From the NCBI GenBank assembly GCA_038087875.1, contig CM075987.1:27034001-27098000 (forward strand): DNA of 64,000 nucleotides. Reading direction: 5' to 3'. A model generated the notes under the pieces. The model searched no databases and was not told where the DNA came from. It saw only the letters and a list, made by a program, of their open reading frames with translations. Below, piece after piece: positions 1-64,000 of the stretch (position 1 is its first letter; the number at the start of each line of letters is the position of its first letter). The DNA comes from Malacoraja senta. Taxonomy: Eukaryota. The translations under genes and the position numbers were made by a program.

Positions 1-34
1 TCTAGGGTTAAATTACAGTAATCAGTTAATTTGT

Positions 35-398
35 AAATTGGAGGAACAGCATCTCATATTTGTCTTGGGAAGCTTACAGCCCAGTGGTATAAATATTGAA
101 TTTCTCTCGCTACAGGTAGCCCCGGCATTCCCTCTCTCTCTATCTCTCCCCCACCCAAGGCACACCAGCTTCTCGTTTTCACCCATCAAACAGCTAACAG
201 CGGCCTGTTTCCTTTATCATCGTTACTTTTTTGCATATCTTTCATTCATTGTTCTTTATCTCTCTCTACATCATCGCCTATATCTCTTGTTTCCCTTATC
301 CATAACCAGTCCGAAGAAGGGTCTCGACCCGAAACGTCACCCATTCCTTCTCTCCAGAGATGCTGCCTGTCCTGCTGAGTTACTCCAGCTTTTTGTGC
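35..398 (+). mobile_element. Penelope-like element 3' fragment (GIY-YIG C-terminus plus terminal repeat)
   Basis: Translates as LEEQHLIFVLGSLQPSGINIEF, the same C-terminal segment that follows the GIY-YIG motif at 11090-11935 and 18700-19035. Ends in the recurrent ...GAAGAAGGGTCTCGACCCGAAACGTC... terminal module. Confidence 0.7.
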
Positions 399-644
399 AT
401 GTAATCAGTTAGTTTAGTTCAGTTGAGTTCGTGCTGCAACAGGAATACATAAGAACTGGAGGTGCTCAGTGATTCCACGCACTTGTAGAGTTGGAGGAGG
501 TTCTGGTGATAGGGAGAATCAGAACCATTAAAGTATCTGAAAGCAAGTGTCACATTGGTAGTTTTATTCAGACTCATTGCCAGGAATGAAGTCATTAGCG
601 GTCAACAAGCTTCGCAGTAATGGCCAAATGTATTTCACGAAGGG

Positions 645-821
645 TCAAAGTATGGACACTGGAGGTTTGGAGAATCTTACATCTGAGGGGCCATCGAGAT
701 GGGAAGCCAGCTAAAAGGATGCAGAATATTGCTCAAGGTATTGACACTGGAGGTTTGGAGAATCTTACATCTGAGGGGCCATCGAGATGGGAAGCCAGCT
801 AAAAGGATGCAGAATATTGCT
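645..821. repeat. 88-bp tandem duplication of unique sequence
   Basis: 655-733 is identical to 743-821. Confidence 0.95.
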
Positions 822-2000
822 GGGGATTCGTTTGAAATCTGGCTGAGTTTAGTTTAAATTAGTTTCGAGATACAGCGCGGAAACAGGCCCTTCGGCCCAC
901 CGGGTCCGTGCTGACCAGCGATCCCCACATATTAACACTATCCTACACACACTAGGGACAAATTTTACATTTACCAAACCAATTAACCTACAAACCTGTT
1001 CGTCTTTGGAGTTGATATCCAATTATCCCCTTATCCTCTTGTCATGTTTCGGTACACTGTGAATAGGATATGGGGAAAAAGTCGGAACGGGCTACTGATT
1101 CTGGATGATCAGCCATGATTATATTGAATGGCAGTGCTGGCTTGAAGGGCCGAATGGCCTATTCCTATTTTCTATGTTTCTATGTTTCTATACTCGACTC
1201 TAATCATGTATTGTCTTTCCGCTGACTGGATAGCATGCAACAAAAAGTTTTTCACTGTACCTCGGTACAGGTGACAATAAACTAAACTGAACCGAACTAA
1301 ACAGTGGTACTAACTTTTTTTAGACTTTGGAGATACAGCGTGGAATCAGCCCTTCGGCCTACCGAGTCCGCGCAGACCAGCGATCCCCAATATAGAAACA
1401 TAGAAAATAGGTGCAGGAGTAGGCCATTCGGCCCTTCGAGCCTGCACCGCCATTCAATATGATCATGGCTGATCAACTCGGGACAATTTACAATTTACAA
1501 TATCCTTCACACTCGGGACAATTTACAATTTTATCAAAGCCAATTAACCTACAAACCCACACATCTTTGGAGGAAACCGGAGCACCAGGAGAAAACCCTC
1601 GCGGTCACGGGGAGACGGTACAAACTCCGTACAGGCAAGCACCCATGGTTAGGATTGAACCCAGGACTCTGGCACTGTGAGTCAACAACTCTACCGCTGC
1701 GCCACCATGCTGCCACACACAATGGATAGCTCGGACTACGCCAAGCGAAAGCGGTCACTTCTATGCTGTCGATCACAAATCAATATGACTGTCCTTGAAG
1801 TGAGATTTTGGATTTTGTTTGCTCAATGAAACAAACTTTCAGATTTAGCGTCATCTGAAGCAGCTGCTGAAGTGAAACTGGAAGCAAACGTACAGCTGAC
1901 ATGGGCTTGTGTCAGCGCCATGCCAAGCACAGCATTGAGGGGCTGGCAAACACCAAACTACACATGCATTGGCTGCTCGATACAGGAAGCTACACTCATA

Positions 2001-2151
2001 GAGACACAGAGACACAGAGACACAGAGACACAGAGTCACAGAGTCACAGAGTCACAGAGTCACAGAGTCACAGAGACACAGAGACACAGAGACACAGAGA
2101 CACAGAGACACAGAGACACAGAGACACAGAGACACAGAGACACAGAGACAC
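2001..2151. repeat. (AGAGACAC/AGAGTCAC)n 8-mer microsatellite
   Basis: Direct reading. Confidence 0.95.
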
Positions 2152-2184
2152 GGAGTGATAAAGTGTGGCAACAGGCCCAGTCTG

Positions 2185-2735
2185 GCTGATGAAGGCTGAT
2201 GAAGGCCAATGTGCCAAAAGCCTTTTTGACTACCCTATCTACCTGCGACTCCACCTTCAAGGAACCATGCACCTGTACTCCTAGATCCCTTTGCTCAACA
2301 ACACTCCCCAGACCCCTACCATTCACTGTGTAGGTCCTGCCCATGTTAGACTTCTCAAAATGCAACACCTCACATTTCTCTGTATTAAATTCCATCAACC
2401 ATTCCTCAGCCCACCTGGCCAATCGATCCAGATCCTGCTGCAATTTTTCACAACCATCTTCACTATCTTCAAAACCACCCACTTTTGTATCATCAGCAAA
2501 CTTGCTAATCTTGCCATGTGTGTTCTCATGCAAATCATTGATGTAGATGACAAACAGTAACGGGCCCAGCACCGAACCATGAGGCACACCACTAGTCACA
2601 GGCCTCCAGTCCGAGGATCAACCTTCCACCATCACCCTCTGCTTCCATCCATGAAGCCAAGTTTCTATCCATTCAGCTATCTCTCCTTGGATCCCATGCA
2701 TCTAACCTTCCAGAGCAGCCTACCATGCGGAACTT
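2185..2735 (-). mobile_element. CR1 (HER1-like) LINE RT fragment
   Basis: ORF 2060..2599 contains SGVPHGSVLGPLLFVIYINDL...KFADDTK...LQQDLDRL...W..EFNTEKC...RDLGV. Confidence 0.92.
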
Positions 2736-2780
2736 TGGTTCATTTTCAAGTGGTCCAAATGATCCATGAACCTATGCATC

Positions 2781-2937
2781 TTCTTCTTCTTATCGAGTCC
2801 ACATCACAAGATTAGAAGTTGTTCAGCCAGAGCTGAACACACATCTCGGCATCTGCATACAATGGCGTCTGTCTTGTCGCTTCTTGTGTGTGGTGGTGGA
2901 AAGATTGGTGGAAGCAGGTCCGCGACGTGAACGCTCT
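2781..2937 (-). mobile_element. Short retroposon, family B: 5'-truncated HDV-like ribozyme head, stem-loop body, (GAA)n tail
   Basis: 12-bp TSD AACCT(A/T)TGCATC at 2769-2780 and 2938-2949. Minus strand starts AGA-GCG-TTCACGT-CGC-GGACCT-G-CTTCCA-CCAA-TCTTTCC and ends ...GATAAGAAGAAGAA. Confidence 0.75.
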
Positions 2938-2949
2938 AACCTTTGCATC

Positions 2950-3210
2950 ATAGTCACACAACGTGGAAACAGGCTCTTCGGCCCAACTTGCCGACACCGA
3001 TCAACATGTCCCAGTTACACACTAGCTTCATTTGGCCCATATCCTTCTAAACATTTCCTATCCAATTAACTGCCTAAATGTCTTATAAACATTGTGAAAG
3101 TGTCTGCCTCAACTACCTCCTCCGTCAGCTCATTCCATTTTACCCTCACCACCGTTGGTGTGAAAAAGTTGCCCCTCAATTTCCAATTAAATCTTTCCCC
3201 TCTCACCTTG
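2950..3210 (-). mobile_element. CR1 LINE 3' end
   Basis: Matches the CR1 3' ends at 34988-35420 and 62445-62893. Confidence 0.8.
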
Positions 3211-3245
3211 GAATGAATGTAGCTGCCAATATAACATTGAACAGA

Positions 3246-3462
3246 AGGTAGACAAACCTGCTGGAGAAATTCAGCGGGTGCAGCAGCATCTATGGAGCGA
3301 AGGAAATAGGCAACGTTTCGGGCCGAAACCCTTCTTCAGACCCTTCTTCTTCGGCCCGAAATGTTGCCTATTTCCTTCACTCCATAGATGCTGCTGCACC
3401 CGCTGAGTTTCTCCAGCACTTTTGTCTACCTTCGATTTTCCAGCATCTGCAGTTCCTTCTTA
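3246..3462. mobile_element. Palindromic Penelope-derived mini-insertion (two inverted terminal modules)
   Basis: Arms are reverse complements. Flanked by a perfect 15-bp direct repeat ATAACATTGAACAGA (3231-3245, 3463-3477). Confidence 0.8.
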
Positions 3463-3752
3463 ATAACATTGAACAGACATTGGCCAGGTACTTAGAAAGG
3501 AAAGGCAGAGTGGGATTCATGGCTAATGTTGTCAAATGGGATTTGTGTGGATAGGCTTTAGGGTGGCACAGACTTACTGCTCCAAATGATCCAATTTCAG
3601 TGCTGTATGTTTATAAAATTCTCAGAGTCTATAAAACCTTGGACAATTGACTTGTGTAAAATGTATTATATCATGCAGAATATGGGAGAAATAGGAGAGA
3701 GCAGAGGATATTGCCTAGGATGGAGGGGTGAAGTTATAAAAGAAGAGTTTCG

Positions 3753-4056
3753 CAGCATGGTGGTGCAGCGGTAGAGTTGCTGCCTCACAGCGCCAGAGAC
3801 CCAGGTTCGATCTAGCCTACGGGTGCTGTCTGTACGGAGTTGGCACGTTCTCCCCGTGACCTGCGTGGGTTTTCCACGGGTGCTCCAGTTTCCTGCCACA
3901 CTCCAAAGACTTACAAGTTAATTGGCTTCAGTGTTGTAAATTGTAAATTGTCCTTAAAACATGTGCAGGATAGTGCTAGTGCGTGGGGATCACTGGTCAG
4001 CGTGGACTCGGTGGGCCGAAGGGCCTGTTTCCGCGCTGTATCACGAAACTAAACTC
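3753..4056 (+). mobile_element. HE1-type tRNA-derived V-SINE, full length
   Basis: A box TGGTGCAGCGG, B box GGTTCGATC, V-domain (GAGTTGGCACGTTCTCCCCGTG...GTTTCCTGCCACA), CR1-like tail GGGCCGAAGGGCCTGTTTCC and (TAAAC)n. Confidence 0.88.
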
Positions 4057-4549
4057 AAAGTTGCTGATGTGTAGGAAGGGACTGCAGATGCTGGTTTAAA
4101 CCGAAGACAGACTCAAAATGCTGGAGTAACTCAGCGGGACAGGCAGCATCTCTGGAGAGAAGGAAAGGGTGACGGCTCGGTTTGAGACCCTGCTGTGAGA
4201 GGTTGCTGAGGTCTCTTCAACACAGACCTATTTTTTAAATAGTGTTAGATTTCAATACTTTTGTCTCATTCCATTGAGACTGATAGCAGCTGCAAAAGCC
4301 AATTGCCAAAGTCGATCAGCACTTGCCAAATGAAAATACAAATAGTGTATTAATGACCATGACATCATAATTACTACTCCATTGAGTGATGATGAACTTA
4401 ATAACAGGAGTTAATATTTTCAGTGTATTTTGCAAAAGGAGCGCTGGTCTTCGGAGCATTTAACTATGCATGTACTGCCATCAAATGGTGTGTTCAGACA
4501 ACTGCCCACTTAAGACAGACGCAATATGCTGGAGTAACTCAGCAAGACG

Positions 4550-5125
4550 GGCAGAAATTGCAGCGAATTACGGACGCAGCCCAGACCATCACGCAAACCA
4601 ACCTCCCTTCTATTGACTCCATTTATACCTCACACTGCCTCGGCAAGGCAAGCAGCATAATCAAGGACCAGTCGCACCCCGGCCACTCCCTCTTCTCCCC
4701 TCTCCCATCGGGCAAAAGGTACAGAAGTGTGAAAACGCACGCCGCCAGATTCAGGGACAGTTTCTTCCCAGCTGTTATCGGGCAACTGAACCATCCTACC
4801 AACAACCAGAGAGCAGTGCTGAACTACTCTCCACCTCTTTGGTGATCCGGGGACTATCTTTGATCAGACTTTCATGGCTTTACCTTGCACTAAACATTAC
4901 CCCCTTTATCTGAAGAAGGGTTTCGGCCCAAAACGTTGCCTATTTCCTTCGCTCCATCGATGCTGCTGCACCCGCTGAATTTCTCCAGCAATTTTGTGTA
5001 CCCCCTTTATCATGTATCTGTACACTGTGAATGGCTCGGTTGTAATCACGTATTGTCCTTCCGCTGACTGGTTAGCACGCAACAAAAGCTTTTCACTGTA
5101 CACGTGACAATAAACTAAACTAAAC
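4550..5125 (+). mobile_element. Rex1/Babar-like LINE 3' end, interrupted by a Penelope module at about 4908-5000
   Basis: LQRITDAAQTITQTNLPSIDSIYTSHCLGKASSIIKDQSHPGHSLFSPLPSGKRYRS...RFRDSFFP is homologous to the C-terminus of ORF 30428..32044. Tail GTGACAATAAA(CTAAA)n. Confidence 0.82.
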
Positions 5126-5513
5126 TCTGGAGAGCAGGAATGGGTGACATTTCAGGTCAAAACCTTACTTCAGTCTGAGAGTCAGGTGAGAGGGGGGGCA
5201 TAGAGATACAGAAGGGTAAGGTGTGAAAACACAAATCAAAGGGGCATAGAATTCTCCGCCGAGGGTTCTGCAACACCCTCTCTCGCTGCTCCCCCTCTGT
5301 GATTCCTCCTGCTCTCCAGTTCTACGGCCCTTTGATATGATTTTTCACACCTTACCCTTTCATATCTCTATATCCCCCTCTCTTACGTCACCCATTCCTT
5401 CTCTCCAGAGATGCTGCCTGTCCCACTGAGTTACCCCAACATTTTGTGTCTATCTTTGGTGTAAACCAACATCTGCAGTTTCTTTCTAGACACAACTGCC
5501 TACTTAAGCTCTT

Positions 5514-5802
5514 TAGTTTAGTTTGGAGGTACAGTGCGCAAACAGGCCCTTCGTCCCACCGAGTCCGCACCGACCAGCGATCCCCGCACATTAACACTAA
5601 CCTACACACACTAGGGACAATTTACGTTTAATATCAAGCCAATTAACCTACAAACCTTTGGAGTGTGGGAGGAAACCGAAGATCCCGGAGAAAACCCACG
5701 CAGGTCACGGGGAGATCGTACAGACTCCGTACAGACAAGCACCCGTAGTCAGGATGGAACCCGGGTCACTGGCGCTGTGAGGCAGCAACTCTACCGCTGC
5801 GA
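5514..5802 (-). mobile_element. HE1-type V-SINE
   Basis: Reverse complement of the 3753-4056 family. Confidence 0.85.
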
Positions 5803-6103
5803 CACCTCAAGATCAAGGAGACTGGAGGTAACTTATTCAATTAGTCTCCCTGACACAGGCAGGCAAAGGCACAAAGTGCTGGAGTAACTCAACGGGTCGG
5901 GCAGTGTCTTTGGAGAACATGGACAGCTGTCGTTGCAGGTCGGGACCCTTCTCCAGACTGATTTTATAATCTGTATACATGACCTATCCTGTCAGCCTGT
6001 CTCATCAACACGCCGCTCCTCAGCAAGTGTAGCCGCCCGCTGCCTCGCAGAGCCAAAGACCCCGGTAAAATCCTGGCCTTACGTCTGCTGGGTTGAGTTA
6101 TGA

Positions 6104-6483
6104 CAATAGACAATAGACAATAGGTGCAGGAGTAGGCCATTCGGCCCTTGGAGCCAGCACCGCCATTCAATGTGATCATGGCTGATCATCCCCAATCAGT
6201 ACCCCGTTCCTGCCTTCTCCCCATATCCCCTGACTCCGCTATTTTTAAGAGCCCTATCTCGCTCTCTCTTGAAAGCATCCAGAGAACCTGCCTCCATCAC
6301 CCACTGAGGCAGAGAATTCCACACTCACCACTCTCTGTGAGAAAAAGTGTTTCCTCGTCTCCGTTCTAAATGGCTTACTCCTTATTCTTAAACTGTGGCC
6401 CCTGGTTCTGGACTCCCCCAACATCGGGAACATGTTTCCTGCCTCTAGCGTGTCCAAGCCCTTAACAATCTTATATGTTTCAA
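6104..6483 (-). mobile_element. CR1 LINE 3' end with (CAATAGA)n tail
   Basis: DTLEAGNMFPMLGESRTRGHSLRI, followed by the conserved CR1 3'UTR. Confidence 0.88.
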
Positions 6484-6774
6484 GAGTTGTTTGTTTTAGT
6501 TTAGTTTAGAGATGCAGCGCGGAAACGGGACCTTCCTTGGGAGTAACACAAATGAGACATGACTGCTCATTCAAATGTGTTTGAATATAGGTCTTAGGGC
6601 TAACGGAATCAAGGGATATAGGGAAAAAGGAGGAACGGGGTACTGATTGTGGACGATCTGGCGGTGCTGGTTCGAAGGGCCAAATGGTCTACTCCTGCAC
6701 TTAGTTTCTATGTTTCTATGTTTTATTGTAAGGGCAGATGTCTCCCAAAAGTCCACGGAGAAACTGGGCGGTGA

Positions 6775-6990
6775 AGTCGGTGGAGCCTTGGTCGGTGGAG
6801 CCTTGGTGGTGGAGCTGGAGCCTCGCCGATCGGTGGAGCCTCGCTGATGGCTGGAGCCTCGCCGATCGGTGGAGCCTCGCTGATGGCTGGAGCCTCGCTG
6901 GTAGGTGGAGCCTCGCCGATCGGTGGAGCCTCGCTGATGGCTGGAACCTCGCTGGTAGGTGGAGCCTCGCCGATCGGTGGAGCCTTGCAG
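6775..6990. repeat. GC-rich 18-bp minisatellite (unit approx. GGTGGAGCCTCGCCGATC)
   Basis: About 10 units of three variants (CCGATC, CTGAT, CTGGTA). Confidence 0.9.
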
Positions 6991-9084
6991 GGCGGTGGGG
7001 GTGCAGGCGAACCGCCGTGAGGGAGGGGGGAAGACCAAAGGAGGAGCCGGCTTGGGATACTTTGTTACTTTGTCAGTGGGTCAGGCAGCATCTCTGGAGA
7101 AAAGGAACCCTTCCTCAGATCCAAAATTCCTTGATCATCGTCGCTGGCTTTGATTCGTCCTTTTGCGCACCTTTCATTCATTTGTTACTTGTACCTCTTC
7201 ATATCTCTCGTTTCCCTCACCCCTGACACTCAGTTCGAATAAGGGTCTCGACCTGAAATGTCACCTATTCCTTCTCTCCAGAGATGCTGCCTGACCCGCT
7301 GAGTTACTCCAGGTTTCTCGTCTCCATTTCACTTTAGTTTAGTTTAATTTAGAGGATGAGGTGACGTTCCGGGTTGAAACCCTTCCTTTTTATCACTGTC
7401 CTTTATGTAGCAACCATTCGCATACCTTGGGTGTTCAAGCAAAGAATTTCACTGTGCCTGGTCACAAGTGACAATAAAGTGTTCCATTGCATCCCCCGAG
7501 TCGGCAAGGAGTTCATCGCTGCCAGTCCAGGGTAATCACTCACAGGGGTGCAGAATTATTCATGTGTCAATACATTTCAATCGCAGACTCATTAAATATA
7601 GATATCAGTCAATACAGTGACCAGTTTACACCATTATCGAGCGGGTTTGTAGTTCAGTCGGCTGGCTTTCCGTGAGGGAAAGCTGACAGGAGATTGACAA
7701 AGTGATCAGAGATGCCTCTTTATTCTCTTTTGGATACAGGGTTGATTAGCAGGGCTGCGCAGGGCACATCTTCCCTGTTTTGGTAATCCCATGTATGTCC
7801 AGCTATGAACTACACCATGGACTGATCCCACAGTGGAATTCTCTGCCGCAGAAGGCAGTGGAGGCCAATTCACTGGATGTTTTCAAAAGAGAGCTAGATT
7901 TAGCTCTTAGGGCTAACGGAATCCAGGGATATGGGGAGAAAGCAGGAACCGGGTACTGATGTTGGATGATCAGCCATGATCATATTGATTGGCGCTGCAT
8001 GGCCTACTCCTGCACGTATTGTCTATGTTTCTATGTTTACATTCCATAGTGAATAGAATGGTGAAATCAATAATAGTGGAAGGCCTGGACAGAGTGTATG
8101 TGGAGAGGATGTTTCCACCATTGGGAGAGTCTAGGGCCAAACGGCACAGCCTCTGAATAAAAGGACGTAACTTTAGAAGTTCGATTCAGTTTCAGTTTAG
8201 TTTATTGTCATGTGTACTGAGGCAGAAAACCCACGCAGGTCACAGGGAGAATGTAGGAACACTGTACAGACAGCACCCGTGGTCAGGATCGAACTCGGGT
8301 CTCTGGCGCTGTGAGGCAGCAACTCTACCGCTGCGCCACTGTGCAGACTATATGAGGCTCCAGATTTCATTTGGTTAATTGCATCAGTACAAACAGACAA
8401 GTGAGTGCATTGCGATATCTGTACCCCGCTGTGCAAATTAATCACCATTCTTTTATCCAGAGACATCTGAAGACTGATGTGGAGCTACCTATGCTAATTG
8501 GCCAATTATCAACGGGAGAAGCACAATTCATGATTTAATTTTGCTCTAACTTACACGTGAGCCGCTGTTGAGTCTGTGATGCCTCGACTGGTCCAGGATG
8601 AAAAGTAAATAGGAGATGTAGTGAGCGAGCAGTGTTTCCACACTTCAGTTCCACATAAAATGATTTGAATGGAAGCTCCATGATGTCGCTGGCTCGTCAA
8701 CCCTTTATCACAGACAAACATTCACTAGCATCTTAGATGCTGGAGTAACTCAGCGGGACAGGCTGCATCTCTGGGGGAAAAGAATAGGTGATAGAAACAT
8801 AGAAACATAGAAAATAGGTGCAGGTGTAGGCCATTCGGCCCCTCGAGCCAGCACCACCATTCAATATGATCATGGCTGATCATCCAAAACCCGGTTCCTG
8901 CTATTTCCCCGTATCCCTTGATTCCGTTAGCCTGAAGAGCTCAATCTAATTATCTCTTGAAAACATCCACTGCCTTCTGTGGCATAGATTCGCAACTCCC
9001 TGGGTGAAAAAGTGTTTCCTCATGTCAGTCCTAAATGGCCTGCCCTTTATTCTTAAACTGTGAACCCTGGTTCTGCACATTCAT

Positions 9085-9182
9085 GCGCGCACACACACAC
9101 TTAAAAACATGCACACTCACATACATATGCACACACACACACGCATGCACTCACACACACAGATGCACGCACACAGGGAATA

Positions 9183-9233
<51 letters not shown>

Positions 9234-9333
9234 CACGCACTCACACACATATGCACACACACACACGCATGCACTCACACACACACAGATGCACGCACAC
9301 AGGGAATACTACACACACACACACACACACACC
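9085..9333. repeat. Compound CA-rich microsatellite with an internal duplication
   Basis: Block GCATGCACTCACAC...GATGCACGCACACAGGGAATACTAC occurs twice. Confidence 0.9.
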
Positions 9334-9360
9334 CCATTTACCAGGTGCAGGAATGAACTG

Positions 9361-9710
9361 TTGAGTTTAGTTTATTGTCACGTGTAGCGAGGTACAGTGG
9401 AAAGCTTTTGTTGCGCGCTAACCAGTCAGCGGAAAGACAATACATGATTACAATCGAGCCGTCCACAGTGTACGGAGACATGATAAGAGAATAACGTTTA
9501 ATGCAAGGTTAAGTCCGATCAAAGATAGTCCGCGGGTCACCAATGAGGTAGATGGTAGTTCAGGACTGCTCTCTGGTTGTGGTAGGATGGTTCAGTTGCC
9601 TGATAACAGCTGGGAAGAAACTGTCCCTGAATCTGGAGGTGTGCGTTTTCACACTTCTGTACCTTTTGCCTGATGGGAGAGGGGAGAAGAGGGAGTGGCC
9701 GGGGTGCGAA
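9361..9710 (-). mobile_element. Rex1/Babar-like LINE 3' end
   Basis: Same family as 4550-5125 and 20424-20905. Confidence 0.8.
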
Positions 9711-10357
9711 GAGAAGAGATGAGAGACAATTTGCTCTTCACCCTGCTCTGGTGACAGCGTTGTGAGATTACTTTGAGAAACTCTCAGCCGTCAATGTTTG
9801 ACGAAGGCAAAGGCTTTGGTGACTAAGGAGATAAAGTTTGTCTGATGCCCAGTTGCTCCCATATCCCAATGCAGGAATGAACTGGAACGAGCATTCCATC
9901 TCGCACTGCCAGCTCCCAATCGCTTTCCAATGGTAGTCACAACCTATTGATATCTGCAGTCGTACAGAATTGGGTCATCAAATTGTCCAGTCATTTCATC
10001 GTGTAATTCACACGGAGCATTTCAAGGCTGATAAATGTCACATTCGGGAAACAAATCGAACAATGTTCCTTGTAGCAAGAAATAATCCATGTAAGGCGAA
10101 TTTCCTAAACTAGTTGCAATATTTCAATTTAGCAGCCTCTTGATAGGGTACATGCAGAACAATAATCACCTATTCTATTGACTGCATCTTTGACGGGCAT
10201 TAATACACAACCACTTTTGAATCATGTGCTGGAAGAAACTGCAGATGCTGGTTTAAACCGAAGATAGACACAAAATGCTATAGTAACTCAGCGGGATAGG
10301 CAGCATCTCTGGAGAGAAGGAATAGGTGACATTTCGGGTCGAGACCCTTCTTGAGGT

Positions 10358-11087
10358 GAGATGCAACGAGACCTGGGTGTCATGGTACACCAGTCATTGA
10401 AAGTAGGCATGCAGGTGCAGCAGGCAGTGAAGAAAGCGAATAGTATGTTAGCTTTCATTGCAAAAGGATTTGAGTATAGGAGCAGGGAGGTTCTACTGCA
10501 GTTGTACAGGGTCTTGGTGAGACCACACCTGGAGTATTGCGTACAGTTTTGGTCTCCTAATCTGAGGAAAGACATTCTTGCCATAGAGGGAGTACAGAGA
10601 AGGTTCACCAGACTGATTCCTGGGATGTCAGTACTTTCATATGAAGAAAGACTGGATAGACTCGGCTTGTACTCGCTAGAATTTAGAAGATTAAGGGGGG
10701 ATCTTATAGAAACTTACAAAATTCTTAAGGGGTTGGACAGGCTAGATGCAGGAAGATTGTTCCCGATGTTGGGGAAGTCCAGAACAAGGGGTCACTGTTT
10801 AAGGATAAGGGGGAAATCTTTTAGGACCGAGATGAGAAAAACATTTTTCACACAGAGAATGGTGAATCTGTGGAATTCTCTGCCACAGAAGGTAGTTGAG
10901 GCCAGTTCATTGGCTATATTTAAGAGGGAGTTAGATGTGGCCCTTGTGGCTAAAGGGATCAGGGGGTATGGGGAGAAGGCAGGTACAGGATACTGAGTTT
11001 GATGATCAGCCATGATCATATTGAATGGCCGAAGGGCCGAATGGCCTACTCCTGCACCTATTTTCTATGTTTCTATGTTTCTATGTT
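10358..11087 (+). mobile_element. CR1 LINE 3' portion, stop-free ORF2 C-terminus
   Basis: ORF 10361..10996 (QRDLGV...LYRVLVRPHLEYCVQFWSP...RRLRGDLIE...RTRGH), CR1 3'UTR and (TTTCTATG)n tail. Confidence 0.93.
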
Positions 11088-11089
11088 TC

Positions 11090-11935
11090 TTCAGACTCAG
11101 AGTCAGGGGAGAGGGAAACGAGAGAGACATATGATGCGATATAGGACAAGATATGGAAACAAATAACAATGATAAAGGCAACAGGCCATTGTTAGCTGTG
11201 ATGTTTAAGAAAGAACTGCAGATGCTGGAAATATCGAAGGTAGACAAAAATGCTGGAGAAACTCAGCGGGTGAGGCAGCATGTATGGAGCGAAGGAATAG
11301 GTGACGTTTCGGGTCGAGACCCTTCTTCAGACCCTTGTTAGCTGTGAGCTAAGTGGAAACGAGTTACAAGCAATGAGGCTCAACAAGACAACTTTGAAGC
11401 TGGTACAACAACTTGGGTGGGGGGGGGGACAGAGAGAGAGGGCATGCAGGGGTTACTTGAAGTTAGAGAAATCAATATTCATACTGCTGGGTTGTGAGCT
11501 GCCCAAGTGAAATATGAGGTGCTGTTCCTCCAATTTGCATTTGGCCTCACACTGACAGTGGAGGAGGCCCAGGACAGAAAGGTCAGTGTAGGAATGGGAA
11601 GGAAAATTAAAGGGTTTGGCAACCGAGAGATCAGGTTGGTTCAGGCGGGCTGAGCGAGGGTGTTTGAGCGAAACAGTTGCCCAGTCTGCGCTTGGTCTCG
11701 CTCATGTATAAGAGTCCACATCTTGTACAATGGATACAGTAGATGAGGTTGGAGGAGGTGCAAGCGAACCTCTGCCTCACCTGAATGGACTGTCGGGGTC
11801 CCTGGACAGAGTCGAGGGGGGAGGTAAAGGGACAGGTGTTGCATCTCTTGTGGTTGCCGGGGAAGGTACTTGGGGAGGGGGTGGTTTGGATTGGAAAAGA
11901 TGAGATAACCAGGGAGTTCCAGAGGGAAGGCAGGC
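11090..11935 (-). mobile_element. Penelope-like element, GIY-YIG endonuclease fragment
   Basis: RCNTC...FACTSSNLIYCIHCTRCGLLYMSETKRRL is a degenerate GIY-YIG motif with the Cys residues typical of Penelope-like elements. Confidence 0.85.
11303..11330 (-). ncRNA. Putative minimal type I hammerhead ribozyme motif (representative; identical at 18375-18402, 45115-45142, 58467-58494)
   Basis: CUGAAGA-A-GGGU(CUCG)ACCC-GAAA-CGUC: CUGANGA box, stem II, GAAA box, NUH triplet. Confidence 0.6.
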
Positions 11936-12107
11936 TATATTTCCTCAAATATCTCCCACTATTTATATAACATTTTACATTTCAAATTAACTTTCCAATC
12001 GACTTACGTCAATAATGACAATTATTCCCCAGTGTGTAAAATTAAGTTAAATAACATCTGACCTGTTTTCTGCAGCTAAGCACAAAGGTAAACATGTCCG
12101 TTCATAA

Positions 12108-12590
12108 GTTTAGTTTAGAGATACAGCGCGGAAACAGGCCCTTCATCCCACTGAGTCCGCGCCGACCAGCGATCCCCGCACACTAGCACTATCCTACACA
12201 CACCAGGGACAATTTACATTTATACCAAGCCAATTAACCTACAAACCTGTACGTCTTTGGAGTGTGGGAGGAAACCGGAGCACCCGGAGAAAACCCTCAC
12301 AGGTCACGGGGACAACGTACAAACTCCTTACAAACAGCACCCGTAGTGAGGATGGAACCTGATCTCTGGCGCTGTTATTGGCCTGTCCCACTTACGCGAC
12401 TCTTCAGGCGACTGCCAGGGACTAGTTGTAATGGAATTCACCTACGACACCTGGCGACAACCTACGACAACATACGCCAACCTACGACAGCAAAAATTGT
12501 CGCCATCGTCGCCGAAAAATGTTTATCATCTTGAAAATATTGCGGCAGTCGCCCGTAGGCCGCAACTCTACCGCTGCGCCACCGTGCCGC
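12108..12590 (-). mobile_element. HE1-type V-SINE interrupted by a partial MITE (12378-12560)
   Basis: SINE halves are colinear on either side of a GGCCTGTCCCACTTACGCGAC-starting insert. Confidence 0.8.
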
Positions 12591-13173
12591 CGAAAGACAG
12601 GGTGAAATATTTATCAGTGCTCTCAAATGAATTGAGGAATGCAAGAATAAAGGTCAGGTCTGCCAACTAATAAAGGAAAGGTCTTGAGATTTAAACAATC
12701 ATCGAGGCACATCAGCACATCCGGATCAGCTCACCGTGAACCTTTTACTGCCTTTGGTAACCAGCAAACAATCGCGTTGACCTTTTAAACCATGAAGAAA
12801 TTCCAGGGCTACTTATGATTTTTTTACGACAGCAAACACTCTGAATCTCAGTCAAATTTCAGGAACACGACGGCACAGCGGTAAAGTTGCTGCCTCACAG
12901 CGCCAGAGACCCGGGTTCGATCCCAATTACGGGTGCTGTCTGTACGGAGTTTTACGTTCTCCCCGTGACCTGCGTGGGTTTTCTACGGGTGCTCCGGTTT
13001 CCTCCCACACTCCAAAGACGTGCAGGTTTGTTGGTTAATTGGCTGAGTTACTCCAGCATTTTGTGTCTATGTATGACCCGCTGAGTTACTCCAGCATTTT
13101 GTGTCTATCTATGACCCGCTAAGTTACTTCAGCATCTGCAGCTCCTTCCTACACCCTAAATGAATATTGCCTT

Positions 13174-13400
13174 TATCGAATTATTCTTATAATGAGGCTC
13201 GTACAACGACGTAATCGGAGTCTGTCTTTATTTAGCAACTCACTACAGCAGCAGCCTCGTGCTGCATCCCCGGGCCCTGCTGCTAGGCCTCTCCCCGGTT
13301 ACGCCCACAGCCCCACCTTCAGGCCGGATGCCGTCACTGCAGCCTGACCACTGGCAGCAGAATAAAGGCATTCCTTACTCTATTATTCCATAATACCACA
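13174..13400 (-). repeat. 3' LTR (227 bp)
   Basis: Differs from 17545-17770 by one substitution and one 1-bp indel. Confidence 0.97.
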
Positions 13401-13413
13401 TCTCCCTTTCTTT
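13401..13413 (-). promoter_or_regulatory. Polypurine tract
   Basis: AAAGAAAGGGAGA abuts the TGTGG start of the 3' LTR on the minus strand. Confidence 0.92.
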
Positions 13414-13511
13414 GAGAACAAAGGGTGGACTACCTTTGTCTCTGCAGGTCTTAAGGGGTTTATTCTGCCCTTTTGCTGAAAGACCTGTCCCTGATCAAAT
13501 AAATCAATAAA

Positions 13512-16500
13512 TCACCAATCAAGTCTCTGCGGCTTTCTAACCTCTCTCCCACACCTGGTCCGCACAGGCTCTGTGGTGGGGCCCTCTCTGCTGGGTGATG
13601 TTGTCACTGGTGGAGCTGGCTCTGGTGTAGGTGAATCTTCTCCCACCGGTGGCTCATCAGCATCGACTACCCCACTGTTGGTCTGCAGCGGCACCAAGTG
13701 ATGCCGGTTCCTCCTCAGTGTGCCCTGAGGCACCTGGACGATATAAGAGCGAGGGGTGTTGTGTGTAGATAGCACTGTGCCCTGGACTCGTGCATCGGTG
13801 ATCCACACATCCTCCCCAGGTACGAGTGGCTCCAGGTTTCTCGCTCCGTGCCTCTTGTCGAAGGATCTTGCGTCGTTCCTCCTCTTCTCCCTTTCTTTGG
13901 CCCCCAGCGCGTTGTAGTCAGGCAAAACTGGATTCAGCAGGGTTGGAAGGGCAGGAACTGTAGTGCGGAGGCGGCGCCCCATCAACAGCTCGGCCGGGCT
14001 ATAGCCGTTCTGTAGAGGGGTTGCTCTGTAGGCCAGCAATGCAAGATATGGGTCTGATGCCTTTGTTAGCAGGTTTTTCACGGTTTGTACAGCGCGTTCC
14101 GCCTCCCCATTGCTCTGAGGAAACTTGGGGCTGCTCGTGATGTGCACAAAGCCATACTCTGCTGCAAAGGCTTTAAAGTGGCTACCTGAGAACTGGGGCC
14201 CATTGTCACTTTTAAGAAATTCCCCAATTCCATGACGACAAAACATGGATTTCAGGTGCACCACCACATCTGTGGACCTTGTGTGTGTCAGCAGCGCAAC
14301 TTCCACATACCTTGAGAAATAATCTACTACTAGTAGATAAGTCTTGTTTTTCAGCGTGAACAGGTCAGCTCCCAAGGTTTGCCAAGGCCTGTCTGGCATC
14401 TCCGTTGGCATCAGCGGCTCTTTGACGTTCCTTCTCTCTTGGATGCAGGTTCTACATTTCAGCACCATGTCATTCAGCTGGCTGCTGAGTCCTGGCCACC
14501 ATACCGTCTGTTTGGCCCGGCCCCTGCACTTTGTCACCCCCAGGTGTCCCTCATGTAGTCTCTGCAGCACATCACCTTGTAAGGCTGTTGGGATGACGAG
14601 TCTCGTGCCCCGCAGCAGCAGCCCATCGTGCACAGTCAGCACTGCTCTATCAGCCCAGTAATGTCTCAGCACTCCCTGCAGTTGGCTTTTGTCGGGCCAC
14701 CCGTCTGTGCAGTACTCCATCAGTGCAGAGCATGTGCTGTCTGCCTTCAGGTGCTCACGTAGGCTGCTCAGATAATCTCCACTGACAGGAATGTTGCTGA
14801 TGACAGAGTCTACATAGATGTTGGTGTCCTCTAATAGGCTTATGTCTGTGTGTGCTCTTGCGGCTCTCAGAGGAGCACGAGATAAGGTGTCGGCTGTCCA
14901 CAGGCTTTTGCCAGGGACATGATTGACTGTATAGTTGTACCTCATGAGTCTCATCCTAAATCTTTGGATTCTTGGTGGGAGGTCATCCAAAGCTTTCCTT
15001 CCCAGCAGACTCACCAACGGCTTATGGTCAGTTTCCAGCTCGAATGGTCTTCCCAGGATGAAACAGCTGAACCTTTCACATGCCCACGTTGCAGCCAATG
15101 CCTCCTTCTCTACTTGAGCATAGCGCTGCTCTGTTGGCGTCATTGACCTGGACGCATATGCCACAGGTGACCACATGGCATCGCTCTTCTGCAGCAGGAC
15201 TGCCCCCAGGCCAAAGGAAGAAGCATCAGCAGAGATCTTTAAAGCACTGTTTGGGTTGTATAATGTGAGCACTGGTGTGGATGACAGCTCTGTTTTTAAC
15301 TGATCAAAGGCGGCCTGCTGCTCTGTCCCCCAGTACCAGTGGTTCTTCTTGGACAGCAGGTCTCGTAGCACTTTGTCTTTTTCAGCCAGGTTAGGCAAGA
15401 AGCGGCCCAGCTGATTGACCATGCCCAGAAAACTCCTGAGTTCGCTGACATTTTTGGGTGCATCCATCTCTTGTACTGCTCTCGTCTTCTCTGGATCTGG
15501 CTTCACTCCATCTGCTGAAATCACATGACCCAGGAATCTGACTGTGTGGCGTGTGAGCTCACATTTGTCCATGTTGAGCATAATGCCGGCCTTTTGTGCC
15601 TTCTTTAGCACCGCATGTAGCCGCACATCATGCTCCTCCTGCGTCTGTCCCCAGACCAGGATGTCGTCCATGTGACACAGTACCCCCTCCAGGCCACCGG
15701 TCACTTCTGTCACCATCATCCTTTGAAAGTGCTCGGGGGCTGATGCTATGCCAAAGGGTAGACGGTTAAAATAGTAGCGCCCATAAGGCGTGATGAAGGT
15801 GGTGTATTTGGCAGACTCTTTTGTCAATGGTACTTGCCAAAAGCCCATGTTGGCATCTAATTTGCTGAAGACTGTTGCGCCAGCTAGCATGCCCAGAGTG
15901 TGCTCGACAGAAGGCAGGATAAACTTTTCTCTGCATACTGATTCATTCATCATTGTGAAATCCACACAAATGCGAACATCACCTGCTTTTTTCGGCACCA
16001 CCACCATCCCGGCACACCAATCAGTCGGCTCCTCAATCTTGGTGATTACGCCCATCTTCTCCATACGGTCTATCTCCTCCTTCACTTTTCCCATAAGCGG
16101 CAGAGGGACTCTGCGTGGTGTGTGGAGAGAGAAGGGCACAGCCTCTGGCTTTAATTTAATTGAGTATGGCCTCAGAACAAGACCCAAGCCGCTACACAGC
16201 TTCGGATATTGTTGTTTCATTGATTCCATGGTGATGCTGTCAACCCTGCACACAAGCTGAAGCTGTTCTATGGCAGGCCTTCCCAACAGTGCAGTGTGCA
16301 GGTCTTTTACTACATAAATGTTCTCTATGGCTGTCTTTTTGCCTCTGCGCAGTGTTTCTCTGGCTACACCTAGGACAGAGAGTGCATTGCCCCCTGGCCC
16401 AAACAACGGGCGTGTCGGCACTGCCAGGCGCTTCACATCATGCCCCCCTGTAATGTCATGGTACACCTCGGCTGGCATGGCGGTGACATCAGCACCAGTG

Positions 16501-17447
16501 TCTATTTTAAAGCACACTTTTTTTTGTCTCACTTGTAGCTGCACCGTCCACGGGTCTTTTCCAGCATCCACGGCTCCCAGGAAAAAGCTCTCCTCTTCCT
16601 CTGTAGTGACAGCATTCAGAGATTTTGCACTGTTTCTGCACACTTTGCCATAATGTCCCTTTTTGCCACAGTTGTGACACACAGCATCTTTAGCAGGGCA
16701 TTCCCATTTTCCATGCGAGGGCATTTTTCCACATCTATAACAGGCCTTTGAACCTGGCTGTGGCCGTATATTAAGTTTATTTTTGCCTGGTGTTTGTGCT
16801 TGTGGCTGAGGCTTTGAGGGAAATTTGGGTTTTCTGTAGCTTTTAGCATGCACAGCATCAACATTTGAGCACTTGCTAGCACCGCCATTTTCTCCTCTTA
16901 AGTCAGACCGCTGTCGTCTAACTTCTTCAGACTGCCTTGTCTTTGTTATCGCAGTTCCAAGGGTTAGGTCTCTGTCTAGCTGTAGCTTTTCTGACAATGA
17001 GACGTTTCTCAGCCCGACCACTAACCTGTCGCGGATCAGCTCGTTCTGTAACTGTCCATAGTTGCAGTGTTCAGCTAATCCGTATAGAGCAGTGATGAAG
17101 GAATCCACCGTTTCTTCTGGCAGTTGCACACGCTGATTGAACTTGGCTCTTTCGTAGATTACATTCTTTTTAGGCACAAAAAATGCATCAAAGCCAGCCT
17201 TAACATCCGTGTACACCTTCCTCTCATCTGCAGTTAGCGTTAGCCCCTTTAGCACATCTTCGGCTTCATCACCCATGCAGTACACTAACGTGTTCACCTG
17301 GTTTTCTTCCGACGTTGCGTTTAAGTTGCTTGCAAGCCGAAAGCGGTCGAATCTCCTGATCCAACGCTCCCATTCTTGAGGCTTGGTAAAATCGAATGGC
17401 TCTGGAGGTTGTATTGTGAACGTAGCAGTTGGTGTAGGTTGCGCCAT
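13512..17447 (-). CDS. Gag-Pol polyprotein (Gag with two zinc knuckles, protease, RT, RNase H, integrase)
   Basis: 1311 aa without stops. CYRCGKMPSHGKWEC and CHNCGKKGHYGKVC knuckles; IDTGAD protease; RLPFG and HMDD RT; ADASSFGLGAVL, EKEALA, TDHKPL RNase H; HEGH..CRTC and ADLF, SDNGPQF, SNGEAER integrase. Order PR-RT-RH-IN is Gypsy. Confidence 0.97.
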   Translation of the reverse strand: MAQPTPTATFTIQPPEPFDFTKPQEWERWIRRFDRFRLASNLNATSEENQVNTLVYCMGDEAEDVLKGLTLTADERKVYTDVKAGFDAFFVPKKNVIYERAKFNQRVQLPEETVDSFITALYGLAEHCNYGQLQNELIRDRLVVGLRNVSLSEKLQLDRDLTLGTAITKTRQSEEVRRQRSDLRGENGGASKCSNVDAVHAKSYRKPKFPSKPQPQAQTPGKNKLNIRPQPGSKACYRCGKMPSHGKWECPAKDAVCHNCGKKGHYGKVCRNSAKSLNAVTTEEEESFFLGAVDAGKDPWTVQLQVRQKKVCFKIDTGADVTAMPAEVYHDITGGHDVKRLAVPTRPLFGPGGNALSVLGVARETLRRGKKTAIENIYVVKDLHTALLGRPAIEQLQLVCRVDSITMESMKQQYPKLCSGLGLVLRPYSIKLKPEAVPFSLHTPRRVPLPLMGKVKEEIDRMEKMGVITKIEEPTDWCAGMVVVPKKAGDVRICVDFTMMNESVCREKFILPSVEHTLGMLAGATVFSKLDANMGFWQVPLTKESAKYTTFITPYGRYYFNRLPFGIASAPEHFQRMMVTEVTGGLEGVLCHMDDILVWGQTQEEHDVRLHAVLKKAQKAGIMLNMDKCELTRHTVRFLGHVISADGVKPDPEKTRAVQEMDAPKNVSELRSFLGMVNQLGRFLPNLAEKDKVLRDLLSKKNHWYWGTEQQAAFDQLKTELSSTPVLTLYNPNSALKISADASSFGLGAVLLQKSDAMWSPVAYASRSMTPTEQRYAQVEKEALAATWACERFSCFILGRPFELETDHKPLVSLLGRKALDDLPPRIQRFRMRLMRYNYTVNHVPGKSLWTADTLSRAPLRAARAHTDISLLEDTNIYVDSVISNIPVSGDYLSSLREHLKADSTCSALMEYCTDGWPDKSQLQGVLRHYWADRAVLTVHDGLLLRGTRLVIPTALQGDVLQRLHEGHLGVTKCRGRAKQTVWWPGLSSQLNDMVLKCRTCIQERRNVKEPLMPTEMPDRPWQTLGADLFTLKNKTYLLVVDYFSRYVEVALLTHTRSTDVVVHLKSMFCRHGIGEFLKSDNGPQFSGSHFKAFAAEYGFVHITSSPKFPQSNGEAERAVQTVKNLLTKASDPYLALLAYRATPLQNGYSPAELLMGRRLRTTVPALPTLLNPVLPDYNALGAKEREKRRNDARSFDKRHGARNLEPLVPGEDVWITDARVQGTVLSTHNTPRSYIVQVPQGTLRRNRHHLVPLQTNSGVVDADEPPVGEDSPTPEPAPPVTTSPSREGPTTEPVRTRCGREVRKPQRLDW

Positions 17448-17526
17448 ATCTGCCAGCTCATCTCACCTTTCTCCGCCAAAACGATACACTTTCCTCTTCT
17501 TCTTTTTTTTTTTTTCGCTTACAAGT

Positions 17527-17544
17527 ATCCCGTTTCTGACACCA
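17527..17544 (-). promoter_or_regulatory. Primer binding site, probably tRNA-Leu
   Basis: TGGTGTCAGAAACGGGAT directly after the 5' LTR. It is 16/18 complementary to the vertebrate tRNA-Leu(CAA) 3' end as I recall it (ATCCCACTTCTGACACCA). Confidence 0.8.
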
Positions 17545-17770
17545 TATCGAATTATTCTTATAATGAGGCTCGTACAACGACGTAATCGGAGTCTGTCTTT
17601 ATTTAGCAACTCACTACAGCAGCTGCCTCGTGCTGCATCCCCGGGCCCTGCTGCTAGGCCTCCCCCGGTTACGCCCACAGCCCCACCTTCAGGCCGGATG
17701 CCGTCACTGCAGCCTGACCACTGGCAGCAGAATAAAGGCATTCCTTACTCTATTATTCCATAATACCACA
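17545..17770 (-). repeat. 5' LTR (226 bp)
   Basis: Direct repeat of 13174-13400. Confidence 0.97.
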
Positions 17771-18269
17771 GCCTTCAGAATCCTCAAATTTAAAACTGGG
17801 ATCGGGAAGAATTACTGACTCAATGCCTGAGTAAGTTTCACTGACATTTATTTCAAAGGCTGTGAGATTCAACTGGAAGGTGTGAGAATGCTTGAATGAA
17901 CAAAATTAGCTTCAGTAAGCCTCCAAGATATTAATAACCAACTTTGCCATGGGAACCATTGAATGAAAGGGTCAAAACTGCAAACCTACTTCATAACATT
18001 GACTGCAGGCAGTTTTTGCCAACTAAAATTTTGTGAGGACATTTCATTAGACGAAATACATGCGTGCTCCTCGAGTAGATTAGCTGACATTCCGAAAATG
18101 CATGCATGGGGTGCAATGTTTAACAAACCAGCTGAGTCCACACTTAATAAGTATCCTGGAACAGCTCACATTTGACATAAATTCTAGGAGCAGAATTAGG
18201 CCATTCGGCTCATCACCTCTACTCCGCCATTCAATCACGGCTGATCTATCTCTCCCTCTCAACCCCATT

Positions 18270-19035
18270 TAGTTTAGGAAGGAACTGCAGATGCTGGTTT
18301 AAATTGAAGTTAGACACAAAATGCTGGAGTATCTCAGGGGGGACGGGCAGCATCTCTGGAGAGAAGGAATGGGTGACGTTTCGGGTCGAGACCCTTCTTC
18401 AGACTGATGTCAGGGGAGTGGGCAGGACAGAGATAGAATGTAGTCGCAGACAGTTCAGGGCCTGTCCCACTTGGTGATTTTTTTCGGCGACTGCCGGCGT
18501 CATATCAGTGTCGCCAAAAGATTTTGAACATTTAGAAACCCAGCGGCGATAAAAAATGTTGCGAAACTTGAAAAAACACCGTGCATCATACGTCATCACG
18601 CTGCGTAACACCGCTGCATCACGCCCCGTATTTTTCGGTGACCTGATACGTCAGTCAATGATGCCCGCAGTCGCCGAAAAACTACAGTGGGACAGGCCCT
18701 TAAGACTGGTGGGAGAACTGGGAAGGGGGAGGGTATGGAGAGTGAGAGGGAAAGCAAGGGCTATTTGAAGTGAGAGAAGTGAATGCTCATACCGCTGGGG
18801 TGCAAGTTGCCCAAGTGAAATATGAGATGCTGTTCCCCCAATTTGCACTGGGCCTCACTCTGACAATGGAGGAGGCCCAGGACAGAAAGGTCGGATTGGG
18901 AATGGGAGGGGGAGTTAAAGTGCTGAGCAACCGGGAGACCAAGTAGGTTAAGGCGGACTGAGCGGAAGTGTTCAGCGAAACGATCGCCGAGCCTGCGCTT
19001 GGTCTCGCCGATATACAGGAGTGTATACCTGTGCT
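18270..19035 (-). mobile_element. Penelope-like 3' fragment interrupted by a MITE
   Basis: Minus strand encodes LLYIGETKRRLGDRFAEH (YIG motif), then the terminal module with hammerhead motif. Confidence 0.8.
18457..18700. mobile_element. MITE, PIF/Harbinger-like
   Basis: TIR AGGGCCTGTCCCACT...AGTGGGACAGGCCCT, followed by TAA. Confidence 0.75.
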
Positions 19036-19606
19036 CACCGTTCTATGGTCTATTCCTGTTTCTATGTAACCCACCAATACAAGAAAACAACAAAAGATGA
19101 AGACACTAAAACAAATTCATGGTCCAAGCTGCAAATAAATTTGACATCCCCCCCCCTCCCCCTTCCTTCAAAATTCCCAGGCTTGTATTGAAATACCATT
19201 AAATTGTCTAATTTCCCTTTGAATGTGGTGGTGTGTAATAACTTGAAGTATTGATGGATGCAGTTGAAATTGACTGGCATTATTCAAAGCACAATTAGAC
19301 TATCTTCCTAAAAATAACATCATTTGCTGAAAGACCTCAGTTCCCAAAACTCTGAATGCGCCAGAAAGTGTACTGAATGTTCACTTCTTGTTCTTATATT
19401 AGAACAATTTCAGTGATATTGAACATTAGATACAGTTAAAAACAGAACACAAACAATGTCAAGATAAGGCACATATTGGATAAGCAGATGTTAGTTTATA
19501 AATAGGAGCTACCGGATTCATATTCTCGTTACTGAAGATCATTTGGGATATATCGATGCTTGGAATAAATAAATCAGTAAATCACACGTTAAGATTACAG
19601 TTTTCC

Positions 19607-20376
19607 ATTCTGGTTTTGGTACCAGTTTTATTTTAATTAATTTTGAAAAAATATCAAATATTTCATACCAGAATTTTTGGATTTTTGTACAAAAAACAAA
19701 AGAATGCGCTATGGTAGCTTCTTGACATAGACATTTATCACAGATTGGTGAAACATTAGGAAAGATTTTATTTAATTTAGTTTTTGAATAATATAGTCTA
19801 TGTAATGTTTTGAATTGGATGAGCGTATGTCGTACGTTGATCGAACATTTATGCACCTGTAGTAAATGGTTATCCCAGCTCTCTTTTGAAATTTTTATAC
19901 CTAATTCTTGTTCCCAGTCTCTTCTAATTCCTTCTGTTGTGGGTATTTCTATGTTTAAAATGATATTATATAAGTACGATATTAGATTAGCTGATTCCGC
20001 CTTTGTCTTCATTGCTTCATCTAGTAAGTCAGAAGGCATATTATGATAGTCTTTTGTGTATTTTTTCAGATAATCACGAATTTGTAGATATTTAAAATAT
20101 TGGTTATTTTTCAAATTATATTTCAGTTGTAGTTGTTGAAATGATAGTAATTTTCCCAATTCATACAGATCTTCGAGCGTTTTGATTCCCATTCTTTCCC
20201 ATTGTATAAATGATATGTCTATGGTTGAAGGTTTAAACGATGGGTTATTAACTATTGGTATTGAGAGAGATAGGTTTCTTAATTTTAGATTCTGTTTTAT
20301 TTGTTTCCATGTTCTAATTGTGCTATATATAATTGGGTTTTTATTATAATTTTTATTATTCAAATTTTTGGATCAT
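19607..20376 (-). mobile_element. L1-clade LINE ORF2 internal fragment (post-RT and CCHC region)
   Basis: ORF 19539..20363: FKYLQIRDY...WEQELG...QFKTLHRLYYS...CDKC...HSFVFC...FW. Flanked by direct repeat TTACAGTTTTCC. Confidence 0.85.
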
Positions 20377-20423
20377 TTACAGTTTTCCTTCTATTGTGAG
20401 CTAGTGACTGGTGGTGATGCTAC

Positions 20424-20905
20424 TTCAGGTTCAGTTCAGTTTAGTTTATTGTCACGTGTACCGAGGTACAGGGAAAAGCTTTCTGTTGCGTGCTAACCAG
20501 TCAGCGGAAAGACAATACATGATTACAATCGAGCCATTCACAGTGTACAGATACATGACAAGGGAATAATGTTTAGTGCAATGTAAATCCCAGCAAAGTC
20601 CAATCAAAGATAGACTGAGAGTCACCAATGAGGTAGATAGTAGTTCAGGACTGCTCTCTGGTTGTGGTAGGATGGTTCAATTGCCTGATAACAGCCGGGA
20701 AGAAACTGTCCCTGAATCTGGAGGTGTGCGTTTTCACACTTCTATACCGTTTGCCTGATGGGAGAGGGGAGAAGGGGGAGTGGCCAGGGAGGTGAGACTG
20801 GTCCTTGATTATGCTGCTGCCGTTGCCGAGGCAGCGTGAGGTGTAGACGGAGTCGATGGAAGGGAGGTTGGTTTGAGTGATGGTCTGGGCTGCGTCCACA
20901 ATTCA
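20424..20905 (-). mobile_element. Rex1/Babar-like LINE 3' end
   Basis: ORF 20645..20899 plus tail. Confidence 0.82.
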
Positions 20906-22425
20906 CTGCGCAAAAATTTGATAGAGTTAGAAACAGAACACAAACACTGTCAATATAAGGCACATATCCGTGAGCAGATGCCAGTTTATGAATACGAGCA
21001 AATGAATTCATATTCTCATTACTGAAGACCATTTGAGTATATTCATGCATGGAACAAATAAATCAGTAAATCACATGTTGAGACCACAGTCTTCCTTCCT
21101 TCCATTGTGAGTTAATGACTAGTGGTGATACTACTCATGCCTAGAGGAGGTAATAATGTGATATTTTGAAGTAATTCTACTGACAATAATGTCAACAGAG
21201 TGATGCAATGTTAAAATTGCTTCAGTACCATTTCCTGCAACATTAGTTTGTTTTTTCTGGTTTAGTTTGCATTAGTTTAGAGAAACAGCGCGGCCACAGG
21301 CCCTTCGGCCCACCGAGTCTGCGACGACCCTCGATCCCCACACATTAACACTTCCCTACACACACTAGTACGGGTATCAGAGGTTATGGGGAGAAGGCAG
21401 GAGAATGGGGTTGAGTGGGAGAGATAGATCAGCCATGATTGAATGGCGGAGTAGATTCGATGGGCCGAATGACCTAATTCTGCTCCCAGAACTTATGAAA
21501 ATGTCCCAGTCTACGACGAGGTTGATTGAAAGATTGGGATTACAGCGTAGTATATGGGGGGACCATTCGATAATCTGATAATAGTTCAGGTTCGAGTTAC
21601 ATTTATTGCCACATCCACCAATTGGCACAGTGAGATTTGAGTTACCAGACGAATAGAAAGAAGACAATACACGATAGAGTTTAACATGAACATCCCCACG
21701 CAGCGGAATCAACGTTTCCCACTGTGAGGGAAGGCAATAAAGTTCAGCCACCTTCCTCTTTGTTCACCCGTGGTCGGGGGCCTTTGAGCCCTCCGCAGTC
21801 GCCGCTACGGGCGGCCCGATGTTCAGGCCCTCTCGCCGGGATGATCGGAACTCCGACGTCAGAACGTAACAACACACTCAGCGGCTTGGATTTTCCGAAT
21901 CGGCGGCTTCTTACCGGAGACCGCGGCTCCCGAAGTCCACAGGCCGAGCTGGGCGGAGGCAACTGGGCAAAAAAGCTGTACCTGTATCTCTAAACTGAAG
22001 ATGACATTTGGCTGCCATGCATTTGAAGACTTGCTCCTTTAAGGAAGGTATTACCATGCCCCAGTCAGCAGCAATCAGTAGGGGTTCATCATTAAGCAAT
22101 GTGCAAGAGCTGCATGCCCGAGAGCAGTTAGTCACTCCAGTTTAGTCAACGGAATGAAGCCAATTTTCAAAATTGTTTTCACGGAGGAGATTGAATGATA
22201 AAAAAGAAATTCACTTGGAGCCAGATAGCAAAGGCATGTTGCAGAGAGCACAAGATTCAAAATCAATGTATTTATTTAACACCATCCCTCAACCTAGCTG
22301 CATTTTCACCATTTGAATTTCAACTTTGATTTTCAGACATGCTTTTTTGTGCGTTTTGCAAATAATGGCTTCATGAAAGATTGTTCAATGTTCAGAGACT
22401 TTGCCACTGCGTTGTGTTCCTGTCT

Positions 22426-22911
<486 letters not shown>

Positions 22912-23329
22912 CCCTGTGGAAACTTTTCCCCAACTTTACTGAATATGCTACACTGGGCAGAGTTATTACTAACATGAAATAAATTAACATGATGTCTTTG
23001 CTCTTTGTGTGACCTTCCTGCAGTTTACTGGCTTCAAATTTACTACACGTGGGAATAACATTACTTTGCAATGTCAGACAGCAACTCTACCGCTGTGCCA
23101 CCATGAAGCCTCTATATTTTTGATATCTTACAATTTTAAAAAATAATTTGGTGTCAAAGCATCTGTATTGATATACACACGATACATTCAGACATTATTA
23201 CAGACAGGGCTTTACCATGGTTGAGATTCCGAAGCCACACAACACAATTAGAACGCCCAGTCGCCCAAGTCATCATTACGCCTCAGTTTCTTGATCTGGC
23301 TCTTGTGGCATTTGATCTCGTCTTGCAAA

Positions 23330-24345
23330 TGGACAGGCTAGATGCAGGAAAAATGTTCCCCATGTTGGGGGAATCCAGAACCAGGGGTCACAGTTTAAGA
23401 ATAAGGGGAAGAACTTTTTCACCCAGAGAGTCGTGAATCTGTGGAATTCTCTGCCACAGAAGGCAGTGGAGGCCAATTCACTGGATGTTTTCAGGAGAGA
23501 GTTAGATTTAGCTCTTAGGGCTAATGGAACCAAGGGATATGGGGAGAAAGCAGGAACGGGGAACTGATTTTGGATGATCAGCCATGATCATATTGATTGG
23601 TGGTGCTATCTCAAAGGGCCGAATGGCCTACTCCTGCACCTATTTTCTATGTTTCTATGTTTATAAACGCTGCATCTCTCTCGTGTTGCTGAATCTCCTC
23701 CTGATGACATAAATTATATATTTGGTGTTGCAGATTCTACATCAGGGATGTAACGCTGAGACTCTACAAGGCGCTGGTCAGGCTGCATTTGGAGTATTGT
23801 GCGCAATTTTGGGCACCATATCTGAGGAAGGATGTGCTGGTTCTGGAGAGGGTCCAGAGGAGGTTTACAAGAATGATCCCAGGAATGAGTAGGTTAACCT
23901 ATGATGAGCGTTTGTCGGCACTGGGCCTGTACTCGCTGGAGTTTCGAAGGATGAGGGGGGACCTCATTGAAATGTACCGAGTAACGAAAGGTCTGGATGT
24001 GGAGAGGATGTTTCCACAAGTGGGAGGGTTTAGGACCAGAGGCCAGGCTACATGCTTCGAGCCTGCCCAGAGGACGTACAGTTAGAAAGGAGATGAGAAG
24101 GAATGTTGTTAGTCAGAGAGTTGTGAATCTGTGTAATTCTATGTCACAGACGGCCGTGGAGGCCAAGTCAATGGATATTTTTTACGGTGGAGATTGTCAG
24201 ATTCTTGATTAGTACGGGTGTCAGTGGTTATGGTGAGAAGGCAGGTAGAATGGGGTAGAGTGGGAGAGATAGATCAGTCACGATTGAATGGCGCAGTAGA
24301 CGTGATGGGCCGAATGGCCTAAAACTGCTCCTGGAACTTATGAAG
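23330..24345 (+). mobile_element. Two adjacent CR1 3' fragments (23330-23662 and 23748-24345)
   Basis: LEYCAQFWAPYLRKD...RRMRGDLIE and CR1 3'UTRs. Confidence 0.8.
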
Positions 24346-25219
24346 ATAGAGACATTGTTTAATATACTGGAGCTCAGTGGGAATAACATGCAAAAAAAAA
24401 TGGAACCACAACAAGCCAGCTACCAATAAATTAAATTAAATCAAATCTCAATGATTATTTCCTCCTCTGGCTGAATAATAATGAGGAGATGCGGCTGAAT
24501 TTCAATATTCTGCTGCTGTAAACAGGTCAGAACTCCAAAAATACACTTTTAACTCGTTTCTTGCGAACCACTGAGTTGAGAATGAGTGTGGATTTGAGCT
24601 TATCGTTGTTAGAATTACCCAGCAATAGTAAATCCCAGTTCTTTTTTATCACAGGATGGGGTCTAGAAATGTTGCTGCATTTCCCTGAAGGCTGCGGGGG
24701 AATTGCCGTTTTAAAGAGATGTCCGTGGTAAATCCCGATTTGCACCTAATGTTCTATCTGGGGCTTAATGCTCATGAGACTCGGAAAAACCCAGCGAGCT
24801 CTCCTGCTGATCTCAAGCTTGATGTCCCTCGCCTGATGAGACTGGGAAGAGGATGCCACCGGCTACCAATTACTCTGTTCAAATTGATATTTTATTCCGG
24901 AGCTTGCCTAGCCCACTGCCGTCACATTTACAAAGGCAGTAAACACCATGGCAACAAAAACAGTCGGCCTTATTGGAAAGTGGACCCCTGGCATGCCCTC
25001 TCTCTCTCTCCATCCCTCACCCAACCCAACCCAAGTCGCACCAGCTTCTCGTTCTCGCCCAACAAAGAGCTGGGGTCACCAGTTTAAGAATAAGGGGTAT
25101 GCCATTTTGGACTGAAATGAGGAAAAACATTTTCACCCAGAGGGTTGTGAATCTGTGGAATTCTCTGCCACAGAAGGCAGTGGAGGCCGATTCACTGGAT
25201 GTTTTCGAGAGAGTTAGAT

Positions 25220-25805
25220 TTAAAGTAAAAAAGTAAAAGTAATAGTAACTTTATTGTCAATTCAAATAATGTAACAAGTAGTTACACAGAGGATTGAGAT
25301 TGCGTTTCCCCATACTCCAATGTGCAAGTCATATTTATAACACAGACAGACAATATACCAATAAAGATAGACAATGGACATATACATTATATAAAATATT
25401 CACAGTGTGCCAGAGTGTAGTAACATTTTGAGGTATGTCATTAAGGTGCAATAATAAAAGGTGCAATATAGAAAAGTGCAAATAGCATACTGCAGACATT
25501 GGGTTCAAGTTAATCTGACAGTCAGTTGGTCTTTGTTTGTGTAATGTTCATGGAATGTTCTTGAGTGTGTTGAGTAGTCTGATGGCCTGAGGGAAAAAGC
25601 TGTTTTTGAATCTGGTGGTTTTGCTCCGCATGCTGCGGTAGCGCTTGCCGGATGGTAGGAGGGTGAACAGTTTGTGTGCTGGGTGGGTGGTGTCTTTGAT
25701 GATATTGGTTGCTCTCTTGCAACAGCGAGATGGGTATAAGTCCTGGATTGCTGGTTGGGGTGATCTAGTGATCTTCTCCGCTGTCCTCACCACTCTCTGT
25801 AGGGC
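25220..25805 (-). mobile_element. Rex1/Babar-like LINE 3' end (second family)
   Basis: VRTAEKI...HPAHKLFTLLPSGKRYRS...[15 protein letters not shown]. Inserted into a CR1 fragment. Confidence 0.82.
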
Positions 25806-27563
25806 CTTAAGAATAAGGGGTATTCTTATTTAGCTCTGAGGGCTATTCTGATTTAGCTCTGAGGGCTAACGGACTCAAGGGATATAGGGAGAAAGCAGGA
25901 ACGGGGTACTGATTTTGGATGAACAGCCATGATAATATTGAATGGCAGTGATGGCTTGAAGGGCCAAATGGCCTACTCCTACACCTATTTTCCCTGTTTC
26001 TATGTTTCTAACAATGGCCTGTTTCCTTCATCATCGTTACTTTTTTGCATATCTTTCATTCCTTGTTCTTTATCTCTCCACATCATCGTCTATATCTCTC
26101 GTTGCCCTTTCCCCTGACTCTCACTCTGAAGAAGGGTCTCGACCTGAAACGTCACCCATTCCTTCTCTCCAGGGATACTGCCTGACCCGCTGAGTTACTC
26201 CAGCACTTTGTGTCTATCTTCGGTGTAAAGTTCCTTCCGACAGAAGTCAGTGCGACTTGCTGCAGGTTAGGACAGAAGCTGGAGTGTTAAGAATGAGGGT
26301 AGACAAAAAATGCTGGAGAAACTCAGCGGGTGAGGCAGCATCTATGGAGCGAAGGAAATAGACAACGTCTCGGGCCGAAACCCTTCTTCAGACTCAAGAA
26401 TTGAACTCAAGAATAAGCTTGAGTTGATTGAGAGGGGAAGACAGGAGATGTACGGTAAGGTCAGGTGCAGCAAAGACCTAGATGCAGTTTATAGATGAAC
26501 AGATAATAGTGGTTGTGTGAGCGATGGTGAGTTCAAACAGGCCAGTTTTATTGGTGGGACCCGTTCAAGGTGAATTCAATTAAACCTCGAACAATTATAA
26601 AATAATGACATGACCTACCATTACTTAATCCAATCCAAACAGAAGTGCTTACTTGGCTAACCCTGGCTTGATTGTGCTAATATTTTTTGAGCGTACAAGC
26701 TGATAATTCAAGATAATGATTCTTGCTCTGAAAGCCTTCAGGTTTAACTAGGTTAATAAACACATCAGCGGGGTTTCTTAAAACGTTTGCTAATATACAT
26801 ACAGTAATGAGAGAAAACGCTTGGCAGAAACAAAGAACTGCAGATGTTGGTTAACACACTGAGGCCCGATAAGGCGCTGGTCAGGCTGCATTTGGAGTAC
26901 TGTGAGCAAATTGGACAATAGACAAAAGGTGCAGGAGTAGGCCATTCGACCCTTCGAGCTAGCACTGCCATTCAATGTGATCATGGCTGATCATCCCCAA
27001 TCAGTACCCCGTTCCTGCCTTCTCCCCATATCCCCTGACTCTGCTACCTTTAAGAGCCCTATCTAGCTCTCTCTTGAAAGTATCCAGGGAACTGAGGCAG
27101 AGAATTCCACAGACTCACCACTCTCTGTGTGAAAACGTGTTTCCTCATCTCCGTTCTAAATGGCTTACCCCTTATTCTTAAACTGTGGCCCCTGGTTCTG
27201 GACTCCCCCAAAATCAGGAACATGTTTCCTGCCTCCAGCGTGTCCAAACCCTTAATAATATGTTTCAATAAGATACCCTCTCATCCTTCTAAACTCCAGA
27301 GTATTTGGGCCCCATATCTGAGGAAGGATGCGTTGGCTCTGGAGAGGGTCCAGGAGAGGTTTGCAAGAATGATCCCAGGAATGTATGGGTGAGCATATGA
27401 TGAGCATTTGACAGCACTGGGCCTGTACTCACTTGAGATGAGAAGGTTGAGGGGAGACCTCATTGAAACTTACAGACTAATGAAAGGCATAGATAGAGTG
27501 GATGTGGAGAGGATGTTTCCACTGGTGGGAGAATTTAGGACCAGAGGTCACAGCCTCAGAATT

Positions 27564-30500
27564 TTACTTCGGAGTCACGTGAGTGACTACGTGAAGAAGA
27601 GCCCGTCCAGCCGCACACGCGTCATATCGTACAGATGCATAGCGTGAGTGCCGATGTTTGGAGCGAGCAGAGCTCCTCCAAACCGGTAAGTAAAAAACCT
27701 GAAGGTAGGTTTTTACTTACGGTTTTCAGGCGATTTAAAAGACTTGTAGTAATAAAATACAAGTCATAATGAAGGAAATTGTGGAGGTGTACCGCAGAGT
27801 GCTCAGACAGACCGCGCACGGGTCTGTGAGTAGCGGGCGCCCTTTTAAAAACAATTTTTAAACGGTTACCGTTTAGCGCTATTAGATCGCATAGATAAGA
27901 GGTGGCCGTTAAAGAAGTCAGACCGGAGATCCCCGTTTCAGGTAACTAGTTGGTTATATTTAAAACCTAGTTGCAGGGCAATGCAGGGAATGTCTGGGGA
28001 ATGTCCAGGTTAACTATTTGGTCTAAATTAGAGCCAGCATATGAAGTGCCTAGGGAAGGTCCGGGCTTTGTGTTGGGCTAGAGAAGGCCAGTGTATGAAG
28101 TGTTAAAGAAGGAACTGCAGATGCTGGAAAATCGAAGGTACACAAAAATGCTGGAGAAACTCAGCGGGTGCAGCAGCATCTATGGAGCGAAGGAAATAGG
28201 CAACGTTTCGGGCCGAAACCCTTCTTCAGACTGATAGGGGGTGGGGAGAAGAAAGGAAAAAAGGAAAATAGGCGGAGGATGTAAATTCGCCCCTGCATGA
28301 AGAGGTTTATTTCATACAAAGATTCAAGTAAACGGATCATATGAGGCCTAGAGCCCAATACAGAGCCAAAGGACCAGAGTTGGCACAATATATTTAAGTT
28401 GTGGTTCCAAAAAGATGAGGGAACCATTGGGAGATAATTAAACTATGTCAATAAAATACTTACTCTCCCAGCAGCTCCAGGCTCTAACCAGGTATGAGCT
28501 GTCTACAAAAATAAACCCGCAGTATTGAGCATGATAAGCAAGTCTCAGCGGGGGAGAGGGTATTGAAATTACTGGTCAGGCGTTAAGGCTTTTTTGACCA
28601 AAGGTTGGATGGAGAGCATGTGTCTATATCACAACAAGGTTGAATTAGCACTCATGTGTAGTGCGCACTTTCAAATAATTGTTTTATAAAAGTGCTATAA
28701 AACCTAATATATACCCTAAGTTTGGGGGCTCTGTACACCATCTAATATTTAAATTGTCTATTAATCTGTTTTTAGAAAGATCTAGCCAAAAAAGGTATGA
28801 TCCTGTGTGATTAACAGATCAAATTAAGGCAGTTTTCCTACCAATATGTGGTGACTGGGGATAGTAAAGTATCAATTCTGTCTTTCCCATATGTGCGTAA
28901 TAGGCGCACTCCTCCTGAGATATGTGGAAGTTATAATATTCCACTAAGATCAGGGGTTAACAATTGCCATAGGCAAACCCAGAGGAGGAGGTCTGGTTCT
29001 GTAAGAAACATATTAAATGTTTTACACTTACAAGTTGGGGAAGATTACATTTCTTGCTAAAAAATGGCAAATTGATATTATACTGTACAGTATTGTGGGG
29101 TTTAGAATGTAGTTCTACCCATATTTGGTTTCTCTTACTAAGGTATTTGAAACCAGACACATATGTTCTCAAAATAAGAGAATATGTAGATTCAGACAAA
29201 ACATGAAATATTGTGGGAAAGAGATGATTAAGAAGTCAGTTCACCATTACCATCAATTAATGCCAAATATGTTATGAGAGCAAATAAGGATGGTGGGTGT
29301 AGATTTATTCTAGATCTGACAAATTTTAACTCTTTTTTGTACAGTATAAACAGTGGATAACATTTGTTAATGTTATGCAGCCAATTTCACAAATAAGCAT
29401 TTTTACTATGTGACTGTGTATGATATAATAGATATTTCTATTTTATCTGGATAAGCCAATTATGGCAATTTGAAGCATTGTATTCATGTTTAGTCTCAGC
29501 CTTGAGACTATTTGACAGGTTGTTGGATTTAATATTAGCTTTACTAAGAACTCAGTGCCATTTGGTAATGGTCTATTGCCATATTCTGATTGTAGGAAAC
29601 ATTCGGACTACAACAGAACCATGAGTGTTAGAATAAAGCTCACTTTAAAGATTTGTTGACCATCGAGATAAATCTAAAACAGTTTCCAAACACCGTTATT
29701 GATTATTTGGGTTCCATTATCAAATGAGAACACATGCTCATGATCCAATTGCAGGATTAAGGCTGCATTTAAGTGGAAGTTGTTCAAAGCTCATTATAGA
29801 GCATCAACCATTGTATAAAGGTCAATATAGAGCATTAATCCTTAATTAGGCATTTAATTGGAAGTGTATTAAGCTCATTATAGAGCACCAACCTTCAATT
29901 AGGCAGGAAACAAGCCTATTTTACAAATGTTGCTTATTTTCAGCTGTAGAATTTAGACTGCGGCATTATAAATGTTTATAGTAAGCATGGATAGAGGAAT
30001 GGATAATACAATTTATGGTAAGTTTCCCAGGCCATGTATTTGCCAGTTACATTTATTACTGGAATATTAATGAATCAGGAGTGTCTCAAATGCCTCCAGA
30101 GAGATTCTGGCTAAACACCTTCCATTATGCTACACACTAATGGTAGTGCTCTAAGTTGAGGTCATACTTATAAATATTTTCAGCTGTGGAGGTACATGGA
30201 ATATGGAGAAAGTACCTTTTGATCAAATAACAAGGGATCATTATGTAAGTTTTAGGAACATTTATGACCTAAAGCTTATTTGCTCTTGAATGAATGAATG
30301 AATGAATGAATGAAAACTTTATTGTCATTCAGATATACACCTATACCCAGTGCACCTAGAATGAAATTTCGTTTGCATTTGACTCTCCAGTTTTTTTTTT
30401 TTTAGAAGTGTCGATATTTAAAAAGTTCTAGCCTCGGTTTAATTGATTGTTCAATAATCTTATGGCCTGGGGGATGAAGCTGTTGCAGAACCTGGTTGTC

Positions 30501-33160
30501 CCGCTCTTCATGCTGCGGTACCTCCTCCCAGAGTTAAGCAGTATAAACAGTCCAAATTGTGGGTGTGTGGGGGCTTTGGTAATGCCCTTAGCTCTACTCA
30601 GACAGCGCTTGTACCCCATGTCCATGATGGAAGGAAGAGAAGTCCCAATGATTTTTTCCGCTGTCCTCACCACTCTCTGAAGGCACTTCCAGTCTGCAGC
30701 TGTACAGCTGCCGCACCACGTAGAGATACAGCCGGTCATGACCGACTCAATTGTGCTTCTGTAGAAAGTGGTGAGGATGGGAGGGTGGAGGTGTAAACTT
30801 CTCAACCTGCGGAGGAAGTACAACCGCTGATGTGCCCGTTTTGCCAGAGATGTAATGTTTGTGGACCAGTTTAAGGTGTCCGTTATATGCACCCCCAGGA
30901 ACTTGATGCTTTTCACCTGCTCCACTGCTGAGTTGTTGATGCAAAGTGGAGTGTGACTGGGCTGAATTTTCCTTCTGACATCGACTACAATCTCCTTGGT
31001 TTTGTTGCCATTTAGGAGAAGGTTGTTCCTGCTGCACCAGCTCACCAGCTGTTCCACCTCCTCTCTATATGCCTGGTCGTCGTTATTGCGGATGAGGCCC
31101 ACTACTGTTGTGTCATCCGCGTATTTGATGATATGGTTAGTGGTGGACCTGGCGACACAGTCATGTGTCATCAATGTAAAGAGCAGCGGACTCAGGACAC
31201 AGCCCTGAGGGGAGCCGATGCTCAGTTTGATGACAGAGGAGGTGTTCTTCCCCACCCGCACAGACTGGGGTCTTTCGGAAAGGAAATCCAGGATCCAGTT
31301 GCATAGTATGGTATTGAAACCTAGGGGTGCCAGTTTGCTCACCAGATGCTGGGGGATTATCGTGTTAAATGCTGAGCTGAAATCAACAAACAGCATCCGC
31401 ACTTGGGTATTCTTCTCCTCCAGGTGTTGTAGGCTCAGGTGGACTGCAGAGGAGATTGCATCCTCTGTGGAGCGGTTCGGGCGATAAGCAAACTGGAACG
31501 GGTCAAAACTGGAGGGGAGTTTAGAGACCATGTGCTGCTTAATAAGCCTCTCAAAGCACTTCATTATTATTGGTGTGAGTGCTACGGGGCGGTAATCATT
31601 TAGGCAGGTTATTGTAGACTTTTTGGGAACTGGTATGATGGTAGCTGTCTTGAAACATGATGGAACAATGGCCTGGTTCAAGGAGATGTTAAAAATGTCT
31701 GTCAGAACCAGAGCCAGCTGGTCGGCACATCCCCTGAGCAGACGCCCCGGTATGTTATCCGGTCCGGCTGCCTTTCGCTGGTCAATGCCCTCCAGGATTC
31801 TGCGGACTTCAGCAGTTTCAAAAGACAGTGCCTGTTCTCCTGGTTGTGGCTCTAATTTCCTCACTGTAGTGGTGTTCAGTGCTTCAAACCTGCCGAAATA
31901 ATTATTTAGTTCATTTAGAAAGTCTGTGTCATCCTTACAGGACATCTGAGGGGCCTTGTAGTTAGTTATGGCCCGGATGCCTTTCCACATGTTCCTGGTG
32001 TTGGTATTATCCTGGAAGAAATGCAATGTTGCATGTTTAAACATAGATTGAGACTACGGAATAGAACGTATGTCAATCATTCGAGTGGTTTAAGTCAGTA
32101 TCTTGTAATAGACTGGCTAATGTGATCTGGATCTGGTATTTACCAGAAATATTTAATTGGCAATCTACCTATGAGGTAGATTCAATATAGTTGAAGACTC
32201 AAAATTCATGTAAATCAATGATAATACAGAATGTATGTTGGATCGTGAGAAATTTAATAATATTATAGCACGATTGATGACTTGTTTGTATCCAGATTTT
32301 ACCACCAATTACCTAAATATATGTTATAAAGTCTGATACTGGGGCAGTAGTGGTGAATGATTTTTGCTGCATTGGGGTAAAATGTTTGTATACATTTTCC
32401 ATTTTTTCTCATTTAACAGTATATACAGAAGAGCAAACAGGATTCTGTTTCGGGAGTATTGGTGGTACTAGATTGGATCTACAAAACCATGGTACCCTGA
32501 GATGTTTAAAATGATCACAAAGCCTCTTATGATTTCCGAACAGAATTAATCTGTTTGTGCACTCTATAACTGATGATTCACATCCTTTACATAATCATAT
32601 TGGTTGTTGATTTACAGATTTTAAGGAGTGACAATTATCGGAAGAGGACTATCAGATTGTACTGTGGATATTATTGCAATCTGGAGGGATTTTACCCAGA
32701 AGTAGTACATTTCTTACATAAAGAAATGGGATATGTTTTGTTTAAGCAGACTATTACATATCACACTATAGACATATTAGTAGTGTTAGAGTTTTGTAAA
32801 CTCTTTATTTTATTAGCAGTTAAGCTATAATGCTATGAATACTGCAAGGAGTGCCGTTACTGCATATCTATGGAGGAATCAGAATAAAATGTTGTAGGGT
32901 TACACCCTTTGGTCTGCAAATTTATGAAAGGATTTTAATTCTAAAACCTCTTAGACACAAGTATACAATAATCTGGAATGTAAGAGATATGTTATATTGT
33001 TTTTGTTTATGGACTCCTATTACAGTGCTGTCCTTTCCTTGAATTATCATTAAGGAAGTCAAGTTCAGGGGACTGGTTTATGCACAGAGAGTGCAACTAT
33101 TGCAGAAAGTACGAAAATAAACATCAAACTTCAAACTGGTAAGTTCTCGTTTAATCTTAC
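27564..33160 (+). mobile_element. Degenerate DIRS-type (tyrosine recombinase) retrotransposon
   Basis: Relict motifs in DIRS order: RT NKDGGCRFILDLTNFN (29283-29330); methyltransferase-like DLFVSRFYHQLPKY (32279-32320); YR N-terminus LSYNAMNTARSAV, VGLHPLVCKFMKG, KYTIIWNV, AQRVQ (32820-33096). It splits a CR1 fragment at AATT. Confidence 0.8.
30428..32020 (-). CDS. Rex1/Babar LINE reverse transcriptase, 5'-truncated, stop-free; 3'UTR and (CATT)n tail extend to 30288
   Basis: [52 protein letters not shown] motifs; ends [10 protein letters not shown]. Confidence 0.92.
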
Positions 33161-34987
33161 AATTAAAGGACATTCTTTTAGAAAGTAGGTGAGGAGAGCT
33201 TCTTTAGTCAGAGAGTGATGAATCTGTGGAACTCATTGTCACAGAGGGCTGTGGAGGCCAAGTCAGTGGATACTTTTCACGCCCACGCTACAGCAATAGA
33301 CCCACCAAGTAATTCCAAATCCAGCTGAGCGGGATGCCGCTAACAATTGCAAACGACATCCACATCTTTGCCATCATTATCTGCACTCGCTTACCCACCA
33401 GAGACTCTTTTATCTGGAAGGTGAAGTTTAGTTTCTCGTGATTATCTGCTTTAAGGTCATTCCATCAGGCACTACAAGCTCAGTCCTATACTGTGAAGTA
33501 GTATGTCCTTGCTTCTCCTGCTACATTGAAAGCTTAAAGTCAACGCAGCCTGAAAACTAGATTCATGTTGGAAAAATGTTTTTAAAAATAATAAGACATT
33601 TTTTAACTGAAAAGAACGCAGAGAAGATTTACGAGGATGTTGCCAGGACTTGGAGTGTGGGGGGAAACCGGAGCACCCGGGGAAAACCCACGTAGGCGAT
33701 ATTTCCTCAAATTTTTAGTAGTTCGTGTGCGCAGAAATCTTGTGTTGTGCAATTTCTTATGCTGTTACAAATGCGTGTGCGCACTGAATTGTGGAAATAT
33801 AAAGCTGAAATTGTTTCACAATATTTTTGCCATAGCCTCATGGTTAATAAAACTGCATTGTCATGTTTTAATATAATCCAAATTTCATATTTGTAGCAAT
33901 ATGAATGTAACTTACGGGGAGAACGTACAAACTCCACGCAGACAGCACCCGTGGTCAGGATTGAACCCGGGTCTCAGGTGACATAACGCTGCCACCCATT
34001 TTGTTAGGGTTCAAGCCATTGACCAGAGATGGGAATGTGGTGAGAACAAAATGGTATTGGTGTAGTATTGGTGCTCGGTCGTTGGGCCGAAGGGCCTGTC
34101 TGCATATAGCACGGCTTCTGAACAGCGAAGGAAATCATGTTACAACTGCCTAAGACCTTCGTCACTTAAGATTGTGTAAAATCACAGACCATATATATAG
34201 TTGTGATCATTTCCTGGTAATCATTCTTAAGATGTTATATCTATGGTTCTTGCCGGCTAGGTTTGTTATAAAACCAATCAGCTCAATAATGACAACTGAA
34301 AATACTAAAATGGGGAAATCAGCCAGTTATTATGATCGGGAATTCACTGGCTGATTCAATGATAACTTTAAAAATGGAAGAGAATATATATTTGAAAAGA
34401 AAGAATTTTTCAAGGTTATAAATAAACAGTAAATTGAGGCGAAATGTTTAAGAAGGAGCTGCAGATGCTGGAAAAATCGAAGGTAGACAAAAATGCTGGA
34501 GAAACTCAGCGGGCCCAGCGGTATGAACATTGACTTCTCCAATTTCAGGTAGTCTTAGCTTTCTCCCTCTTTCCCCTCCCCTTCCCAGATCTCCCACAGC
34601 CCACTGTCTCCGCCTCTTCCTTTCTTCTTCCCCCCCCCCCCCCACCCACCCCCACATCAGTCTGAAGAGGGGTCTTGACCCGAAACGTCACCTATTCCTT
34701 CGCTCCATAGATGCTGCCTCACCCGCTGAGTTTCTCCAGCAATTTTGTCCACCTACAGTAAATTGAGAATAATTCTTCAGCTCTTCAAAGTACTAGCATT
34801 AACAAAAGCTTTTCACTGTACCTCAGTTCACGTGACAATAAACCAAACTGAATTTTCAGGACCAAGTGGTCTCCTGTGTTGTTTAACAGATTTGTTTCCA
34901 AAGCAGGTATTTTCTTCTGAAGAAGGGTGTCGACCAGAAACGTCACCTATTCCTTCTCCCCAGAGATGCTGCCTGACCCGCTGAGTT

Positions 34988-35420
34988 ATAGAGTCATAGA
35001 GACATGGAGTGATACAGTGTGGAAACAGGCCCTTCGACCCAACTTGCCCACATCGGCCAACATGTCCCAGCTACACTAGTCCCACCTGCCTGCTTTTGGC
35101 CCACATCCCTCCAAACCTATCCTATCCATGTATCTGTCTAACTGCTTCTTAAACGTTGGGATAGTCCCAGCCTCAACTACCTCCTTTAGCAGCTCGTTCC
35201 ATACACCCACCACCCTTTGTGTGGAAAAAGTTACCCCTCAGATTATTATTACATCTTTTCCCCTTCACTTTGAACCTACGTCCTCTGGTCCTCGATTCCC
35301 CTACTCTGGGCAAGAGACTCTGTGCGTCCACCCGATCTATTCCTCTCATGATTTTATACACCTCTATAAGATCACCCCTCATCCTCCTGCGCTCCAAGGA
35401 GTAGAGTCCCAGCCTGCTCC
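34988..35420 (-). mobile_element. CR1 LINE 3' end
   Basis: LGLYSLERRRMRGDLIEVYKI in ORF 35173..35556. Confidence 0.85.
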
Positions 35421-35542
35421 AGATTTTTTTGCCTATCTTTGGTGTAAAGCAGCATCTGTATTTCCTTGCTACACACTTTTGTACTTTTGCCTGTGCCAAA
35501 AAGGTGGCAACTCTATGTACACTTTGCGTGTTGTACACATAA

Positions 35543-35700
35543 TGGGCCTGTCCCACTTACGCGACTTTTTCGCCCAAAGAGTCGTACCTTGTTCTGGTCG
35601 CCGCTGGATTTTCAACATGTTGGAAATTTTCGGAGACCTGCAACGATCTATGACGGGTGCCGGCAGTCGCCGAAAAAGTCGCGTAAGTGGGACAGGCCCA
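35543..35700. mobile_element. PIF/Harbinger-like MITE, 158 bp
   Basis: Perfect 30-bp TIR TGGGCCTGTCCCACTTACGCGACTTTTTCG; TAA on both flanks. Confidence 0.88.
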
Positions 35701-38437
35701 TAAGCAAATAATTTCCCTGCACCTAAATATAAGTGAGAATAAAGTGACTGTGGATTGAATGATTGAACCAGGGTGCAATGAAAGTCCTTGTTTGCAGGGG
35801 GTTACAGAGTAAACGGTACACCTACACTCATGCAAGAAGCAATAATGAATGCAACAACCAACGCTAAACAGCAGAGTGGTGAAAAGAATGTGGTGCAATG
35901 TGAAGTCTTGCAAAAAAATAATTGGATCATCGAGAGTCAGGCTCACTTTGTTGTTGGTCGAGAATGAGCCAAGAAATATTGGCAGCAAGCCTGCATAATA
36001 ATGAGGACAGGGCCGACTATGGTGTATAACCTAAAGAGAGAAACATATACTGGATTAACAGTTATGGCTCTACATAATCTAGTGTCCTCCTGATCTTTTC
36101 AACATGTTGCCTGAGGCACTGGCAGAGATAGAGAGTCTCATGTTTATGAGGTATCTAGATGTCACCAATTCCTTCTCCCCAGAGATGCTGCCTGACCCGC
36201 TGAGTTACCCCAGCATTTTGTGTCTATCTTCGATTCGCCCCCTTGTCACCCTCCCCTCAGCTAACAATGATCCATTCCACATTTTCCTTGATGTTCATCC
36301 CCTTTGATCTGTCATTTTCACATCTTACCCTTCCATATCTCTGTGTCTCCCTCTCCCCCGATTCTCAGTCTGAAGAAGGGTCTCGACCCGAAACATCACC
36401 CATTCCTTCTCAGCCTGTCCCGCTGTGTTACACCAGCGTTTTGTGTCTCTTTGGTGCAAACCAGCATCTGCAGTTCCTACCAATACATATCTACACTAGC
36501 ACTTGTATTGGCAAGGCTTGGAAAGCTACAGACCAAGTAGTGATAAATGTGGTTAAAATACATCCTGCTTGATGGACACTGATATCGTTGTTTGATGGAA
36601 CCTGTTCAGTACAGTTTGATTCTATGATTCATTCAAGAACCAGAGGACATAGGTTTATGATGAGGGGTATTTAAAGATAGAAAGATTTAATAGGTACCTG
36701 AAGGGTTACCTTTTTACAGAGAGGGTGGTGAGTGTATGGAACAAGCTGCTGGAGGAGGTAGTTGCGGCAAATACTAGCATAACGTTTAAGAGACATATGG
36801 ACAGTTAGGTGGATTGGATAGGTTTGGAGGAATATGGGCCAAGCATGGACAAGTTGGAATGGTGTATATGGGACATGGGACATATTAGCTGGTGTGGGCA
36901 AAATGGGCTGAAGGGCCTGTTTCCACGCTGTATGATGCTATAACTCCAGGAAATTAATGGTAGACAAAAATGCTGGAGAAACTCAGCGGGTGAGGCAGCA
37001 TCTATGGAGAGAAGGAAATAGGTGACGTTTCGGGTCGAGACCCTTCTCCAGGAAATTAATTGCAATTCTTATTTCCACCCAATTCAACATTATTTCCACC
37101 ATGTCAGGATTCCTCTTGTTGCCTCTTGCACTATTACCCAACCTCAGAAAGACGCAATGTAGAAACAAAGAACTGCAGATGCTGGTTTATACCAAAGATA
37201 GACACAAACTGCTGGAGTAACTCAGCGGGTCAGGCAGCATCTCTGGAGAACATGGCTTGAGTCCAAAGACGTACAAGTTTGTCGGCTAATTGGCTTCGGT
37301 AAAATTGTAAATTGTCCCTACTGTGTGAGTTTGAGTTTGAGTTGAGTTCAGTTTAGTTTATTGTCACGTGTACCGAGGTACAGTGAAAAGCTTTTGTTGC
37401 GTGCTAACCAGTCAGTGGAAAGACAATACATGATTACAATCGAGCCGTCCACAGTGAACAGATACATGATAAAGGGAATAACGTGAAGACCATTTAGTGC
37501 AAAGTAAAGTCCGTAATGTTTGATGGTCCCTGGTGAGGTAGATGAGGTAGATAGTAGTTCAGGACTGCTCTCTGGTTGTGGTAGGATGGTTCAGTTGCCT
37601 GATAACAGCTGGGAAGATAAAGCCAATAAAGTTTGATCAAAGCTAGTCCAAGGGTCTGCAATGAGGCAGATAGTAGTTCAGGATAGATGACGTTTTGTGT
37701 TGGGACCTGTCTTCAGACCAGAAGAAGAGTCCCGACCCGAAACGTCACCCGTCCTTTTTCTCCAGAGATGCTGCCTGACCCGCTGAGTAACTCCGGCGCT
37801 CTGTGTCTGTCTAGAAAAGCCATTCCTGTGGCCTGAATCTATGCAAGTTGATTTTTGGGCGCATCTATATCCACTCAGCGCCCACTTCTACCCCTTCTCC
37901 AGCGGTGAGTAAACACTCCACCATTCCTGACTTCCATATCGCTGAAACATTGTCTTCCCCAAGTAGAAACAAGGAACTGCAGGTGCTAGTTTACCCCCCC
38001 CAAAAAAAGCACAAAGTGTTGGAGTAACTCAGCAGGTCGGGCAGCATCTCTGGGGAACGTGGATAGGTGACGATTCGGGTCGGGACCCTTCTTCAGACTG
38101 CTTTGGATCGTGCTGTGCGGTGAGTGGTAACAAATGTTTGTCCGTTCACAGAATCACTGCCCAATCTGTGCACAAGCAACATGAAAATGTCCATCCGTTA
38201 CCCTGCCGCGCTTTGTCCTGCCTCTCCACAATCAGTCTGAAGAAGGGTCTTCAGACTATTCCATCTCTCCTGAGATGCTGCCTGACCCGCTGAGTTCCTC
38301 CAGCATTTTGTGTCCATCTTTGGTGCAAACCAGCATCTGCAGTTCCTTCCTACACATTATCCTTGTCATGATACTTATGTGTATCATTAAGGTCACTCTT
38401 CATTCTTCCAATACTTACCAATATAGATCTCATCTCT

Positions 38438-38741
38438 TTAGTTCAGTTTAGTTTAGTGATACAGCGCAGAAACGGGCCCTTCGGCCCACCGAGTCCGCGG
38501 CGACCAGCGATCCCAGCAACAGTAACACGTTCCTATACACACTAGGGACAATTCACACTTACACCAAGCCAATTTGCCTACAAACCTGCACGTCTTTGGA
38601 GCGTTGGAGGGAACCGAAGATCTCGGGGGAAAAAACCCAACGCAGGTCCTTTACAGACAGCACCCGTAATCGGGATCGAACCCGGGTCTCCGGCGCTGTA
38701 AGCGATGGAAGGCAGCAACTCTACCGCTGCTCCACCGTGCC
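38438..38741 (-). mobile_element. HE1-type V-SINE
   Basis: Family consensus match. Confidence 0.82.
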
Positions 38742-39307
38742 ATTTGAAATTGGACAACCTTCTCATTCCATGAGTTAACCTGCTCAATCCCTTCTTGTCT
38801 GCCAGTATATTGTGTCTGGTGTAACTGATGGAACCTGGGCTCAAGCTGAGAGCCGCCTGCTGTCGGTGATTAATCCCAATCTGTTTCCCAACGTCATCCC
38901 ACTTAGCATTCAGATTCTTCGCTAATGTGTCATCTTCAATGTGCCCGCTCCTCAATGCTTAACCTTTGTCCTGTCTCATTCCCTCTCCCATTCTAACCTT
39001 ATGCACCTGGTGCTCCAGCGAGCATCAGGGCTTATATATCACCGTAGACTCTCATTCCCACGGGTAGTGAGTTATTCCAGCATTTTGTGTCTATCTTTGC
39101 TTGTAAGAAGATTCAGTGTAAAATCGGGCAAAAGGTACAGAAGTGTGAAAACTCACTCCTCCAGATTCAGGGACAGTTTCTTCCCAGCTGTTATCAGACA
39201 ACTGAATCCCGGGATGGCGGGACTGTCATATGCTGAGAGAATGGAGCAGCTGGGCTTGTATACTCTGGAATTTAGAAGGATGAGAGGGAATCTTATTGAA
39301 ACATGTA

Positions 39308-40237
39308 CAGTGCATTCTGAAAGTATTCAGACCCCTTCACTCTTTCCACATTTTGTTACATGACAGCCTTATTCTAAAATGGATTCAATTCTTTATTTTT
39401 TTTTATCAACAATCTACACATAATACACCATAATAAAAATGTGAAAACTGGTGTTTAGAAATTTTTGCAAAGTAATTAAAAAGAAATAACTGACATATCA
39501 CATTTACATAAGTTTTCAGACCCTTTACTCAGTACTATGTTGAGGCACCTTTGGCAGCGATTACAGCCTCAAGTCTACTTGGGTATGACACTACAAGCTT
39601 GGCACACCTGTATTTGGGTAATGTCTCCCATTCTTCTCTGCAGATCTTCTCAAGCTCTGTCAGGTTGGATGGGGAGCGTCGATGCACAGCTATTTTCAAG
39701 TCCCTCCAGAGATGTTCGATCGGATTCAAGTCCGGGTTCTGGCTGGGCCACTCAAGGACATTCACAGACTTGTCACGAAGCCACTCCCGCGTTGTCTTGG
39801 CTGTGTTGTCTCGACACAATCCTGTCTCGGAGGTCTACGGACAATTCCTTCGTCTTCATGGCTTGGTTTTTGCTCTGACATGCACCAACAACTGTGGGAC
39901 CTTATATAGACAGGTGTGTGCCTTTCCAAATCATGTCCAATCAATTTAATTTACCACTGGTGGACTCCAATCAAGTTGTAGAAACATCTCAAGGATAATC
40001 AATGCAAACAGGATGAACCTAAGCTCAATTTTGAGTGTCATAACAAAGGGTCTGAATACTTATGTAAATGTGATATTTCAGTTCTTTCTTTTCAACACCT
40101 ATTTTTGCTTCTTCATTCTGGGGTATTGTGTGTAGATAGATGATAAAATTAATGAATTTAATCCATTTTAAAATAAGGCTGTAACGTAACAAAATGTGGA
40201 ACAAGTGAAGGGGTCTGAATACTTTCTGAATGCACTG
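39308..40237 (-). mobile_element. Internally deleted Tc1 transposon, 930 bp
   Basis: TA TSD; TIRs CAGTGCATTCWGAAAGTATTCAGACCCCTTCAC; N-terminus MKTKELSVDLRDRIVSR joined directly to TAKTTREWL...WPSQNPDLNPIEHLW. Inserted into CR1. Confidence 0.93.
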
Positions 40238-40788
40238 TAAGATTATTAAGGGTTTGGACACGCTAGAGGCAGGAAACATGTTCCTGATGCTGGGGGAGTC
40301 CAGAACCAGGGGCCACAGTTTAAGAATAAGCGGTAAGCCATTTAGAACGGAGATTTTTCACACAGAGAGTTGTGAGTCTGTGGAATTCTCTGCCCCAGAG
40401 GGCGGTGGAGGCCGGTTCTCTGGATACTTTCAAGAGAGAGCTAGATAGGGCTCTTAAAGATAGTGAAGTCAGGGGATATGGGGAGAAGGCAGGAACGGGG
40501 TACGGATTGGGGATGATCTGCCATGATCACATTGAGCGGTCACAGGGAGAACGAACAAACTCTGTACAGACAGCACCCGTAGTCAGGATTGAACCCAGGT
40601 CTCTGGCGCTGTAAGGCTGCAACTCACAGAGTCATAGGTTCATAGAGTGATACAGTGTGGAAACAGCCCTTCGGCCCAACATGCCCACACCGGCCAACAT
40701 ATCCCAGCTACACTAGTCCCACCTGCCTGCGTTTGGTCCATATCCCTCTAAACCTGTCCTATCCATGTACCTGTCTAACTGTTTCTTA

Positions 40789-42394
40789 CAGTGGCTTGCA
40801 AAAGTATTCATACCCCTTGAACTTTTCCACATTTTGTCACGTTGCAACCACAAACGTAAATGTATTTTATTGGGATTTTATGTGATAGACCAACACAAAG
40901 TGGCGCATAATTGTGAAGTGGAAGGAAAATGATACATGGTTTTCAAATTTTGTTACAAATAAAAAACTGAAAAGTGTGGCGTGCAAAAGTATTCAGCCCC
41001 CTTTACTCTGATACCCCTAAATAAAATCCAGTGCAACCAATTGCCTTCAGATGTCATCTAATTAGTAAATAGAGTCCACTTGTGTGTAATCTAATCTCAG
41101 TATAAATACAGCTGCTCTGTGAAGGCCTCAGAGGTTTGTTAGAGAACATTAGTGAACAAACAACATCATGAAGCCCAAGGAACACACCAGACAGGTCAGG
41201 GATAAAGTTGTGGAGAAGTTTGAAGCAGGGTTAGGATATAAAAAAATATCCCAAACTTTGAACATCTCATGGAGCACTGTTCAATCCATCATCCGAAAAT
41301 GGAAAGAGTATGGCACAACTGCAAACCTACCAAGACATGGCCGTCCACCTAAACTGACAGGCCGGGCAAGGAGAGCATTGATCAGAGAAGCAGCCAAGAG
41401 GCCCATGGTAACTCTGGAGGAGCTGCAGAGATCCACAGCTCAGGTGGGAGAATCTGTCCACAGGACAACTATTAGTCGTGCACTCCACAAATCGGACCTT
41501 TATGGAAGAGTGGCAAGAAGAAAGCCATTGTTGAAAAATGGCAAATTTGCAGTTTGCCACAAGCCATGTGGGGGACATAGAAAACATGTGGAGGAAGGTG
41601 CTCTGGTCAGATGAGACCAAAATTGAAGTTTTGGGCCTAAATACAAAACGCTATGTGTGGTGGAAACCTAACACTGCACATCACCCTGAACACACCATCC
41701 CCACTGTGAAACATGGTGGTGGCAGCATCATGCTGTGGGGATGCTTTTCTTCAGCAGGGACAGGGAAGCTGGTCAGAGTTGATGGGAAGATGGATGGAGC
41801 CAAATACAGGGCAATCTTGGAAGAAAACCTGTTAGAGTCTGCAAAAGACTTGAGACTGGGGCGGAGGTTCACCTTCCAGCAGGACAACGACCCTAAACAT
41901 ACAGCCAGAGCTACAATGGAATGGTTTAGATCAAAGCATATTCATGTGTTAGATTGGCCCAGTCAAAGTCCAGACCTAAATCCAATTGAGAATCTCTGGC
42001 AAGACTTGGAAATTGCTGTTCACAGACGCTCTCCATCCAATCTGACTGAGCTTAAGCTATTTTGCAAAGAAGAATGGGCAAAAATTTCAGTCTCTAGATG
42101 TGCAAAGCTGGTAGAGACATACCCCCAAAGACTTGCAGCTGTAATTGCAGCGAAAGGTGGTTCTACAAAGTATTGACTCAGGGTGGCTGAATACATTTGC
42201 ACGCGACACTTTTCAGTTTTTTATTTGTAAAACAATTTGAAAACCATGTATCATTTTCCTTCCACTTCACAATTATGCACCACTTTGTGTTGGTCTATCA
42301 CATAAAATCCCAATAAAATACATTTACGTTTGTGGTTGTAACGTGACGAAATGTGGAAAAGTTCAAGGGGTAAGAATACTTTTGCAAGCCACTG
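40789..42394 (+). mobile_element. Near full-length Tc1 transposon (IR/DR type), 1606 bp
   Basis: TA TSD; about 210-bp TIRs beginning CAGTGGCTTGCAAAAGTATTC, with an inner direct repeat TGCAAAAGTATTCA. Inserted into a CR1 3' end. Confidence 0.96.
41168..42176 (+). pseudogene. Tc1 DD34E transposase with one frameshift near 41535-41547
   Basis: ORFs 41168..41614 and 41538..42176: GRPPK linker, WSDETK, QQDNDPKH, SPDLNPIE; 34 residues between the second D and E. Confidence 0.93.
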
Positions 42395-43209
42395 TAAATG
42401 TTGGGATAGTCCCCACCTCAACTACCTCCTCTGGCAGCTTGTTCCATACACCCACCACCTTATGTGTGAAAGAGTCACCCCTCAGATTCCTATTAAATCT
42501 TTTCCCTTCACCTTAAACCTATGTCCTCTGGTCCTCGATTCATGAGAGGAATGCATCTACCCGATCTATTCCTCTCATGATTTGATACACCTCTACAATA
42601 TAACTCTATTGCTGCGCCACCGTGCCGCCCCAAGTAAGTTCTAACTAATCTTTGTAAAGCGTTTATTTGTCCTGGAAGGTGAAAAGGATGATAAGCAATG
42701 TTTATTCCACTGCAGATACTGATGTCCCTTTTATTCTAATGTGTATGTGAGCCAATTCATGTGTTTCTTGATGATTACATTTTTATTTAAATAATCTCAC
42801 AATCTTCTTGCTAATGAGATTTAGAACATTAGTTGCAGTTGTCCTTGCTCAATCTGTGAGACAAATTGGAATCGTTAAAAAGATGGTTAGTCACACATGA
42901 GAGAGGTGGGGGGGGGGGTGTGGGGTAGCTGCGATATTTAAATCCCATTCCCAACAAAATAGAATTGTGTCCTTGCAATGAAGTGATGGCTGGATGAATT
43001 TTGTGAAGAGGTCGGAAGAGAGGGATAGCCACGAGAGATGCGCGAAGAACAAGGTGAATAGGGAGCACTTCTGAACAGAGTATCACGCGTATCATAAGGT
43101 CATAAGTGATAGAAGCAGAATTAGGCCAATCGGTCCATCGAGTCTGCTCCGCCATTCAATCATGGCTGATCTATCTCTCCCTCCTAACCCCATTCTCCTG
43201 CCTTCTCCC

Positions 43210-43352
43210 TTCTTCTTCCCCTTGCGTGTGGCGTGCACAGCCTAATGTTGTAGGACAACTTGTTCTATTTGATCTTATTTGATTGTGCACGCCAGGTTGA
43301 TTGCATTCGTCGAAACAGGGCGGACCACGTGAAGGTTGCAATCTCCCACCCC
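43210..43352 (-). mobile_element. Short retroposon, family A copy 1 (HDV-like ribozyme head, (GAA)n tail)
   Basis: 12-bp TSD CTGCCTTCTCCC (43198-43209, 43353-43364) inside a CR1 3'UTR; near-identical to 53876-54018. Confidence 0.9.
43299..43352 (-). ncRNA. Predicted minimal HDV/CPEB3-like self-cleaving ribozyme (54 nt)
   Basis: GGGGUGG-GA-GAUUGCA-ACC-UUCACGU-GGU-CCGCCCU-GU-UUCGA-CGAA-UGCAAUC parses as P1, J1/2, P2, P3, L3, P3', P1', P1.1, mini-P4, J4/2, P2'. Confidence 0.82.
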
Positions 43353-44098
43353 CTGCCTTCTCCCCATAACCCCCGACACCCGTACTAATCAAGAATCTAT
43401 CTATCTCTGCCTTCAAAATACCCATTGACTTGGACCTCCACAGCCTTCTGTGCCAAAGATGTCCACAGATTCACCACCCTCTGACTAAAGATATTCCTCC
43501 TCATCTCCTTCCTAAAGGTACGTCCTTTAATTCTGAGGCTGTGACCTCTAGTTCTATTTCCGCGCTGCATCTCAAAGCTAAACTAAACTAAATGTAAAAT
43601 CCCAGCTCCCTTGGGCCACACACGATTCCAGCAGGGTAAAACCATCATCTATTACATTGGTGTGGTACATCATAATACAACGTTGGTTGTCTCTCCTGTG
43701 GAAAGGCGATTGCTATTATTGCACTCCTGCTGTGAACAGGAGTCGAAATCACATCCAGAAGAATAAATACACTTGTTTAGGAATTATTCTTTGAGAGAGC
43801 GGTGTGTGGAATCGATGCAATCATGGCTTCTGGGATGTAAACACAAACAGATGTGGCGTGCTCTGTACATCACTCCAAGGCCACACAAAGATGGGTCTCT
43901 TAGAAGAGTCGGGTTCAACTGGTCTGGCAGGATAGTCGAACATAAAACAAAAAGAACAGAAAATGCTGCAAGTTCTGACAAAGTGTCCAGGACCCAAAGT
44001 ATTAACTCCTTCTCTTTCCACAGATGCTGCCGAACCTGCTGGGTGCTTCCGCAATTTTTACCTTTTACAGACGGGTATTATCCTGGCCAGTCATGGCA

Positions 44099-44408
44099 AC
44101 ACAGTGGAGCAGCGGTAGAGTTGCTGCCTCACAGCGCCACAGACCCGGGGTTAGATCCTGACTACGGGTGCTGTCTGTGAGGAGTTTGCATGTTCCCCCT
44201 GTCACCTGCATGGGTTTTGTCCGGGTGCTGCGGTTTCCTCCCACACTCCAAAGGCGGACAGGCTTGTAGGTAAATTGGCTTCTGTAAATTGTAAATTGCC
44301 GCCAGTGTGTGCAGGATAGCGTTAGTGTTCGGGGTAATCGCTGGTCGGCGCGGACCCGGAGGGCCGAAGTATCAATGTATCGCGTGGTATCTCTAGACTA
44401 AACTAAAC
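44099..44408 (+). mobile_element. HE1-type V-SINE
   Basis: Family consensus match. Confidence 0.82.
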
Positions 44409-45418
44409 CCGGTCCTGACTACAGGTGCTGTCTGTGTGGAGTTTTCACGTTCTCCCGGTGCACGCGTGGGTTTTCTCCGGGTGCTTCAGTTTCCTCGCAC
44501 ATTCCAAAGACCAGAAAGGGGGCTGCAGGTTAAATGTGTCGGAAGGAACTGTAGACGTTGGTTTAAACCGAAGATAGACACAAAAAGCTGCAGTAACTCA
44601 GCGGGACAGGCAGCATCTCCGGAGAAAAGGAATGGGCGACGTTTCACATTGAGTTCAAGGTTAATTGGCCTTGGGAGTAGATGAGAAAGTGGGATAACAT
44701 AGAACTCGTGTGAACAGGCGATCGATGGTTGGCGTGAACTCAGTGAGCCGAAGGGCCTATTTCCACGCTATACAGTATATCTAAACTAAACGTCATTGTG
44801 GAACTATGGTCACTTGTTAAGGGAAACTCATTTTTCTCCTGTTCACACGTCAAAGAACCATCTTCAGTAGGTCCCCTGGTTGGAACACCTTGGAGGTCTC
44901 CGTTAAGAAAGAGCTTCCATTTGTGTAGCAACTTCTCAGTGTTTCACTGTAAAAAGCCCTATTGATGTGTTTGAGAAGGAACTGCAGATGCTGGAAAAAT
45001 CGAAGGCAGACAAAAGTGCTGGAGAAACTCAGCGGCTGAGGCAGCATCTGGAGAAACTCAGCGGCTGAGGCAGCATCTGGAGAAACTCAGCGGCTGAGGA
45101 GCGAAGGAATAGGTGACGTTTCGGGTCGAGACCCTTCTTCAGATTGATGTGGGGGTGGGAAGAAGAAAGGAAGAGGCGGAGACAGTGGACTGCGGGAGGG
45201 GGGGGCAGTGAGGGAGGAGGCTGTTAAACTGTCTTCGGAGAGAGGAGGAGAACTTCTTCATACCTTGAGGAGATTTCGCAGTGGAGTAGACAAAATGTAG
45301 TAAGTTTGAAGCCAGTGAAATGCAGTGGAAAGAAAATGTGTACAGGCAGGTTACACAAAGGGCAGAAAAATAATGTTCATTTATTTCCTATTAGTAATAA
45401 CTGTGCCGTGTGTGATAT

Positions 45419-45710
45419 GATGGCGCAGCGGTAGAGTTGCTGCCAGAGACCCGGGTTCGATCCTGACTACGGGTGCTGTCTGTACGGAGTTTGTACCTTC
45501 TCCTCGTGACCTGCGTGGGTTTTCTCCGAGATCTCTGGTTTCCTCCCAAACTCCAAAGACCTACAGGTTTGCAGGTCAATTGGCTTGGTAAGGATTGTAA
45601 ATTGTCCCCAGAGTGTGTGTAGGATAGTGTTAGCGTGCGGGAATCGCTGGTCGGTGCGGGCTCGGTGGGCCGAAGGGCCTGTTTCCACGCTGTATCTCTG
45701 AAGTCTAAAG
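45419..45710 (+). mobile_element. HE1-type V-SINE
   Basis: Family consensus match, with A and B boxes. Confidence 0.85.
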
Positions 45711-45890
45711 TCTTAAGTCTATGTGGATGAACTATTAGGAAGTAATTAAAATAAGACCTACTTTTTAAATTCTTCACTTCAGGTAGAAATAACAGTTCTG
45801 CTTGTGCAATGCCATACATTTGTTTTACAGAAAATGCCATATGAAGATACTGAATCCATCTATTTTTCACACAAAATCATCTAAAAACAA

Positions 45891-46076
45891 TGGTCCTGTC
45901 CCACTTAGGCGATTCGTTAGGCGACTGCCATGGACTCGTTTTCACGTACGACACCTGGCGACAATCTACGGCAGCAAAAATCGTCGCCAATGTCGCCCCA
46001 AAAATTTCAACATGTTGAAAATTTTGCGGCAATCGCCTGTAGTCGCCCAAAAAATCACCTGTGTGGCACAGGCCCT
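45891..46076. mobile_element. PIF/Harbinger-like MITE
   Basis: Degenerate TIRs GGTCCTGTCCCAC and GTGGCACAGGCCC; interior resembles 12378-12560. Confidence 0.7.
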
Positions 46077-46382
46077 TAAAGTTTGTGTCACAGACTATTA
46101 TAAGCGAGCGTTTCAAAGATCCAGTCTTACACTCATTATATAGCTTTCCAGGGTTAACACGATACAGTTTAATTCCACTGCTGGGTTTTACACGGGGGGC
46201 AACCATGTAAACAGCTCGTTGCTTGATCAAGCAAATCATTTTCCAAAACCAAATTTATGAAGTGGCAAATATCATTAGCATCTCTCATGTTGATTTGTCG
46301 GTGTTGAAGCTGTGAATGTTTAGTGCATTTTACGGTGCGTTAATGCAGCAAATGTACAGTGCATTTGGAGTCAAGAGAAAAG

Positions 46383-46658
46383 GGTGGCACAGCGGTAGAG
46401 TTGCCCGAGACCCGGGTTCGATCCCGACTGCGGGTGCTGTCTGTACGGAGTTTGCACGTTCTCCCCGTGACCTGCGTGGGTTTCCTCCCACACTCCAAAG
46501 GCGTACAAGTGTGTAGGCTAATTGGCTTGGTGTAAAAATGTGAAATTGTCCCTAGTGTGTGTAGGACAGTGTTAGTGGGCAGGGATCGCTGGTCGGCGCG
46601 GACTCAGTGGACCGAAGGGCCTGTTTCCACACTGTATCTCCAAACTAAACGAAACTAA
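46383..46658 (+). mobile_element. HE1-type V-SINE
   Basis: Family consensus match. Confidence 0.85.
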
Positions 46659-48202
46659 AACCAAGGAACCCAGAAAGGTCATAAAATACCCCATAATTAC
46701 AAAATCTCTTAGTTCTAAACTAGGAACTGCAGATGCTGGTTTATGCTGAAGATAGAAACAAAATGCTGGAGTAACTCAGTGGGTCAGGCAGCATCTCTGG
46801 AGAAAACGAGTGGGTGATGTATCGGGTTAGAACCCTTCGTCAGGCGGCCTTCGACATTCTCCAGGCCTTTATAGTGACAGTTTAATTCCCCCTTCCCTTG
46901 GCCCACCTCTACTTTCAGTCTGACCATCGTCACATTCCTGCGCTGTGCGGTTCTCTGCGGGCAGGAAGGAACCGCAAATGCTGGTTTCAATCGAAGATAG
47001 ACATGAAATGCTGAAGTAACTCAGACTGATGCATGTTGTCAGAATTCTGTGTGATTTTTAATATTAAGAAAAATAAATATTCAAGATTCAAATGTCAGTC
47101 AAAGTTGCAGTCAATAGAACAGCTGATTGTTGTGTAGGAAGGAACTGCAGATGCTGGTTTGCACTGAAGATAGACACCAAATGCTGGAGTAACTCAGCGG
47201 GACGGCTCGGAATCTCCAAAGAAAGTGGAATCAGGAACTTGTCTCACATTCAGAACCACAGCCTGACCCTCTCCCTAAAGGAAGAAGGGTCTCGGTCCGA
47301 AACGTCACCCATTCCTTCTCTCCAGAGATGCTGCCTGTCCTGCTGAGTTACTGTTAATAGAGTGTTTAATACTCCAGCTTTTTGTGTGTATCTTCTTTCA
47401 TTTCTGTTCAATCCCCCTTTTCATTAGCCAACCCCATCAACCTATCCATTCAGGTATTCTCCTTGCGCTTCCTCAAGATGAAGATCCTCTCTGACACTCC
47501 CCTACCCTGTAGCTGTGCTGCCCATTCATTCAGAAGATATTTACAAAGAGGCTGAAATACTATTAAGTAACACACGTCCACTTGAAGGATGAGTATTTGC
47601 ACCAACGTTGTCATTGTTTCTCATTCATCAGGTCACAATTGACACTTAGCAGCCAAGAAGCTCTACGTTAAGAATCTGTCTTCTGCTAACACAAGATAGA
47701 CACAAAATGCTGGAGGAACTCAACGGGACAGGCAGCATTTCTGGAGAGAAGGAATGGGTGTTATTTCGGTTTGAGACCCTTCTGAAGGGTCTCGACCTGA
47801 AACGTCACCTATTTCTTCTCGCTGCCTGTCCCTGCTGAGTTCTTCTAGCATTTTGTATCTAGCGTCGGTGGAAACCAGCATCTGCAGTTCCTTCTCTACA
47901 CATTTCGTGCTAACACTATCTACTTCTGTCAATTCTGTCTCGATTGTGACCGTTGGTCGACGTGGACTCGGTGGGCCTAAGGGCCTGTTTCCGCGCTGTA
48001 TCTCCAAACTACACATTAAATTAAACAGCAGAGGTAAATGGTGCTAATGGTCTTATTTGGTTACAGTCAGCAATGATTGCATGTTGGGAAAGAAAGAAGC
48101 TTCAACAGAAGTTAAAATTATGACTAGAAGCAAGGGTGAAATAATGGAAGAAGTGTTTAGGAAGGAACTGCAGATGCTGGTTTAAACCAAAGCATTATAT
48201 TG

Positions 48203-48562
48203 TATTGGGACGACAGATGGCGCAATGGGCTAAGTGTTCAGCTGGCAACCGGAAGGTAGCCGGTTCGAATCCCGTTTGGAGTGCATACTGTCGTTGTGTC
48301 CTTGGGCAAGACACTTCACCCACCTTTGCCTGCGTGTGAATGTGTGTGAATGTGTGTGAATGTGTGTGAGTGATTGGTGGTGGTCGGAGGGGCCGTAGGC
48401 GCAGATTAGCAGCCACGCTTCTGTCAGTCTGCCCCAGGGCAGCTGTGGCTACAGAAGTAGCTCACCACCACCGAGTGTGACTGAGGAGTGAATGAATAAT
48501 GCGATGTAAAGCGCCTTGAGTATTAGAAAGGCGCTATATAAATCCCATCCATTATTATTATT
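48203..48562 (+). mobile_element. tRNA-derived CORE-type SINE with L2-type tail
   Basis: A box TGGCGCAATGG, B box GGTTCGAATCC, core GTGTCCTTGGGCAAGACACTTCACCC, tail TGTAAAGCGCCTTGAG...AAAGGCGCTATATAAAT(ATT)n, TSD ATTATATTG. Confidence 0.85.
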
Positions 48563-51500
48563 ATTATATTGAAATAATCAAAGTAGTGAAGATGATATTA
48601 TAATGAATGACAAGATATTTTGAATGCCTTATTAATAAAGCCACAGTGCTTAAATACAGCTCTTCGTTCAAATCCTTCTTTCCATTATTTTTAACATACA
48701 CATAATGGCCCCATTGAGATCAAAGTATTCATAACAATGACACGATCACAGAGGTGAGAGGCTGAGAGAAGCTTCTGCAACGTCTGTGATATCGTATAGG
48801 AAGGAACTGCAGATGCTGGTTTAAGCCGAAGATAGACACAAAAAAGCTGGAGTAACTCAGCGGGACAGGCAGCATCTGTGGAGAGAAGGAATGGGGAGAG
48901 TAGGTCTGAAGAAGGGTCTCGACCCGGAACGTCACCAGCTCCTCCTCTCCATAGATGCTGCCTGTCCCGCTGAGTTACTCCAGCTTTTTGTGTGTGTGTC
49001 AGTGATGTTGTTGTGTGATTCACAGAAGGATGAAATTGCACATCGGAGAAATAATCTTTGCGAACGGGAAGTGGAAATTCTAGTAGTATTTACACCTCAC
49101 CACATCTCACCACTCAGTGTCACCCAAAATACATCCTGTTCGATTGTTGGCATCAAAGGTTTTTATTGAAGGGCACATTGCTCACTGGCACAGAGTGCAA
49201 GAACACAACCATACACTAAGGGTTTAGTTTAGTTTAGAGATAGACAATAGGTGCAGGAGTAGGCCATTCGGCCCTTCGAGCCAGCACCGCCATTCAATGT
49301 GATCATGACTGATCATCCCCAATCAGTCACCCCGTTCCTGCCTTCTCCCCATATCCCCTGACTCCGCTATATTTAAGAGCCCTGTCTAGCTCTCTCTTGA
49401 AAGTGGAAACAGGGAAACAGGCCCTTCGGCCCACCAACCCAGATACCCAGTTCTACACACTAGGGGCAAGTTACAGAGGCCAATTAGCCCCGTTCACCCC
49501 ACTACACTAACACTATCCTACACACACTAGGGACAATTTACATTTATCCTAAGCCAATTAACCGACACACCTGTACGTCTTCGTAGTGTGGGAGGAAACC
49601 GGAGCTCCTGGAGAAAACCCACGCAGGTCACGGGGAGAACGTACAAACTCCGTACAGACAGCACCCGTAGTCAGGATCGAACCCGGGTCTCTGGCACTGT
49701 AAGGCAACAACTCTACCGCTGCACCACCATGCTGCCCAATTGCAGGGCTTTGTTGAGGATAGAGTTGGATACATTTTGGAAATTGAACATTTTCACGACT
49801 GGTTCATAAAATATATCCATCGAATATATCTTAAATCCACAAAATATATCTTAAATATCTCCATTAATAAGTATTTGATGCCTGACTATATCACTGGAAA
49901 CATTCATATTCTCACTCCCAATCACAATAGGGTGGATGTGGACTGGATGTTTCCACTAGTGGGAGAGTCCAGGACCAGAGGTCACAGCCTCGGAATTAAA
50001 GGATGTACCTTTAGAGATGAGGAGGAATTTCTTCAGTCAGAGGGTGGTGAATCTGTGGAATTCATTGCCACAGACAGTTGCAGAGACCAAGTCAATGGAT
50101 ATTTTAAGGCAGAGATAGATAGATTCTTGATTAGTGCGGGTGTCAGGGGTTATGGGGGGAAGGCAGGAGAATGGGGTTTGGAGGGAGAGATAGATCAGCC
50201 ATGATTGAATGGCAGAGTAGACGATGGGCTGAATGGCCTAATTCTGCTCTTATCACATAAACGTATGAAGTAACAAATAAGGAACAGCGACAATGTAGAC
50301 AAACAAGTTTGGATAAATTTCTAATGACCAGAACAACTTTTACATCCCAAGTCCCTATTAATTAAATGAATTAAAGTCAATTTATTCCTAAACTCTCTTC
50401 AATAATAATGAATGCTTTTAATGTAGCGATTCTTTCACTCCTTAACTGCCTATTGATCAAAAAGATCGATAACCTCAGTAATGGAGAATTACTCATTGTA
50501 ATACTATTAATTCAACAAACAGGTAACTCAACCAGACTTTGAGCTGTGAGCAGCTACATTCGGTTCTCATTCTGCTTAAACTTTCTCACTTAGGTCCACG
50601 AGAATGATCCCAGGAATGAGTGGGTTATCCTATGATGAGCGTTTAACCTATGATAAGGCACTGGGCCTGTACTCGCTGGAGTTTAGAAGGATGTGGGGGG
50701 GTCTCATTGAAACAGGCCCTTCGGCCCACCAACCCAGATACCCAGTTCTACACACTAGGGGCAAGTTACAGAGGTCAATTAGCCTCTCAGGGGGGACCTC
50801 ATTGAAACTTATCGAATAGTGAATGGCTTGGATAGAGTGGATGTGAAGAGGATGTTTCCACTAGTGGCAGAGTCTAGGACCAGAGGCCACAGCATCAGAA
50901 TAAAAGGACGTACCTTTAGAAAGGAAGAAGGGTCTCGACCCGAAACGTCACCTATTCCTTCGCTCCATAGATGCTGCCTCACCCGCTGAGTTTCTCCAGC
51001 ATTTTGGTCTACCTTCGATTTTTCCAGCATCTGCAGTTCTTTCTTTTTCCTTTGGAAAGGAGATGAGGAGGAATGTCTTTAGTCAGAGGGTGGTGAATCT
51101 GTAGAATTCATTGCCACAGGTGGCTGTGGAGGCCAAGTATTTGGATATTTTTATGGCGGAGATAGATAGATTCTTGATGAGTAAGGGTGCCAAAAGTTAA
51201 GGGGTGAAGGCAGGAGAATGGGGTTGAGAGGGAGAGATAGATCAGCCAAGAGTCAAGAGTCAAGAGAGTTTATTGTCATGTGTCCCAGATAGGACAATGA
51301 AATTCATGCTTTGCATCAGCACAACGGAATATAGTAGGCACGAATACAGACCAGATCATATCAGTGTGTCCATACATCATTATATAAATATATACACACC
51401 ATGATTGAATGACGGAGTAGACTTGATGGGCCAAATGTCCTATTTCTGCTCCTAGAACTTATGAACATGAAATTGTAAGGAGTGGGAATATGGTGACTCT

Positions 51501-53875
51501 GAGAATGGATCAATACATGAATTTAGCATCTCGGTTATTAATACGATCAATAAGTCAAGAAGATGCATTTCTAAACCTCTCTCTCAGCTGTCTACCACTG
51601 ATACAGCTGATATGATGGTTGGAAAGGAAAAGCAGTGGCGATGAAAATCACTACAAAAAGGAAATGACTTGAGATTCTGTTGTCAGTTTAGACGCTCATG
51701 CTATCTTCATGTTCATAAGCTCTCGGAGCAGAATTAGACACCCTCGTAAATCTGACAATATCTTTTTCTGCATTTACGCGATCTATTCCTCTCCTAATTT
51801 TGTAATCCTTTATAAGTTTGTTAGTGATAGGAGCAGAATTAAGCCATTCGGCCCATCAAGTCCACCCTGCCATTCAATCTACCTCTCCCTCCTAACCCCA
51901 TTCTCCTGCCTTCTCCCCATAACCCCTGACACCCGCACTAATCAAGGATCTGTATATCTTCATCTTAAAAATATCCTTTGACTTCTGTGGCAATGAATTC
52001 CACAGATTCAATACACAATTTATGTCCATAAATCATAGGAACAGAATGAAGCCATTCGACCATAGAGTCTACTCCGCCATTCAAGAGAGAGCTAGATAGG
52101 GCTCTTAAAGATAGCGGAGTCAGGGGATATGGGGAAAAGGCAGGAATGGGGTACTGATTGGGGATGATCAGCCATGATCACATTGAATGGCGGTGCTGGC
52201 TCGAAGGGCCGAATGGCCTACTCCTGCACCTATTGTCTATCTCTAAACTAATCTAAACCCTTAGCGTATGATTGTGTTCTTGCACTCTGTGCCAGTGAGC
52301 AATGTGCCCTTCAATGAGCAGTGAGCAATGAGCTCCTGCACCTATTGTCTATTGTCTATTGTCAATCATGGCTGATCTATCTCTCCCTCCGAACCCCATT
52401 CTCTCGCCTTCTCCCCATAACCCCTGGCACCCGAACTAATGAAGAATCTATCACTTTGTGTCTATCTTTGGTATAAACCATATTCAGCAGTTGTTTCGAA
52501 ATAAATCAGGAGAATCCACCATTTAAGAATGTTTACCCAGAGTGTAGACAGTACATACTGTGCAGAAATATTACTCTTATTTTTTTTATCAATTGCATAT
52601 CAAGTATGCAAACAGGCCATTTTAGTCCCTGTAGGGACATCTGATTATACAGATCAAATGCACGTTAATTATCCAATAGCTGTCACATTTAATCATCTTT
52701 CTCAATCTTTCGTACTGAAATGTGTGAATGGAAATGACACACTGGCAGGCAGCAATGCCTTGGGACATTCAAAACATTCTGAAGACAGACACAAAACGCT
52801 GGAGTAACTCAGCGGGTGAGGCAGCATCTATGGAGCGAAGGAATAGGTGACGTTTCGGGTCGAGAGAGTATCTCTCGACCCGAAACCCGCTGAGTATCTC
52901 CAGCATTTTTGGCTACCTTCTTCAGACTGAGAGTCAGGGGAGAGGGAGACGAGAGATATAAAAGGGTACGGTGTGAAAACGACAGATCAAAGGGGAAGTT
53001 GCACAAGGAAATGTAGAATGGTTTATTGTCAGCTGAGGGGAAGGTGACAACAGTCAGTAATATTTAATCTGTTGGACAGTGGATCTATGTAGGAAGGAAG
53101 ATGCTGGTTTAAACCGAAGATAGACACGAAAAGCTTGAGTAACTCAGCGGGTCAGGAAGCATCTCTGGAGAAGAGGAATGGGCGACGTTCCGGGTCGAGA
53201 CCCTTCTTCAGAACTGGTCGGAGAACTAGGATGGGGGAGGGATGGAGAGAGAGAGGGAAAGCAAGAGTTATTTGAAGTTAGAGACATCAATATTCGTACC
53301 GCTGGGTTGTAAGCTGCCCAGGCGAAATCAAGACATCCTTCTGGTCGAGAGAATGGAAAATATTTTTTCTCAGGAGGCCTTAGCAAGTGTTTTAGAAAGT
53401 CCAGGAGCTTGCTAGGTGATTAGCACGGACTCTACAGCTCTGCCAAGGAAAAATGCCAAGAGTTCGATCTTGAGAAAAGGCAGCAACACTTCTTTCTCTG
53501 TGCTAATGAAATGCTATTTCATCTTTCTGCTACATTCCTCCAGAGTTGCCGTTCCCCTGTATTCAACAAGCAATCAACCATCACACATGAGGAGTCCCAT
53601 GTCTGTGCAGCATAAAAGAAGATTCATTTTCAACACATATGCTGGGACCGGAACTGCTGATCTACTGAAAGGATTGAAATTTGAATGTGTGTGAGGGGTT
53701 TGGATGAAGGTGAGAATAGTATAATGTTCATAAGTCATAGGAGCAGAATTAGGCCATTCGGCCCATCAAGTCTACTCCGCCATTCAATCATGGCTGATCT
53801 ATCTCTCCCGCCTAACCCCATTCTCCTGCCTTCTCCCCATAACCCCTGACACCCGCACTAATCAAGAATCTATCT

Positions 53876-54018
53876 TCTTCTTCTTCTTGCGTATGGCGTG
53901 CACAGCCTAAAGTTGCAGGACAACTTGTTCTATTTGATCTTATTTGATTGTGCACGCCAGGGTTGATTGCATTTGTCGAAACAGGGTGGACCACGTGAAG
54001 GTTGCAATCTCCCACCCC
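53876..54018 (-). mobile_element. Short retroposon, family A copy 2 (HDV-like ribozyme head, (GAA)n tail)
   Basis: 12-bp TSD AAGAATCTATCT (53864-53875, 54019-54030) inside a CR1 3'UTR. Confidence 0.9.
53965..54018 (-). ncRNA. Predicted minimal HDV/CPEB3-like ribozyme (54 nt)
   Basis: GGGGUGG-GA-GAUUGCA-ACC-UUCACGU-GGU-CCACCCU-GU-UUCGA-CAAA-UGCAAUC. Confidence 0.82.
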
Positions 54019-54377
54019 AAGAATCTATCTATCTCTGCCTTAAAAATACCCAATGACTTGGGTATACCCTCCACAGTCTTCTGTGGCAATGAATTCTGCA
54101 GATTCACCACCCTCCGACTAAAGAAATACCTCCTAATCTCCTTCCTAAAGAAACGTCCTTTAATTCTGAGTATGACATCTGATCCCAGACTCTCCCACAT
54201 GTGGAAACATCCTCTCCACATCCACTCTATCCAGGCCTGTAATACATCACCACAGAAAGAAGGGGGCTATTTTCTCAGCTCTCTCTTGCTTTAATTAGTG
54301 TGCCTATATTTCAGATGAGTTGGCCTTTGCTTAGTTTACTGACATTAGGCTTGAAATCACTCCAGACTCCAGAGTAC

Positions 54378-54680
54378 GTTTAGATTAGTTTAGTTTAGAG
54401 ATACAGTGCAGAAACAGGCCCTTCAGCCCACCGAGTCCGTGCCGACCGGAGTTCCCCGCACACCAATGTTATCCTACACACACTAGGGACAATTTACAAT
54501 TATACCGAGCCAATTAACCTACAAACCTGTGTGGGAGAAAACCGGAGCTCCTAGAGAAAACCCACGCAGACCCCGGGGAGAATGTACAAACTCCCTACAG
54601 ACAGCACCCGTGGTCAGGATCGAACCCGGGTCTCTGGCGCTGTGTGGCAGCAACTCTTCTGCTGCGCCACCGCGCCGCCC
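54378..54680 (-). mobile_element. HE1-type V-SINE
   Basis: Family consensus match. Confidence 0.82.
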
Positions 54681-55818
54681 TTGCCCAGGGAGAACCTCAA
54701 ACAACTGAGCAATCGTAGATCGATATTGAAGGTAGACACAAAATGCTGGAGTAGATCAGCGGGACAGGCAGCATCGCTGGAGAGAGGGAATGCGTGACTC
54801 TTCGCGACCCTTCTTCAGACTGAGACTCAGGGGAGAGGGAAACTACGGTTATGAAAAGGTATGGAACAAATCAGAGCTGGCACCAATCACTCAGGAAAGG
54901 TGGAGCCCACAGTGGTCCATGTTAAAGCTACTGTCTGATCGTGATTGAGGCAGGTTACTTTTCTTGAGGACTGGAATGATGGAGTATTCCTCGAAACAGA
55001 TGGGGACAGTGGACTGTCGAGGTGAGATTGAAGATATCTTTGTCATAGAGTCATACAATATGGCTAAGTTCTTTAGCTTTTAGTTTTGAGATACAGCACG
55101 GATACAGGCCCTTCGGGGAATTTTCCCACACCGGCCAACATATCCCATCTACACTAGTCCCACCTGCCCGCGTTTGGACCATATCCCTCTAAACCTGTCC
55201 TATCCATGTACCTGTCTAACTATTTCTTAAACATTGGGATAGTCCCAGCCTCGACCACCTCCTCCGACAGCTCGTTCCATTCACCCACCACGCTTTGTGT
55301 GAAAAAGTTACCCCTCAGATTCCTATTGAATCTTTTCCCCCTCACCTTAAACCTATGTCCTCTGGCCATCGATTCCCCTACTCTGGGTTAAAGACAGACA
55401 TAAAATGCTGGAGTAACTCAGCGGGTCAGGCAGCATCTCTGGAAGAATAGGATGGATGTGTTCCAGGTCGAGACTCTTCTTCAGATTAAATCACTCAGTG
55501 CGTCCACCCGATCTATTCCTCTTGTAGCGGGGTCTCACGGGTGTCCAGTCAAGAATTAGTCGAACACAAAGTTGTGAGAACGAAATGTATTTTATTACTA
55601 TTACCGTGCTGCTTCCTACCCACAACTCGTGCATGGGCGTTACCAAACCTTAAATACCAGGGCCAGACCCCATGACCAAACGCCTCCCACTCCAAGATGC
55701 TCAACCCCTCCATCCTGACCCGAGGAATCGCTATGCCCATGGCTGGCCACCAGGTGCCGCCACACTCTCATGATTTGGTACACCTCTATAAGATCACCCC
55801 TCACCCTCTACTCTCCAA

Positions 55819-56133
55819 TGGCCCTGACCCACGGTATGAGTTCATTCCAAGAGCTCTCCCGAGTTTAAAAAAAAATCGTGGTAAACACGGAGAATGAACG
55901 TAGCGGGTATGTCGGAGCTCGGGACGTCTCTTAGCGGCTCGTAACACTAACGGCAGGTACTCGGGAAACGTGGTAAGCTCGGGAAGACTCGTGAAGATTT
56001 TTCAACATGTTGAAAAATGTCCACGAGAGCCCCGAGTACCTGCGAGCGGCCTTTTTACCGTAAATCTCCGAGTTCGAATCAGGGCAAACTCGGGAGAACT
56101 CTTTGAATGAACTCGTACAGTGGGACAGGGCTT
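55819..56133. mobile_element. MITE with about 45-bp imperfect TIRs (Harbinger-like, second family)
   Basis: GCCCTGACCCACGGTATGAGTTCATTCCAAGAGCTCTCCCGAGTTT versus AAACTCGGGAGAACTCTTTGAATGAACTCGTACAGTGGGACAGGGC; splits a CR1 fragment. Confidence 0.78.
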
Positions 56134-58599
56134 TAAGGAATAGAGACCTAGCCTGCTTAAACTCTCCCTGTAGCTCAGAAACTTGAGTTCTGGCAACATC
56201 CTCGTAAATCTTCTCTGTGCCCTTTTCCAGTAGTGCAGCCTATGGACTGTTGACTGGTGCATGATTTCATTAGCCATCCACTGTCAACATCTATAGAAGT
56301 CCAACATCAAGTTAAACAGAGAACATATTGAAACAGCGGGACCACAACATTATTCCCTTGTCATGTATCTGTGCACTGTGCTCGATTGTAATCTTTGCGC
56401 TGACTGGTTAGTACGCTACCAAAGCTTTTCACTGTACCTCGTTAGACGTGACAATAAACTAATCTGAACTGAAGAGGCATTTAAAACCTAATTGAGCCTA
56501 AATCTATTTGAGTTTCAATCAGAACCAACTGAGAAGCCATCAATATCAAACTTGTCCATGGACTATTGCGAGTTAGATTTTAGACTTTAGAGATACAACG
56601 CGGAAACAGGCCTTTCATCCCACCGAGTCCGTGCCGACCAGCGTACACTAACTTGCACACATCAGGGAGAATATTGAGCCTTGGACTATCCTTGATCAGA
56701 CTTTGCTGGATTTACCTTGCACTAAACATTATTCCCTTATCATGTATCTGTACACTGTAAATGGCTCAATTGTAATCATGTGTTGTCTTTCCGCTGACTG
56801 GATAGCACGCAACAAATGCTTTTCACTGTACCTCGGTACATGTGACAATAAACTAAACTAAACTGCATGGAAGAGTAAGAGGCGATGAGCATGAAATGGC
56901 CGTCACAGTTAAACGCTGCAGATATAGTGACGATGTTCCAGAATTTAAGTTGCTGCTTCGTTGTCGTATTCAGTGAGTGCAGGAAGGAACTACAGATGTT
57001 GGTTTAAACCGAAGATAGACACAAAATGCCAGAGTAACTCAGCGGGCATCTCTGGAGGAGAAGGAATGGGTGACGTTTCGGGTCGAGACCCTCGATTCCG
57101 TGAGTGTTGCTTTAAGACTAGCAGCACATGCCCAACTGCAAACCTTCTATTGTAGAAAGACACAAAATGACTTTAGACTTGAGAGGGACAGCGTGGAAAC
57201 AGGCCCTTCAGCCCACCGAGTCCGTGCTGACCAGCGATCATCCCGTACACAAGCACTATCCTACACACTAGAGATAACTTACAATTTTAAAAAGCCAATT
57301 AACCTAAAAACCTGAGGCAGACAAAAATGCTGGAGAAACTCAGCGGGTTCTTCACCCATTCCTTCGCTCCGTAGATGCTGCCTCACCCGCTGAGTTTCTC
57401 CAGCATTTTTGTCCACCTTCGATTTTTCAAGCACCTGCAGTTCTTTCTTAAACCTAAAAACCTGTATGTCTTTGGAGTCTGGAAGGAAACCGGAGCTCCC
57501 GGAGAAACACACTCGGAGAAAAATGAATTGTTTAATTCTGGCGTTCGATGATATCAATCAATTTTATGTATTTTTCAAGGAACTTTTAATTACACCGAAA
57601 TAAGGATTTAATAGTTGAGCAGGGAACTTGAATGTGTTTTTCCACATTATTATTACACTACTAGTATTCAGCAAGAGTATTTTTATTTTTACAGCCAGAA
57701 CACAATTAACTTTTATGCTTCGGGACAGATTGATCTTGTAACTGCAATGGAATCGAGCCAAACTCGCTCGTCTCAAGAATGAGCAACTGCGCCTTGCGTG
57801 TAGTAGCAGAACGCTTGATTTATTAATTATCCTGCGTACAATAAATCTGGTGGAGTTTGGTATCAACCTGGAGCAGTTTAGTAAGTTGCTGCAAGCCAAG
57901 GCACTCAACTCAATCTGAAATCAAAACAACCTACTTGGAGTGTTCCATTGGTGATCTAACTGCAAACCGTGGAGGAGAAGGGGAACAGGAATATCAAGTC
58001 AAGAGTGTTTTATTGTCATGTGTCCCAGATAGAACAATGACATTCTAACTTGCAGCAGCACGACACAATATGGAAACCTTGTACACTGTAAACAATATAA
58101 TAATCGAGAAAAAAAAGTGTGTATACTCACACACACACACACACATATATATATTATATATGTATATATGTTTAAGAAGGAACTGCAGATGCTGGAAAAA
58201 TCAACGGTAATAATAATAATAATAATAATCATTTTATTTACTGGCGCTTTTCTAAAACCCAAGGACACCTTACAATGTATAGAATCACAAAAAAAAATAC
58301 AAAACCCATAATCGGAATAAATTAAATATAAAAACACCACAGTACACAAATCAAGGACAGAATTCAATTTCAAGAGCACCAAAAGAAAATAAGAAACACA
58401 AAGGTAGATAGAAATGCTGGAGAAACTCAGTGGGTGAGGCAGCATCTAAGGAGCGAAGGAATAGGTGACGTTTCGGGTCGAGACCCTTCTTCAGACCCTT
58501 CTTCAAACAGGTCGAGAAAAGGGTCTCGACCCGAAACGTCACCTATTCCTTCGCTCCATAGATGCTGCCTCACCCACTGAGTTTCTCCAGCATTTTAAT

Positions 58600-58950
58600 C
58601 TATATATATACACACACACATATACACATAGATGCAAATAAACAAAGGTAAAAACAAGTAATATTCGTGCAATAATAACAATAACAGTCTATTGTAGTTC
58701 AGAGCTTGTTTGAGGTTGTGGTGGTTTAATAGCCTGATGGCTGTAGGGAAGAAGCTGTTCCTGAACCTGGATGTTACAGTTTTCAGGCTCCTGTACCTTC
58801 TTCCCGATGGCAGGGACGGAATGAGTGTGTGGCCAGGGTGGTGTGGGTCTTTGATGATGCTGGCTGCCTTTTTGAGGCAACGACTCCGGTAAATCCCATC
58901 GATGGAGGGGAGGTCAGAGCCTGTGATGGACTGGACAGTCTTCACAACTT
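58600..58950 (-). mobile_element. Rex1/Babar-like LINE 3' end
   Basis: LPSIDGIYRSRCLKKAASIIKDPHHPGH...RFRNSFFPTAIRLLN. Confidence 0.82.
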
Positions 58951-59404
58951 GTTGCCATTCGGCCCTTCGTGCCAGCACGGCCATTCAATGTGATCATGGC
59001 TGATCATCCACAATCATTACCCCGTTCCTGCCTTCTCCCCATATCCCCTGACTCCGCTATCTTTAAGAGCTCTGTCTAGCTCTCTCTTGAAAGCATCCAG
59101 AGAACCAGCCTCCACCATAGAAAATTCCACAGACTCACTACTCTCTGTGTGAAAAAGCTTTTCCTCATCTCTGTTCCAAATGGCTTACCGAAGTTGCCTA
59201 ACCAGGCCTTGCTGCAACCTGTCAATATGCTCTCTACTGTACACCTGTAGAAGTCCAAGAGAATCCTCTCTGGCATACCGGATCTCCCTAATCTTCTCAG
59301 GATGCAGAGGCGTTGATGTGCTTTCTTTATTGCATCAGTGTGCTGGGTCCAGGATATGGTTGGATGGGATAGGTGAGTGTGTGAGAATAGGTCATTACAT
59401 ACTT

Positions 59405-59963
59405 TTCGAGAGAAGTATTGTGTGCAGTTTTGGTCCCCTAATTTGAGGAAGGACATTCTTGCTATTGAGGGAGTGCAGCGTAGGTTTACAAGGTTATTTC
59501 CAGGGATAGCGGGACTGTCATATGCTGAGAGAATGGAGCAGCTGGGCTTGTACACTCTGGAGTTTAGGATGAGAGGGGATCTCATTGAAACATATAAGAT
59601 TGTTAAGGGTTTGGACACGCTAGAGGCAGGAAACATGTTCCCGATGTTGGGGGAGTCCAGAACCAGGGGCCACAGTTTAAGAATAAGGAGTAAGCCATTT
59701 AGAACGGAGACGAGGAAACACTTTTTCTCACAGAGAGTGGTGAGTCTGTGGAATTCTCTGTCTCAGAGGGTGGTGGAGGCCGGTTCTCTGGATGCTTTCA
59801 AGAGAGAGCTAGATAGGGCTCTTAAAGATAGTGGAGTCAGGGGATATGGAGAGAAGGCAGGAACGGGGTACTGATTGGGGATGATCAGCCATGATCACAT
59901 TGAATGGCGGTGCTGGCTCGAAGGGCCGAATAGCCTACTCCTGCACCCATTGTCTATTGTCTA
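59405..59963 (+). mobile_element. CR1 LINE 3' portion
   Basis: ORF 59377..59874 (YCVQFWSPNLRKD...GYGEKAGTGY), 3'UTR and tail. Confidence 0.9.
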
Positions 59964-60933
59964 TAACACTAAGAATTTTAAAGATTTTCTCCTTCATTTG
60001 ATATTCACAGTCTGATATATATATATATATATATTGGAGACCCTCGGACTATCTTTGATCAGACTTTGCTGACTTTATCCTGCACTCAACATTATTCACA
60101 TTGTTCCCTTTATCAAGTATCTGTACGCTGTGGACAGCTTGATTGTGTGGTGGCGCGGACTCGGTGGGCTGAAGGGCCTGTTTCCACGCTGTATCTCAAA
60201 ACTAAACTAAACCAAAGCTTCTTCCCCTTTTTGTTTATTGGAGTTGTTTTACTGGGATTCAGCTTCAAAGACGAGTGTGGCTACACAGCTTTAATATTTC
60301 ATTGTATCCGCTGCTCCTTCGTCGAGTGGTTTCAGAACCAGCTCGCCGCCCGCTGTGTTTCAGAAACAACAACTGCCTTCATGGTGAGGACCTCGAGGCG
60401 TGAACGTAACCTGAAGATGGAGGAACGGGGAGGGATGTCCCAGCAACCGAGGACAGGAGCTCGCGTTTGGGTCCAGCAGTCCCGCACCCTGGAGAAAAGC
60501 CATGAAGGGGACATGGGGGGGGAGGAAGAAGAGTTGGATGCATCATCTCCCACCATGGAGGAACTCCGCTAGCATTAGCCTCGGGCAACAGATATTGTCT
60601 TACAACCTATTCTCAGCTGGAACCAAGCTCACACCATCGGCCCTGAGGCATGGAGGAGGCTTACAGCAGCAATTGAGCTAAGCCAAGGGCTAGAAAGTCT
60701 CCAACATTATCATTGAAGTAATTCCGTGAATCAGTACGATGTGTGGAAAGCTACCTATTAAAAGACCGTACTAAGATATCGAAATAATAATAATAATAAT
60801 AGATTTTATTTATATAGCGCTTTTCAGGACTCAAAGAAATGTGTTATGGTGGTAGACCAGAGAGCAATGATTTTGTCTTTATCTATTATTATTGTTGGTT
60901 TGTTTTTTATGTGCCGAGTCATTTAGTCATAAA

Positions 60934-61542
60934 TCTATATAACTAAAAGTCTCATCTTGACCACTTCCTGTCTGCGCTGTGTATTGATTTTAGAAAAAAC
61001 GCTACCATATATCGCTATGATTTTTGGCCATCTTACTCACAATCCTCCTCCGCTGAGGCAGCCCCGGGGATTTTTCCGATCGATTAAAAATAAAAAAATT
61101 ATGAGTGTTTAAAAAATCTTGAGATCAGCTGATTGGTCCTCTCGCCTGTCAATCACCACGATGACGGTAACGGCCCTTCCAGGGGGTGGTAGGACTATAA
61201 AACCCCGGATGCCTGGATGTGAGTCAGTCACTCTGGAAGATCGCGAGGGAGAGTCCACAACTGTGATTCTAAGCTGTGAATCAACTGAACTGTGAGTCTG
61301 CAATGTATTTGCAATAAATGATTTGTTAGCCCTTAATGACAATGCAATGAGTTGTTTGGCAATTTGGTGGTTGCACTCTGCTTGAAATGCTATGAAATAG
61401 AATTTGGTGGACTGCACTCTGCTTGAAATGCTATGAAATTGAATTTGGTGGCCTGCACTCTGCTTGAAATGCTATGAAATTGAATTTGGTGGCCTGCACT
61501 CTGCCTGAAGTGCTATGAAATTGAGTTTGGTGGCCTGCACTA
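60934..61542 (+). mobile_element. Probable non-autonomous Helitron 5' part ending in a satellite
   Basis: Begins A|TCTATATAACTAAAAGT, a typical Helitron 5' terminus. No CTAG 3' end found. Confidence 0.5.
61361..61542. repeat. 41-bp tandem repeat, about 4.5 copies
   Basis: Unit GAATTTGGTGGCCTGCACTCTGCTTGAAATGCTATGAAATT; units start at 61361, 61401, 61442, 61483 and 61524. Confidence 0.95.
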
Positions 61543-62444
61543 TGTTTCACTGACCCAGTGTTAAATGCATGCAGAAATTCTGCAGCTTGGAAAATCTCAG
61601 TGCAATGCTCTCCCTTCCTGCACTTGCTTCTTATGTGAACAAGCACTTTGGAATCTTGCTCCATGACCACTACTTACACGGTGGAAGATCAACACAGTCA
61701 TTAGTGGGGAAATTAATAAAGCAGCTAATGCAGTGAGGAAAAGAAAGATTTACCTGACGGTGTCTCAATACACAGTCCTTCCCACGAGGACTGACAAAAC
61801 CTCTGACAACATAGAAACATAGACAATAGGCGCAGGAGGAGGCCATTTGGCCCTTCAAGCCAGCACCGCCATTCATTGTGATCATGGCTGATCATCCCCT
61901 ATCAATAACCCGTGCCTGCCTTCTCCCGTATCCCTTGATTCCACTAGCCCCTAGAGCTCTATCTAACTCTCTCTTAAATCCATCCAGTGATTTGGCCTCC
62001 ACTGCCCTCTGTGGCAGGGAATTCCACAAATTATTAATTATTGCCTGATCCGTTCAGTGGCGCAGCGGTAGAGTTGCCGCCTCACAGCGCCAGAGACCCG
62101 GGTTCGATCCTGACTGCGGGTGCTGTCTGTAGGGAGTTTGTACATTATCCCCGTTACCTGCGTGGGTTTTCTCCAAGATTGTATTTATTCTTTCTGATAT
62201 TAGTTTGCATATTTACTCCTCCATCTCCTTCCCGCCTGTTGCCTACATTGTGCACAGGGTATAGTATATCAAGAAAATGCGTTAACTCCACAAATATATC
62301 ATTAATCTGTGTTTACATGAGTAACCTACAGGAGAATCAATGGTATAAACCTTCTCACAGGACTATTCAACTGCACTGCCCAAAGTCGCAAACTAAAAGC
62401 CCAGAATGAGCTACACAAGGTGCTTGTTAACCTATTTTCAGTGG

Positions 62445-62893
62445 AGTCATAAAGTGATGCAGCATGGAAAACGGTCCTTCAGCCAAACTTGCCCACACCG
62501 GCCAAAATGTCCCATCTATACTAGTCACACCTACCCACGTTGAGGTCCATATCCCTCCAAACCTGTCCTATCCATGCACCTGTCTAACTGTTTCTTAAAT
62601 GTTGGGGTAGTCCCAGCCTCAACTACCTCCTCTAGCAGCTTGTTCCATACACCCACTGCCCTTTGTGTGAAAATATTACCCCTCAGATTCCTATTAAATT
62701 TTTTCCCCTTCACCTTGAACCTATGTCCTCGATTTCCCTACTCTGTGCATCTACCCGATCTATTCCTCGCATGAGTTTATACACCTTTATAAGATCACTC
62801 CCTCATCCTCCAGCGCTCCAAAGAATAGAGACACAGCCTACTCAACCTCTCCCAGTAGCTCAGACCCTCGAGTCCTGGCAACATCCTTGTGAA
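62445..62893 (-). mobile_element. CR1 LINE 3' end
   Basis: Same family as 34988-35420. Confidence 0.83.
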
Positions 62894-63463
62894 TAGTAGG
62901 TGATTGATGCAAAAACAAGAACAAATAGATTATTAATATGGCTGTGTGTGGGTGCATTAACTCTGACTCATTCATTTGTCATTAGTTTAGTAACAAGTCC
63001 CACCTATCTCATGTTGTACTTTCACACTGGTAATTAGAGGCATCATTACAATGCATGCAGTTTCATTCTAAATGTGATCTTTCCAGACAACACTTTGCTG
63101 CATTGCAAGGGAAGGAACATATGGTGGCAGGGTGTCTGAAATTCACAATTCCCAATTACGGGTGCTGTCGAACAGAGTTTGTACGTTCTCCCTGTGACCG
63201 CGTGGGTTTTCTCTGAGATCTTCTATTTCCTCCCACACTCCAAAGACGTACAGGTTTGTCGGTTAATTGGTTTGGTGTAAATGTAAAAAAACTGTCAATA
63301 CTGTGTGTACAACAGTGTTATTGCGCGGGGATCGTTGGTCGGTGGGGACTCGGTGGGCTGAAGGGACCGTTTCCGCGCTGTATCTCTAAACTATAAAAAG
63401 CTAAACATTCATGAACAGCCGAGCTATACAATCAGGGCAGAGAAGACGCAACTCAACTCAAAG

Positions 63464-63860
63464 AGCGTTTGTCGGCACTGGGCCTCTACTCGCTGGAGTT
63501 TAGGAGGATGAGAAACTTACCGAATAGTGAACGGACTGGATAGAGTGGATGTGGAGAGGATGTTTCCACTTGTGGGAGAGTCTAGGACCAGAGGTCACAG
63601 TCTCAGAATTAAAGGACATTCCTTTAGAAAGGAGATGATGAGGAATTTCTTTAGTCAGAGGGTGGTGAATCAGTAGAATTTATTGCCACGGACAGCTGTG
63701 GAGGCCAAGTCAATGGATATTTTTAAGGCACAGATTGACAGATTCTGGGTGTCAGGGGTTATGGGGAGAAGGCAAGAGAATGAGGTTGAGAGTGAAAGAT
63801 AGATCAGCCATGATTGAATGGCAGAGTAAACATGATGGGTCGAATGGCCTAAATCTGCTC
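63464..63860 (+). mobile_element. CR1 LINE 3' end
   Basis: Same family as 23748-24345 and 49930-50270. Confidence 0.8.
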
Positions 63861-64000
63861 TGATGAAAGAACTCACAACTTTCTTAAAGGTTTTCTGATT
63901 TCTCTTAAAAAATAATTGGAATTTACATGTCCTCCCAGTAATCACAAGGAAGAAACTGTCCCTGAATCTGGAGGTGTGCGTTTTCACACTTCCGCAACTC

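What the first reader, a model, noticed from the sequence alone, without database searches (positions are those of the whole stretch)
43210..43352. Ribozyme-headed short retroposon: a 143-bp element that starts with a minimal HDV/CPEB3-like ribozyme
Seen: on the minus strand the first 54 nt parse fully as a nested double pseudoknot. P1 is GGGGUGG/CCGCCCU with a G1-U wobble, P2 is GAUUGCA/UGCAAUC, P3 is ACC/GGU, L3 is UUCACGU, P4 is almost absent (GU-UUCG-A), and J4/2 is CGAA with the candidate catalytic C. G1, the predicted cleavage position, abuts the 12-bp TSD. The rest is a stem (UGGCGUGCACA/UGUGCACGCCA) closed just before a (GAA)n tail, and there is no clear tRNA-like A box. Known: L3 UUCACGU and J4/2 CGAA match the mammalian CPEB3 ribozyme as I recall it, and HDV-like ribozymes process the 5' ends of R2, RTE and L1Tc/Ingi elements and of R2 short internally deleted elements. 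Inference: a non-autonomous element that cuts its own 5' end out of read-through transcripts instead of using a Pol III promoter, mobilised by an RTE- or Ingi/Vingi-type LINE. I know of no description of this family in cartilaginous fish, but I cannot search.
Basis: partly seen in the sequence, partly recalled or inferred. Interest (0 to 1): 0.92.

Follow-up and report, generated by a model that had tools for sequence, protein, structure and literature searches.

The report
Ribozyme-headed short retroposon family
A 143-base mobile element present in thousands of copies starts with a stripped-down self-cutting RNA of the kind known from the mammalian CPEB3 gene, and a 3-kb jumping gene in the same genome carries the full-size version.

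Summary
Window 43352..43210 (minus strand) is one copy of a young retroposon family. The genome holds 5,708 copies of its 54-nt head and 8,224 copies of its body. The copy has 12-bp target-site duplications and a (GAA)n tail.

The head parses as P1 7/7, P2 7/7 and P3 3/3 pairs. Its L3, the G1.U36 wobble and the J4/2 CGAA match the Rfam CPEB3 consensus. Five nucleotides stand in place of P4.

Searching the genome with the CPEB3 model gave 39 matches above Rfam's cut-off, up to 64 bits. These head a 3.15-kb RTE-like LINE and other short elements.

Across these families 18 of 27 pairs show compensatory changes. Pairing is 90.8%, against 37-43% when partners are slid.

In 40 copies picked by their 3' body, 37 start within 2 nt of G1 and none extends upstream.

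Self-cleavage itself is untested. The LINE partner is inferred from the ribozyme type and a shared tail.

New variant of a known kind: a P4-less CPEB3-type ribozyme heading a high-copy element without a Pol III head. The most novel reading is that the mammalian CPEB3 ribozyme descends from this retrotransposon lineage.

The parts
43353..43364 (-). 5' copy of the 12-bp target-site duplication gggagaaggcag, abutting G1
   Evidence: The uninterrupted paralogous host repeat has the 12-mer once (L045 3' flank).
43299..43352 (-). 54-nt CPEB3-type HDV-like ribozyme head lacking P4. The predicted cleavage site is 5' of G1 (43352).
   Evidence: Parse gives 7/7, 7/7 and 3/3 pairs. RF00622 scores 18.3 bits. 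The model built without this family scores 20.4 bits, against 9.1 for the next hit in the window. Covariation across families.
43346..43352 (-). P1 5' strand GGGGTGG
43337..43343 (-). P2 5' strand GATTGCA. J1/2 GA lies at 43345-43344.
43324..43336 (-). P3 ACC, L3 TTCACGT, P3' GGT. It holds U20, U21, C22 and A23CGU26 at the positions numbered for CPEB3.
   Evidence: Numbering from PMC4836649 and 10.1101/2022.09.22.508989.
43317..43323 (-). P1 3' strand CCGCCCT. U36 is the wobble partner of G1.
43310..43316 (-). G37 U38 (P1.1 strand), then the 5-nt linker TTCGA where other families have P4
43306..43309 (-). J4/2 CGAA. C44 (43309) aligns with the catalytic C57 of CPEB3.
43299..43305 (-). P2 3' strand TGCAATC
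43230..43294 (-). 3' stem-loop: 11-bp stem TGGCGTGCACA/TGTGCACGCCA around a 43-nt loop. This body is specific to the family.
   Evidence: Predicted in both MFE and centroid. No LINE sharing it was found.
43210..43229 (-). 3' end CACGCAAG plus the (GAA)n tail. In this copy the tail reads GGGGAAGAAGAA; 38-40 of 40 other copies have AA where it has GG.
43198..43209 (-). 3' copy of the target-site duplication
53875..54018 (-). Second copy of the same family, with 2 mismatches in the head and the duplication gatagattctt. It sits in another copy of the same host repeat.

Best explanation
The element is a non-autonomous non-LTR retroposon without a Pol III head. Its first 54 nt are a minimal (P4-less) HDV-like ribozyme of the CPEB3 type.

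Proposed cycle:
1. A source copy is transcribed as part of a longer host transcript (inferred).
2. The head folds into the nested double pseudoknot. With C44 as the catalytic cytosine it cuts the phosphodiester 5' of G1 (inferred from likeness; not assayed).
3. An HDV-like ribozyme lies wholly downstream of its cut. The released RNA therefore keeps the ribozyme, and every new copy inherits it.
4. The 3' stem-loop and the terminal ..ACG(C/A)AAG(AAG)n are taken by the endonuclease-reverse transcriptase of an RTE-like LINE (inferred). The best candidate is the 3.15-kb family found here. It starts at G1 of a full-size CPEB3-like ribozyme and ends ..ACACGAAAAG(AAG)n.
5. Target-primed reverse transcription copies the short RNA to its 5' end. 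This gives insertions that begin at G1 and carry 8-15-bp duplications (shown).
For: Fold under selection:
- Twelve ribozymes from six families align without trouble.
- 90.8% of 284 cells are paired, against 37.4-43.3% when partners are slid by 1-3 columns.
- 18 of 27 pairs change on both sides.
- 0 of 500 shuffles reach the observed pairing, compensatory counts or covariation score.
- Against the LINE's ribozyme, this family changes P1 positions 5-7, most of P2 and all three P3 pairs. L3, G37, U38 and the C-N-A-A of J4/2 stay the same.

Independent recognition:
- Among 4,227 Rfam families, CPEB3 is the best match to the head.
- A covariance model built without any sequence of this family ranks the two window copies at 20.9 and 20.4 bits. 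The next hit in 64 kb (both strands, filters off) scores 9.1 bits.

CPEB3-type features at the same numbering: G1.U36, U20 and G25, U21, C22, A23CGU26, G37 U38 with no J1.1/4, and a 4-nt J4/2.

5' ends:
- 38 of 40 scored genome hits start at query position 1 and 2 at position 2.
- 30 of 32 copies have duplications of 7 bp or more. Of these, 20 abut G1 exactly and 5 are 1 nt away.
- In 40 copies chosen by the 3' body, the start is at position 1 in 29, position 2 in 7, position 3 in 1, and positions 11 and 20 in 1 each. One has an internal deletion with the head still present. None shares sequence upstream.
- In contigs of two other coded organisms the likeness also stops at 43352, with heterogeneous flanks (53 and 36 contigs).

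Partner LINE:
- Five copies are 97.3-98.2% alike over about 3,140 nt.
- One has an open 940-codon frame with Exo_endo_phos and RVT_1.
- Three of the five have duplications abutting GGGGATC (read by eye).
- The genome holds 11 heads and 177 3' ends.
- An older subfamily of the short element ends CACACGAAAGAAGAAG, closer to the LINE's end.

P4 is dispensable in known minimal HDV-like ribozymes, which self-cleave in vitro (10.1101/2023.06.13.544163, passages).

No tRNA and no B-box-like site.
Against: - No cleavage assay and no RNA data exist. No listed run is on record as RNA, and all are kept as contigs.
- Rfam scores this copy 18.3 bits, under the cut-off of 35, and a 2.5-kb scan missed it.
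- The nested MFE is no better than shuffles (z -0.07), though that energy model cannot see pseudoknots.
- Variation inside the family is mostly G-to-A at CpG (positions 32, 42, 45) plus G8A. It does not test the structure.
- Natural P4-less HDV-like ribozymes shown active so far are from phages and metagenomes, according to the preprint passages read.
- The LINE and the short element share only about 14 nt of low-complexity 3' end. They share no body sequence.
- A precise 5' end could in principle come from a transcription start.
- The covariation structure was drawn from these same sequences, which favours it over slid versions (caveat in the tool text).
Confidence: 0.72

Rival explanations
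1. The element is a short internally deleted derivative (SIDE-like) of an RTE lineage that carried exactly this head and 3' end. It was not assembled independently. The mechanism of 5' processing would be the same; only the origin differs.
For: R2 SIDEs and NARTc show this route for ribozyme-headed LINEs (PMC3414825 and PMC3383444; search listing and start of abstracts). The head is of the same type as the LINE's, and the tails are alike.
Against: Two pattern scans looked for this head followed by something else, and for this body preceded by something else. They found only mutated or indel-bearing copies of the short element (30 and 15 hits). BLAST of the element against five full LINE copies found nothing inside the LINE. 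All three helices differ from the LINE's. A parent that is extinct or diverged cannot be excluded.
Confidence: 0.25
2. The head keeps the fold but no longer cleaves. It is kept as a binding site or 5' signal for the LINE protein. The 5' end is then set by a transcription start (Pol II or an unrecognised Pol III promoter).
For: No activity data exist. The element has no T4 run, so Pol III could read through it. P4 is missing. Copies with 1-2 nt missing at the 5' end are common (8 of 40).
Against: The catalytic C and the whole L3/J4/2 core are kept in all six families while the helices change. That is what catalysis requires, not merely a shape. The LINE, which needs no such head to be copied, starts at the same G1. 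No tRNA or B box is present. In another family one copy starts at G1 and ends in poly(A) with a 9-bp duplication (L113). This fits an RNA cut at G1 out of a longer Pol II transcript.
Confidence: 0.08
3. The double-pseudoknot parse is a chance resemblance in an ordinary repeat.
For: The Rfam score is below the cut-off. The nested fold energy is unremarkable.
Against: Covariation across families. Recognition by a model trained without this family. 39 genome matches to RF00622 above the cut-off, in related elements.
Confidence: 0.01

Closest known systems
Mammalian CPEB3 ribozyme (Rfam RF00622)
   Same: - Collinear through nt 38: 7-bp P1 with G1.U36, 7-bp P2, 3-bp P3.
- L3 UUCACGU, with U20, C22 and A23CGU26.
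- G37 U38 with no J1.1/4, and J4/2 CGAA.
- Sister families in this genome score 36-64 bits against the model.
   Different: - P4 (18 nt in CPEB3) is replaced by 5 nt.
- The helix sequences of P1 (positions 5-7), P2 and P3 all differ.
- It is multicopy and heads a mobile element; CPEB3 is a single intronic locus.
- The score of 18.3 bits is under the cut-off.
- The CPEB3 ribozyme is stated not to have been found outside mammals (PMC8233481, passage).
HDV-like ribozymes at the 5' ends of RTE, R2, R4 and L1Tc LINEs
   Same: The ribozyme is the first thing in the element, and the cleavage site coincides with the 5' junction. PMC3774820 says so for RTE, R4 and L1 (passage). The LINE found here fits this directly.
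   Different: Here the bearer is a 143-nt element with no coding capacity. The ribozyme is of the CPEB3 sequence type and lacks P4. Ruminski et al. 2011, the primary RTE paper, was not held. What it says about vertebrates could not be checked.
R2 SIDEs and NARTc (non-autonomous elements that keep the LINE's 5' ribozyme)
   Same: A short non-coding element with an HDV-like ribozyme at the 5' end and LINE-type 3' recognition (PMC3414825, PMC3383444; listing and abstracts).
   Different: Those are recognisable deletion derivatives sharing both ends with their LINE. R2 SIDEs are also site-specific. This family is dispersed (TSDs at unrelated sites) and has thousands of copies. Its helices and body match no LINE found here.
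Minimal HDV-like ribozymes (drz-Mtgn, theta ribozymes)
   Same: They lack the P4 domain yet keep the double pseudoknot and the catalytic C. Examples self-cleave in vitro (10.1101/2023.06.13.544163, passages).
   Different: Those come from gut phages and metagenomes, and many lie beside tRNAs. These are in an animal genome at the head of retroposons, and they are clearly derived from a P4-bearing CPEB3-type ribozyme.
Classical SINEs (tRNA, 7SL or 5S head with a LINE-derived tail)
   Same: Short, high copy number, target-site duplications, and a tail like that of a co-resident LINE.
   Different: There is no Pol III-type head. A ribozyme, not a promoter, would define the 5' end.

Membership tests
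HDV-like ribozymes (structure-defined) | Nested double pseudoknot: P1 and P2 interleaved, P3 inside P1, L3 and J4/2 single-stranded | tested here: met
   Parse gives 7/7, 7/7 and 3/3 pairs. 90.8% of cells paired, 18 of 27 pairs compensatory, 0 of 500 shuffles.
HDV-like ribozymes (structure-defined) | Cleavage site at the first nucleotide of P1, with a G.U wobble | tested here: met
   G1 pairs with U36. Copies and duplications start at G1. Feature as stated in PMC4908430 and PMC4836649. The position is predicted, not assayed.
HDV-like ribozymes (structure-defined) | Catalytic cytosine at the start of J4/2 | tested here: met
   C44 aligns with the consensus C of CGAA. The column is C in 11 of 12 aligned ribozymes; the exception is a decayed copy.
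HDV-like ribozymes (structure-defined) | Short J1/2 spacer between P1 and P2 | tested here: met
   GA, 2 nt. Zero or one nt was inactive or poor in one tested ribozyme (PMC4908430, passage).
HDV-like ribozymes (structure-defined) | Mg2+-dependent self-scission | not testable with these tools
   No assay is possible. No raw RNA reads were available.
Rfam CPEB3_ribozyme RF00622 | Score at or above the gathering score of 35 bits | tested here: not met
   18.3 bits, E 0.012 in 186 nt. Not listed in a 2.5-kb scan. Related families in the genome do meet it: 39 of 60 listed matches.
Rfam CPEB3_ribozyme RF00622 | CPEB3-specific core: 7-nt L3 with ACGU, P1.1 from C22-G37 plus U21-U38, no J1.1/4 | tested here: met
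   Sequence set against the features listed.
Rfam CPEB3_ribozyme RF00622 | P4 hairpin | tested here: not met
   Only TTCGA lies between U38 and C44.
Minimal (P4-less) HDV-like ribozymes | P4 domain absent with the rest of the fold kept | tested here: met
   Definition.
Classical SINE | Internal Pol III promoter head (tRNA, 7SL or 5S derived) | tested here: not met
   ARAGORN finds 0 genes. No match to the B-box consensus (recalled from memory) with up to 2 mismatches inside the element. No Rfam tRNA, 7SL or 5S match.
SIDE-type internal deletion derivative | Both ends identical or nearly so to a co-resident LINE | tested here: not met
   No similarity to the LINE beyond the terminal ACG-AAG(AAG)n. 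All helices differ. No other parent was found; an unsampled parent is not excluded.
RTE clade (for the candidate partner LINE) | About 3.2 kb, a single ORF with APE-type endonuclease then reverse transcriptase, and a short simple-repeat tail | tested here: met
   Relatives at 50-63% identity lie on contigs of about 3.1-3.4 kb in many animals.
RTE clade (for the candidate partner LINE) | Phylogenetic placement of the RT among named RTE elements | not tested
   No named reference set was at hand.

The most novel reading that the evidence does not exclude
The mammalian CPEB3 ribozyme is not a mammalian invention. It would be a domesticated copy of a ribozyme that heads an old vertebrate lineage of RTE-like retrotransposons and their short dependants.

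- This genome holds at least six families with that ribozyme type.
- One low-copy family (five copies) matches the Rfam CPEB3 consensus through most of P1, P3, L3, J4/2 and the P4 stem CAGAUUCU/GAAUCUG, a helix that the other families spell differently.
- Its P2 differs from the consensus by one compensated base pair.

The element under study would then be the minimal, P4-less end of the same radiation. It would also be the first natural P4-less HDV-like ribozyme family in an animal genome.
Probability: 0.5. Interest if true: 0.9.

Novelty: new variant of a known kind. Interest (0 to 1): 0.8.

Why it matters
1. It is a clean vertebrate-type example of a high-copy short retroposon whose 5' end is set by RNA catalysis, not by a Pol III promoter. 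That widens what counts as a SINE-like element and how such elements should be searched for.

2. It shows that nature has trimmed a CPEB3-type ribozyme to 54 nt by dropping P4. There are thousands of genomic copies and a second, independent minimal family. This gives ready-made natural variants for structure-function work.

3. [quoted passage not shown] Here the same Rfam model finds 39 matches above its cut-off, at the heads of mobile elements. The named relatives of two of this genome's LINE proteins are fishes and invertebrates. If the host is confirmed as non-mammalian, this supplies the missing outgroups. It also makes the origin of the only HDV-like ribozyme in the human genome testable.

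Tried and rejected
- **Rfam on 2.5 kb around the element:** no HDV-like hit. Only the 186-nt scan, which uses laxer filters, listed it.
- **Nested MFE of the 143-nt RNA:** no better than shuffles. Uninformative for a pseudoknot.
- **Within-family covariation:** rejected as a test. The copies are dead on arrival, and the frequent changes are CpG decay.
- **Search for a LINE with this family's own head or body:** patterns using IUPAC 'not' codes found only damaged copies of the short element.
- **RNA evidence:** no RNA holder is listed. All 24 runs are kept as contigs. The one laying of four runs could show presence and boundaries only, not RNA ends.
- **Searching the genome with my own covariance model:** Not pursued by any other route.
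- **Host identity:** the atlas look-up and two protein searches gave chordate, teleost and invertebrate names but no close named relative. 'Cartilaginous fish' stays unverified.
- **Earlier findings of this scan:** three look-ups, nothing held.
- **Papers not held:** Ruminski 2011, Webb 2009 and Webb and Luptak 2011. What they say about vertebrate RTE ribozymes or likeness to CPEB3 could not be checked.
- **Helix 4:** I wrote A23-U38/C24-G37. This is not the published P1.1 register (C22-G37, U21-U38). Both are invariant here, so nothing hangs on it.
- **Automatic TSD calls:** those for L017 and L019 lie 16-21 nt past the tail and may be spurious. L014/L015 and L006/L018 are duplicated loci, so the 32 copies are 30 independent insertions.

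Full report
**What is at the coordinates**

Read on the minus strand, window 43352..43210 is 143 nt. It is bounded by two copies of gggagaaggcag, at 43364-43353 and 43209-43198. The element sits inside another repeat. An uninterrupted paralogue of that repeat, in the 3' flank of locus L045, reads GGTTATGGGGAGAAGGCAGGAGAATGG with the 12-mer only once.

- P1 GGGGTGG/CCGCCCT, with G1 opposite U36.
- J1/2 GA.
- P2 GATTGCA/TGCAATC.
- P3 ACC/GGT.
- L3 TTCACGT.
- G37 U38, then five nucleotides TTCGA where a P4 hairpin would be, then J4/2 CGAA.

A mechanical parse gives 7/7, 7/7 and 3/3 pairs. The second half is an 11-bp stem around a 43-nt loop, followed by CACGCAAG and a (GAA)n tail.

**Is it a family, and where do copies start**

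The own genome (1.94 Gb) gave 483 candidates, of which 40 were scored. All are 95-100% identical. Of the 40, 38 begin at query position 1 and 2 at position 2.

Exhaustive pattern counts give 5,708 heads with up to 3 mismatches and 8,224 bodies with up to 2 mismatches. The reversed control patterns gave none.

In the 30 fetched loci there are 32 copies. Two pairs are duplicated loci, so these are 30 independent insertions. Thirty of the 32 have duplications of 7 bp or more at unrelated sites. Of those 30, 20 abut G1 exactly and 5 are one base away.

That sample favours full-length copies. I therefore took the first 40 genomic places that match a 31-nt stretch of the 3' body exactly. In these, the likeness starts:
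- at position 1 in 29;
- at position 2 in 7;
- at position 3 in 1;
- at positions 11 and 20 in one each.

The fortieth copy has an internal deletion with its head still present. None of the 40 shares sequence upstream of G1.

Near-identical words of the element are held by runs of at least ten coded organisms in 12 studies. In contigs of two of them the likeness again stops at 43352 with heterogeneous flanks (53 and 36 contigs).

**Is the head a ribozyme fold**

Rfam lists nothing of the HDV type in a 2.5-kb scan. In a 186-nt scan the best of 4,227 families is CPEB3_ribozyme, at 18.3 bits and E 0.012. That is well under the gathering score of 35. The printed alignment shows L3, CCCUGU and CGAAU identical to the consensus.

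The decisive result came from searching the whole genome with RF00622. There were 60 listed matches, 39 above the cut-off, and the best scored 64.2 bits. Reading them sorts them into families, which I label A to E. The finding's family is F.

Families A-D have a P4 hairpin, spelled differently in each. Family E, like F, has only five nucleotides there (TTCCA).

Twelve ribozymes from the six families align cleanly. On that alignment:
- 90.8% of 284 cells form standard pairs, against 37.4-43.3% when the 3' partners are slid by 1-3 columns.
- 18 of 27 pairs carry changes on both sides.
- 0 of 500 shuffles reach the observed pairing, compensatory counts or covariation score.

F differs from A at P1 positions 5-7, through most of P2 and at all three P3 pairs. 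Pairing is kept each time. L3, G37, U38 and the C-N-A-A of J4/2 stay the same.

The structure was drawn from these same sequences, which the tool warns favours it over slid versions. As an independent check I built a covariance model from families A-E only. I scanned the whole window on both strands with filters off. The two F copies score 20.9 and 20.4 bits, and the next unrelated hit scores 9.1.

Variation inside F does not test the fold. It is G8A in J1/2 plus G-to-A at the CpGs of positions 32, 42 and 45. In the contigs, position 45 also reads U.

**How close to CPEB3**

Published descriptions of the CPEB3 ribozyme give:
- the G1.U36 wobble;
- the U20.G25 pair at the base of P3;
- a weak P1.1 made of one G-C and one U-U pair;
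- no J1.1/4;
- a 7-nt L3 containing A23CGU26;
- a 4-nt J4/2 beginning with the catalytic C57.

These come from passages of PMC4836649 and 10.1101/2022.09.22.508989.

The element has every one of these at the same numbering up to nt 38. Its C44 aligns with C57. What it lacks is P4.

Natural HDV-like ribozymes without P4 are known and self-cleave in vitro. The preprint I read places them in gut phages and metagenomes (10.1101/2023.06.13.544163, passages).

**The likely partner**

Family A is a 3.15-kb element.
- Five copies are 97.3-98.2% alike over about 3,140 nt.
- One of the five has an uninterrupted 940-codon frame with Exo_endo_phos, Exo_endo_phos_2 and RVT_1. The other four are interrupted.
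- The element starts with GGGGATC, the G1 of its ribozyme. In three of the five the duplication abuts it directly. One starts two bases in, and one has no duplication I could see (read by eye).
- It ends ..GACACGAAAAGAAGAAGAA.
- The genome holds 11 heads and 177 3' ends of it, at least 100 of the latter exact. This is the usual picture of a young, 5'-truncating LINE.
- Its protein has relatives at 50-63% identity on contigs of about 3.1-3.4 kb. The named ones come from amphioxus, sea urchins, teleosts, Anolis and insects.

By architecture this is an RTE-type LINE. I did not place it on a tree.

The short element ends ..CCATACGCAAGAAGAAG in most copies. An older subfamily ends ..CACACGAAAGAAGAAG. 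So the two share the ribozyme type and about 14 terminal bases, and nothing else. Pattern scans for a LINE carrying F's own head or body found only damaged F copies.

The partner assignment is therefore an inference. Whether F arose by internal deletion of an unsampled LINE is left open.

**Mechanism**

Shown:
- the anatomy;
- the family, its size and its youth;
- the duplications and the start at G1;
- selection for the double pseudoknot across families;
- the absence of a tRNA-type head;
- a co-resident LINE with the same kind of head and tail.

Inferred:
- A source copy is read through from a host transcript.
- The head cuts 5' of G1, with C44 as the catalytic base.
- The released RNA keeps the whole ribozyme. 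A review notes this property as favouring spread by retrotransposition (PMC8256844, passage).
- The LINE's protein takes the 3' end and copies the RNA to its 5' end.

One fossil fits cleavage out of a longer Pol II transcript. Copy L113 of family C starts at G1, runs about 250 nt, ends in A10 and is flanked by ATAGTTGT.

**Comparison with what is known**

HDV-like ribozymes at the 5' ends of R2, R4, L1Tc and RTE elements are established, and so are ribozyme-headed non-autonomous derivatives (R2 SIDEs, NARTc). I saw this in a passage of PMC3774820 and in listings and abstracts.

Three things are new here:
- the sequence type, CPEB3-like;
- the loss of P4 in two families;
- a dispersed family of more than 5,700 copies whose helices and body match no LINE found.

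Searches of the held library found no description of this:
- 'HDV-like', ribozyme, shark: 2 papers, both irrelevant.
- Ribozyme with chondrichthyan terms: all 15 papers listed (of 1,184 that hold 3 of the 6 terms) have zero occurrences of 'ribozyme'.
- 'CPEB3 ribozyme' with RTE and retrotransposon, with origin terms, or with 'transposable': 2, 9 and 6 papers. None proposes a transposon origin in the listings and passages I read.

The library lacks most subscription papers. The key RTE paper and two reviews were not held.

**The wider lead**

[quoted passage not shown] Here family C has five copies, 83-88% alike.

Against the Rfam consensus, family C differs as follows:
- P2 by one compensated pair (GCAGGA/UCCUGC against GCAGAA/UUCUGC).
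- L3 by one base.
- In copy L060 (the same place as L114), the P4 stems read CAGATTCT/GAATCTG, as in the consensus.

P4 is the helix the other families spell differently. This argues for common descent over convergence.

The host was not identified. Named relatives of two of its LINE proteins are teleosts and invertebrates at 47-82% identity. This argues against a mammal but does not prove a cartilaginous fish.

**Verdict**

It is a new variant of a known kind, with a lead on the origin of the CPEB3 ribozyme that deserves follow-up.

Noticed in passing
L041:99-3241 (also L042-L045); outside the window: A 3.15-kb RTE-like LINE that starts at G1 of a full-size CPEB3-like ribozyme (64 bits against RF00622). 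Its first ATG lies about 30 nt after the ribozyme. It ends ACACGAAAAG(AAG)n. The genome holds 11 heads and 177 3' ends.
   Followed up: yes
L047, L049, L051, L057, L060 (= L110-L114): A five-copy family whose ribozyme is nearly the Rfam CPEB3 consensus, including the P4 stems. Copy L113 starts at G1, ends in A10 and has the duplication ATAGTTGT. It looks like a poly(A)-type retrocopy of a ribozyme-cut transcript.
   Followed up: partly
L050, L053, L059, L061 and the family above: Copies of two families share only about 25-35 nt after the ribozyme, ending ..ACCAAC, before they diverge. These may be roughly 90-100-nt ribozyme-plus-stub retroposons. Their 3' ends and duplications were not worked out.
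   Followed up: no
window 2779-2950 (-): A relic of the second P4-less family (about 180 nt, tail GATAAG(AAG)n). Its P1 5' strand is missing or mutated. It scores 25.5-29.4 bits with my models. The genome holds 52 heads of this family with up to 3 mismatches.
   Followed up: partly
G000:C2:2650544-3776396: Several copies of that second family, clustered within about 1.1 Mb, read GGACCCT in the P1 3' strand. This gives a clean 6-bp P1 with G1.U and U5-A. Most other copies read GGCCCCT, which mispairs U5 or shifts the register.
   Followed up: no
window 43353-43460 and 54019-54060 with 53830-53874: Both window copies of the element landed in copies of one and the same host repeat (..agatagattcttgattagt.cgggtgtc.ggggttatggggagaaggcagga..), at sites about 40 bp apart in the repeat.
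   Followed up: no
the base before G1 in 32 copies: T precedes G1 in 16 of 32 copies (G 6, C 5, A 5). In several copies it lies outside the duplication. It could be a target preference or an added base.
   Followed up: no
window 13512-17462 (-), 30428-32053 (-), 41156-42176 (+): Long open frames that, read by eye, look like an LTR-retrotransposon pol (1,316 aa), a LINE reverse transcriptase and a Tc1-like transposase. The reverse transcriptase's named relatives are teleost. The window is largely mobile elements, and no host gene was recognised.
   Followed up: partly

What the first reader, a model, noticed from the sequence alone, without database searches (positions are those of the whole stretch)
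53876..54018. Second independent full-length copy with the same 5' end and structure-preserving changes
Seen: it has its own 12-bp TSD (AAGAATCTATCT), so it is a separate retrotransposition, and it again starts exactly at G1. The ribozyme differs from copy 1 at two positions only: the P1 U-G pair becomes U-A, and J4/2 CGAA becomes CAAA with the C kept. Both copies lie in the same CR1 3'UTR family, same orientation, about 45 bp apart on the CR1 consensus. Inference: the 5' end is set by self-cleavage, and the target may be primed at purine-rich sites resembling the GAA tail. Two changes are too few to be statistically decisive, and both could be CpG transitions.
Basis: partly seen in the sequence, partly recalled or inferred. 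Interest (0 to 1): 0.75.

Follow-up and report, generated by a model that had tools for sequence, protein, structure and literature searches.

The report
Ribozyme-headed miniature Vingi-type retrotransposon
This 143-base stretch is one of at least 9,000 copies of a tiny jumping element made of the two ends of a longer retrotransposon; it starts exactly at a very small predicted self-cutting RNA, and sister elements in the same genome start with near-matches of the mammalian CPEB3 ribozyme, which likely descends from such an element.

Summary
The copy is real: minus strand, own 12-bp TSD, starts at G1 of a 54-nt P4-less HDV-type fold. It belongs to a family of at least 9,000 copies. I found the parent in the same genome: a ~3.1-kb single-ORF APE-RT LINE of Vingi type. 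The element is that LINE's first ~78 and last ~38 bases plus an (AAG)n tail. In a 3'-anchored sample, 80 of 90 copies start within 3 nt of G1.

The two ribozyme changes occur at CpG-decay frequency. The host site is CR1 ORF2 coding sequence, not 3'UTR, with the sites 38 bp apart. CR1 is not targeted (7 of 87 vs 6.3% background). Priming uses 1-3 nt of microhomology, not purine-rich tracts.

The fold is supported by 8-10 compensatory pair changes against sister families. Those families pass Rfam's CPEB3 cut-off (up to 64 bits), so the mammalian CPEB3 ribozyme likely came from a Vingi-type 5' end. Cleavage is untested. The scan noted this kind of element before on other genomes (29 notes).

The parts
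53876..54018 (-). Copy 2 of the non-autonomous element: 133-nt body plus (AAG)n tail
   Evidence: family of at least 9,159 matches
53965..54018 (-). 54-nt P4-less HDV/CPEB3-type fold (P1 7 bp with G1-U wobble, P2 7 bp, P3 3 bp, 7-nt L3, one-pair P1.1, 5-nt linker in place of P4, predicted catalytic C44); cleavage untested
   Evidence: descriptor; covariation; weak Rfam HDV-F-prausnitzii match, 15.9 bits, below cut-off
53940..54018 (-). Part derived from the 5'UTR of the Vingi-type LINE (element 1-78, about 92-94% identical)
   Evidence: L264, L275, L281, L284
53924..53939 (-). A-rich junction segment, not matched to the LINE; looks like a short local duplication
53886..53923 (-). Part derived from the LINE 3' end: last ORF codons, stop codon and ~18-nt 3'UTR (element 96-133)
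   Evidence: L274, L275, L277
53874..53888 (-). (AAG)5 tail; its end overlaps the TSD (microhomology)
   Evidence: family pattern
53949..53959 (-). 5' arm of an 11-bp inverted repeat (from the LINE 5' part)
53894..53904 (-). 3' arm of the 11-bp inverted repeat (from the LINE 3' end)
53864..53875 (.). Target-site duplication, left copy
54019..54030 (.). Target-site duplication, right copy
53728..54240 (-). Host: decayed CR1 ORF2 C-terminus and start of the 3'UTR (stop codon at about 53812-53814), interrupted by the element; a chance host
43210..43352 (-). Copy 1 of the same family, TSD 43198-43209 / 43353-43364

Best explanation
This is one copy of an abundant non-autonomous retroposon built from the first ~78 and last ~38 bases of a ~3.1-kb Vingi-type LINE present in the same genome; its RNA is likely cut free at G1 by the predicted minimal HDV-type ribozyme and likely copied into new sites by the LINE's protein. 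Steps: (1) shown: internal deletion joined the LINE's two ends, at least four separate times. (2) Inferred: a copy is transcribed by read-through or from an internal promoter, and the 54-nt fold cleaves 5' of G1, leaving an uncapped, uniform 5' end. (3) Inferred: the LINE's APE-RT protein recognises the 3' end (possibly helped by the 11-bp pairing of the two ends), nicks DNA with little sequence preference and primes reverse transcription on the (AAG)n tail. (4) Shown footprint: 1-3 nt tail-target microhomology, 8-16-bp TSDs (mode 11-12), dispersed sites, T before G1 in 41 of 63. After insertion, copies decay neutrally.
For: Parent found: L275 runs from the same ribozyme through an APE-RT ORF to the same 3' end and tail, inside one 11-bp TSD; L264, L274 and L277 agree. 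Pfam shows APE endonuclease, RVT_1 and a weak zf-RVT, and no RNase H. Closest homolog P0001 is 72% identical and 1019 aa; 66 of 87 homologs of 900-1100 aa end in a CCHC-like motif. Only 23-32% identity to the local RTE families. Junction types among 30 loci: 14, 6 and 3 short derivatives of three other junctions, 6 long, 1 interrupted. 5' ends 80 of 90 within 3 nt of G1. TSD lengths and microhomology. An extra lone G at the 5' junction in 0 of 57 copies (one GG, one duplicated start), which fits an uncapped RNA; the cap-G signature is recalled. Fold: against five sister-family ribozymes 8-10 of 17 pairs change on both sides, with 0-1 broken. Precedent: R2 SIDEs (PMC3414825, abstract), NARTc/L1Tc (PMC3383444, abstract; PMC4035085, passages), bipartite Vingi derivatives (PMC5786205, passages and section 7 part 1).
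Against: No cleavage or expression data: no RNA holder was listed and the laid runs are contigs of uncertain type. The fold itself has no Rfam hit over cut-off. All four long copies examined are frameshifted, 85-91% identical to L264, and only 24 candidates carry the ORF start. Young short copies are ~4% from their majority and carry changes absent from these LINE copies, so the mobilising copy was not seen. No named Vingi or Ingi reference was aligned.
Confidence: 0.88

Rival explanations
1. Same origin, but the uniform 5' end is a transcription start from an internal promoter (as for Pr77 of L1Tc/NARTc); the P4-less fold is weak or no longer cleaves.
For: In L1Tc the same 77 nt are both promoter and ribozyme (PMC3383444, abstract). 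A short RNA is copied in full whatever made its end. No Rfam score over cut-off.
Against: All 17 pairs and the predicted catalytic C are intact in both window copies and in LINE copy L281. A second P4-less family keeps the same geometry with 10 double changes. No lone extra G at 57 junctions.
Confidence: 0.15
2. The element is mobilised by an RTE LINE of this genome (RTE-A also ends in (AAG)n) rather than by the Vingi-type parent.
For: RTE-A shares the tail repeat, and RTE-A and RTE-B 5' ends share the P2-P3-L3 core (17 of 19 and 19 of 21 nt). The Vingi-type copies seen are broken.
Against: Neither RTE family shares the element's 3' end, while the Vingi-type LINE shares both ends.
Confidence: 0.05
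3. The element targets CR1 3' ends.
For: Both window copies sit in the same CR1 family, same orientation, 38 bp apart on the host.
Against: 7 of 87 genomic insertions (5 same, 2 opposite orientation) against 6.3% matched background, p=0.50. This CR1 segment covers 8.9% of the window.
Confidence: 0.03

Closest known systems
Non-autonomous internal-deletion derivatives of Vingi (e.g. of Vingi-1_EE; Kojima 2011 as cited in PMC5786205, passages; the 2011 paper was not held)
   Same: 5' and 3' ends of a compact single-ORF APE-RT LINE without RNase H; several independent deletion families; no tRNA/5S/7SL head seen.
   Different: The head is a predicted ribozyme. [quoted passage not shown]
R2 SIDEs of Drosophila (PMC3414825, abstract)
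   Same: 5' HDV-like ribozyme joined to the LINE 3' end; mobilised by target-primed reverse transcription.
   Different: R2 SIDEs are rDNA site-specific and rare. This family is dispersed, has at least 9,000 copies and uses an APE-type partner.
NARTc/L1Tc, RIME/ingi and SIDERs of trypanosomatids (PMC3383444 abstract; PMC4035085 passages)
   Same: Sister clade; the ribozyme cleaves 5' of nucleotide +1; short derivative of a long element.
   Different: Their ~77-nt ribozyme has P4, and activity and promoter function are shown. Here the fold is 54 nt, P4-less, in an animal genome, and untested.
Minimal (P4-less) HDV-like and theta ribozymes (bioRxiv 10.1101/2023.06.13.544163, passages)
   Same: No P4; same core and catalytic C position.
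   Different: Reported from gut phages and metagenomes, often next to tRNAs; that search found none in the eukaryotic genomes it covered. Here the fold heads a retroposon.
Mammalian CPEB3 ribozyme (Rfam RF00622)
   Same: Same 7-nt L3, one-pair P1.1, G1-U wobble and 7/2/7/3 geometry. Sister Vingi-type elements score 55-64 bits against a cut-off of 35.
   Different: This element's own stems differ in sequence and it lacks P4, so it does not hit RF00622. CPEB3's ribozyme is a single intronic locus.

Membership tests
Bipartite non-autonomous LINE (SIDE) | 5' part matches the 5' end of an autonomous LINE | tested here: met
   element 1-78 at 87-94% identity in long copies
Bipartite non-autonomous LINE (SIDE) | 3' part and tail match the same LINE's 3' end | tested here: met
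   element 96-133 plus (AAG)n in L274, L275, L277
Bipartite non-autonomous LINE (SIDE) | Multiplied as a unit with TSDs | tested here: met
   9,159 matches, control 0; clean TSD of 8-16 bp in 67 of 87
Vingi clade (parent) | Compact single ORF with APE and RT, no RNase H (PMC13708176, passage) | tested here: met
   Pfam; ~3.1 kb, homologs ~1000 aa
Vingi clade (parent) | C-terminal CCHC-type zinc motif (feature recalled) | tested here: met
   L264 C-terminus; 66 of 87 homologs
Vingi clade (parent) | RT phylogeny groups with named Vingi, sister to Ingi | not testable with these tools
   no named Vingi/Ingi reference obtained; PDB gave only L1, R2 and group II intron RTs
RTE clade (parent) | RT similarity and shared 3' end with RTE elements | tested here: not met
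   23-32% identity; 3' ends differ
HDV-like ribozyme | Nested double pseudoknot P1, P1.1, P2, P3 with C in J4/2 | tested here: met
   8-10 double changes of 17 pairs
HDV-like ribozyme | Self-cleavage 5' of G1 that depends on the catalytic C | not testable with these tools
   needs an in vitro assay
Rfam CPEB3_ribozyme RF00622 | Score over the 35-bit cut-off (this element) | tested here: not met
   no hit in the window; sister families meet it
Classical SINE (tRNA/7SL/5S head) | Small-RNA-derived Pol III head | tested here: not met
   no such Rfam match; the head maps to the LINE 5'UTR
Sequence-specific retrotransposon | Enrichment at one target repeat | tested here: not met
   7 of 87 vs 6.3%, p=0.50

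The most novel reading that the evidence does not exclude
Vingi-type LINEs generally begin with a CPEB3-family ribozyme, including P4-less 54-nt versions that head thousands of mini-elements in a vertebrate genome, and the mammalian CPEB3 ribozyme is a domesticated 5' end of such an element. Tested here: a second Vingi-type family in this genome starts with an RF00622 match (9 of the 30 fetched loci run on in frame into long Vingi-type ORF matches; best match 64.2 bits). A complete TSD-flanked relative from a metagenome contig (L302) matches 35 of 39 core positions of the Rfam consensus (counted by eye). An older short repeat family of this genome also resembles CPEB3's P4 stem.
Probability: 0.65. 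Interest if true: 0.8.

Novelty: new variant of a known kind. Interest (0 to 1): 0.55.

Why it matters
The copy itself is ordinary, one of thousands. The family matters in three ways. It adds Vingi-type LINEs to the clades with a 5' HDV-like ribozyme. It places a P4-less 54-nt ribozyme, so far described from phages and metagenomes, in an animal genome at high copy number. It also gives a testable origin for the mammalian CPEB3 ribozyme, linked to memory but of unexplained origin in the papers I could see. A 132-nt natural element also marks the minimal end sequences needed by Vingi proteins, which are in use as RNA-templated gene writers (PMC13708176, passages).

Tried and rejected
Rfam over the window gave no ribozyme hit; the region alone gave one weak HDV-family match, 15.9 bits.

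RTE-A and RTE-B were examined as partners through DUF6451 and rejected on their 3' ends. My descriptor did not complete an HDV fold on their 5' ends (0 of 4 and 0 of 17), so that question is open.

Three exclusion patterns found only variants, truncations and interrupted copies among the loci viewed (20 of 76, 20 of 60 and 25 of 239 matches). The parent came from following an older subfamily.

The samples were biased towards full length, so they were not used for the final statistics. From the 90-copy sample, 3 duplicated loci were dropped (87 left); subsets are 67 with a clean TSD, 50 with a definable tail end, 57 for the 5' junction and 78 near-full-length.

Lower non-CpG divergence in the ribozyme (2.9% vs 5.2%) is confounded by subfamily structure and is not used.

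Expression: no RNA holder listed; one raw DNA run laid nothing, so no conclusion.

Relatives: only 2 of the 18 metagenome relatives judged to include a 5'UTR had the fold (0 of 180 shuffles). A looser scan of all 80 loci gave 6 hits against 5 in one shuffle, so only the four compact ones (L302, L306, L312, L357) were kept, and L312 and L357 were not tied to an ORF.

Kojima 2011 and Ruminski 2011 were not held and may already mention Vingi ribozymes; supplements of PMC5786205 were not read and Repbase is not searchable here.

Literature searches (listings, plus the passages cited) showed no paper on Vingi ribozymes or a Vingi origin of CPEB3.

Full report
Observation. The window holds two copies of a short element on the minus strand, at 43210-43352 and 53876-54018, 94.4% identical. 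Each has its own 12-bp TSD, so they are independent insertions. Each begins with a 54-nt sequence that parses as an HDV-type nested double pseudoknot: P1 7 bp with a G1-U wobble, a 2-nt J1/2, P2 7 bp, P3 3 bp, a 7-nt L3, a one-pair P1.1, five bases in place of P4, and a C-led J4/2. These are the descriptor's only two hits in 128 kb of both strands. Rfam gives no hit over cut-off; the best match is 15.9 bits to an HDV family.

Both sites lie in the final codons of CR1 ORF2, not the 3'UTR, and are 38 bp apart on the host. The two ribozyme differences are CpG transitions. In 78 near-full-length copies the ribozyme's CpG positions diverge at 16.5%. A32 and A45 occur in 12 of 58 and 12 of 61 ungapped young-subfamily copies, and the predicted catalytic C44 is T in 7 of 77. 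A32 is also the state of the parent LINE and the older subfamily.

Family. The window's genome (G000, 1.94 Gb) has 9,159 matches to the 3' 25-mer with up to two mismatches, control 0. This is a lower bound on the family and includes LINE 3' ends. Near-identical sequence is held in runs of seven coded organisms. I took the first 90 exact matches on contig 1, chosen by the 3' end only. Of these, 66 align from G1, 11 from position 2, 3 from position 3, and 10 are truncated or internally deleted. After dropping 3 duplicated loci, 67 of 87 have a clean TSD of 8-16 bp, mode 11-12. Tail-target microhomology averages 1.76 nt against 0.37 at control sites (48 of 50 have at least 1 nt), usually after a pyrimidine; the rest of the TSD has ordinary purine content. 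The base before G1 is T in 41 of 63, against 27.5% background. Insertions in the CR1 3' segment are 7 of 87 against 6.3% expected (p=0.50). At 57 junctions starting at G1, 43 are flush or overlap by G and 14 carry 1-6 extra or mismatched bases; none is a lone G. That fits an uncapped RNA, given the recalled cap-G signature of capped templates.

Parent. Two RTE families were found first. Their 5' ends share the P2-P3-L3 core, and RTE-A shares the (AAG)n tail, but neither shares the 3' end. An older subfamily led to long elements. L264, L274, L275 and L277 carry element positions up to 78 at their 5' end (L274 from 43 only), then an APE-RT ORF, then the element's last 25-38 nt and the tail. L275 is bounded by one 11-bp TSD. 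The ORF has Exo_endo_phos, RVT_1 and a weak zf-RVT, and no RNase H. Homologs are ~1000-aa single ORFs on 3.1-3.6-kb contigs; the best is 72% identical. This matches the description of Vingi as a compact single-ORF APE element lacking RNase H (PMC13708176, passage), but no named reference was aligned, so I call it Vingi-type. The 3' part of the mini-element is the last codons, the stop and an ~18-nt UTR. At least four different deletion junctions gave multi-copy derivatives (and the main family). All four long copies are frameshifted and only 24 candidates carry the ORF start, so no active source was seen.

Is the fold real? Comparison across families is the informative test. RF00622 (CPEB3) has 51 matches among 59 scored candidates in this genome, 39 over cut-off, best 64.2 bits. 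Of 30 fetched loci, 9 continue into long Vingi-type ORF matches and form a second family. Six form another short family that is also P4-less, with the same geometry. Against five such representatives, 8-10 of the element's 17 base pairs change on both sides and 0-1 break. In metagenome relatives, 2 of 18 5'UTRs carry the fold against 0 of 180 shuffles. L302 is a complete element with TSD and tail that begins with a 55.6-bit CPEB3 match. An older short family (L379, L381, L383, L389) also resembles the CPEB3 P4 stem, but its partner LINE was not identified. The 3' half of the element folds into an 11-bp stem between the LINE-5' and LINE-3' parts. The 5' arm matches better in the young subfamily than in the LINE, but it contains a palindromic hexamer and its role is untested.

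Mechanism. Shown: bipartite origin, dispersed insertion with TSDs and microhomology, uniform 5' end, conserved fold. Inferred: self-cleavage at G1 (about 0.8), trans-mobilisation by the Vingi-type protein (about 0.9). The main rival is an internal promoter, as in Pr77, which may coexist with cleavage (PMC3383444, abstract).

Known context. Ribozyme-headed internally deleted LINEs are known: R2 SIDEs (PMC3414825, abstract) and NARTc and SIDERs (PMC4035085, passages). Vingi deletion derivatives are known (PMC5786205, passages). Kojima's list of ribozyme-bearing clades omits Vingi, and P4-less forms were described from phages and metagenomes. Passages on CPEB3 in PMC8256844 and PMC10919898 give no transposon origin. 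My nine searches found no paper making the Vingi link, but Kojima 2011, Ruminski 2011 and Repbase were not visible. I reached the Vingi and CPEB3 readings before consulting earlier notes. The scan has 29 similar notes from at least five other genomes; they prompted and are not counted as evidence.

Verdict. A real but ordinary copy of a new variant of a known kind of element. The value lies in the family: a minimal ribozyme on Vingi-type elements and a testable origin for the CPEB3 ribozyme. Interest 0.55.

Noticed in passing
L085, L087, L091, L097, L225, L226, L228, L229, L230, L264 (element position ~107-110): A DNA-transposon-like insert with GGCCTGTCCCAC-type ends recurs at the same TTTA site near the 3' end of the element and of the parent LINE; it looks like Kolobok (name recalled).
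   Followed up: partly
L278, L279, L280, L281, L283, L285, L286, L287: Eight of 16 long Vingi-type loci show an inverted internal segment next to the 5' end, resembling twin-priming inversions (term recalled).
   Followed up: no
L131, L132, L134, L139 (RTE-B); L171-L190 (RTE-A): Two RTE families begin with a P1-P3-L3-like core similar to this ribozyme, with the P1.1 pair apparently swapped C-G to G-C; my descriptor found no P2 partner, so the fold is unresolved.
   Followed up: partly
L368, L369, L370, L371, L373, L374, L377, L378, L384, L387: A second, younger Vingi-type family (93-98% identical copies) headed by a CPEB3-family ribozyme with P4.
   Followed up: partly
L388, L390, L394-L397: Another short retroposon family of ~170 nt with an AAG tail and a P4-less ribozyme that passes the CPEB3 cut-off.
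   Followed up: partly
L379, L381, L383, L389, L392; L372, L376, L380; L382, L385, L391, L393: Older short repeat families headed by CPEB3-like ribozymes; the first group also resembles the CPEB3 P4 stem; partners not found.
   Followed up: partly
L302:1117-4290 (metagenome contig): Complete Vingi-type element with a 14-bp TSD and (ATC)n tail, starting with a 55.6-bit CPEB3 match.
   Followed up: yes
window 3244-3433 and 58401-58602: Long palindromes made of inverted halves of an abundant short repeat; they give below-cut-off miRNA matches in Rfam.
   Followed up: no
window 645-821: Tandem 89-bp duplication, 98% identical.
   Followed up: no
L082 and L224: Head-to-head nested copies of the element (L082) and a 2.27-kb tandem repeat carrying three identical copies (L224).
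   Followed up: no
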